From the NCBI RefSeq assembly GCF_050015975.1, contig NZ_JBNHER010000060.1:1-36749 (forward strand): a stretch of DNA of 36,749 nucleotides, in the 5' to 3' direction. The notes under the pieces are model-generated. The model searched no databases and was not told the DNA's origin. It saw nothing but the letters and a program-made list of their open reading frames with translations. The number at the start of each line of letters is the position of its first letter. The first letter of the stretch is position 1. Positions 1-36,749 of the stretch are shown here, one piece after another. This stretch comes from Dapis sp. BLCC M126. GTDB lineage: Bacteria; Cyanobacteriota; Cyanobacteriia; Cyanobacteriales; Microcoleaceae. Both the position numbers and the translations under genes were made by a program.

Positions 1-74
1 CTCCCCTTTTAAGGGGAAAAAAAGTGCTAGGATATTTCCTTATCTTCAATTCCCGAACGGTTTTAACCAGAGGT

Positions 75-109
75 AATTATCAATTATCCATTATCAATTA
101 TCAATTAAT
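75..109. repeat. STRR-like tandem heptamer array (AATTATC x5)
   Basis: Direct reading gives aattatc/aattatc/cattatc/aattatc/aattaat. Confidence 0.8.
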
Positions 110-685
110 GAAAAACACTCTCTCAGGAGGATATTTTAGAGACAGTTATACATAACAGCAGATTCAATCTAAATGATTTATAATAGTGGTGGGCTAAACT
201 AAAAATGTACAGCTAATTTTTAGAGAATATTAAACTGGGAATTAATCAAAAAAGTTGAGATAAATATCATCTTTCAAACATGACTTGTACTTAGTTAAAG
301 TCTGATAAAACTAATACCACTTTTAAAAAAGAATGCTACAAAAAAGTACCTCTTGTCGGATATGCTGAAGAATAGCTGCTCCAATATATTTTAGATGGCT
401 ATATCTATCATTTCCCCCTTTTTTTTCAATATTTACTCCTTCTCTCCAAGATAACTCAAGCTTTCTTCCTTTTCACCTGGGGACGTTGTATGCAACGTCT
501 CTACCTTATGTGACAAACATTTATCACGCTTGTTATAAGATAGCAAAAAAATATTTAGATAATTGATCAGACAGGGTAAAACTTTGAATTAACAAAAAAG
601 AGGCTGAGAAAAATATTATCTTTCCACCTGATTTTTAATTTATTTCTTCTGCCATTTTACCTCTTCCTTCTTACTTATAAAAAAT

Positions 686-1465
686 ATGTTACCAAAAGAA
701 GAACTACTTAAAGGAATCGAAAATCGGGAAACAATTACCCGAATAATAGACTTAGCTGAACAAGCTATTAAAACTTGGGAAATTACTCAGAGTGATTTTT
801 TATCACCGCCGGAAATATTTGAGTCAGAAAGAATTTTTCAGAAGTTAACTGAAGTAGAAATAGTTTCATGGGGTGGGTATCCTCAAGCTGAACGCAAAAG
901 ATTAGCGATCGCTCGTTCAGAATTACCTATCGATCCTTCGAGTGTGGAATTAAAAGCTATTAATATTGAGGGAAATTTTTTGTTTGATACTGCTACTCAC
1001 CGAGACTTTCTTGGTTCAATGTTAGGTACTGGAATTGTCAGAGAAAAAACAGGGGATATTATTGTTTTGGGAGAACGAGGTGCCCAGGCAATTGTTGTTC
1101 CTGAACTGGTGGAATATTTAATAATGAATCTCCAACAAGTTCGGTCTGTTCCTGTTAAAGTTAAACCTCTAGAATTTAGTGAATTAAGAATAAGAGAACC
1201 GAAAAAGAAAGAGTTAACAACTGTGGAAGCTTCAATGAGATTAGATGCTGTTGCTTCGGCAGGTTTTGGAATGTCTCGCAGTAAAATGGTTGACTTAATT
1301 GATGGGGGAGATGTAAGGGTTAATTGGAAAGAAATTAGTCAGGCAAGTTATCAAGTTAAGTCTGGAGATTTAATTGCAATTAGAAGTAAAGGGAGGTTAG
1401 AAGTAGGGGATGTTGCTATTACGAAAAAAGAACGTTATCGGGTGAATTTGACACGATATGTTTAG
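686..1465 (+). CDS. S4 RNA-binding domain protein (YlmH-like; cyanobacterial PSII-associated S4 domain family)
   Basis: 259-aa ORF. The C-terminal S4-type segment is RLDAVASAGFGMSRSKMVDLIDGGDVRVNWKEI...GDLIAIRSKGRLEV. HIP1 sites lie in frame. Confidence 0.8.
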   Translation: MLPKEELLKGIENRETITRIIDLAEQAIKTWEITQSDFLSPPEIFESERIFQKLTEVEIVSWGGYPQAERKRLAIARSELPIDPSSVELKAINIEGNFLFDTATHRDFLGSMLGTGIVREKTGDIIVLGERGAQAIVVPELVEYLIMNLQQVRSVPVKVKPLEFSELRIREPKKKELTTVEASMRLDAVASAGFGMSRSKMVDLIDGGDVRVNWKEISQASYQVKSGDLIAIRSKGRLEVGDVAITKKERYRVNLTRYV

Positions 1466-1540
1466 ATTGGAGAAGGAGTCAGGAGACAGCAGTCAGAAGT
1501 CAGAATAGAAGAAGCTAGGAAAACATAAAATATTGCAGAT

Positions 1541-1688
1541 GTAGGGGGTGGGCTCAGTGTTAAATTAATGGGAGTATCATAAAACCAGGTAAACACCCTC
1601 CCAGTTGAACCCAACCTTGTATTTAGGGTTCGGGTTTATAAGACTTTATTGTTTTGAAATAAATGCTTTTGGTTTAACCCGCCCCTAC
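1541..1688. repeat. Inverted-repeat-bounded ~148-bp element (possible MITE)
   Basis: The ends GTAGGGGGTGGGC... and ...AACCCGCCCCTAC are approximate reverse complements. The element is intergenic. Confidence 0.4.
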
Positions 1689-2062
1689 TTTATTTAACCA
1701 CATCTTCATCAAGTATTTCAATTGGAAAATTTAACTTCTGTAGAGTTAAGCTGACTTTATCTATTCGTATTTAATCGATTATTTTTACTCCCATTCCAGA
1801 TATTCTTTAGGAGTCATTAGTTGACTTTTAGCTTGAGCAACCATTGGATATAGCTCCTATTAAATTAGCTACTGGACTGATGAGTTATCTAAAGATTATA
1901 ATATAAGTAATACCATTTCCAGTTGATTGAAGAGTTATTGAATTATTTTCGCTCCTAGTATTGCTATAGCTCTATTTTCTTTAGGCTAGAGCAATACTAC
2001 AAACAGAAACTTTTTTATGACTTAATTATCCGGAAACCTAAGTAAATGTTAGAGGTAAAAAT

Positions 2063-3388
2063 ATGTCACGATTATATAATCGAGCCTACAAAATATTAGA
2101 GGTAGAAGTTGACAAATGTGCCAAAGAAGATTTGGTTGGGGAAGTGGGAAAAAATATAGTAATGAAAAGATTGGATAAGTTAACTTTCCAATCAGGAGAA
2201 CCCCTAAAAGAAGAAGAGTTAAGTTATTTAGTAAAAGACCAATTTCCCAATTTTAGCGAGACAGTTATTCAGAAAGCAGCTAAAGCAAATAAACCACCAG
2301 GAATTTTGAGTAAAATTGCTTGGATACCTGCTGCATTAGTGGGAATGGCAGGAATAGTTTGGGTGGCAAATTTACCCTATCCAATGATTCGTAAACCTGT
2401 GTCTAGAGTAGTACCAATAATTTTGATTCCTAGTTATATAAATATGGATTATAACTATCGGGAGGCGATCGCTAATGTTGAACAAGCGGATCAATTAATT
2501 AATAAAGCAACTTCTAGTGCAGATATTAATTTTGGTGCTGAGAAAGTTGTTTTAGCACAAAAACATCTTGATGAATTGCCTGTTTGGTTTTTAGGTTATT
2601 ATCCTCAAAGATACTGTACTTTTTTCAGTTGTTCTTGGAAATTTACACTGGATGAATTTGAAACAGCGAGAAAACAGGTAGGGCGAATGGAGGCGAAGGT
2701 ATTTCAAGAAAAAAATGCTCAAACATTATTAACGGAGGCGGAACAAAAAATTGCCACAGCTAAACAACAATATCTGGAAGCTGAAACCTCAACAGAAAAA
2801 AATGAGGCGATCGCTAACTGGCAAATGGGAATAGATAAGTTAGCACAAATTCCACCTACTACTGTTGCTGCAAAAATGGCAAAACCACAATTAGCAGCAA
2901 CTAAGCGAGATTTTCAAGCAGAGGTGGGTTTAGCTAATGGTAGTAAACGTAGTGATGTGATAATTGAAGCAGCTAGACAATTTGTTTTGCAAGCAGGCAA
3001 AATTTCTGAAGATGAACCTTATCCAGAACAGAAATTGCAACTAGCGGTGAGTTTATGGGAAAAAGCAATTAGTCAATTACAGAAAATTTCTGTAGATAAC
3101 CCAAGTTATGTGGCAGCACAAACTAAATTGGCAGAATATCAAGTAAAACTGAGTGAAGCTAAAATGCGTTTACAAGCAGAAAGGGAGTCAGGAAATGCTT
3201 TTAAGCGGGGTAAAGATTTAATTGCAGATTGGCAAAAATATGCTGTTGATAATTCTAATCAAGGTTTACTTGCTAGTAAGTTACAGCAAATTATTAATCA
3301 GTTAGAGAATGTTCAACCAGGAACAACTTATTATGAAGAAGCTCAAGAATTATTGAAATTTGCTAAGAATAAACAGAAAAGTTTGTAA
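2063..3388 (+). CDS. Hypothetical membrane-anchored protein with a long helical/coiled-coil C-terminal region
   Basis: 441-aa ORF. One hydrophobic segment (ILSKIAWIPAALVGMAGIVWVANL) is followed by Q/E/K/A-rich helical sequence. I recognise no family. Confidence 0.65.
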   Translation: MSRLYNRAYKILEVEVDKCAKEDLVGEVGKNIVMKRLDKLTFQSGEPLKEEELSYLVKDQFPNFSETVIQKAAKANKPPGILSKIAWIPAALVGMAGIVWVANLPYPMIRKPVSRVVPIILIPSYINMDYNYREAIANVEQADQLINKATSSADINFGAEKVVLAQKHLDELPVWFLGYYPQRYCTFFSCSWKFTLDEFETARKQVGRMEAKVFQEKNAQTLLTEAEQKIATAKQQYLEAETSTEKNEAIANWQMGIDKLAQIPPTTVAAKMAKPQLAATKRDFQAEVGLANGSKRSDVIIEAARQFVLQAGKISEDEPYPEQKLQLAVSLWEKAISQLQKISVDNPSYVAAQTKLAEYQVKLSEAKMRLQAERESGNAFKRGKDLIADWQKYAVDNSNQGLLASKLQQIINQLENVQPGTTYYEEAQELLKFAKNKQKSL

Positions 3389-3642
3389 GTTGGAATTAGG
3401 GGTGCAAGACAGGGATTTTGCTACAGATGCAGGGATAAACTTTTTATGAGGTAGGGGATATTTGGAAATCGTCTACCTATTTTTTTCATACATAGTTTTT
3501 CTGTTGATAAATTGAGAAAGAATTAAAAGTTACTGGTAAAATAAGTTCCTTTTTTGTGTTATATTATTATGTAATGCTCAAATATAACCATTCCTAGTAA
3601 GGAGCTTTTAGTTTAAGTTTCAATTAACTAACAATAGAATAA

Positions 3643-3855
3643 ATGAGTAACAAAAAACTCCTAGAAAGAATCACTATCAACCCGAACATCTGTCACGGAA
3701 AACCCTGCCTCCGGGGATTGCGTTATCCCGTAGAATTTATACTAGAATTGCTTAGTAGTGGCATGACTATTGAGGAAATTCTTGAAGACTATGATGATTT
3801 AGAAAGAGACGATATCCTTGCTGCTTTACAGTTTGCTACTATTGTACATCAATAA
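3643..3855 (+). CDS. DUF433 domain protein (small antitoxin-like DNA-binding protein)
   Basis: 70-aa ORF carrying the typical DUF433 signature: ITINPNICHGKPCLRGLRYPVEFILELLSSGMTIEEILEDYDDLERDDILAAL. Confidence 0.8.
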   Translation: MSNKKLLERITINPNICHGKPCLRGLRYPVEFILELLSSGMTIEEILEDYDDLERDDILAALQFATIVHQ

Positions 3856-3899
3856 TTTATAATATTCAGTATTTCCTTAAATATACCTATTAAAGTTAA

Positions 3900-5246
3900 A
3901 TGAGTTCATCCCTAGAAGAATCTATTGTTTTAATTAGTAGTAGTAAAAAAGCAAATGTTATTGGAACTGGATTTGCTTTTTATAAGGTAGATAATTATAC
4001 TTATTTACTGACCTGCGCCCATGTTGTTGAGGGTGTGGGTGGTGAGGAAAATTTATTGGTTAATAATATTCCCGCAAAAGTTGTTGCCACAGGAGATGTT
4101 AATGGTTTTGATTTAGCAGTTTTAGGAGTTGAAAAGCTGAGTATCCCACTTTTCCAGCTAATAAGTTTATCCGAAGCAGAAAATCAAAAGTTTCGGATAG
4201 CAGGTCATTATCTCTATGGTGAAAATAAAAATATCATGCTGGAAACTGTTAATGGAAGTTTAGGGAAAAAGCGTTTTGCTCGTCAAAATAATGAAACGGT
4301 GACAGCTTGGAATTTGTTAATTAATGAAGGCGATCGTCTTCGTCAAGGTTATAGTGGGGCACCTGTAGTTGACATGAGCGATCGTGTTTTGGGTGTAGCT
4401 ACCAATATGGAGAAAGATGGAGCGGAAGGGTTAGCTATTTCCGTAGAAGCTTTAAATAAAATTTGGCCTGAAATGCCTCTTGCTATTTCTCAACAGCTTA
4501 AACTTAAAATAGATAAAGTCAACGAAGACATAACAGATGATATAGGCACAGACACAACAGATGATATAGGTACAGACACAATAGATGATATAGGCACAGA
4601 TTCTCTGCCTGTACTTGTTGGTGACTATACTAAATTAGAGATATTGCTTCGTCAGCAAGAGTGGAAAAAAGCGAATGAAGAAACTGATTTTTGGATGTTG
4701 ATAGTTGCAGGGCGAGAGAATGCAGGTTGGCTTAGAATAAAAGATATAGCAAATTTTCCTTGTACAGACCTCCATGCAATTAACCAATTGTGGGTAAAAT
4801 ATAGCGGTGCTAAGTTTGGATTTTCTGTACAAAAGAAAATTTATCAGGATTTGGGTGGAAAAAGAACATACAATAAAGAGACATGGGAAAAGTTTGCAGA
4901 AAAAGTGGGATGGCGTCAAAGGAGGGCTATTGTTTGGAATAAATGGATGAGTTACTCAGAACTAACGTTCAACAAAAGTACGCCTTACATGGGACATCTT
5001 CCTACGATACCTGGCCTGACAAATGGTAAGTCACCTTGGGAGGTGATCAAGGAAGTTACGACCAAGGAGATACCTGGCGGGGAGGTATTGGTTTACAAAG
5101 GAGGTGTAAAGTTTGATGCCCCAACATGGAAGACAATACCACCAAGGACAGAAACAAAAACGGAGACGAGAATAGTACCGTATGGAAAAGCAGCTGGTGT
5201 AGCTGCCATAGCACTGTTCTCACGAGCAGAGACTTGTAGACTATAA
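3900..5246 (+). CDS. Trypsin-like serine protease fused to a GUN4 domain
   Basis: 448-aa ORF. The N-terminal region has a chymotrypsin-fold triad context: TCAHVV (His41), GFDLAVL (Asp71), GYSGAPV (Ser152). An acidic TDDIGTDT x3 linker follows. The GUN4-like region reads LLRQQEWKKANEETDFWML...LRIKDIANFPCTDLHAINQLWVKYSGAKFGFSVQKKIY. The last ~110 aa are unassigned. Confidence 0.8.
   Translation: MSSSLEESIVLISSSKKANVIGTGFAFYKVDNYTYLLTCAHVVEGVGGEENLLVNNIPAKVVATGDVNGFDLAVLGVEKLSIPLFQLISLSEAENQKFRIAGHYLYGENKNIMLETVNGSLGKKRFARQNNETVTAWNLLINEGDRLRQGYSGAPVVDMSDRVLGVATNMEKDGAEGLAISVEALNKIWPEMPLAISQQLKLKIDKVNEDITDDIGTDTTDDIGTDTIDDIGTDSLPVLVGDYTKLEILLRQQEWKKANEETDFWMLIVAGRENAGWLRIKDIANFPCTDLHAINQLWVKYSGAKFGFSVQKKIYQDLGGKRTYNKETWEKFAEKVGWRQRRAIVWNKWMSYSELTFNKSTPYMGHLPTIPGLTNGKSPWEVIKEVTTKEIPGGEVLVYKGGVKFDAPTWKTIPPRTETKTETRIVPYGKAAGVAAIALFSRAETCRL
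4530..4601 (+). repeat. In-frame 24-bp tandem repeat x3 inside the protease-GUN4 gene
   Basis: The unit acagatgatataggcacagacaca occurs three times with 1-2 substitutions. It encodes the TDDIGTDT repeats. Confidence 0.9.
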
Positions 5247-5373
5247 CATATAGGTGTTTAAGCTACTTTTTATTGGCGATCGCTCAGATACCACTGATCA
5301 GCATAACAGCAGCCTTCAGATCAATAATTAGCCATAATCAATCAGCTATCTTTAGTATTTATAACATAGTGCC

Positions 5374-5571
5374 ATGAACCAAATCACTATACAATTATCA
5401 ACAGAACAATACCAATATATTCAAAAAATTGCCAACCAGCAGAAAACCTCACCAGAGAAAATTCTAGAATCAAAAATTACCCAATGGTTAGAAGAATCTC
5501 AAACTGACTTTAATCAAGCAGCTAATTATGTATTAACAAAAAACTCTGAACTCTATAAGCGCTTAGTATGA
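5374..5571 (+). CDS. Putative antitoxin of a Doc-type toxin-antitoxin pair
   Basis: 65-aa ORF directly upstream of the doc remnant. Its C-terminal tail (ANYVLTKNSELYKRLV) is typical of small cyanobacterial antitoxins. Once the MITE is removed, its stop codon overlaps the inferred original doc ATG. Confidence 0.55.
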   Translation: MNQITIQLSTEQYQYIQKIANQQKTSPEKILESKITQWLEESQTDFNQAANYVLTKNSELYKRLV

Positions 5572-5698
5572 TATAAAATCCGGTTGAATAGTTGTCATTG
5601 CGACGATAGGAAGCAATCTCGGCGCACCTATGAGATTGCTTCCTTCCACTCCGTTCCAGTCGCAATGACTTGGGTATAGTAATTATCCGGATTTTATA
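5572..5698. mobile_element. MITE family B, copy 1 (127 bp), with 3-bp TGA target duplication
   Basis: The 12-bp perfect TIR is TATAAAATCCGG / CCGGATTTTATA. Nested internal stems are GTCATTGCGAC/GTCGCAATGAC and GGAAGCAATCTC/GAGATTGCTTCC. TGA flanks the element at 5569-5571 and 5699-5701. A second copy lies at 6533-6658. Confidence 0.8.
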
Positions 5699-6069
5699 TG
5701 ACTCGCTATCAGCAAATCATTACCCAGACAGGAGGAGCTAATAGTATAAGCAATATTTCCGCTTTAGAGTCAGCAGTAGCACAACCAGAAGCAACATTTG
5801 CTGGAGAAGACTTATATCCAACTGTCATTGATAAAGCTGCTGCTCTCGGTTTTTTAATTATTATGAACCATCCTTTTATTGATGGTAATAAACGAACATG
5901 ACACGCAGCAATGGAAGTTTTTTTAATCCTGAATGGACTAGAAATAAATGCTTCTGTGGATGAACAAGAACAAGTGATTTTAGCAGTAGCTTCTGGAGAA
6001 TTGAATCGAGAAGCATTTACCCAATGGCTACAAGTTCATATTCAAACCATCTCTCCAACTGAACTGTAA
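5698..6069 (+). pseudogene. doc: Doc (death-on-curing, Fic-fold) toxin with an in-frame TGA right after the Fic motif
   Basis: The ORF 5698-5901 ends ...HPFIDGNKRT then TGA (5899-5901). The same frame continues to TAA at 6067-6069, reading HAAMEVFLILNGLEINASVDEQEQVILAVASGEL.... The combined length of ~123 codons is typical for Doc. Confidence 0.75.
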
Positions 6070-6195
6070 TATCATGTTCGGTTAAATAGTTTTTATAGTT
6101 AAAGCTCGTAGTAGGGCTTCAGCCCGAACTGTAGATAGGGCTGAAGCCCTACTACAAACAAAAACTTTATTATAAGTGATTATCCGAACATAATA
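6070..6195. mobile_element. MITE family A, copy 1 (126 bp), TAA target duplication
   Basis: The ends are TATCATGTTCGG... and ...CCGAACATAATA. The core hairpin is GTAGTAGGGCTTCAGCCC...GGGCTGAAGCCCTACTAC. TAA flanks it at 6067-6069 (the doc stop codon) and 6196-6198. Confidence 0.8.
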
Positions 6196-6396
6196 TAACT
6201 GAACAAAACTAGGGACGCTACATCCAACGTTCCTAATTTGTTATCTGCTAATCATAAACTTTCCTCTTCATCAATCTAAATTACGATATCTACTAAGAAC
6301 TCTCACAATTTCTATTTCCATCTGAGCTACTTGATATAAAATAATTAACCATCTAAGAATCTGTTTGAGAAGTATTGCATAGAACCGATGAATCCT

Positions 6397-6490
6397 AAAA
6401 ACCTAACCCCCCCTGCCCCCCTTCCCTACAAGGGAATGGGGGTTTCAAAGCCTCTCTCCTCGCAGGAGAAAGGTTTGGAGAGAGGTTTTT
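6397..6490. repeat. Dispersed double-hairpin repeat (AAAAACCT...AGGTTTTT), copy 1
   Basis: It contains the hairpins CCCCCCTTCCCTACAAGGGAATGGGGG and CCTCTCTCCTCGCAGGAGAAAGG...GGAGAGAGG. A related copy lies at 28323-28415. Confidence 0.7.
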
Positions 6491-6532
6491 ATGAGTTTAC
6501 AAACAGCTTCTAAAGGAACACCTCTTAAATTA

Positions 6533-6658
6533 TATAGAATCCGGTTGAAAAGTCGTGATTGCGACGATAGGAAGCAATCTCCTAAACTTCTGAGATTGCT
6601 TCCTTCCACTCCGTTCCAGTCGCAATGACTTGGATATATTAATTATCCGGATTCTATA
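6533..6658. mobile_element. MITE family B, copy 2 (126 bp), TTA target duplication
   Basis: The ends are TATAGAATCCGG / CCGGATTCTATA. The core is near-identical to copy 1. TTA flanks it at 6530-6532 and 6659-6661. Confidence 0.8.
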
Positions 6659-6802
6659 TTAGGCATAATTTCAGCATAACTTCGTCCCATCTGCTGACTA
6701 TAATCATACACAATTCTTAACAGACAATTCTGAATTTATTATGCTACAAGAGAAATTAATGTATTACAAAACCAATTAATTTCTTTAGGAGCATACACAC
6801 TT

Positions 6803-9253
6803 ATGTCTACAAATACACCAACTCTTGCAGGATTATACGTTTTATCCTCAGAGGAGAAACTGACTTTTCCTCTGAAACACACGGAAGTTAAAGCCAAAAT
6901 AGCGGGCAACCTATCCCGCGTCGAAGTCACTCAAAAATTTGAGAACCCATTCACCGAAGCCCTAGAAGCAACTTATGTCTTCCCACTGCCAGACGAAGCT
7001 GCTGTCGATGAAATGGAAATAAAAATAGGCGATCGCCTGATTAAAGGCAATATCAAAAAACGGGAAGAAGCAAAACAAATTTACCAAAAAGCTAAACAAG
7101 AGGGACGTACTGCTGGACTACTAGAACAACAGCGCGACAATATTTTCACTCAATCTCTTGCCAATATTAAACCAGGGGAACAAATAGATGTGATTATTCG
7201 CTATACAGACTCCCTTAAGTTTGAAGGTGGCGACTATGAATTTGTGTTTCCGATGGTAGTTGGGCCTCGTTATATTCCTGGAACGCCTATAGATGGAAGT
7301 GGCGATACAGACGAAGTTCCTGATGCTAGTAAAATTACCCCACCAATAGTTCCTCCGGCGACTCGTTCGGGACATGATATTGGTGTCACAGTAGAAATAG
7401 ATGGCGGGATGCCAATTTTTCAGGTTCATTCCATATCTCACCAAATTCAAAAATCTGAGCGGGGAGAAATTGTCACAGTCAAATTAGGGAACGAAGATAC
7501 TATCCCAAATAAAGACCTCATCCTGCGCTATCAAGTTGCCAGTAATAATACCAAAGCAACAGTATTAACTCAAGCAGACGAACGTGGCGGACATTTTGCT
7601 CTTTATCTAATTCCAGCTTTACGGTATCGCAGCGATGAAATTGTACCCAAAGATGTTGTTTTTCTGATGGATACTTCAGGTTCGCAAATGGGAGATCCCC
7701 TGCTCAAATGTCAAGAATTAATGCGCCATTTTGTTCGCGGACTTAACCCCAACGATACTTTCACAATTATCGACTTTGCCAATACAGCCAAAAAATTATC
7801 CGAAACACCTTTATCGAATACACCTAAAAATATTGCTACTGCGATTAACTATATCAATAGATTAAATGCTAGGGGTGGCACTGAAATGCTCAATGGTATC
7901 CGCGAAGTTTTGAATTTTCCATCCCCATCTGCGGGAAGACTGCGGAGTATTGTCATGTTGACGGATGGTTATATTGGCAATGAAAAAGCAGTATTGGCAG
8001 AAGTGCAAGACAAACTTCAACCAGGCAACCGACTTTATAGTTTTGGCGTTGGTAGTTCGGTGAATCGATATTTGATTAACCGTTTAGCAGAAATTGGGCG
8101 GGGTATTGCGAGAGTGGTGCGACAGGATGAAGCAACTGAGGAAGTAGCAGAGAAATTTTTCCAGCAAATTAATAATCCTGTATTGACTCAAATTGACATT
8201 AACTGGAATGGTAAGGGTGAAGCACCAGAAATTTATCCGGTGGCAATTCCAGATTTATTTGCCCAACAACCTTTAGTTTTGTTTGGGCGAAAACAGGATG
8301 CTGTACCGGGTGAGTTACAAGTTAATGGTATTGCTGCGGGAGGAGAAATTTATCAGCAGACTTTCCCGATTAATTTTGCTGAGTCTGGTAATGTGGCAGT
8401 TGCTCAACTTTGGGGAAGGCAAAAAATTAAACATTTGACGAATCAGATGTTTGATTATGAGAAGAAGTCGATGGTAGATAAAGTGACGGAGACTGCTTTG
8501 AGTTATCAATTGTTGTCGGAATATACGGCGTTTGTGGCAGTGAGTGAGGAGGTGCGAGTTGAACCTGGTAGTAAGAGTATTTCGGTGGAAGTTCCTGTGG
8601 AAATGCCAGAAGGAGTCAGTTATCAGGGCATTGGTGCAACACCTCCATCACATCCTCAAGTACAAGCTTTTTTGGCAGCTCCTGGAATGGCAAGGAATTA
8701 CAAGAAGATGGCTCGAAGAAGCAGTCCGCGTTATGGAAATGCAAAGATGAGTATGGCTAAATTTGAAACTTCAGATTTAGACACAACAGATTTTATGAGT
8801 CAGGAAAGGGAAAGAGGGATTACAATTCCTGAATCTGTCGAAGCAACAGCACCTCAAACAACTGATTGGATGAAGAAAGAAAAGAAAAGAGCAGTTTCCA
8901 TCGATCCAGAGTCTTTAGGAAGAAGCAGAAGAGTAAACATCAAAAAGAAAGATTCTGCCAAACTCACTGATAATACTTTGCAAATTATTCAGGTAAAGGG
9001 ATTGGATGCAGCAGCACAAGAAAATTTGCAACAGCATCTACAAAATGTGAATATACCACCAAATATTAATGGTGAAATATTTTTGGAGTTGCAGGTGAAA
9101 GGTAAGCGCCTACTTCGAGTCATTTTAGATGATGAAACTTCTACATTGAAGGATAAAAAAGTAGTAGAAGAAATTAAGCGATCGCTACTAAAATGGCTGG
9201 TTCCATCTGGTGCAGCAGAGAGGATTGCAATTACAATCAAAGTTAGTTCCTAA
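6803..9253 (+). CDS. VIT domain plus von Willebrand factor type A (vWA) domain protein
   Basis: 816-aa ORF. The N-terminal VIT-like region reads LKHTEVKAKIAGNLSRVEVTQKFENPF...YVFPLPDEAAVDEMEIKIGDR...IKKREEAKQIY. The vWA domain has the MIDAS motif VVFLMDTSGSQ. The C-terminal ~230 aa are charged/low-complexity and end in an unassigned domain. Confidence 0.85.
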   Translation: MSTNTPTLAGLYVLSSEEKLTFPLKHTEVKAKIAGNLSRVEVTQKFENPFTEALEATYVFPLPDEAAVDEMEIKIGDRLIKGNIKKREEAKQIYQKAKQEGRTAGLLEQQRDNIFTQSLANIKPGEQIDVIIRYTDSLKFEGGDYEFVFPMVVGPRYIPGTPIDGSGDTDEVPDASKITPPIVPPATRSGHDIGVTVEIDGGMPIFQVHSISHQIQKSERGEIVTVKLGNEDTIPNKDLILRYQVASNNTKATVLTQADERGGHFALYLIPALRYRSDEIVPKDVVFLMDTSGSQMGDPLLKCQELMRHFVRGLNPNDTFTIIDFANTAKKLSETPLSNTPKNIATAINYINRLNARGGTEMLNGIREVLNFPSPSAGRLRSIVMLTDGYIGNEKAVLAEVQDKLQPGNRLYSFGVGSSVNRYLINRLAEIGRGIARVVRQDEATEEVAEKFFQQINNPVLTQIDINWNGKGEAPEIYPVAIPDLFAQQPLVLFGRKQDAVPGELQVNGIAAGGEIYQQTFPINFAESGNVAVAQLWGRQKIKHLTNQMFDYEKKSMVDKVTETALSYQLLSEYTAFVAVSEEVRVEPGSKSISVEVPVEMPEGVSYQGIGATPPSHPQVQAFLAAPGMARNYKKMARRSSPRYGNAKMSMAKFETSDLDTTDFMSQERERGITIPESVEATAPQTTDWMKKEKKRAVSIDPESLGRSRRVNIKKKDSAKLTDNTLQIIQVKGLDAAAQENLQQHLQNVNIPPNINGEIFLELQVKGKRLLRVILDDETSTLKDKKVVEEIKRSLLKWLVPSGAAERIAITIKVSS

Positions 9254-9349
9254 GAGTCAGGGATTTATAGTTTTGTAGAATAGGCATCTTGTCTGTTAGT
9301 TGTAGGGACGTTCTATCGAAAATCCCTACTCCTTTGCCCGATCTCCTAA

Positions 9350-9462
9350 TATCATGTCCGGTTGAATAGTTATAATTAAAGTTCGTAGTAGGGCTTGAGC
9401 CCTAAGTTCTAGATAGGGCTCAAGCCCTACTACAAACAAAAACTGATTATCTGGACATCATA
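9350..9462. mobile_element. MITE family A, copy 2 (113 bp), TAA target duplication
   Basis: The ends are TATCATGTCCGG... and ...CTGGACATCATA. The core is GTAGTAGGGCTTGAGCCC...GGGCTCAAGCCCTACTAC. TAA flanks it at 9347-9349 and 9463-9465. Confidence 0.8.
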
Positions 9463-9465
9463 TAA

Positions 9466-9488
9466 CTACTCCCTACTCCCTACTCCCT
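9466..9488. repeat. Tandem heptamer CTACTCC x3
   Basis: Direct reading. A similar CCTACTCCCCTACTCCC run occurs near 18197-18213. Confidence 0.7.
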
Positions 9489-10164
9489 AAAATAAACAAT
9501 ATTCAATCCAAACTTGTTTAATTGTCTTTTCTCCCGCTTCAGATAAGAATAAATTGCGCCGAACTTCTTGCAATCCTAACTCTATAAATTCAGCAAGTTC
9601 TTTCTCTGATAAAGGCCAAGGAGGGCCATCAGGTACAGAATCATTGTCCCGTATGCGAGTAATTACCAAAAGTGTACCTCTATTTGCTACTAAAGGAGCA
9701 ATACAGTTAATAACTTGCGATCGCATCTCTACTGGCAAAGCTTGAATAGTCCGCGACTCTATTACTAGATCGAATTTACGATGCCATTCAGAATCTAAGG
9801 CCAACAGATCGGCAACCAAATAGTTTACTGAAGAATCAGGAAATCTTTCCTGACACCAGGCGATCGCCTTTGTAGAAATATCAAAAGCTGTCACCTGAAA
9901 ACCCAACTTTGCCAAAGCTTCCGCATCATCACCCAAACCACATCCAATAACTAAAGCAGTACGTCCTTCTCCTTGTGGTTGAGAAATATCTAACCACTCT
10001 TGTAGATAGGGATGTGTCGTTAAACGTGCCCAAGGTATTTGTCCTGCATCACCCTCAGCTTCAGAATATAAAATATCAAACCATGCAGTAGGATTTGCTT
10101 TTTGTGATTCAGTTGCCAACTTCTTTACTTTTTGTTGAATAGCTTCTGGTTGTTGTTCAAACAT
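9487..10164 (-). CDS. Class I SAM-dependent methyltransferase
   Basis: 225-aa ORF. The SAM-binding motif I is ALVIGCGLGDDAEALAKLGFQVTAFDIS, followed by downstream motifs (FDLVIE). Confidence 0.8.
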   Translation of the reverse strand: MFEQQPEAIQQKVKKLATESQKANPTAWFDILYSEAEGDAGQIPWARLTTHPYLQEWLDISQPQGEGRTALVIGCGLGDDAEALAKLGFQVTAFDISTKAIAWCQERFPDSSVNYLVADLLALDSEWHRKFDLVIESRTIQALPVEMRSQVINCIAPLVANRGTLLVITRIRDNDSVPDGPPWPLSEKELAEFIELGLQEVRRNLFLSEAGEKTIKQVWIEYCLF

Positions 10165-10449
10165 TATGTTTAATGTCCTAATTGTTCAGCTTTAATTTTA
10201 TCCCAGTGAGGCAAAAAACATAGCTTCCTTCTGGTAATGACGTGATACAGCTAAAATACTTGATTAGTCTAGGGTTAGAGAACTCACATCACTCCTTCCT
10301 TGTGAAATGTATTACAGCATTTTTCAGATACATGAACTATGTCGTCACAACCAAAAACCTTATAGGGAGGTTCTATAGGACGTCTCTACTTTGATCTACC
10401 CAAATTAAAAGTGCTGTAAACAATCTCTCGTAACTCGCAACCCACCATT

Positions 10450-10513
10450 TCAGGTGTGATAGTCACAGCAACAATTTAACTTTTGACTTTTAACTTTTAA
10501 CTTCTGGCTTCAA
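10450..10513 (-). repeat. STRR heptamer array plus conserved flank (inverted copy of the 13897 and 15513 units)
   Basis: The reverse complement reads GAAGCCA GAAGTTA AAAGTTA AAAGTCA AAAGTTAAATTGTTGCTGTGACTA.... This matches the flank of the other two copies. Confidence 0.6.
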
Positions 10514-10662
10514 CTATATCTAGAGTGACTGATATCACAAAGATTCAGCTATTCACTTCACTATACTTTAGTCATCATTCTCACCTCAGCAAGACTTTAT
10601 GAGTCACTCCCATAACTCTGAACAAAAGAGAAAATAAAAATATAGAGTTCAAGGTTTTTCTT

Positions 10663-10875
10663 ATGCTTCAAGTTAACTTACTCCCTGGCGCTATCAACGA
10701 AATAATGGTTTCTGTAGCTGATAGTTCTTATCTTACCCAATCAGATTGTTATGGCCTCATGGCCGCTATATTAGATGAATCAATCACAGAAGAAGAACGT
10801 CGTTCTGTGGACAGGTTGTTACGTTTTGTAGTTCGAGGAAAGGTGCAAATGGCATCTCAAAAGTCAAAATATTAA
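10663..10875 (+). CDS. Small hypothetical protein (70 aa)
   Basis: An isolated ORF in an otherwise non-coding AT-rich stretch with reasonable amino-acid composition. I see no clear RBS and recognise no family. Confidence 0.35.
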   Translation: MLQVNLLPGAINEIMVSVADSSYLTQSDCYGLMAAILDESITEEERRSVDRLLRFVVRGKVQMASQKSKY

Positions 10876-11439
10876 CCTCATTGTAGATAAAGATTCCATC
10901 TTAAATATTGCAATAGAAAAAAGCGACTATAGTTACAAGTAAAGATAGAATAACCTAAAATATAATAATTTCTTAGTGTATAAGAATTAAATAATTATTT
11001 GTGGATATAAAATAAGTAAATCAGGTGCATTCTTCACAAGGCGAGCGTGGAAAAGGTTGAAAATAATTCCACCAATAAAATTAGAGTAGTTACGATTTAA
11101 ATAATTTCTGACAACTAAGTAGAATACGCTAAAAAAAGAAGTTGCATATTTAGCTATAAAACGCCTTAAGTTACTGAGTATAACTGACTTTTGAGCTAAT
11201 TTAAAGTTTGATAATACATAAGGGAAAAATTTACCAGTCTCTACTTATAAATATTTCGACAAATAAAACTTCTGAAATATTTAATTAGTTATTTATAGGT
11301 CAAGAACTTTTCCAATTAATACAACTAACAATAACACTGCATTACTAATTTTAATCATTGCTATATAATTTTCCTTAATTTTATTATAATCATTTAATTA
11401 CAGCACTTTTTAGGATAGTGAGGTACACTTGAAGATTAA

Positions 11440-11615
11440 TATTATGTGCCCCCTTCGGGGGAGCTACGAATTGCGGTTAAATAGTTATTATAATTAAAGT
11501 TCGTAGTAGGGCTTCAGCCCGAACTGTAGATAGGGCTTCAGCCCTACTACAAACCATATACTTTATTATAAGTGATTATACGTTAGCGTAGCTCCCCCGG
11601 AGGGGGCACATGATA
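11440..11615. mobile_element. MITE family A, long variant (176 bp), TAA target duplication
   Basis: It has the same GTAGTAGGGCTTCAGCCC core. Both ends carry an extra GC-rich module: TATTATGTGCCCCCTTCGGGGGAGCTACG ... CGTAGCTCCCCCGGAGGGGGCACATGATA. TAA flanks it at 11437-11439 and 11616-11618. Confidence 0.75.
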
Positions 11616-12125
11616 TAATCTCTCTTAATAATTAAGTAAAAAATAATCAATTCTTTTTTTATGGGAAACTTCAGAATGAAACTGTCTGATGGAGGTTATA
11701 GAGACATTTCTAAATAAATCTTGTGGATTCAAATAGAAGTTTTACGAAATCAAAAGTTTTACGTCCAGCCATCCCTTGTTATGCCTCATGGAGAGAGACC
11801 AGCACTTGGTTTAACGAATCAGCTAGTGGTGCGCTTCCAAAATGCTGTGAGTCGATCTGCAGCAGAGCGTTTAGCAGTGAGTGCTGGATTACGGATTATT
11901 CGAGAAGTGCAACACGCTGGAAATGTATTTCTGTTGGCTTATGAGGGAAATCCATTTTCAGCGATCGCTTGTTTCATATATCTAAACCAAACAATTGTCA
12001 ACCTTTTCTGTCCCTAATTAACACAAATTAACTTAAAACAAATTAACCTAAAAATTAAGAATAATTAACTAAAACAATAATCCTATTACTTTACTGGCAA
12101 ACTAAATTTCTAGTGTATGGAATAA

Positions 12126-12262
12126 CCTAGTGGCGTGGAACAGCTAAGTGCAAAGCGTGTAGAGTGCATTAGACGGTTGAAATCTGAGCTGCGGGTGACA
12201 TTTAACAATCTGTGTGGAATAGGCTTCCAGCCTGTCTGCACCATTTGTGTCGGTCCACTAGG
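12126..12262 (+). promoter_or_regulatory. Candidate structured 5' leader upstream of chlB (weak cobalamin-riboswitch-like core)
   Basis: CCTAGTGG (12126-12133) is perfectly complementary to CCACTAGG (12255-12262). The enclosed segment GGTTGAAATCTGAGCTGCGGG (12175-12195) resembles the GGUGxAAAUCC..GCUGC core, but the GGGAA motif is not evident. Confidence 0.25.
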
Positions 12263-12367
12263 CAAATATTGTTCCATAAATCCCATTGAATGAAGAAAGA
12301 CATCAAAAATCTGAGACAATCAAACTAACAAATCCATAACTGTTAACTATAAAACGGAGAAGATTAT

Positions 12368-13894
12368 ATGAAATTAGCCTACTGGATGTATGCAGGTCCC
12401 GCTCACATTGGTACATTGCGCGTTGCTAGTTCCTTTAAAAATGTTCATGCTATTATGCACGCTCCCCTTGGTGACGACTATTTCAACGTCATGCGCTCTA
12501 TGTTAGAAAGAGAACGTAATTATACGCCCGTGACTGCTAGTGTGGTTGATCGTAATGTATTGGCGCGTGGTTCCCAAGAAAAAGTAGTAGATAACATCGT
12601 CCGCAAAGACAAGGAAGAAACTCCAGATTTAATTGTTCTTACTCCTACCTGCACTTCCAGTATTTTGCAAGAAGACTTGGAGAATTTTGTCGAACGCGCT
12701 CAAATAGATGCGAAAGGTGACGTAATGTTGGCAGATGTTAATCATTATCGCGTCAACGAACTACAAGCAGCAGATCGTACTTTGGAACAAATTGTTAAAT
12801 ATTATATTGAGAAGGCGAAAAAGAAAGGGGAACTTCCAGAAGGAAAAACTGAAAAACCTTCTGTTAATATCATTGGTGTTTCTACCTTGGGTTTCCACAA
12901 CCAACATGACTGTACCGAGTTAAAACGCTTAATGACAGATTTAGGTATTGAAGTTAACGAAGTTATTCCCGAAGGTGCGTCGGTTCACAATTTAAAAAAT
13001 CTGCCTCGCGCTTGGTTTAACCTCACACCTTATAGAGAACTAGGCGTAATGGCAGCCAAATATTTAGAATCTGAGTTTGGCACGCCTTATATTGACATTA
13101 CTCCTATGGGTGTGGTGGAAACTGCTCGTTGTATTCGTAAAATTCAGCAGGTGGTTAATGCTCAAGGAGCAAATGTTGACTATGAGGAATATATTGATAA
13201 TCAAACTTTGCACGTTTCTCAAGCAGCTTGGTTTTCTCGCTCCATTGACTGTCAAAATTTAACAGGGAAAAAAGCGGTAGTGTTTGGCGATAATACCCAT
13301 GCTGCTGCTCTGACAAAAATTTTGGCGCGGGAGATGGGTATTCATGTAGTTTGGGCGGGTACTTATTGTAAGTATGATGCTGACTGGTTTCGGCAAGAGG
13401 TGAGTGAATATTGTGATGAGGTTTTAATTAGTGAGGATAATGGAGAGATTGGAGATGCGATTGCTCGTGTGGAACCTTCGGCAATTTTTGGCACGCAAAT
13501 GGAGCGTCACGTTGGTAAGCGTTTAGATATTCCTTGTGGTGTTATTGCTGCACCTATTCATATTCAGAATTTCCCTATTGGTTATAAACCGTTTATGGGT
13601 TATGAAGGAACTAATCAAATTGCCGATCTGGTTTACAATTCCTTTACTTTGGGAATGGAAGATCATCTGTTAGAAATATTTGGCGGGCACGATACTAAGG
13701 AAGTTATTACTAAGGGAATTTCTGCTGATTCTGATTTGAATTGGACGAAGGAAGCAAAGGCAGAATTGAATAAAGTGCCTGGTTTTGTCCGGGGTAAGGT
13801 GAAGCGAAATACAGAAAAGTTTGCAAGAGAACGTGGTATTGGGGAGATTTCTTTGGAAGTTATGTATGCTGCAAAAGAAGCGGTTGGTGCTTAG
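12368..13894 (+). CDS. chlB: Light-independent protochlorophyllide reductase (DPOR) subunit B
   Basis: 508-aa ORF with the diagnostic N-terminus [39 protein letters not shown]. Length and a C-terminal extension are typical of ChlB. An RBS-like GGAGAAG lies upstream. Confidence 0.95.
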
Positions 13895-13896
13895 TT

Positions 13897-13957
13897 GAAG
13901 TCAGAAGTCAGAAGTCAGAAGTCAGAAGTTAAATTTTGGCGATGACTAAGTTTGAGA
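13897..13957 (+). repeat. STRR heptamer array (GAAGTCA x4, GAAGTTA) plus conserved flank
   Basis: It begins 3 bp after the chlB stop. The flank AAATTTTGGCGATGACTAAGTTTGAGA resembles the flank at 15548-15573. Confidence 0.8.
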
Positions 13958-14609
13958 ATTTTCTAATAATAATGGCGATTGCTATAATTGTTGTTAATTT
14001 TAGGGTGGGTATTCCCCACCTTTTTTTATGGGAATTTTTGATAATGATTTTATATCATGGAATTTGGTTTAACGTAATAGAGTCTGATGGGACGACTGTA
14101 TATCTATCAACTATCCATTAACTATTTACCGGAAAAAATATATCAAGCTAGAGAAGATTTTTTAAACACAACCGATGCAAGATTCAATTACTTGAGATTT
14201 CGGTATTTTGATAGTAGATTTTTTATTTTAGAGAGAAGTATATCTGATAGTTTAATTAATCAGCTAAGATACATAAGAGAAAGGTATCAAAAAATTGCTG
14301 AAACCAAAAAAACTAATAACCAAGAACCGATTTATGTATGTAGAATATTGGTTACAGATTATAAAGTTTTTCCAGTATAGATGCTAATTGATGGTGAAAG
14401 AAATAATTTTATCACTAATGTTGCTGAAATATTTGAAATTAAAAACAAAGATTTTATATTTTTTGAAAAATCAAATAGAATTTTATCTCTTCGCTTACAA
14501 CTGATAACTGATAACTGAAATGACCAATTACTAATCAAGAAATTCAAGTTATGGTTATGTATCAACCTATTATCAAGAGTCAAAATTCAAATTTGAATGT
14601 TATTATAAA

Positions 14610-14855
14610 CAGGACTTACGCATTAGGAACAATTTTTGGACGTTTGAGATTACTATCCTGACGGACTGCTTCGCAAACGCTGTCGCTCGTAATGACAGAA
14701 TTACCTTATTTTGCGTAATATCATGTCCGGATAATTAGTGATAAAAAAGTTTTTGTTTGTAGTAGGGCTTTAGCCCGATAAATACCTATCTTAGGGCTAA
14801 AGCCCTACTACGAGCTTTAATTATCACTGTTCAACCGGACATGATATAAGTCCTG
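14610..14855. mobile_element. MITE family C (TIR CAGGACTTACGCA) carrying a nested family-A MITE
   Basis: The left TIR CAGGACTTACGCA is at 14610. The right TIR TGCGTAAGTCCTG is split by the insertion at 14719-14846. Removing that insert and one TAA restores a perfect TIR. Confidence 0.7.
14719..14846. mobile_element. MITE family A, copy 4 (128 bp, inverted orientation), TAA target duplication
   Basis: The ends are TATCATGTCCGG / CCGGACATGATA. The core is GTAGTAGGGCTTTAGCCC...GGGCTAAAGCCCTACTAC. TAA flanks it at 14716-14718 and 14847-14849. Confidence 0.85.
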
Positions 14856-14964
14856 ATAAAAATACTAATTAAACGGACTTGATCTAAGAAAAGAAAACCA
14901 CCAAACAAGATATAAATCTCATTTAGTGGCTGAACAATAAGGAGTAACTATGGAAAGGAAACCT

Positions 14965-15165
14965 TTAGTCTAATCTCTTAGCATCTATTGTTATCGGTAA
15001 CTTTTCTGGTTGGTCTTTAGGAATAGATAATTCCCAACCATTTGTTAAAGTTAAAATCTTATTATCTCCATCAATTTTTTGTGAGACAACTTCTTCTTCT
15101 AAGTCTTTTTTAGCAACATAAACTTCTAAGTTTCCTGCTGGATTATTCCGTAACATTACTTTCAT
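14965..15165 (-). CDS. nifT: Nitrogen fixation protein NifT (FixU)
   Basis: 66-aa ORF reading MKVMLRNNPAGNLEVYVAKKDLEEEVV...LTNGWELSIP, which matches the NifT family pattern. Its start overlaps the nifZ stop. Confidence 0.9.
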   Translation of the reverse strand: MKVMLRNNPAGNLEVYVAKKDLEEEVVSQKIDGDNKILTLTNGWELSIPKDQPEKLPITIDAKRLD

Positions 15166-15434
15166 TAATAATTTTCCTCCACAATTTCAATTTCATTTTT
15201 ACGACAACCGATAATCATTCCTTTTTTGATGAAATGCACGGAATAAATATAAAATTTTTGCAAGAAGGTACCGATGCCGCAAATATAACCGACTTCTCCT
15301 CCCTCCAAAAGAACATCACCTCGATTTTTTCCAGGAAAAGTACCATCATTACGAATGATTTTACAAACCCTGACTTTTTGTTCGAGTTCAAATGCAGGGG
15401 GTCCGTCTAATTCTATAAGTTCATCTACTTTCAT
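15165..15434 (-). CDS. nifZ: Nitrogen fixation protein NifZ
   Basis: 89-aa ORF with the NifZ-like core FELEQKVRVCKIIRNDGTFPGKNRGDVLLEGGEVGYI. It lies immediately upstream of nifT. Confidence 0.9.
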   Translation of the reverse strand: MKVDELIELDGPPAFELEQKVRVCKIIRNDGTFPGKNRGDVLLEGGEVGYICGIGTFLQKFYIYSVHFIKKGMIIGCRKNEIEIVEENY

Positions 15435-15512
15435 TTAGTTGCCTCGCTAATATTCGATAAGTTTAGTATTTTTTCTACAATTAAACTGTGTTTAATTTGG
15501 ACAGATATAGCT

Positions 15513-15573
15513 GAAGTCAGAAGTCAGAAGTCAGAAGTTAAAAGTTAAATTCTTGCTGTGACTAAACTTGAGA
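15513..15573 (+). repeat. STRR heptamer array (GAAGTCA x3, GAAGTTA, AAAGTTA) plus conserved flank
   Basis: Direct reading. The flank AAATTCTTGCTGTGACTAAACTTGAGA is shared with the 13897 and 10450 units. Confidence 0.8.
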
Positions 15574-16056
15574 GGCGCTAGAATGTCTTGACCGCCCTGG
15601 CGACTGCTATATTATCTGTAATCACTTGCAAAATAGTCGTGATTTTTTTGACTTCTAAAAGTCATACTTTACTTCTTAATTATTGCATATTTATATTGTT
15701 GAAAAAAGTAGCGATTATAGCTGACTCAATAAGTCCAGTTTATTTGTCAATCAATCAAATATTTATGGTTTGTTGATCATAAAACTCGATTTCTGAGGGT
15801 TGTTAGAACTACACTTAATCAACAGGATAAATGTCAAAGAAAGAGAAATTATTAATTATTTTAACTATATTTATAATTTTGTAGATGCGTTCCCTCGCAA
15901 ATCAATAGATACAGATCCAGGAACATCATAAACAAGGGACAAATATTTTGATTTCTTGATTAAACTACTTAAACTTAAATTTTAGTATTTGCCTCAATTA
16001 AACACTACTTTGCTAATCAGGTAACTTTTATTTAGATAAATTTTATAATTCATCTT

Positions 16057-16311
16057 TTAACTAATTAATTTATCGTAGCAGAAAGTATTGTTATTATAAG
16101 ACTCCAACCAATCAAAAATTTGCTGTAGTTGGTGCAGGGAAATCATACCAAACTTCCAGAGAATCATTGGTAGCGGACCACAAGAAGCTTCACTGTGTTT
16201 CCGTGCGACAGAAATTGCTGCTGCGGAAAGAGATAATTCTTCCTGCAAAAAATGAATAAATAGAGTGGTTTTGCGATCGCCTTCCATAGTTATTATCCTT
16301 AAAAAATTCAA
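16057..16311 (-). CDS. DUF2949 family small protein (nif-cluster associated)
   Basis: 84-aa ORF with the typical pattern FLQEELSLSAAAISVARKHSE...GPLPMILWKFGMISLHQLQQIFDWLE. Confidence 0.8.
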   Translation of the reverse strand: MNFLRIITMEGDRKTTLFIHFLQEELSLSAAAISVARKHSEASCGPLPMILWKFGMISLHQLQQIFDWLESYNNNTFCYDKLIS

Positions 16312-16371
16312 CTACAGGTAATAGATATGGAAAGTTCTATATCTATTACCAATGAGTATTGTTCATTAAAA

Positions 16372-16647
16372 TTAATGGTTGTATTTAGGAACTTCCATTT
16401 TCCAGCATCTTTCTAACCAGTCTACTAACTCTGTCCGAGGAGCAATAAATTGCTTAACAGTGCTTTGGAGTAGAATAGCATCAGTACAACTCTTTACTTC
16501 TACTAATAATTCACCATTGTCAGTACACCAACTATTAATCATTAGCTCTTTTAAGCGATGGTGAACAAACCAACGATCTATTTGAGAAAGATTCACAATT
16601 TTAGTCAAATCTTCGGGATGAGGGTGAGAATTATGATTACTACACAT
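16372..16647 (-). CDS. Asr1405/Asl0597 family small protein (nif-cluster associated)
   Basis: 91-aa ORF with the pattern [28 protein letters not shown]...[25 protein letters not shown]. It overlaps the end of cysE by 8 bp. Confidence 0.8.
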
Positions 16648-17491
16648 TGTTGCTTTTCCTTGTATCGCCCATAAGAGTTTGCAATTGTTTTTCTAGTTGC
16701 TCAATTCTGTCAACTAAAGCACGAGTTACGGCAGCTTCAGTATCTGGTAATTTTCCATGTTCTAGAACTCCAGTCCGTTCACCAGATTTCGATACGACTC
16801 TACCTGGTATACCAACAACGGTGCAGTCAGAAGGGACATGACGCAATACAATGGAACCAGCACCGATGCGAACATTATCACCAATATTGAGATTCCCTAG
16901 TACCTTTGCACCAGCACCAACTACAACGTTTTTGCCAATAGTGGGATGGCGTTTACCAATTTCTTTTCCTGTTCCACCAAGAGTGACACCCTGATAAATT
17001 AATGAATAGTCTCCAATAATTGCTGTTTCACCAATAACTACTCCCATACCATGATCGATAAATACTCCCTGTCCAATTTTTGCCCCTGGGTGAATTTCTA
17101 TTCCTGTGAAAAACCGCCCCAAATGGGAAATTAAACGTGGAATTAAAGGTACTCTCTGACGGTACAATTTATGAGCAAGACGGTGTAGTAATAAAGCATG
17201 CAAACCAGGGTAGCAACATAACACTTCAAGCCAGTTGCGTGCTGCTGGATCTCGCTCGAAAATTACTTGAAAATCTGTTAATATTGTATTTAGTTCAGGA
17301 AAGGTAAAATATTTGTACCAAAACCTATGACGACGAGATGAAGAAAGCTCTCTATTGGATTCTAATAGTAGATTTTTTTGGAGAACTTCACTATCAGCCT
17401 TTGGTTTGACTTGAGACCTCAAGTTACCTTGGCCTTTTGTCAAAGTAGAATTGTTAGTTGTGTTAGGTAAGGTGCAGGTATTGGCAGTCAT
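16640..17491 (-). CDS. cysE: Serine O-acetyltransferase (nif-associated CysE)
   Basis: 283-aa ORF with SAT N-terminal helical motifs ([27 protein letters not shown]) and hexapeptide repeats ([32 protein letters not shown]...). It has a ~60-aa N-terminal extension. Confidence 0.9.
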
Positions 17492-17699
17492 TTCAGTTAT
17501 CAGTTATTAGTTAGCTTCCTGTGGAGGAACTGCTTTAACAGTACCTTTAGTAATAGTAATAGGGAGGTTTAAGACCTTATTTCTTGGTCATGGGTCAAAA
17601 TAAAGGCTTCTGTCTTTGATAAAGACGTTTGCTTTTCAATGTTTATACCAAGTGCCTTGTAAACTACTGATAAATATTTCCTGCTCAGTCTTTATTAAA

Positions 17700-17945
17700 T
17701 TTATTAGGTTTGTACTCAAAATATTTAACCCATGAGTAGAAGAGTATTATAGATATGTTTAAAATATATTTTGGGCTATAGGTACTAGTATTTTTTGTAG
17801 TGTGTACGAGTATTTACTGAATAATGTACTAGCATTTTTGTACTCAAGGCAAATGCTTGTATTACTGCAAGTTTGAGGATCTTAAGTGGGGTTTTCTCTA
17901 AAATTTAAACTTGTACTCAATATTAGTTTAACTCATAACCATAGT
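17700..17945 (-). promoter_or_regulatory. cysE-proximal arm of an inverted duplicated upstream module
   Basis: TGTACTCA occurs at 17711, 17839 and 17912. A GTA-N8-TAC 14-mer, GTACGAGTATTTAC, lies at 17804-17817. The arm aligns with the reverse complement of 18755-19000. Confidence 0.55.
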
Positions 17946-18434
17946 CGAAATATTAAAAAAAACGTTAAAAATTATCTACTTAATTCTGAAAAAACTGCTA
18001 AGTTAATTACAGAAGCTAAAAATTGGCACTTAAATTTTTCGTAGTATACTGTTTCATCCTAAATCTAAATTTTGCAATAGATGTAGGTTTGGTTGGGGAG
18101 TGTTTTTGGCTAAGAGCCGACATGAAACGCTGCGCGACATGGAAAGTGCAGCTTATCCGTAGGATAAGGATAAACCTAACCACTATCTGTCCCTCCTACT
18201 CCCCTACTCCCTAATGCACTATTTTAGTTGAAACCGTTCGGTAGGTAGATTAGGGGTTGGAATGTAGAGTTTTTCGCTTAGATGATCAAACAGGATTAAA
18301 TGCCGTCACCCCGCCTTGATTAGCGAAATGTTTTTGTCGGGCGGCTTACCCATCCCCGTAACAAAAAAACTTCTGGCTTTTGACTTCGTTCGTCCTGGGA
18401 TATAAGGGTTAAATTAGTAACTTATTAGAAATAT

Positions 18435-18545
18435 TTATCAAATACTAAAGAAAAGTCAAGAAAAATCCACCCTAGTTGCCAAAAACTGATACATTATATA
18501 CAGTAATAAAAGATTAACCTAAATAAAGAACAATATGAGTACAGT
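18435..18545 (+). repeat. ~110-bp direct repeat, copy A (nifB upstream region)
   Basis: TTATCAAATACTAAAGAAAAGTCAAGAAAAATCCACCCTAGTTGCCAAAAACTGATACATTATATACAGTAATAAAAGATTAAC...ATATGAGTACAG matches copy B at roughly 85-90 percent identity by eye. Confidence 0.8.
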
Positions 18546-18682
18546 AGATAAGAGAAAAGGGAGGCAGATAATTGGAAGATAGGAGTTCTGCAAATAAGTT
18601 ATTAATTGAGATTATTCTCAAATATAGTTTGTTCTAATTTTCTGAAATAATAAGATTCAATCTACTTTCTTATCAAGAATAA

Positions 18683-18791
18683 TTATCAAATGCTAAAGAA
18701 AAATTAAGAAAAATCTACCCTACTTGCCAAAAACTGATACATTGTATACAGTAATAAAAGATTGACTTAAATAGGGGGTATATGAGTACAG
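18683..18791 (+). repeat. ~110-bp direct repeat, copy B (overlaps the distal part of the nifB-proximal arm)
   Basis: TTATCAAATGCTAAAGAAAAATTAAGAAAAATCTACCCTACTTGCCAAAAACTGATACATTGTATACAGTAATAAAAGATTGAC...TATATGAGTACAG. Confidence 0.8.
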
Positions 18792-19000
18792 GAGCCTAGA
18801 GAAAAAAATATGGTCAAAAAAATAGCGAAATAACCAATATATATAGCTTCCAGCATGAGTACATAGGAGCCTGCACCATCACACCGTAAATACTCGTACC
18901 CAACTTAAAAAATACAAGTACCTGTACCCCAATAAAAAATTTTATATATCCCAATCTAATTTGAATTATTAAATTAGAAAAATCTGAGTACAAAATTAAT
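18755..19000 (+). promoter_or_regulatory. nifB-proximal arm of an inverted duplicated upstream module
   Basis: TGAGTACA occurs at 18783, 18856 and 18985. GTAAATACTCGTAC at 18886-18899 is the exact complement of the 14-mer at 17804-17817. Confidence 0.55.
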
Positions 19001-19190
19001 CATAATAATAAATACTAATCGCGGTTTTTGAATGTAGCACTCTAAAACCCACTGATATAAAAACTATAACGCCGGACACCAAATCCACTGACATAACACC
19101 GCCAATGTTCAAGTCACTGAGAAAAAGTGTATCGACGCGAGTAATCCGTCACCCACGGCGACAGCTAGTACAATACAAGTGGAAACTTAG

Positions 19191-20660
19191 ATGTTACAGC
19201 CAACAGAACTATCTGCCCAACCAACAGTGAACAGCTTCGCAAACACCACGGCGAGCCCAGAAAAAAAATCCGGCGGCTGCGCGTCAAAGGGTTGCGGAAG
19301 CACCGAACAGGAACTGGCCCCCAATATCCAAGAGCGGGTTGCTAACCATCCTTGCTATAGTCAAGAAGCGCATCACCACTATGCTAGGATGCACGCTCCA
19401 GTTGCACCAGCTTGCAACATTCAATGTAACTATTGTAACCGGAAATACGACTGCGCTAATGAAAGTCGTCCAGGGGTAGTTAGTGAACTACTAACTCCTG
19501 AAGAAGCAGCTCACAAAGCTCTAGTAATTGCAGGGAAAATTCCACAAATGACTGTTATGGGTATTGCCGGACCTGGCGACCCATTGGCCAACCCAGAGAA
19601 AACATTCCGCACTTTTGAGCTTGTAGCTGAGAAAGCTCCAGATATCAAGCTTTGCTTGTCAACCAATGGTCTAGCTTTACCTGAGTATGTAGATCGGATT
19701 AAAGCATTAAATATTGACCACGTTACTTTAACAATTAATATGGTTGACCCTGAAATTGGGGTTAAGATTTATCCTTGGGTTCATTACAAGCGGAAGCGCT
19801 ATAGAGGAATTGAAGGAGTCAAAATTCTCCATCAAAGGCAAATGGAATCTTTGGACTTGCTCCAAAAAGCTGATATTCTCTGCAAAGTTAACTCAGTGAT
19901 GATTCCTGGCATTAATGATCAGCACTTAGAAGAAGTTAATAGAGTAGTTCGTTCTAAGGGTGCATTTATCCATAACATTATGCCCCTAATTTCTTCACCA
20001 GAACACGGCACTTACTTCGGTTTAAATGGTCAGCGCGGTCCAACTACTGAAGAATTAAAAACATTGCAAGACAAATGTGATGTTGGTGGTATGAAAATGA
20101 TGCGCCACTGTCGTCAATGCCGTGCAGATGCAGTTGGTCTCTTAGGTGAAGATCGGAGTAAGGAATTCACAAAAGAAGCAATCATGGAGATGACTCCAGA
20201 ATACGATCTGGAAAAGCGTAAAGAAGTCCATGCTGGCATTGAAGGTTTCCGCAATAAACTAGCAACAGCCAAGGCCGAGACTCAGGTAGAAGAAGCAGTT
20301 GCTCAAGCTGGTCCTCCTATATTGCTAGCAGTAGCAAGTAAGGGTAACGGATTAGTTAATCAACACTTTGGTCATGCTAAAGAGTTCATGATCTATGAAG
20401 TAGATGGTGTTAACGCCAGGTTTATTGCTCACCGGAAAGTTGACCACTATTGTTTAGGTGGTTATAGTGAAGAAGGAAGTTTGGAGAATATAATCAAGGC
20501 AATTTCTGATTGCAAAGCTGTTCTAGTTTCTAAAATTGGTGATGGTCCAAAAGGAAAGTTACTGGACGCAGGAGTAGACGTAGTAGAGAGCTATGATGTA
20601 ATTGAAACAGTTGCTTTAGATTTCTACAAGGAATTCATCAAACTAATACAACCTGCATAG
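19191..20660 (+). CDS. nifB: FeMo-cofactor biosynthesis radical SAM protein NifB (with C-terminal NifX-like domain)
   Basis: 489-aa ORF. The radical-SAM motif context is [17 protein letters not shown]. Conserved blocks [16 protein letters not shown] and [11 protein letters not shown] are present. The C-terminal domain reads [27 protein letters not shown]. Confidence 0.95.
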
Positions 20661-20663
20661 GTA

Positions 20664-20922
20664 ATGAATTGTACCATAATTAGCAAATGTGTTTCCTGCT
20701 ATCATTATGTTTCCCAATGCCTCACTGGTGCTATTAGCTGGAAAGAAGTAGGCTATGCAATTAAGTAAATCTTATGCCTGTTAAGCAATAGCATCAGCAG
20801 CAGCCAATTATTGGGATGCCTAGTTTGTTACTTATAACAAGTTGGTTTCTCAAATAAATGAAGCCAAGCAAGGAAATTACTGGCTAAAGTGGTTTGAACT
20901 CTACTCAAAAAGATTGTCGTAG
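20664..20922 (+). pseudogene. fdxN: Decayed fdxN (bacterial-type 2[4Fe-4S] ferredoxin) remnant
   Basis: 20664-20768 encodes MNCTIISKCVSCYHYVSQCLTGAISWKEVGYAIK then a stop. The CxxCxxCxxxCP motif is broken (third Cys is Tyr, Pro is Leu). A different frame (20791-20922) reads ASAAANYWDA(stop)FVTYNKLVSQINEAKQGNYWLKWFELYSKRLS(stop), resembling the FdxN C-terminal DYWxxWF repeats. The second Cys cluster is missing. Confidence 0.7.
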
Positions 20923-21069
20923 TAACTTCCAGCTTCAATCTGTAATACATAGCTAGTACAGCTAGCTGGAAGTTAAAAACCAACAGTCAAAAGTCACAAG
21001 CTTTCAACATCAGGCTTCTGACTGTTCTTCTTCTTCTCTACAACCATCACCTCAATTTTTTAGTCAGCT

Positions 21070-22272
21070 ATGCAACAAACCATTTATCTAGACAACAATG
21101 CTACCACCAAAGTAGATGAGGCAGTGCTGGCGGAAATGCTGCCTTACCTGAGTGAATTTTATGGTAATCCCTCTAGTATGCACACTTTCGGCGGACAAGT
21201 TGGTAAGGCTGTGAGGAAGGCGCGATCGCAAGTAGCAGCTTTACTAAACGCTGAAGATACAGAAATTATTTTTACCAGTTCTGGTACTGAGGGTGATAAT
21301 GCTGCTATTCGAGCTGCTCTTACCGCTCAACCTAATAAACGGCATATTATTACTACTCAAGTAGAACACCCGGCAGTTTTAAATCTGTGTAAACATCTGG
21401 AGAAGCAGGGGTATACAGTTACTTATCTGTCAGTAGATGGTCAGGGAATGATAGATTTAACTGAACTGGAAGCTGCTATTACAGGTAATACTGCCCTAGT
21501 TTCAGTTATGTACGCCAATAATGAAACAGGCGTGATTTTCCCCATAGAGCAAATTGGGCAAATAGCTAAGGAATATGGTGCGCTGTTCCACGTTGATGCA
21601 GTGCAAGCGGTAGGAAAAGTGCCTTTAGATATGAAGAATAGCACTATAGATATGCTAGCTCTATCTGGTCATAAGTTGCACGCTCCTAAAGGTATTGCTG
21701 CTTTGTATGTGCGCCGTGGTACTCGGTTCCGTCCGTTATTAATTGGAGGACATCAGGAACGGGGACGCCGTGCAGGGACGGAAAATGTACCTGGTCTGAT
21801 TGCTCTGGGTAAAGCTTGTGAATTGGCACAAGAGCATTTGGCGCATATTGACAAGGAAAGGGAACTGCGCGATTATTTGGAAAACGGTATTTTGGCTGCT
21901 ATTCCTGATTGTGCTGTTAATGGTCATCCTATTCAGAGGTTGCCTAATACTACTAATATTGGCTTCAAGTATATTGAGGGAGAAGCAATATTACTGCATT
22001 TGAACCATTATGGTATCTGTGCTTCTTCTGGTTCTGCTTGTACTTCTGGGTCTCTGGAACCTTCTCACGTTTTGCGGGCAATGGGATTGCCCTACACAGT
22101 TTTACATGGCTCGATTCGTTTTTCTCTATCACGTTATACAACTCGTCGAGAAATTGAGGAAGTGTTGGCAGTGATGCCGACCGTAGCAGAACGTTTGCGT
22201 GCTTTATCTCCTTTTAAGAATGACCAAGCTGAGTGGCTGCAAGAGCGTCAGCAGGCAACTGTGTCATCCTAA
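21070..22272 (+). CDS. nifS: Cysteine desulfurase NifS
   Basis: 400-aa ORF starting IYLDNNATTKVD. The PLP-lysine context is LSGHKLHAPKGIAAL and the active-site Cys loop is SSGSACTSGS. Confidence 0.95.
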   Translation: MQQTIYLDNNATTKVDEAVLAEMLPYLSEFYGNPSSMHTFGGQVGKAVRKARSQVAALLNAEDTEIIFTSSGTEGDNAAIRAALTAQPNKRHIITTQVEHPAVLNLCKHLEKQGYTVTYLSVDGQGMIDLTELEAAITGNTALVSVMYANNETGVIFPIEQIGQIAKEYGALFHVDAVQAVGKVPLDMKNSTIDMLALSGHKLHAPKGIAALYVRRGTRFRPLLIGGHQERGRRAGTENVPGLIALGKACELAQEHLAHIDKERELRDYLENGILAAIPDCAVNGHPIQRLPNTTNIGFKYIEGEAILLHLNHYGICASSGSACTSGSLEPSHVLRAMGLPYTVLHGSIRFSLSRYTTRREIEEVLAVMPTVAERLRALSPFKNDQAEWLQERQQATVSS

Positions 22273-22698
22273 AATTTATAATAGTTTAAGGATTGCTACA
22301 CTTTTGTTTACGCTACAAAATGTAGTGAAAATAACAGAAAAGCTCCGTTGATTAAGCAACAATCATTGTAGAGGTTAAAGAGGGGTATACATCACGCTAT
22401 AAACTCACAAAATTGTAGCAAAGTCAACAAAAAAAATATTTCCTAACCTGGAAGATAAAAATATAATTTCTAGGGGTGGTACATAATTTTTACGCCAATC
22501 ACTTGAAGTTATGAAATTTGAGGAAAAAAAGGTAAAAAGGGGTTGCTTGATTCTAAAAAATGTGCAATACTAATAATATCAAGTTTAACCCACCTCTTCA
22601 AATTAATAATTTATTGCTCTACTAACTGAGTATTAACCTTCAAGAAAAAACAGAATTTTTCATCAGTAAAAACTAGGGTGTTCTAAACAATAAGGGCT

Positions 22699-23574
22699 AT
22701 GTGGGAATATACTGAAAAGGTAATGGACTTGTTCTACAACCCCCAAAATCAAGGAACTATTACAGACCAAAAAGAGGGGGAAAAGGTAGTTAGCGGTGAG
22801 GTAGGAAGTATAGCGTGTGGAGATGCTTTAAGTCTACACCTCAAAGTAAATGAAGCCTCCGGTGAAATATTAGATGCAAAGTTTCAAACCTTTGGCTGTG
22901 CTAGTGCGATAGCTTCATCTTCTGCCCTAACGGCAATGCTCAAAGGCAAAACCATAGACGAAGCCATGAATATTAAAAACCAGGATATCGCGGGATACCT
23001 GGGAGGGCTACCAGAAGAAAAAATGCACTGTTCAGTCATGGGCGAGGAAGCATTAGAAGCAGCAATCTTTAAGTATAAAGGTATTGAGGTAGAAGTTCAC
23101 GAAGAAGACCATGAAGGAGCATTAGTTTGTAGTTGTTTTGCAATTACGGAAAACAAGATTAAGCGAGTTATCCGGGAAAATAATCTCAAAACAGCAGAAG
23201 AAGTAACAAACTATGTGAAGGCTGGTGGTGGTTGTGGTTCTTGTCTGGCAGATATTGACGATCTAATCGAATCGGTTTACGAAACGCCAGAACCTACTAC
23301 ACAACAAATCCCTACAACTACTAAACCAGCAACCAAACTAACAAACCTACAAAAAATCACATTAATTCAACAAGTATTGGAACAAGAAGTGAGACCAGTT
23401 CTCGCAGAAGATGGAGGAGATGTTGAGTTATTCGATATAGATGGCGATCGCGTCCTAGTAACACTCAAAGGTGCCTGTGGTACTTGCAGTAGTGCAATGG
23501 CGACACTTAAAGGAGCGATTGAAGCTACATTGAAAGAACGAGTAAGCGAAAGCATTGTAGTAGAATCGGTATAA
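22699..23574 (+). CDS. nifU: Fe-S cluster scaffold protein NifU
   Basis: 291-aa ORF. The N-terminal IscU-like domain is MWEYTEKVMDLFYNPQNQG...GSIACGDAL...FGCASAIASSS...HCSV. The central domain has a [2Fe-2S] Cys motif (CSCF...GGGCGSC). The C-terminal Nfu domain has GACGTCSS. Confidence 0.95.
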   Translation: MWEYTEKVMDLFYNPQNQGTITDQKEGEKVVSGEVGSIACGDALSLHLKVNEASGEILDAKFQTFGCASAIASSSALTAMLKGKTIDEAMNIKNQDIAGYLGGLPEEKMHCSVMGEEALEAAIFKYKGIEVEVHEEDHEGALVCSCFAITENKIKRVIRENNLKTAEEVTNYVKAGGGCGSCLADIDDLIESVYETPEPTTQQIPTTTKPATKLTNLQKITLIQQVLEQEVRPVLAEDGGDVELFDIDGDRVLVTLKGACGTCSSAMATLKGAIEATLKERVSESIVVESV

Positions 23575-23836
23575 AAGCTAAATTGATGCTGACTACAGCG
23601 ACAAATAACCAATAAAACGGGTGCATTAATGACAACTATATACACGCAGGTTATACCTGCTCAAGCTTTAGGGCGAGCGCCTCCGGGCACTCAATGTTGC
23701 TGCTAAATACACACTGTTCTTACATGAACAAAATTATGAATGTGGTGCTGTAAAGCCAAAAGCCCTAGAAAAAAGCAGCCATCAAACACAAACTCTAAGG
23801 AAACCCTTACAGCAAAAAAATCACATTCATTCCTAA

Positions 23837-24763
<927 letters not shown>

Positions 24764-24792
24764 TTAGCTGAAAATCTTCTAGCACAATAGTA

Positions 24793-24813
24793 GGGGTGTG
24801 CTAATCACACCCC
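24793..24813 (+). other. Intercistronic stem-loop between nifH and nifD
   Basis: GGGGTGTG-ctaat-CACACCCC forms an 8-bp perfect stem with no trailing T-run. A second stem, GGCAGGT...ACCTGCC, lies at 24867-24900. These may act as mRNA stability or processing hairpins. Confidence 0.4.
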
Positions 24814-24959
24814 ATCTCACAACACAAATATTGAGTGGTGAGTCTTGTATTAATCAATTTTGTAGGGGCAGGTTTTGCAGATAATAAAAAAGCACCTGCC
24901 TCCACTAATACAAAACTCAAACACTAAAATCTTCCAATATCCAAAAGGAGATATCTAAC

Positions 24960-26414
24960 ATGGCATCTGAAAAAATCGAACAGAACAAACAGTTAATTCA
25001 AGAGGTATTAGACGCTTATCCTGAGAAAGCTGCTAAGAGACGGAAAAAGCACCTCAATGTTTTAGAAGAAGGATCTGACTGTGGCGTTAAGTCTAATGTT
25101 AAATCAGTTCCTGGTGTAATGACAACTCGTGGTTGTGCTTTTGCTGGAGCAAAAGGGGTTGTTTGGGGTCCTGTTAAGGACATGGTTCACATCAGTCACG
25201 GTCCAGTTGGTTGCGGTTACTACTCTTGGGCAGGACGTCGTAACTACTATAACGGTGTAACTGGTGTTGATACTTTCGGTACAATGCAATTCACTTCCGA
25301 TTTCCAAGAAAGAGACATCGTTTTTGGTGGAGACAAAAAACTCGCCAAAATCATGAACGAAATCGAAGATTTATTCCCTCTAAATGCTGGTATCACAATT
25401 GAATCTGAATGTCCAGTAGGTCTAATTGGTGATGACATCGAAGCAGTAGCTAAGAAAGCTGCTAAAGAACTCAATAAACCAGTTGTACCAGTACGTTGCG
25501 AAGGTTTCCGTGGTGTTTCTCAGTCATTAGGTCACCACATCGCTAACGACACAGTGCGTGACTGGGTATACGAGCCATCTGCAAAGATTACTAACGAAGA
25601 AATCGGTTTTGAGACCACTCCTTATGACGTATCCTTAATTGCTGACTACAACATCGGTGGTGACGGTTGGAGTTCTCGTCTATTATTAGATGAAATCGGC
25701 TTAAGAGTTGTTAGCCAAGCAACAGGTGACGGTACTTACAACGAAGTATTCATGGCTCCTAGGGTGAACTTAAACCTCATCCACTGCTACCGCTCCATGA
25801 ACTACATCTGCCGTTACATGGAAGAGGAGTATGGTATACCCTGGACTGAATTCAACTTCTTTGGTCCAACTCAAATTGCTAAATCTCTACGGAAGATTGC
25901 TTCTTACTTCGACGATACAATCAAAGAAAACACAGAGAAAGTAATTGCTCGATATCAGGAACAAGCTGATGCAGTAATTGCTAAGTATCGTCCTCGTTTA
26001 GAAGGCAAGAAAGTAATGATGATGGTTGGTGGTTTACGTCCACGTCACGTTATTCCTGCTTTTGACGATTTAGGAATGGAAGTTATCGGTACTGGTTATG
26101 AGTTCGGTCACGGTGATGACTATAAGCGTACTGCTGAATATGCTCAAGAAGGTACTCTAATCTACGATGACGTTAGTGGCTACGAATTTGAAGAATTTGC
26201 TAAGAAATTAAAGCCAGACTTAATTGCTTCTGGTATTAAAGAGAAGTATGTATTCCAGAAGATGGGTATGCCATTCCGTCAAATGCACTCCTGGGATTAT
26301 TCTGGTCCTTATCACGGTTATGACGGATTCGCTATCTTCGCTCGTGACATGGATCTAGCTCTCAACAGCCCAACTTGGAACTTAATTAAAGCTCCTTGGA
26401 AGCAAGCTAGCTAG
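24960..26414 (+). CDS. nifD: Nitrogenase molybdenum-iron protein alpha chain NifD (uninterrupted)
   Basis: 484-aa ORF with the conserved blocks [39 protein letters not shown] (FeMo-co Cys context) and [11 protein letters not shown]. Confidence 0.97.
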
Positions 26415-26596
26415 TAGAAGTCAGAAGTATGGGTTTTGGCTTTTAGGAAATGGGGTAATGCCATCACTACGGCATCCCCAATATACAAACAAAGATTTGA
26501 CTAGGAATTGGGAGTTTAGAGGTTGTAGTTGAGATTCTTCTTACTTCTTCCTTCTTCCCTCTTCCTTCCGAACAATACCATAGAGGAATAAACACC

Positions 26597-28135
26597 ATGA
26601 GTCAGAATGTAGACAAAATCAAAGATCACTTTCAACTCTTCCAAGAACCAGAATACCAAGAAATGTTTGAGCGGAAGAAAGAATTTGAAGGTGGTCCTTC
26701 CAAGGAAGAAGTAGACAGAGTTCGTGAGTGGACAAAAACTTGGGAATATCGTGAGAAGAACTTTGCTCGTGAAGCTCTAACTATCAACCCTGCTAAAGCT
26801 TGTCAGCCTTTAGGTGCTATCTTTGCAGCAGCAGGTTTTGAAGGCACTCTACCTTTTGTACATGGTTCTCAAGGATGTGTTGCTTACTTCCGTTCTCACT
26901 TAACTCGTAACTACAAAGAGCCATTCCAAGCTGTTTCTTCTTCTATGACTGAAGATGCTGCGGTATTCGGTGGTCTCAAGAACATGACTGATGGTTTGGC
27001 AAACTCTTATGCTTTGTACAAGCCAAAAATGATTGCTCTCTGCACAACTTGCATGGCAGAGGTAATTGGAGATGACTTAGGTTCATTCATCACTACCTCC
27101 AAGCAGCAAGGTTCAGTTCCTGAAGATTTCCCAGTTCCTTTCGCTCATACTCCTAGCTTTGTTGGTTCTCACATCACAGGCTATGACAATATGCTCAAGG
27201 GTATTTTGGTAGCTCTGACTGAAGGTAAGAAAGCAGAAACAGATAACGGTAAAATCAACTTTATCCCTGGTTTCGACCCTTATGTTGGCAACATCCGGGA
27301 ATTGAAGAGTATTCTATCTTTGATGGATGTTCCTAACACTGTTTTAGCAGACAACGCTGAGAGCTTTGATTCTCCTAACTTGGGCGAATTCAAGATGTAC
27401 AACGGTGGTACAACTCTGGAAGAAGGTGCTGATTCCATCAATGCTAAGGCTACTATCTCCTTCCAGAAATATTCCACTCCTAAGACTCTAGAGTACCTAG
27501 TAGAAAAAGGTGGTCAAACAACAGCTACTTATCGTCCTATCGGTATCCGTGGTACTGATGAGTTCTTAATGGGATTGTCTGAATTGACTGGAAAAGCTAT
27601 TCCTGAAGAGCTAGAAATTGAGCGTGGTCGTGCAGTTGACGCTATCACTGACTCTCAAGCTTGGTTACACGGTAAGCGCGTTGCAATTTATGGCGATCCT
27701 GACCATGTATTAGGTTTGGTAAACTTCGTTCTAGAATTGGGTATGCAGCCAATTCACGTTCTTGTTAACAACGGTAATGTTAATGGTTTTGAAGAAGAAG
27801 CTAAGGCATTGTTAGCTAACGATCCTAACGGTCAAGATGCTACTGTTTGGGTTGGTAAGGATTTATGGCACATGCGCTCACTGTTGGATACTGAGCCAGT
27901 TGACTTGTTAATTGGTAACTCCTATGGTAAGTTCCTCCAACGTGATACTGGTACTCCATTAGTACGTATCGGCTATCCTATCTTTGATCGTCACCACCAA
28001 CACCGTTATTCTATCTTAGGATATAAGGGAGCATTCAATCTACTCAACTGGATTGTTAATACTATCCTTGATGAGTTAGATCGTGGTAGCATGGAGCTAG
28101 GTGTTAACGATACATCTTTTGACTTGATTCGTTAA
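26597..28135 (+). CDS. nifK: Nitrogenase molybdenum-iron protein beta chain NifK
   Basis: 512-aa ORF with the conserved blocks [26 protein letters not shown] and [13 protein letters not shown], and a typical C-terminus. Confidence 0.97.
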
Positions 28136-28154
28136 GCGATCGCCACAAAAAGAG

Positions 28155-28183
28155 TAGGGGCTTGGGTATCAAGCCCCTATTTT
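28155..28183 (+). terminator. Rho-independent terminator-like hairpin after nifK
   Basis: TAGGGGCTT-gggtatc-AAGCCCCTA forms a 9-bp stem followed by TTTT. It lies 20 bp after the nifK stop. Confidence 0.6.
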
Positions 28184-28184
28184 A

Positions 28185-28278
28185 GTATAATTAAAGCTCG
28201 TAGTAGGGCTTTAGCCCGAATTATAGATAGGGCTAAAGTCCTAAAACAAAAAATTTTTATTATTATCCGGACATCATA
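28185..28278. mobile_element. MITE family A, 5'-truncated copy
   Basis: It starts inside the element (GTATAATTAAAGCTCGTAGTAGGGCTTTAGCCC). The right end CCGGACATCATA is intact and followed by TTA. Confidence 0.65.
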
Positions 28279-28322
28279 TTAGTCAGTTCAGTAGTGTCGT
28301 GTCAAGCTTGAAAATGTGGATT

Positions 28323-28415
28323 AAAAAACCTAACCCCCCAACCCCCTTCCCTACAAGGGAAGGGGGGGAATTTCTCCCCTCTCAAAAGCAGGAGAGGGGC
28401 TGGGGGAGAGGTCTT
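28323..28415. repeat. Dispersed double-hairpin repeat, copy 2
   Basis: AAAAACCTAACCCCCCAACCCCCTTCCCTACAAGGGAAGGGGGGG...CTCCCCTCTCAAAAGCAGGAGAGGGG... is related to 6397-6490. It accounts for the spurious ORF at 28299-28481. Confidence 0.7.
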
Positions 28416-28506
28416 CAAGGTTACTCGCTCCTAACCCACCATTTTAGTCTTGACACGCCAGTAGTGGATTGTTTCACCTAAAATAGTGCATTAGCTTTTT
28501 TCATAA

Positions 28507-28546
28507 TCACCCCATCCCCCCATCGCCCCATCACCCCATCCCTCCA
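28507..28546. repeat. Tandem octamer TCNCCCCA x5
   Basis: Direct reading gives tcacccca/tcccccca/tcgcccca/tcacccca/tccctcca. Confidence 0.85.
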
Positions 28547-28728
28547 TTTTCTAACGCAACATTTAAGATGAAACAATACACTACTGAACTTACGGGAAGC
28601 AAGCTACGTTCCTCAACCCAACCTACAAAATGATAACCTCTATACAAAACCAATAATAAAAATTTGTCATTCTTAAGATTAGATACTCCATACCCGCCCC
28701 ATAGTAGTTAATAAAGAGAATTAATAAC

Positions 28729-31536
28729 ATGGCTATGATGACCCCAGGCAAAGTTGCCGAACTATTGAATGAGCCTGGTTGCGAACACAACCATAAGAAA
28801 AATAACGGAGAAAAAAAACAGAAAGGCTGTAACCAACAAGCGTCACCTGGAGCAGCTCAAGGAGGTTGCGCTTTCGACGGAGCTAGTATCGCCCTAGTAC
28901 CCATCACAGATGCAGCTCACCTGGTTCACGGGCCTTTAGGTTGTTCTGGTAACTCCTGGGGAACTCGTGGTAGTCTTTCCTCTAACTCCCATCTCTACAA
29001 AATGGGTTTTACCACCGACATGGGTGAAAATGACATTATCATGGGCGGTGAGAAAAAATTATTGAAGGCGATCGCTGAACTGAAAAAACGCTACCAACCT
29101 CCAGCAGTATTTGTCTACGCTACCTGTGTTACTTCCTTAATTGGAGATGATCTAGAAACAGTTTGTAAAGTCGCCAGCAAAAAATTAGAACTTCCGGTAA
29201 TTCCTGTAAACTCTCCTGGTTTCATCGGTAGTAAAAATCTCGGCAACCGGGTTAGTGCAGAAGCATTATTAGACCATGTAGTAGGTACAGCAGAACCAGA
29301 ATTTACTACACCTTACGATATTAATCTCATCGGTGAATACAATATCGCTGGGGAAATGTGGGCTATGTTACCCCTGTTTGAAAAACTCGGCATTCGGGTA
29401 TTGTCAAAAATTACAGGAGATGCTACCTACGAAGAAGTTTGTTATGCTCACCGTGCCAAACTCAACGTTATGATCTGCTCTAAAGCTATGATCAACATGG
29501 CACGGAAAATGGAGGAAGAATACGGTATTCCTTACATTGAAGAATCATTTTATGGTGTTGCTGATATTAACAACTGTCTCAGAAATATAGCAGCTCAACT
29601 TGGTTATGATGACTTGAAAGAGCGGACAGAAAAGCTTATTGCGGAAGAAACAACTATTCTCCAAGAAATATTAGAACCCTATCGCCAACGTCTCAAAGGT
29701 AAAAGAGTTGTACTCTACACAGGCGGGGTAAAAAGTTGGTCTATTATTTCCGCAGCTAAAGATTTAGGTATGGATGTGGTTGCTACTAGCACCAAGAAAA
29801 GTACGGAAGAAGATAAAGCTAAAATCAAACAATTACTTGGTAAAGATGGTATTTTGTTAGAAAAAGGTAATGCTGAAATTCTGCTGAAAGTAATTGCCGA
29901 CACTAAAGCTGATATGCTCATTGCAGGAGGCCGTAACCAATATACCGCCCTCAAAGCCAGAATTCCATTTTTGCACATTAACCAAGAACGCCACCATCCC
30001 TACGCTGGATATCATGGGATGATTGAAATGGCAAAAGAATTAGATGAAGCTCTCCATAGTCCAGTTTGGGAACAAGTACGACAACCCGCACCTTGGTTAG
30101 AGGAATGTCAGTTAGAGGATGTCTCAGCAATTGAAACTTTACCAAGTCTGACTAATATTCCACCCGCAACAGTTAACGTTCATAAAAACCCCTTATCCAC
30201 AAATCCTCTGAAACTCAGTCAACCCTTGGGTGCAGCTTTAGCATACTTAGGAATTAAGGGGATGATGCCAATGTTCCACGGTACTCAAGGTTGTACTGCT
30301 TTTGCTAAGGTATTATTGGTAAATCACTTCCAAGAAGCTATTCCCCTGTCTACGACTGCCATGAGTGAAGTGACAACTATTTTGGGAGGGGAAGATAACG
30401 TCGATAAAGCATTGCTGACTCAAGTTGAAAAGTCAAAACCAGAAGTTATTGGTTTGTTGACTACTGGTTTAACAGAAACCAGGGGCGATGACATGGAACG
30501 TATTCTCAAGAAATTTAGAGAAGATAATCCAGAGTTAGATGAGTTGCCCATATTAAATGTTTCTACTCCAGATTATAAGGGTTCTGCTCAGGACGGTTTT
30601 GCTGCTACAGTAGAACGTATAGTAGCTTATGATTATGGCGAACCTATTCCCAGGGAAACTAAAAAACCTTTCATTACAATTTTAGCAGGTTCTAGTCTTG
30701 CTCCTGGAGACGTGCAGGAAGTCAAAGATATTGTGGAAGGTTTTGGCTTAATTCCCATAGTTGTACCAGATATATCTCAGTCTTTGGACGGACATTTAGT
30801 TGATGATATTTATAGTGCTACCAGTACTGGCGGTACTACAATAGAGGAGTTGCGTAATTTGAGTCAGTCAGCTTTCACCTTTGTTATTGGGGAAAGTCTA
30901 CGGAACGCTGCTCAGATACTGCAAGAAAAATTTGGTACTCAATATCAAGTGTTTCCTCGGTTGACAGGTTTAGGTGCTGTAGACAGTTTCATGTTAAAAT
31001 TGTCTCAGCTAGTTGTGTCTCGTACCGATCCTCATCTTGACAGAGGTTGTGAAGTGCCTCAGAAGTATCAACGCCAACGTCGTCAGTTACAGGATGCGAT
31101 GTTGGATACCCACTTCTATTTTGGTCATAAGCAAATATCTATTGCTCTGGAGCCAGATTTACTTTGGGCAACAAGTTGGTTTTTGCGAGAAATGGGAGCA
31201 GATATTAAAGCTGCCGTAACAACTACGCGATCGCCATTACTCGAAAAATTGCCCACAGAAAATGTGACTGTTGGAGACTTGGGAGACTTTGAGGAAGTAG
31301 CAGCAGGTTCAGATTTACTAATTACCAATTCTCATGGTAAGCTAATATCTGAGAAGTTAGGTATTGCTCTCTATCGGATGGGAATGCCAATTCACGATCG
31401 CCTCGGTAATGGTCAACGTTGTTATGTAGGTTATCGTGGTACAATGAATTTATTATTTGATATTGGTAATATTTTCTTAGAGCAAGAAGAATCAAAAATT
31501 CACAGTAATGATTATTCATTATTGTCGCTACGTTAG
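28729..31536 (+). CDS. nifEN: Fused NifE-NifN FeMo-cofactor biosynthesis scaffold (single 935-aa ORF)
   Basis: The NifE-like part (aa 1 to ~456) contains KVAELLNEPGCEHN, GGCAFDGA, HGPLGCSG and ends ...HSPVWEQVRQPAPW. A ~31-aa linker covers 30097-30189. The NifN-like part starts at about aa 488 with NPLKLSQPLGAALAYLGIKGMMPMFHGTQGCTAFAK. There is no stop codon or ATG at the junction. Confidence 0.85.
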   Translation: MAMMTPGKVAELLNEPGCEHNHKKNNGEKKQKGCNQQASPGAAQGGCAFDGASIALVPITDAAHLVHGPLGCSGNSWGTRGSLSSNSHLYKMGFTTDMGENDIIMGGEKKLLKAIAELKKRYQPPAVFVYATCVTSLIGDDLETVCKVASKKLELPVIPVNSPGFIGSKNLGNRVSAEALLDHVVGTAEPEFTTPYDINLIGEYNIAGEMWAMLPLFEKLGIRVLSKITGDATYEEVCYAHRAKLNVMICSKAMINMARKMEEEYGIPYIEESFYGVADINNCLRNIAAQLGYDDLKERTEKLIAEETTILQEILEPYRQRLKGKRVVLYTGGVKSWSIISAAKDLGMDVVATSTKKSTEEDKAKIKQLLGKDGILLEKGNAEILLKVIADTKADMLIAGGRNQYTALKARIPFLHINQERHHPYAGYHGMIEMAKELDEALHSPVWEQVRQPAPWLEECQLEDVSAIETLPSLTNIPPATVNVHKNPLSTNPLKLSQPLGAALAYLGIKGMMPMFHGTQGCTAFAKVLLVNHFQEAIPLSTTAMSEVTTILGGEDNVDKALLTQVEKSKPEVIGLLTTGLTETRGDDMERILKKFREDNPELDELPILNVSTPDYKGSAQDGFAATVERIVAYDYGEPIPRETKKPFITILAGSSLAPGDVQEVKDIVEGFGLIPIVVPDISQSLDGHLVDDIYSATSTGGTTIEELRNLSQSAFTFVIGESLRNAAQILQEKFGTQYQVFPRLTGLGAVDSFMLKLSQLVVSRTDPHLDRGCEVPQKYQRQRRQLQDAMLDTHFYFGHKQISIALEPDLLWATSWFLREMGADIKAAVTTTRSPLLEKLPTENVTVGDLGDFEEVAAGSDLLITNSHGKLISEKLGIALYRMGMPIHDRLGNGQRCYVGYRGTMNLLFDIGNIFLEQEESKIHSNDYSLLSLR

Positions 31537-31564
31537 AAACAAGAAACCAGGTTTATTAGATTAG

Positions 31565-31626
31565 GCTCGTAGTAGGGCTTTAGCCCAAAAGGTCAAGATT
31601 TGAGGGCTAAAGCTCTACTACAAACT
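31565..31626. repeat. MITE family A core hairpin only (no termini)
   Basis: CTCGTAGTAGGGCTTTAGCCC...GGGCTAAAGCTCTACTACAAAC lies downstream of nifEN. Confidence 0.6.
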
Positions 31627-31712
31627 TTACCGCTTCAAAACAAGCTTGTTATCAAGAACTAATGGCAGTTTGCTATTAGTTTTTGGTACATACAACAAGG
31701 AGGAAAACAACA

Positions 31713-32132
31713 ATGAAAGTTGCATTTGCAACCACTGATTTGGTTCATATAGATGGTCATTTTGGTTCTTCTAAACAAATGGCTTTATATGAAGTTGATG
31801 ATAAAGGGTATCAACCTTTAGAACCCTTGACTTTTGGCGGTAATCTAGATCAAGATGCCCCCAAACAAGATAAACTAGAAAAACTTCATGCCAAAGTCGC
31901 CGCTTTGCTCGACTGCACAATAGTTTATGTACTAGAAATTGGCGGTCCCGCAGCAGGTCGTTTAATCAACAAAAAAGTTACTCCCATGAAGTCAACTTCA
32001 GCAGAACAAACAATTACTGAAGTGCTTGATAGATTGGTACAAACATTAAAAGGCAGTCCTCCACCTTGGTTAAGGAAAGCTTTACAAAAAACTTCTGAAT
32101 CTGACTTAGAAGCTGTACTTGAAGAGGTATAA
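31713..32132 (+). CDS. nifX: Nitrogen fixation protein NifX
   Basis: MKVAFATTDLVHIDGHFGSSKQMALYEV is typical of the NifX/NifB-C family. I chose the ATG at 31713 because it is preceded by AAGGAGG. The ORF track's 31683 start is a TTG. Confidence 0.9.
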   Translation: MKVAFATTDLVHIDGHFGSSKQMALYEVDDKGYQPLEPLTFGGNLDQDAPKQDKLEKLHAKVAALLDCTIVYVLEIGGPAAGRLINKKVTPMKSTSAEQTITEVLDRLVQTLKGSPPPWLRKALQKTSESDLEAVLEEV

Positions 32133-32136
32133 AACT

Positions 32137-32607
32137 ATGACAGTTCAAACAGAAACAACAACAACAACTGACATTTATTCCGCTCCCTTTATTAAGGAAT
32201 TAATTAGAGCGGTTCAAGCCCAAGACTCCTATGGAGTATATAAGTCTTGGTCTCCTGAATTAATTATCAAGCCTTACATTGTTAGTAAGCAAGAAAAACG
32301 CCAAATTTCTACTGAGAATGAAGTCGATCCGATGACTTTAGCTCGGATTAAGTTATTCTACAATGCAATAGCGACTTGCATTGAATTAGAAACTAATCAA
32401 ATCATGCAGGTAGTTATTAGTATCAACCACGAAGGATTTGGTTGGGCATTAGTATTTTGCGGTCGTCTTTTAGTGGTTTCTAGAACTTTACGGGATGCTC
32501 AACGTTTTGGGTTTACTTCTCTGGAAAAATTAGAAGATGAAGGAGAAAAAATGGCTAAAGCTGGCATTGAGTTGGTGAACAAATATAAGGAAGTTTGTAA
32601 ACTTTAA
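32137..32607 (+). CDS. NifX-associated nitrogen fixation protein (DUF269 family)
   Basis: The ORF follows nifX at the conserved position. It contains FIKELIRAVQAQDSYG...LARIKLFYNAIA...INHEGFGWALVFCGRLLVVSRTLRDAQRFGF. The ATG at 32137 is more plausible than the TTG at 32119. Confidence 0.85.
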   Translation: MTVQTETTTTTDIYSAPFIKELIRAVQAQDSYGVYKSWSPELIIKPYIVSKQEKRQISTENEVDPMTLARIKLFYNAIATCIELETNQIMQVVISINHEGFGWALVFCGRLLVVSRTLRDAQRFGFTSLEKLEDEGEKMAKAGIELVNKYKEVCKL

Positions 32608-32626
32608 CTTAATAGCATTCAGTAAC

Positions 32627-32782
32627 AAGAAACCAGGTTTATTCCCCTGATATTGTTGTTGAAATCACGAAATTTCCTCCATCGACTCGGTTTCTCTGTA
32701 GGAGTTACAAACCCAAACAAGAAACCGGGTTTATGGGAGGTAAATTTTAGATGGTAGGGCATTTAATACAAACCCGGTTTCT
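32627..32782. repeat. Two tandem hairpin modules bounded by AAGAAACC(A/G)GGTTT
   Basis: Module 1 is 32627-32696 (AAGAAACCAGGTTT ... ACTCGGTTTCTC). Module 2 is 32719-32782 (AAGAAACCGGGTTT ... AAACCCGGTTTCT, a ~13-bp stem). The 19-mer AACAAGAAACCAGGTTTATT also occurs at about 31539-31557, right after the nifEN stop. Confidence 0.7.
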
Positions 32783-32951
32783 ATACTTTTTTATTATTGC
32801 TGATGGCTGACAGCTAATAACTGAATGCCTAAGCTAATCTTTTTTTAAGAAAAATCTTAAAAAAAATTAAAATAGATGATAAAGATTTTGATTTGTGTCT
32901 ATAATCAAATAATAGAAATAGCCACTACTAAATAATACTGGGGTTCATCAA

Positions 32952-33263
32952 ATGAAAACATTAACAGACTTCCAAAAACTCGTCGATGCCGAAGATTTTC
33001 TCAGCTTCTTTGAAATTCCCTTCGACCAAACAACTGTAAATGTAAATCGCCTCCATATATTAAAAATGTTTTCTGTAGCAATTGCAGAAGTTGACGAAAA
33101 AAAAGAACTGGCTGAAGCAGAAAAAATAACTGCATATAAAACAGCATTAGAATCAGCTTATCAAACTTTCTTGACATCTAACGCTCAAGAACAAAAAGTA
33201 TTTCCAGTATTCCAACAAGAACATAACGATGTAGTTAAATTAACAGAAATCAGTGCTGAGTAA
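32952..33263 (+). CDS. nifW: Nitrogenase-stabilizing/protective protein NifW
   Basis: 103-aa ORF. The block AEDFLSFFEIPFDQTTVNVNRLHILKMF is typical of NifW. Confidence 0.9.
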   Translation: MKTLTDFQKLVDAEDFLSFFEIPFDQTTVNVNRLHILKMFSVAIAEVDEKKELAEAEKITAYKTALESAYQTFLTSNAQEQKVFPVFQQEHNDVVKLTEISAE

Positions 33264-33276
33264 GGAGTAAAAAATT

Positions 33277-34095
33277 GTGTCCGACCTCACACCCAAAGAA
33301 TTAGAACGTTATAGTCGTCAAATGATGCTTCCAGGCTTTGGTGAGGAAGCACAACAACAACTCAAATCAACAACAGCATTAGTCACGGGAGTCGGTGGGT
33401 TAGGTGGCACAGCAGCACTGTATTTAGCAGTAGCAGGTGTCGGGAAACTAATTTTAGTCCGAGGTGGCGAACTGCGACTTGATGACATGAATCGTCAAAT
33501 CTTGATGACAGATGATTGGGTTGGTAAAGTCCGAGTAGACAAAGCCAAGGAAACTCTATCTGCCATTAACCCAGACATTAAGATTGAAGCAGTTCCCGAA
33601 TATGTGACGGCTGAAAATGTAGACGCATTAGTACAGTCCTCTGATATTGCCCTCGACTGTGCCCACAACTTTGACGAACGGAATTTACTCAATGCTGCCT
33701 GTGTACGTTGGCGCAAACCAATGGTGGAAGCTGCCATGAATAGTATGGAAGCTTACTTAACCACCATAGTTCCTGGTATAACTCCCTGTTTGTCTTGTCT
33801 GTTCCCAGAAAAACCAAATTGGGATAGACGTGGGTTCGGAGTATTGGGGATAGTTTCTGGCACTCTAGCTTGTCTAGCAGCTTCAGAAGCCATCAAACAG
33901 ATTACAAGATTTAGTAAACCTCTGTGGTCACAACTGTTGACAATGGATTTGGATGGGATGGAGTTTGCTAAACGTCGCCCCTACCATGACCCCAACTGTC
34001 AGGTTTGTGGTTCTCTCAGTAGAGAGTTAAAAGCTGAGTCCACAGGTATTGGTAACAATTTAACCACAGAAGTTATCACAGCGAACAGTTTGTAG
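33277..34095 (+). CDS. hesA: HesA (ThiF/MoeB-like adenylyltransferase)
   Basis: 272-aa ORF with a GTG start 9 nt after AAGGAG. It contains ERYSRQMMLPGFGEEAQQQLK, the nucleotide-binding GVGGLGG motif, and two CxxC pairs (CLSC, CQVC). Confidence 0.9.
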   Translation: MSDLTPKELERYSRQMMLPGFGEEAQQQLKSTTALVTGVGGLGGTAALYLAVAGVGKLILVRGGELRLDDMNRQILMTDDWVGKVRVDKAKETLSAINPDIKIEAVPEYVTAENVDALVQSSDIALDCAHNFDERNLLNAACVRWRKPMVEAAMNSMEAYLTTIVPGITPCLSCLFPEKPNWDRRGFGVLGIVSGTLACLAASEAIKQITRFSKPLWSQLLTMDLDGMEFAKRRPYHDPNCQVCGSLSRELKAESTGIGNNLTTEVITANSL

Positions 34096-34409
34096 CTAGA
34101 GCTTTGGTTTAATTTATAAATATAGGAATTGGTAGAAACGGCAAGTTTAAAAATCTTTTAGGATATGCGATCGTGAAAACGATCTGCAGTGAGATCGGGC
34201 TAACACTAAGACTAGAATTTTTAAAAGTCAGGGTGCATTTTTCTAATCAATACAATCTAATCTGTTTTAGTGTTAGCCTGATTTATCTATTGCCTCTCAA
34301 ACTACCACTTTTCCTTAGACCACTAAATCACTAAACCAGACAAGAGGCGGATGTCGTCTATCTGGATAATTATTTTATCGGCAAGTATAAATTACTTTCC
34401 CTCAAGATT

Positions 34410-34760
34410 ATGACTCTGAGTTTGACAGAAAAAGCTGCTTCTCAACTTACAAAGTTCGTGGAAGACTCAAATCAAGGCATCCGCATCTCTGTTGTGGATG
34501 GAGGTTGCAGTGGTTATCAATATTCCTTAAATATTGCTAAAGCTCCCAAGGCAGATGACTTACTACTAGAAAAAGATAACTTACAAATATTTATCGATCC
34601 TAAAAGTGCGCCTTTGCTAGACGGAGTTGTAGTTGACTACATCGAAGGTTTAACAGAAAGCGGGTTAAAGTTTATTAATCCTAACGCCACAGAAACTTGT
34701 AGTTGCGGCAAGTCTTTTCAAGCAGGAGGTTGCACTCCAACAGGAGTACCTTGTAGCTAA
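34410..34760 (+). CDS. hesB: HesB (IscA-type Fe-S cluster assembly protein)
   Basis: 116-aa ORF with GGCSGYQY and a C-terminal NPNATETCSCGKSF motif. Confidence 0.9.
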   Translation: MTLSLTEKAASQLTKFVEDSNQGIRISVVDGGCSGYQYSLNIAKAPKADDLLLEKDNLQIFIDPKSAPLLDGVVVDYIEGLTESGLKFINPNATETCSCGKSFQAGGCTPTGVPCS

Positions 34761-35201
34761 TTGCTCGCATCAATATCCCTGGCAATTTACGGCAATAAAA
34801 GCTAAAAAAATCGGGGATAGTTTGAAATTTTTAGAACTGTAGTTGATAATAGGTGTCGGAAGCGATAAATATTGATCGCGACCTCAAATAGCCTAAAAAA
34901 GTCTGTGGGCTATCAGGAGAAGTAAATCAATAAACTAGGGTGGGCTGCACCCAAATATACGCTTGTGAACTGGCAAGAGCCGACTCTCCAGGTTAAAGCA
35001 AGAAGCAAACATCAAGACAGGAATTACGAGGTATTACCTAGTTTTGCCGGGATTGTGTAAGTTTTGTACAGCAGTACCTTGCAGTTAATATAGCTTTCAG
35101 CACTCCGCATTTAGCATAAAGACTATAGCTAATAGCTGATAGCTTGTTAACACAGTTTCGAGATTAAGAACAACTAAACAAAAGGAGGATCTAATTAACC
35201 A

Positions 35202-35519
35202 ATGGCTACTTACAAAGTACAACTAATCAAAGGTAAGAAAAAGCAACCCCCAGAAATTGATGTCACCATCGAAGTTGATGATGATACATATATACTTGAT
35301 GCAGTAGAAGAAGCTCATCCAGACTTAGAATTCCCTTCTTCTTGTCGTGCAGGTTCTTGTTCTAGTTGTGCTGCAAGAATAACCGAAGGAGAAGTAGATC
35401 AAGAAGATCAAAACTTCTTAGACGATGAGCAAGTAGAAAAAGGGTGGGCGCTATTGTGTGTAGCCAAGCCAAAGTCTGATTGTGTTATCAAAACTCACCA
35501 AGAAGCTTATTTAGTGTAA
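35202..35519 (+). CDS. fdxH: Heterocyst-type plant-like [2Fe-2S] ferredoxin
   Basis: 105-aa ORF with the Cys ligand pattern [14 protein letters not shown]...LLCV and a C-terminal IKTHQEAYL. It occupies the position after hesB. A Lys-rich insertion (KGKKKQPPE) sits near the N-terminus. Confidence 0.9.
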
Positions 35520-35548
35520 TAAGTACGACTTGTAAATAATTATTATCG

Positions 35549-35574
35549 TAGGGACGTTCCATGGAACGTCCCTA
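35549..35574. terminator. Perfect 26-bp palindrome between convergent fdxH and mop (possible bidirectional terminator; also a member of a dispersed repeat)
   Basis: TAGGGACGTTCCATGGAACGTCCCTA. Related GGGACGTT...AACGTC palindromes occur near 480-505 and 9303-9330. Confidence 0.5.
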
Positions 35575-35621
35575 TTAAGTTTTTGGCTTATAAAATCTTT
35601 GGTTGCATTTTCTTAGTAATA

Positions 35622-35831
35622 TTAATCAACTGCCACTATAATATCAGATGCTTTAATTACTGCATAAGCTTCCTTACCTTCGGCTAATCCCAAGTTTTCT
35701 GCTGAAGTTTTAGTAATTACAGAAACTATCTCTACTCCAGGAGCAATTTCTAACGTGATCTCAGTATCTACAGCTCCAGTTACTACCTTTTTAATAGTAC
35801 CTTTAAAAGTATTACGAGCGCTAATCTTCAT
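35622..35831 (-). CDS. mop: Molybdenum-pterin binding protein (Mop, TOBE domain)
   Basis: 69-aa ORF. MKISARNTFKGTIKKVVTGAVDTEITLEIAPGVEIVSVITKTSAENLGLAEGKEAYAVIKASDIIVA is a classic Mop/TOBE sequence. Confidence 0.9.
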   Translation of the reverse strand: MKISARNTFKGTIKKVVTGAVDTEITLEIAPGVEIVSVITKTSAENLGLAEGKEAYAVIKASDIIVAVD

Positions 35832-35933
35832 TTTTAAGCTCCGAATATGAAATTGTTTACTTGTGAAATTTTAACAAAAACAATTCTACAATATTAATAA
35901 GTTTGAGAAAAATTAAACATTGGAGTAATAGAT

Positions 35934-36749
35934 ATGAAAAAAAGAGCGATCGCCACCTGGAAATTTATAGTCATACTTACTTGTTTATCAATAATTAGCT
36001 GCAGCCCAAATACCAATAATTCATCTTCTCAGTCTACTGCTTCCAGAATAAATTTAACAGTTTCAGCAGCAGCTAGTCTCAAAGATGTAATGACAGAAAT
36101 TAAACCTATTTATGAACAAGAAAAAACCAATGTTTCTTTAACATTAAATTTAGCTTCCTCCGGTTCTCTACGACAACAAATTGAACAAGGTGCGCCAGTA
36201 GATTTATTTATCTCTGCATCTCCTTCCCATATTAATATGTTGCAAGAAAAAGGTATCATTATAGATGAAAGCCCTCGCAACTTACTGAAAAATCAAATGG
36301 TATTAATAGTTCCTCAAGAAAATACTGCTTCAGTTAACACTTTTCAAGATTTAACAAAAGACCCTATTAGCAAAATATCTATTGGGGAACCAAAAAGCGT
36401 TCCTGCGGGAAGATATGGTAAAGAAGTTTTAACTTCTCTCGGTATTTATGAAGCAGTAGAACCAAAAATAGTTTTTGCAAAAAATGTGCGTCAAATAGTA
36501 AATTATGTAGCAACAGGAAATATTGATGCTGGCATTGTTTATCGAACAGATACTAATGCTTCAGAGGAAGTAAAAATTGTTGCTAATGCACCGGAAAAAT
36601 CTCATACACCAGTAGTTTATCCCATTGCAATAATTAAAGATAGTAAAAATATTGAAGCAGCTAAACAACTAGAAGAATTTATGTTTACTCCAGAGGTAAA
36701 AGCTGTATTTGAAAAATATGGTTTTATTACACTAGAAAAGAGGGATTAG
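35934..36749 (+). CDS. modA: Molybdate ABC transporter substrate-binding lipoprotein ModA
   Basis: 271-aa ORF with a signal peptide and lipobox-like IISC. ModA blocks are present: LTVSAAASLKDVM, ASSGSLRQQIEQGAPVDLFISA, GEPKSVPAGRYGKEVL. The stop codon falls at the last bases of the window. Confidence 0.9.
   Translation: MKKRAIATWKFIVILTCLSIISCSPNTNNSSSQSTASRINLTVSAAASLKDVMTEIKPIYEQEKTNVSLTLNLASSGSLRQQIEQGAPVDLFISASPSHINMLQEKGIIIDESPRNLLKNQMVLIVPQENTASVNTFQDLTKDPISKISIGEPKSVPAGRYGKEVLTSLGIYEAVEPKIVFAKNVRQIVNYVATGNIDAGIVYRTDTNASEEVKIVANAPEKSHTPVVYPIAIIKDSKNIEAAKQLEEFMFTPEVKAVFEKYGFITLEKRD

Follow-up and report, generated by a model that had tools for sequence, protein, structure and literature searches.

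The spacer between nifP and nifB in a 36,749-bp stretch of DNA from Dapis sp. BLCC M126 (the window) probably contains two back-to-back, activator-dependent promoters, each with a complete CnfR (PatB)-responsive module (probability of about 0.85). Judging from their sequence, the mirrored repeats of this spacer appear to be the already described CnfR-dependent elements of nifB and nifP promoters; neither a new kind of element nor a new mechanism is revealed. The genes on both sides are those that the initial annotation had named. To the left lies nifP, also called cysE (16640..17491, - strand), which encodes a serine O-acetyltransferase (TIGR01172 at 1.1e-74) and is the first gene of a leftward operon with the order nifP-asr1405 family-DUF2949-nifZ-nifT. 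To the right lies nifB (19191..20660, + strand; TIGR01290 at 2.6e-195). The nearest relatives of its product are NifB proteins of Dapis (97% and 92%) and Trichodesmium (89%), which places the DNA in this clade and not, as had been suggested, among the Nostocales.

All seven exact copies of the octamer TGAGTACA in the window are located in this 1.7-kb spacer. Three of them face nifP (17711, 17839 and 17912, - strand) and four face nifB (18536, 18783, 18856 and 18985, + strand), while no exact copy was found elsewhere in the 36,749 bp. Only 1.15 +/- 1.10 copies are expected, and none of 100 shuffled sequences reached seven. One-mismatch variants of TGAGTACA, sought over the whole window as further CnfR-type sites, occur at chance frequency (29 vs 30.6 expected) and, thus, the signal is confined to the exact intergenic copies. 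The octamers are separated by 128 and 73 bp on the nifP side and by 73 and 129 bp on the nifB side, and the proximal ones are 220 bp from the start codon of nifP (17491) and 199-206 bp from that of nifB (19191). Positions, spacings and number are therefore as initially described. The proposed mirror itself is correct for three octamers per arm but does not extend to the copy at 18536, which lies outside it and belongs to a tandem duplication of about 248 bp of the distal nifB block.

The symmetry is not limited to the octamers. In a global alignment, 18773-19075 is 60% identical to the reverse complement of 17628-17930 over 303 nt, with a score of 38 vs -39 +/- 7.2 in dinucleotide shuffles (z = 10.6) and -51 in a same-strand control. 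The 14-mer GTACGAGTATTTAC, correctly noted before as common to both arms, is present at 17804 (+) and 18886 (-) and nowhere else in the window, with 0 occurrences expected. In addition, GGTACTAGTATTTTTT at 17781-17796 corresponds to AAAAAATACAAGTACC at 18906-18921 when the latter is reverse-complemented.

By their sequence, the octamers are recognizable as motifs 1A, 1B and 1C of the CnfR-dependent promoters, and the 14-mer and GGTACTnGTATTTTTT as motifs 2A and 2B. On the nifP side, which is read leftward on the - strand, the module begins with a distal block (17920..18040, not assigned to a strand) that coincides with near-invariant alignment columns 1-140 and is conserved in Dapis and Trichodesmium. 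It is followed by motif 1A (17912..17919, from the exact octamer search) and by motif 1B (17839-17846), which together with an adjoining third 2-like element, AAAAATGCTAGTAC, occupies 17826..17846 according to the repeat search and the alignment. This third element is 22 bp from motif 2A (AAATACTCGTACA, 17803..17817), which includes the 14-mer at 17804-17817 and is in turn 22 bp from motif 2B (AAATACTAGTACC, 17781..17793), found by pattern search and alignment within GGTACTAGTATTTTTT. Motif 1C (TGAGTACA, 17711..17718) comes next, and exactly 68 bp after it there is a predicted extended -10 of PnifP, TGGTATAAA (17642..17650), whose column is conserved in an alignment of 84 modules. From this box, transcription is predicted to start at about 17635, leaving a 5' UTR of about 144 nt.

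The nifB side repeats this order rightward on the + strand. The original copy of its distal block (TTGCCAAAAACTGATACATTGTATACAGTAATAAAAGATTGA..., 18650..18790), also conserved in Dapis and Trichodesmium, ends in motif 1A (18783-18790). It is followed by motif 1B (18856..18863, exact octamer search), motif 2A (AAATACTCGTACC, 18886..18900, pattern search and alignment), which includes the complement of the 14-mer, motif 2B (AAAAAATACAAGTACC, 18906..18922), 22 bp from 2A, and motif 1C (18985..18992). Again exactly 68 bp after 1C, a predicted extended -10 of PnifB, TGATATAAA (19053..19061), would place the start site at about 19068, with a 5' UTR of about 123 nt. In T. erythraeum IMS101, the corresponding predicted nifB position is some 130 nt before the ATG at NC_008312.1:6375963.

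The 2-type elements form a direct repeat. AAATACTnGnACC is found on the + strand at 18888 and 18910 and on the - strand at 17803 and 17781, in both cases with 22-bp spacing, and the 2A/2B pattern has six matches in the whole window vs 0.79 expected, four of them in the arms. The other two, at 17307 and 29666, are within coding regions and were taken as chance. Measured from the predicted starts, the elements are centred, on the nifB side and the nifP side respectively, at about -79.5 and -79.5 for 1C, -152 and -152 for 2B, -174 and -174 for 2A, -208.5 and -207.5 for 1B, and -281.5 and -280.5 for 1A. The two arms agree with each other, and with the architecture of the 84 modules, to within 1 bp.

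The assignment of the -10 boxes deserves comment, as the initial annotation could place no convincing TAN3T -10 box at the canonical distance. A generic sigma-70 promoter and terminator scan is uninformative (7 sites vs 6.7 expected) and detects no -35/-10 pair at either predicted extended -10. Consequently, the assignment is based on comparative conservation, and in these terms each arm has a conserved extended -10 (TGnTATAAA) that follows its proximal octamer by exactly 68 bp. When applied to Nostoc loci, the same 68-bp rule predicts nifB starts at -327 to -335, and the published start site of Anabaena variabilis nifB1 is at -328 (PMC4284476). The start site of A. variabilis nifP is at -33/-34 from the ATG, vs -144 predicted here (bioRxiv 10.1101/2025.04.01.646610). 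The UTR lengths differ, and the predicted start on the nifP side is less secure than that on the nifB side.

Comparison across genomes gives the same picture. The module set comprises 84 unique modules from 80 genomes plus the window, with 85 triplets detected. The order in these modules is 1A, 1B, 2A, 2B and 1C, followed 68 bp later by the extended -10 (TGnTATAAA), and it is precisely these elements that form the conserved columns of the alignment; the octamers are the most invariant among them, at least 90% across the 84 modules. TGnTATAA is found 66-70 bp (mode 68) after 1C in 79 of 80 matches. Approximately 60 of the 80 nifB loci, from several cyanobacterial orders, have a forward triplet with spacings of 70-74 and 115-129 bp, and the spacing classes of the window dominate the set. 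A divergent nifP is present in 19 of the 80 loci; all 19 have the nifB-side module, and 13 also have a strict nifP-side module. In metagenomes, architecture filters were required because the loose triplet pattern mostly gave unrelated loci: only 20 of 120 loci with this pattern have 2A/2B and the -10 box, and in 17 of these 20 nifB and/or nifP adjoins the module. In the remaining 100, neither 2A/2B nor the -10 box nor any nif gene is present, and many of them contain multiple overlapping triplet matches, as in repeat arrays. The octamer is conserved in related genomes, and full modules are linked to nif genes.

These features are the ones described for CnfR-dependent promoters. Published work describes the TGAGTACA triplet and the A/C-rich motifs 2A/2B as conserved CnfR-dependent elements of the nifB1, nifB2 and nifP promoters (bioRxiv 10.1101/2025.04.01.646610; PMC8510180; PMC4284476), and an extended -10 that lacks a -35 is found at a CnfR-dependent promoter (PMC8510180). 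According to Rachedi 2023, as cited in bioRxiv 10.1101/2025.04.01.646610, recombinant CnfR binds nifB, nifP and alr2522 fragments of Nostoc PCC 7120 in vitro. In Leptolyngbya boryana, PnifB and PnifP are divergent and both are activated by CnfR (PMC5943405). The window contains the oriented triplet with its spacing, 2A/2B between 1B and 1C, and an extended -10 without a -35 after 1C, all upstream of nifB and nifP. Each arm carries 1A-1C, 2A/2B and a -10, so that the idea that both divergent operons have the same cis-regulatory cassette holds, and CnfR/PatB, one of the two regulators initially suggested, is the appropriate candidate.

As to the individual motifs, transcription of nifB1 is halved by the loss of 1A or 1B and falls by about 75% when both are mutated (bioRxiv 10.1101/2025.04.01.646610; PMC8510180). 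In L. boryana, activation by CnfR is abolished by altering 2A or 2B, while a change in 1B has little effect, and motif 1A reduces the expression of nifP in A. variabilis (bioRxiv 10.1101/2025.04.01.646610). As the roles of the motifs vary between promoters and species, TGAGTACA might bind something other than CnfR. For instance, 2A/2B could be the CnfR sites of a two-factor enhancer in which the octamers are bound by a second factor or serve as architectural spacers. The L. boryana and A. variabilis nifP results would fit such an arrangement, and so would the octamer columns, which are at least 90% invariant across 84 modules and thus unusually strict for auxiliary sites. On the other side, the nifB1 mutants show that 1A and 1B matter for expression, the fragments bound by CnfR include both motif types, and octamers and 2-type elements have a common AGTAC core (TGAGTACA vs CTAGTACC), which is compatible with a single recognition domain. 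Such an arrangement is considered unlikely.

The initial annotation had also named NtcA as a candidate, because the 14-mer has the form GTA-N8-TAC. At the class II promoters that NtcA activates, GTA-N8-TAC precedes a TAN3T -10 box by about 22 bp, with the site centred near -41.5. The exact GTA-N8-TAC is indeed present on both arms (GTACGAGTATTTAC), and the window and both Dapis genomes have, on each of their two arms, the 5' G that creates it. Direct activation of the two operons by NtcA would also agree with a ChIP-seq signal in PCC 7120, reported in PMC4284476 as lying upstream of the nifB start by hundreds of nt. Nevertheless, GTA...TAC is found at the corresponding position in only 7 of the 84 orthologous modules, each of them from the Dapis/Microcoleaceae clade, and the usual triplets there are ATA on the 5' side (56/84) and AAC on the 3' side (43/84). 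Furthermore, the window's 14-mer is centred at about -174 from the predicted starts instead of -41.5, no TAN3T can be read about 22 bp downstream of it on either arm, and what has been conserved is no palindrome but a direct repeat of AAATACTnGnACC with 22-bp spacing. Thus, the 14-mer resembles class II sites in its core sequence but differs from them in position, in its downstream context and in conservation. In A. variabilis, cnfR2 expression requires NtcA, but transcription of nifB2 does not strictly depend on it (PMC8510180), and published work places NtcA upstream of cnfR rather than directly at nifB (PMC8510180; PMC4284476). Given its rarity among the modules and its position, the proposed role for NtcA is unsupported, and direct activation by this factor seems very improbable.

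The origin of the two arms also requires a different explanation from the one first given, namely that an inverted duplication had provided this genome with its cassette. Nucleotide identity between nifB-side arms, including those of Dapis and Trichodesmium, is 63-93%, but the nifB-side and nifP-side arms of one genome are only 47-53% identical to each other. Consequently, the two-module layout is older than the Dapis and Trichodesmium species. It is also seen in other orders, Nostocales among them, and an ancient duplication is a possible source of both arms. The identity matrix speaks against gene conversion and concerted evolution of the two arms, which were rejected. The same values make it hardly credible that the arms arose recently by inverted duplication, or belong to a generic dispersed repeat, and play no specific part in regulation. 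Their similarity as reverse complements, together with the recent tandem duplication and the strain-specific, repeat-carrying insert of the spacer, might invite such a view. However, this similarity is densest in the functional motifs, no further copies of the arms exist in the window, and reference genomes as well as metagenomes have full modules beside nifB or nifP.

The tandem duplication of about 248 bp produced an extra nifB distal block with an additional octamer, 1A' (18402..18558, + strand, with the octamer at 18536-18543), and is visible as repeat families D1 and D2, with 84-85% identity at a distance of 247-248 bp (84% over 138 nt by blastn). Dapis M172 alone has it too, while it is absent from Dapis M229, from a 94%-identical metagenome relative and from Trichodesmium, and its octamer, the fourth facing nifB, lies upstream of the predicted start of nifB by about 530 bp. 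A GC-richer insert (18040..18410, no strand assigned; GC 40-51% vs 20-30% around it) lies outside the regulatory cassette and is specific to this strain, as Dapis M172, Dapis M229 and Trichodesmium lack it. A small dispersed repeat is found in it. No RNA family of Rfam was detected in the whole window at gathering thresholds or in 17450-19250 at E <= 1; an RNA gene in the spacer was rejected on this basis and because the fold of the GC-rich central piece has a z of 0.10.

If CnfR acts here as in the orthologous regions of A. variabilis, Nostoc PCC 7120 and L. boryana, where experiments have demonstrated CnfR binding and CnfR-dependent activation under low oxygen and low nitrogen, PnifP would read leftward and PnifB rightward from one spacer. 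Toward each gene, the module consists of TGAGTACA as 1A, 73 bp, TGAGTACA as 1B, two or three AAATACTnGnACC elements at 22-bp spacing (2A and 2B among them), TGAGTACA as 1C, 68 bp, and the extended -10 TGnTATAAA without a -35. CnfR is a transcription factor that has an Fe-S cluster region at its N terminus and a DNA-binding domain at its C terminus. At low levels of oxygen and combined nitrogen, it would bind to the array upstream and then activate RNA polymerase at the extended -10. In this way, the nifB-...-fdxH cluster and the nifP-...-nifT operon would be switched on together. The architecture of the sequence, its conservation and the fact that it is associated exclusively with nifB and nifP are observed directly, and in Dapis the binding of CnfR, the starts at about 19068 and 17635 and the co-activation are what we infer from this likeness. 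NCBIfam and Pfam searches found no cnfR/patB ORF in the 36.7-kb window; according to the literature, nif clusters of cyanobacteria often contain cnfR or have it nearby, and its presence in the Dapis genome is assumed from what is known of diazotrophic cyanobacteria.

The interest of the region is that a genuine, experimentally validated CnfR-dependent nifB/nifP cassette could be recovered from sequence alone. The detail added is modest: conservation of the module, through its extended -10, reaches from Nostocales to the Trichodesmium/Dapis clade, and start sites are predicted for marine non-heterocystous diazotrophs, a lineage with poorly characterised nif regulation. CnfR-dependent nif promoters are also of practical interest for the transfer of cyanobacterial nitrogen fixation to non-diazotrophs. 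There is a slim chance that the duplication, with its second distal block and fourth TGAGTACA, and the A-to-G change that turns 2A into a perfect GTA-N8-TAC on both arms are functional innovations of the Dapis lineage. If so, a composite CnfR/NtcA site could feed nitrogen status directly into both nif promoters of this clade.

Among known systems, the nifB and nifP promoters of A. variabilis and Nostoc are closely similar to those of the window. They have three copies of TGAGTACA (1A/1B/1C) with 2A/2B between 1B and 1C, an extended -10 without a -35, a cassette before both nifB and nifP, and octamer spacings of 71-73 and 126-129 bp, as in the window. By contrast, nifP is not beside nifB in A. 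variabilis, while in the window it adjoins nifB divergently. In addition, 1C of the Nostoc type is about 416 bp from the nifB ATG, compared with 206 bp in the window, whose 5' UTR is shorter. The window also has a fourth octamer from the tandem duplication, and its 2A is CTCGTACC instead of CTAGAACC. Judging from the descriptions in the papers, L. boryana (Tsujimoto et al. 2016 Mol Microbiol; PMC5943405) is similar in being non-heterocystous and in having divergent, CnfR-activated nifB and nifP, and its elements I-II are the counterpart of 1B, while 2A and 2B have theirs in IV-V and VI-VII. Its leftward operon differs, however: in L. boryana it is nifP-...-nifENXW, while in the window nifP is followed by asr1405 family, DUF2949, nifZ and nifT, and a fused nifEN lies downstream of nifK.

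The nifP-nifB spacer of the window lies between an ORF for serine O-acetyltransferase (nifP, or cysE; 16640-17491, minus strand; TIGR01172) and that for NifB (19191-20660, plus strand; TIGR01290). Seven copies of the octamer TGAGTACA are present in the 36,749 bp, against 1.15 expected and with no shuffle containing seven, and all fall within 17711-18992: at 17711, 17839 and 17912 on the minus strand and at 18536, 18783, 18856 and 18985 on the plus strand. One-mismatch variants are at chance level in the window (29 vs. 30.6 expected); thus, the signal is the exact octamer in the spacer. The 14-mer GTACGAGTATTTAC is found once in each arm and nowhere else in the window. Aligned globally as reverse complements, the arms 18773-19075 (nifB side) and 17628-17930 (nifP side) are 60% identical, and their score exceeds that of dinucleotide shuffles by 10.6 standard deviations, whereas a same-strand control falls short of the shuffle mean. 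Counts and alignment therefore confirm all that the initial annotation had reported of the octamers, the 14-mer, the flanking genes and the mirrored arms.

For comparison, 80 nifB loci were fetched from reference genomes. A forward octamer triplet, with spacings of 70-74 and 115-129 bp, is present in about 60 of them, and an alignment of 84 unique modules reveals conserved columns at the octamer copies 1A, 1B and 1C, the last with its flank (TTTGAGTACAAAnnTAA), at the A/C-rich motifs 2A (ATAAAyACTnGwACCC) and 2B (AAAAATACTAGwACCCCTACCC), and at a TGnTATAAA box. By sequence, the 14-mer is motif 2A and GGTACT(A/T)GTATTTTTT is motif 2B. In both arms of the window, AAATACTnGnACC recurs as a direct repeat, once in 2A and once in 2B, at a spacing of 22 bp; on the nifP side, a third, weaker copy adjoins 1B.

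In 79 of 80 matches, the -10 box lies 66-70 bp (mode 68) past the 1C start; on both arms of the window the distance is exactly 68 bp. Applied to Nostoc loci, this rule places start sites at -327 to -335, in agreement with the Anabaena variabilis nifB1 start mapped at -328 (PMC4284476), which validates the -10 inference. The predicted start sites in the window are ~19068 (nifB) and ~17635 (nifP). Relative to these, the element centers in both arms lie at -79.5 (1C), -152 (2B), -174 (2A), ~-208 (1B) and ~-281 (1A), the two sides agreeing to within 1 bp. A direct repeat, AAACCCACTGATATAA (19045-19060) and AAATCCACTGACATAA (19081-19096), 36 bp apart, partly repeats the nifB -10 region within the predicted 5′ UTR.

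The initial annotation had also considered NtcA, acting directly through the GTA-N8-TAC of the 14-mer. This reading is not supported, as the motif is not conserved and is badly placed for an NtcA promoter. It is found in only 7 of the 84 modules (both arms of the window and of both Dapis genomes, plus a single arm from a Microcoleaceae genome) and is thus a lineage peculiarity; in the other modules, ATA prevails as the 5′ triplet and AAC as the 3′ triplet. Moreover, it lies ~174 bp 5′ of the predicted start sites, and on reading the sequence no TAN3T box stands at the canonical distance, as had been remarked before. Published work (PMC8510180, PMC4284476) has NtcA acting upstream of cnfR and not at nifB. 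In the Dapis clade the two arms share a parallel G, which is too slight a basis for any conclusion.

By contrast, the modules match published CnfR-dependent elements, in keeping with the earlier proposal of one cis-regulatory cassette for both operons with CnfR (PatB) as a candidate activator. In bioRxiv 10.1101/2025.04.01.646610 and in PMC4284476 (Figure 11 legend), TGAGTACA is a conserved motif of A. variabilis, in three copies (1A, 1B, 1C) 5′ of nifB1, nifB2 and nifP, with A/C-rich 2A and 2B between 1B and 1C. The preprint also describes that nifB1 transcription drops by half when 1A or 1B is lost and that altering the 2A or 2B equivalents of Leptolyngbya boryana abolishes CnfR activation. 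In L. boryana, divergent nifB and nifP operons share one spacer and are both CnfR-dependent (PMC5943405), and nifB promoters have an extended -10 without a -35 (PMC8510180).

A divergent nifP lies within 4 kb of nifB in 19 of the 80 loci (Dapis, Trichodesmium, Lyngbya, Limnoraphis, Crocosphaera, Oscillatoria, Desertifilum, a Prochloraceae genome and several Nostocales); all 19 carry the nifB-side module and 13 also a strict nifP-side module. A scan of metagenome contigs with a loose triplet pattern returned 120 loci, only 20 of which have 2A/2B plus a correctly spaced -10 box; nifB and/or cysE adjoins the module in 17 of these 20. None of the other 100 has 2A/2B, a -10 box or a nif gene, and many carry multiple overlapping matches, as expected of repeat arrays. 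Since full modules are nif-linked in reference loci and metagenomes alike, the generic dispersed repeat that would have counted against the initial annotation is very unlikely.

The mirrored repeats are genuine and carry biological meaning, but they are the already known CnfR-responsive nifB/nifP promoter cassette, here in a Dapis-type lineage. No cnfR gene lies within the window, so the mechanism would rest on orthology, with a probability of about 0.85.

The window is a nif cluster of the Trichodesmium type, reading leftward nifP, an Asr1405-family gene, a DUF2949 gene, nifZ and nifT. NifB is 97% and 92% identical to that of two Dapis strains and 89% to that of Trichodesmium erythraeum IMS101; the organism is therefore a non-heterocystous Microcoleaceae and not, as had been assumed, a member of Nostocales. 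nifE and nifN are fused in one 935-aa ORF (28729-31536; NF011047, bifunctional NifEN). Between nifB and nifS (20660-21070) there is no full-length fdxN, the sole candidate being a 34-aa ORF (20664-20768; MNCTIISKCVSCYHYVSQCLTGAISWKEVGYAIK) like a ferredoxin N-terminus. From the DUF2949 gene to nifZ (15434-16057), ~620 bp hold no ORF of at least 50 aa; in A. variabilis, nifV occupies the matching place (nifP then nifVZT), whereas here it is absent. The nifP ORF has ~65 extra N-terminal residues relative to most cyanobacterial homologues, and tblastn matches beyond the Dapis/Trichodesmium clade begin at residues 57-70; regulated expression of A. variabilis nifP reportedly requires its first 162 bp. 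Adjoining the cluster is chlB (12368-13894), for subunit B of DPOR, the oxygen-sensitive, nitrogenase-like protochlorophyllide reductase.

As to origin, identity among the nifB-side arms of the window, Dapis and Trichodesmium is 63-93%, and likewise among the nifP-side arms, whereas the two arms of any one genome share only 47-53%, concentrated in the motifs. Consequently, the two-module layout is older than these species, and the comparison points neither to a recent duplication nor to gene conversion. The inverted duplication proposed earlier is thus not supported as a recent event; an ancient one may have been the source of both modules.

The fourth plus-strand octamer (18536) sits in a duplicated distal nifB promoter block: 18402-18558 and 18650-18805, 247-248 bp apart, form a ~248-bp tandem duplication of ~84-85% identity. 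Dapis sp. BLCC M172 alone shares this duplication, in a more complex form with three partial copies; Dapis M229, a 94%-identical metagenome relative and Trichodesmium all lack it. Between the modules, a strain-specific insert of higher GC (18040-18410) has no counterpart in the relatives compared, no Rfam match and no folding signal. It contains a run of CCTACTC/CCCTACT heptamers (~18194-18216) followed by the 24-mer CTAATGCACTATTTTAGTTGAAAC, which recurs on the minus strand at 28471-28494, in the nifK-nifEN spacer past a G-rich heptamer run, and is probably a small dispersed repeat.

The duplicated block includes a clade-specific conserved TTGCCAAAAACTGATACATTGTATACAGTAATAAAAGATTGA 5′ of 1A, also found in Trichodesmium. 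At 18470-18510 and 18718-18758, it holds a sigma-70-like arrangement facing nifB (TTGCCA, 17 bp, TACAGT) and the palindrome TGTATACA, and may serve as a second promoter further upstream or as the binding site of another factor. Trichodesmium keeps the block, whereas Nostocales lack it and carry a CTGGAGTAG...CTACTCCAG hairpin 5′ of 1A instead.
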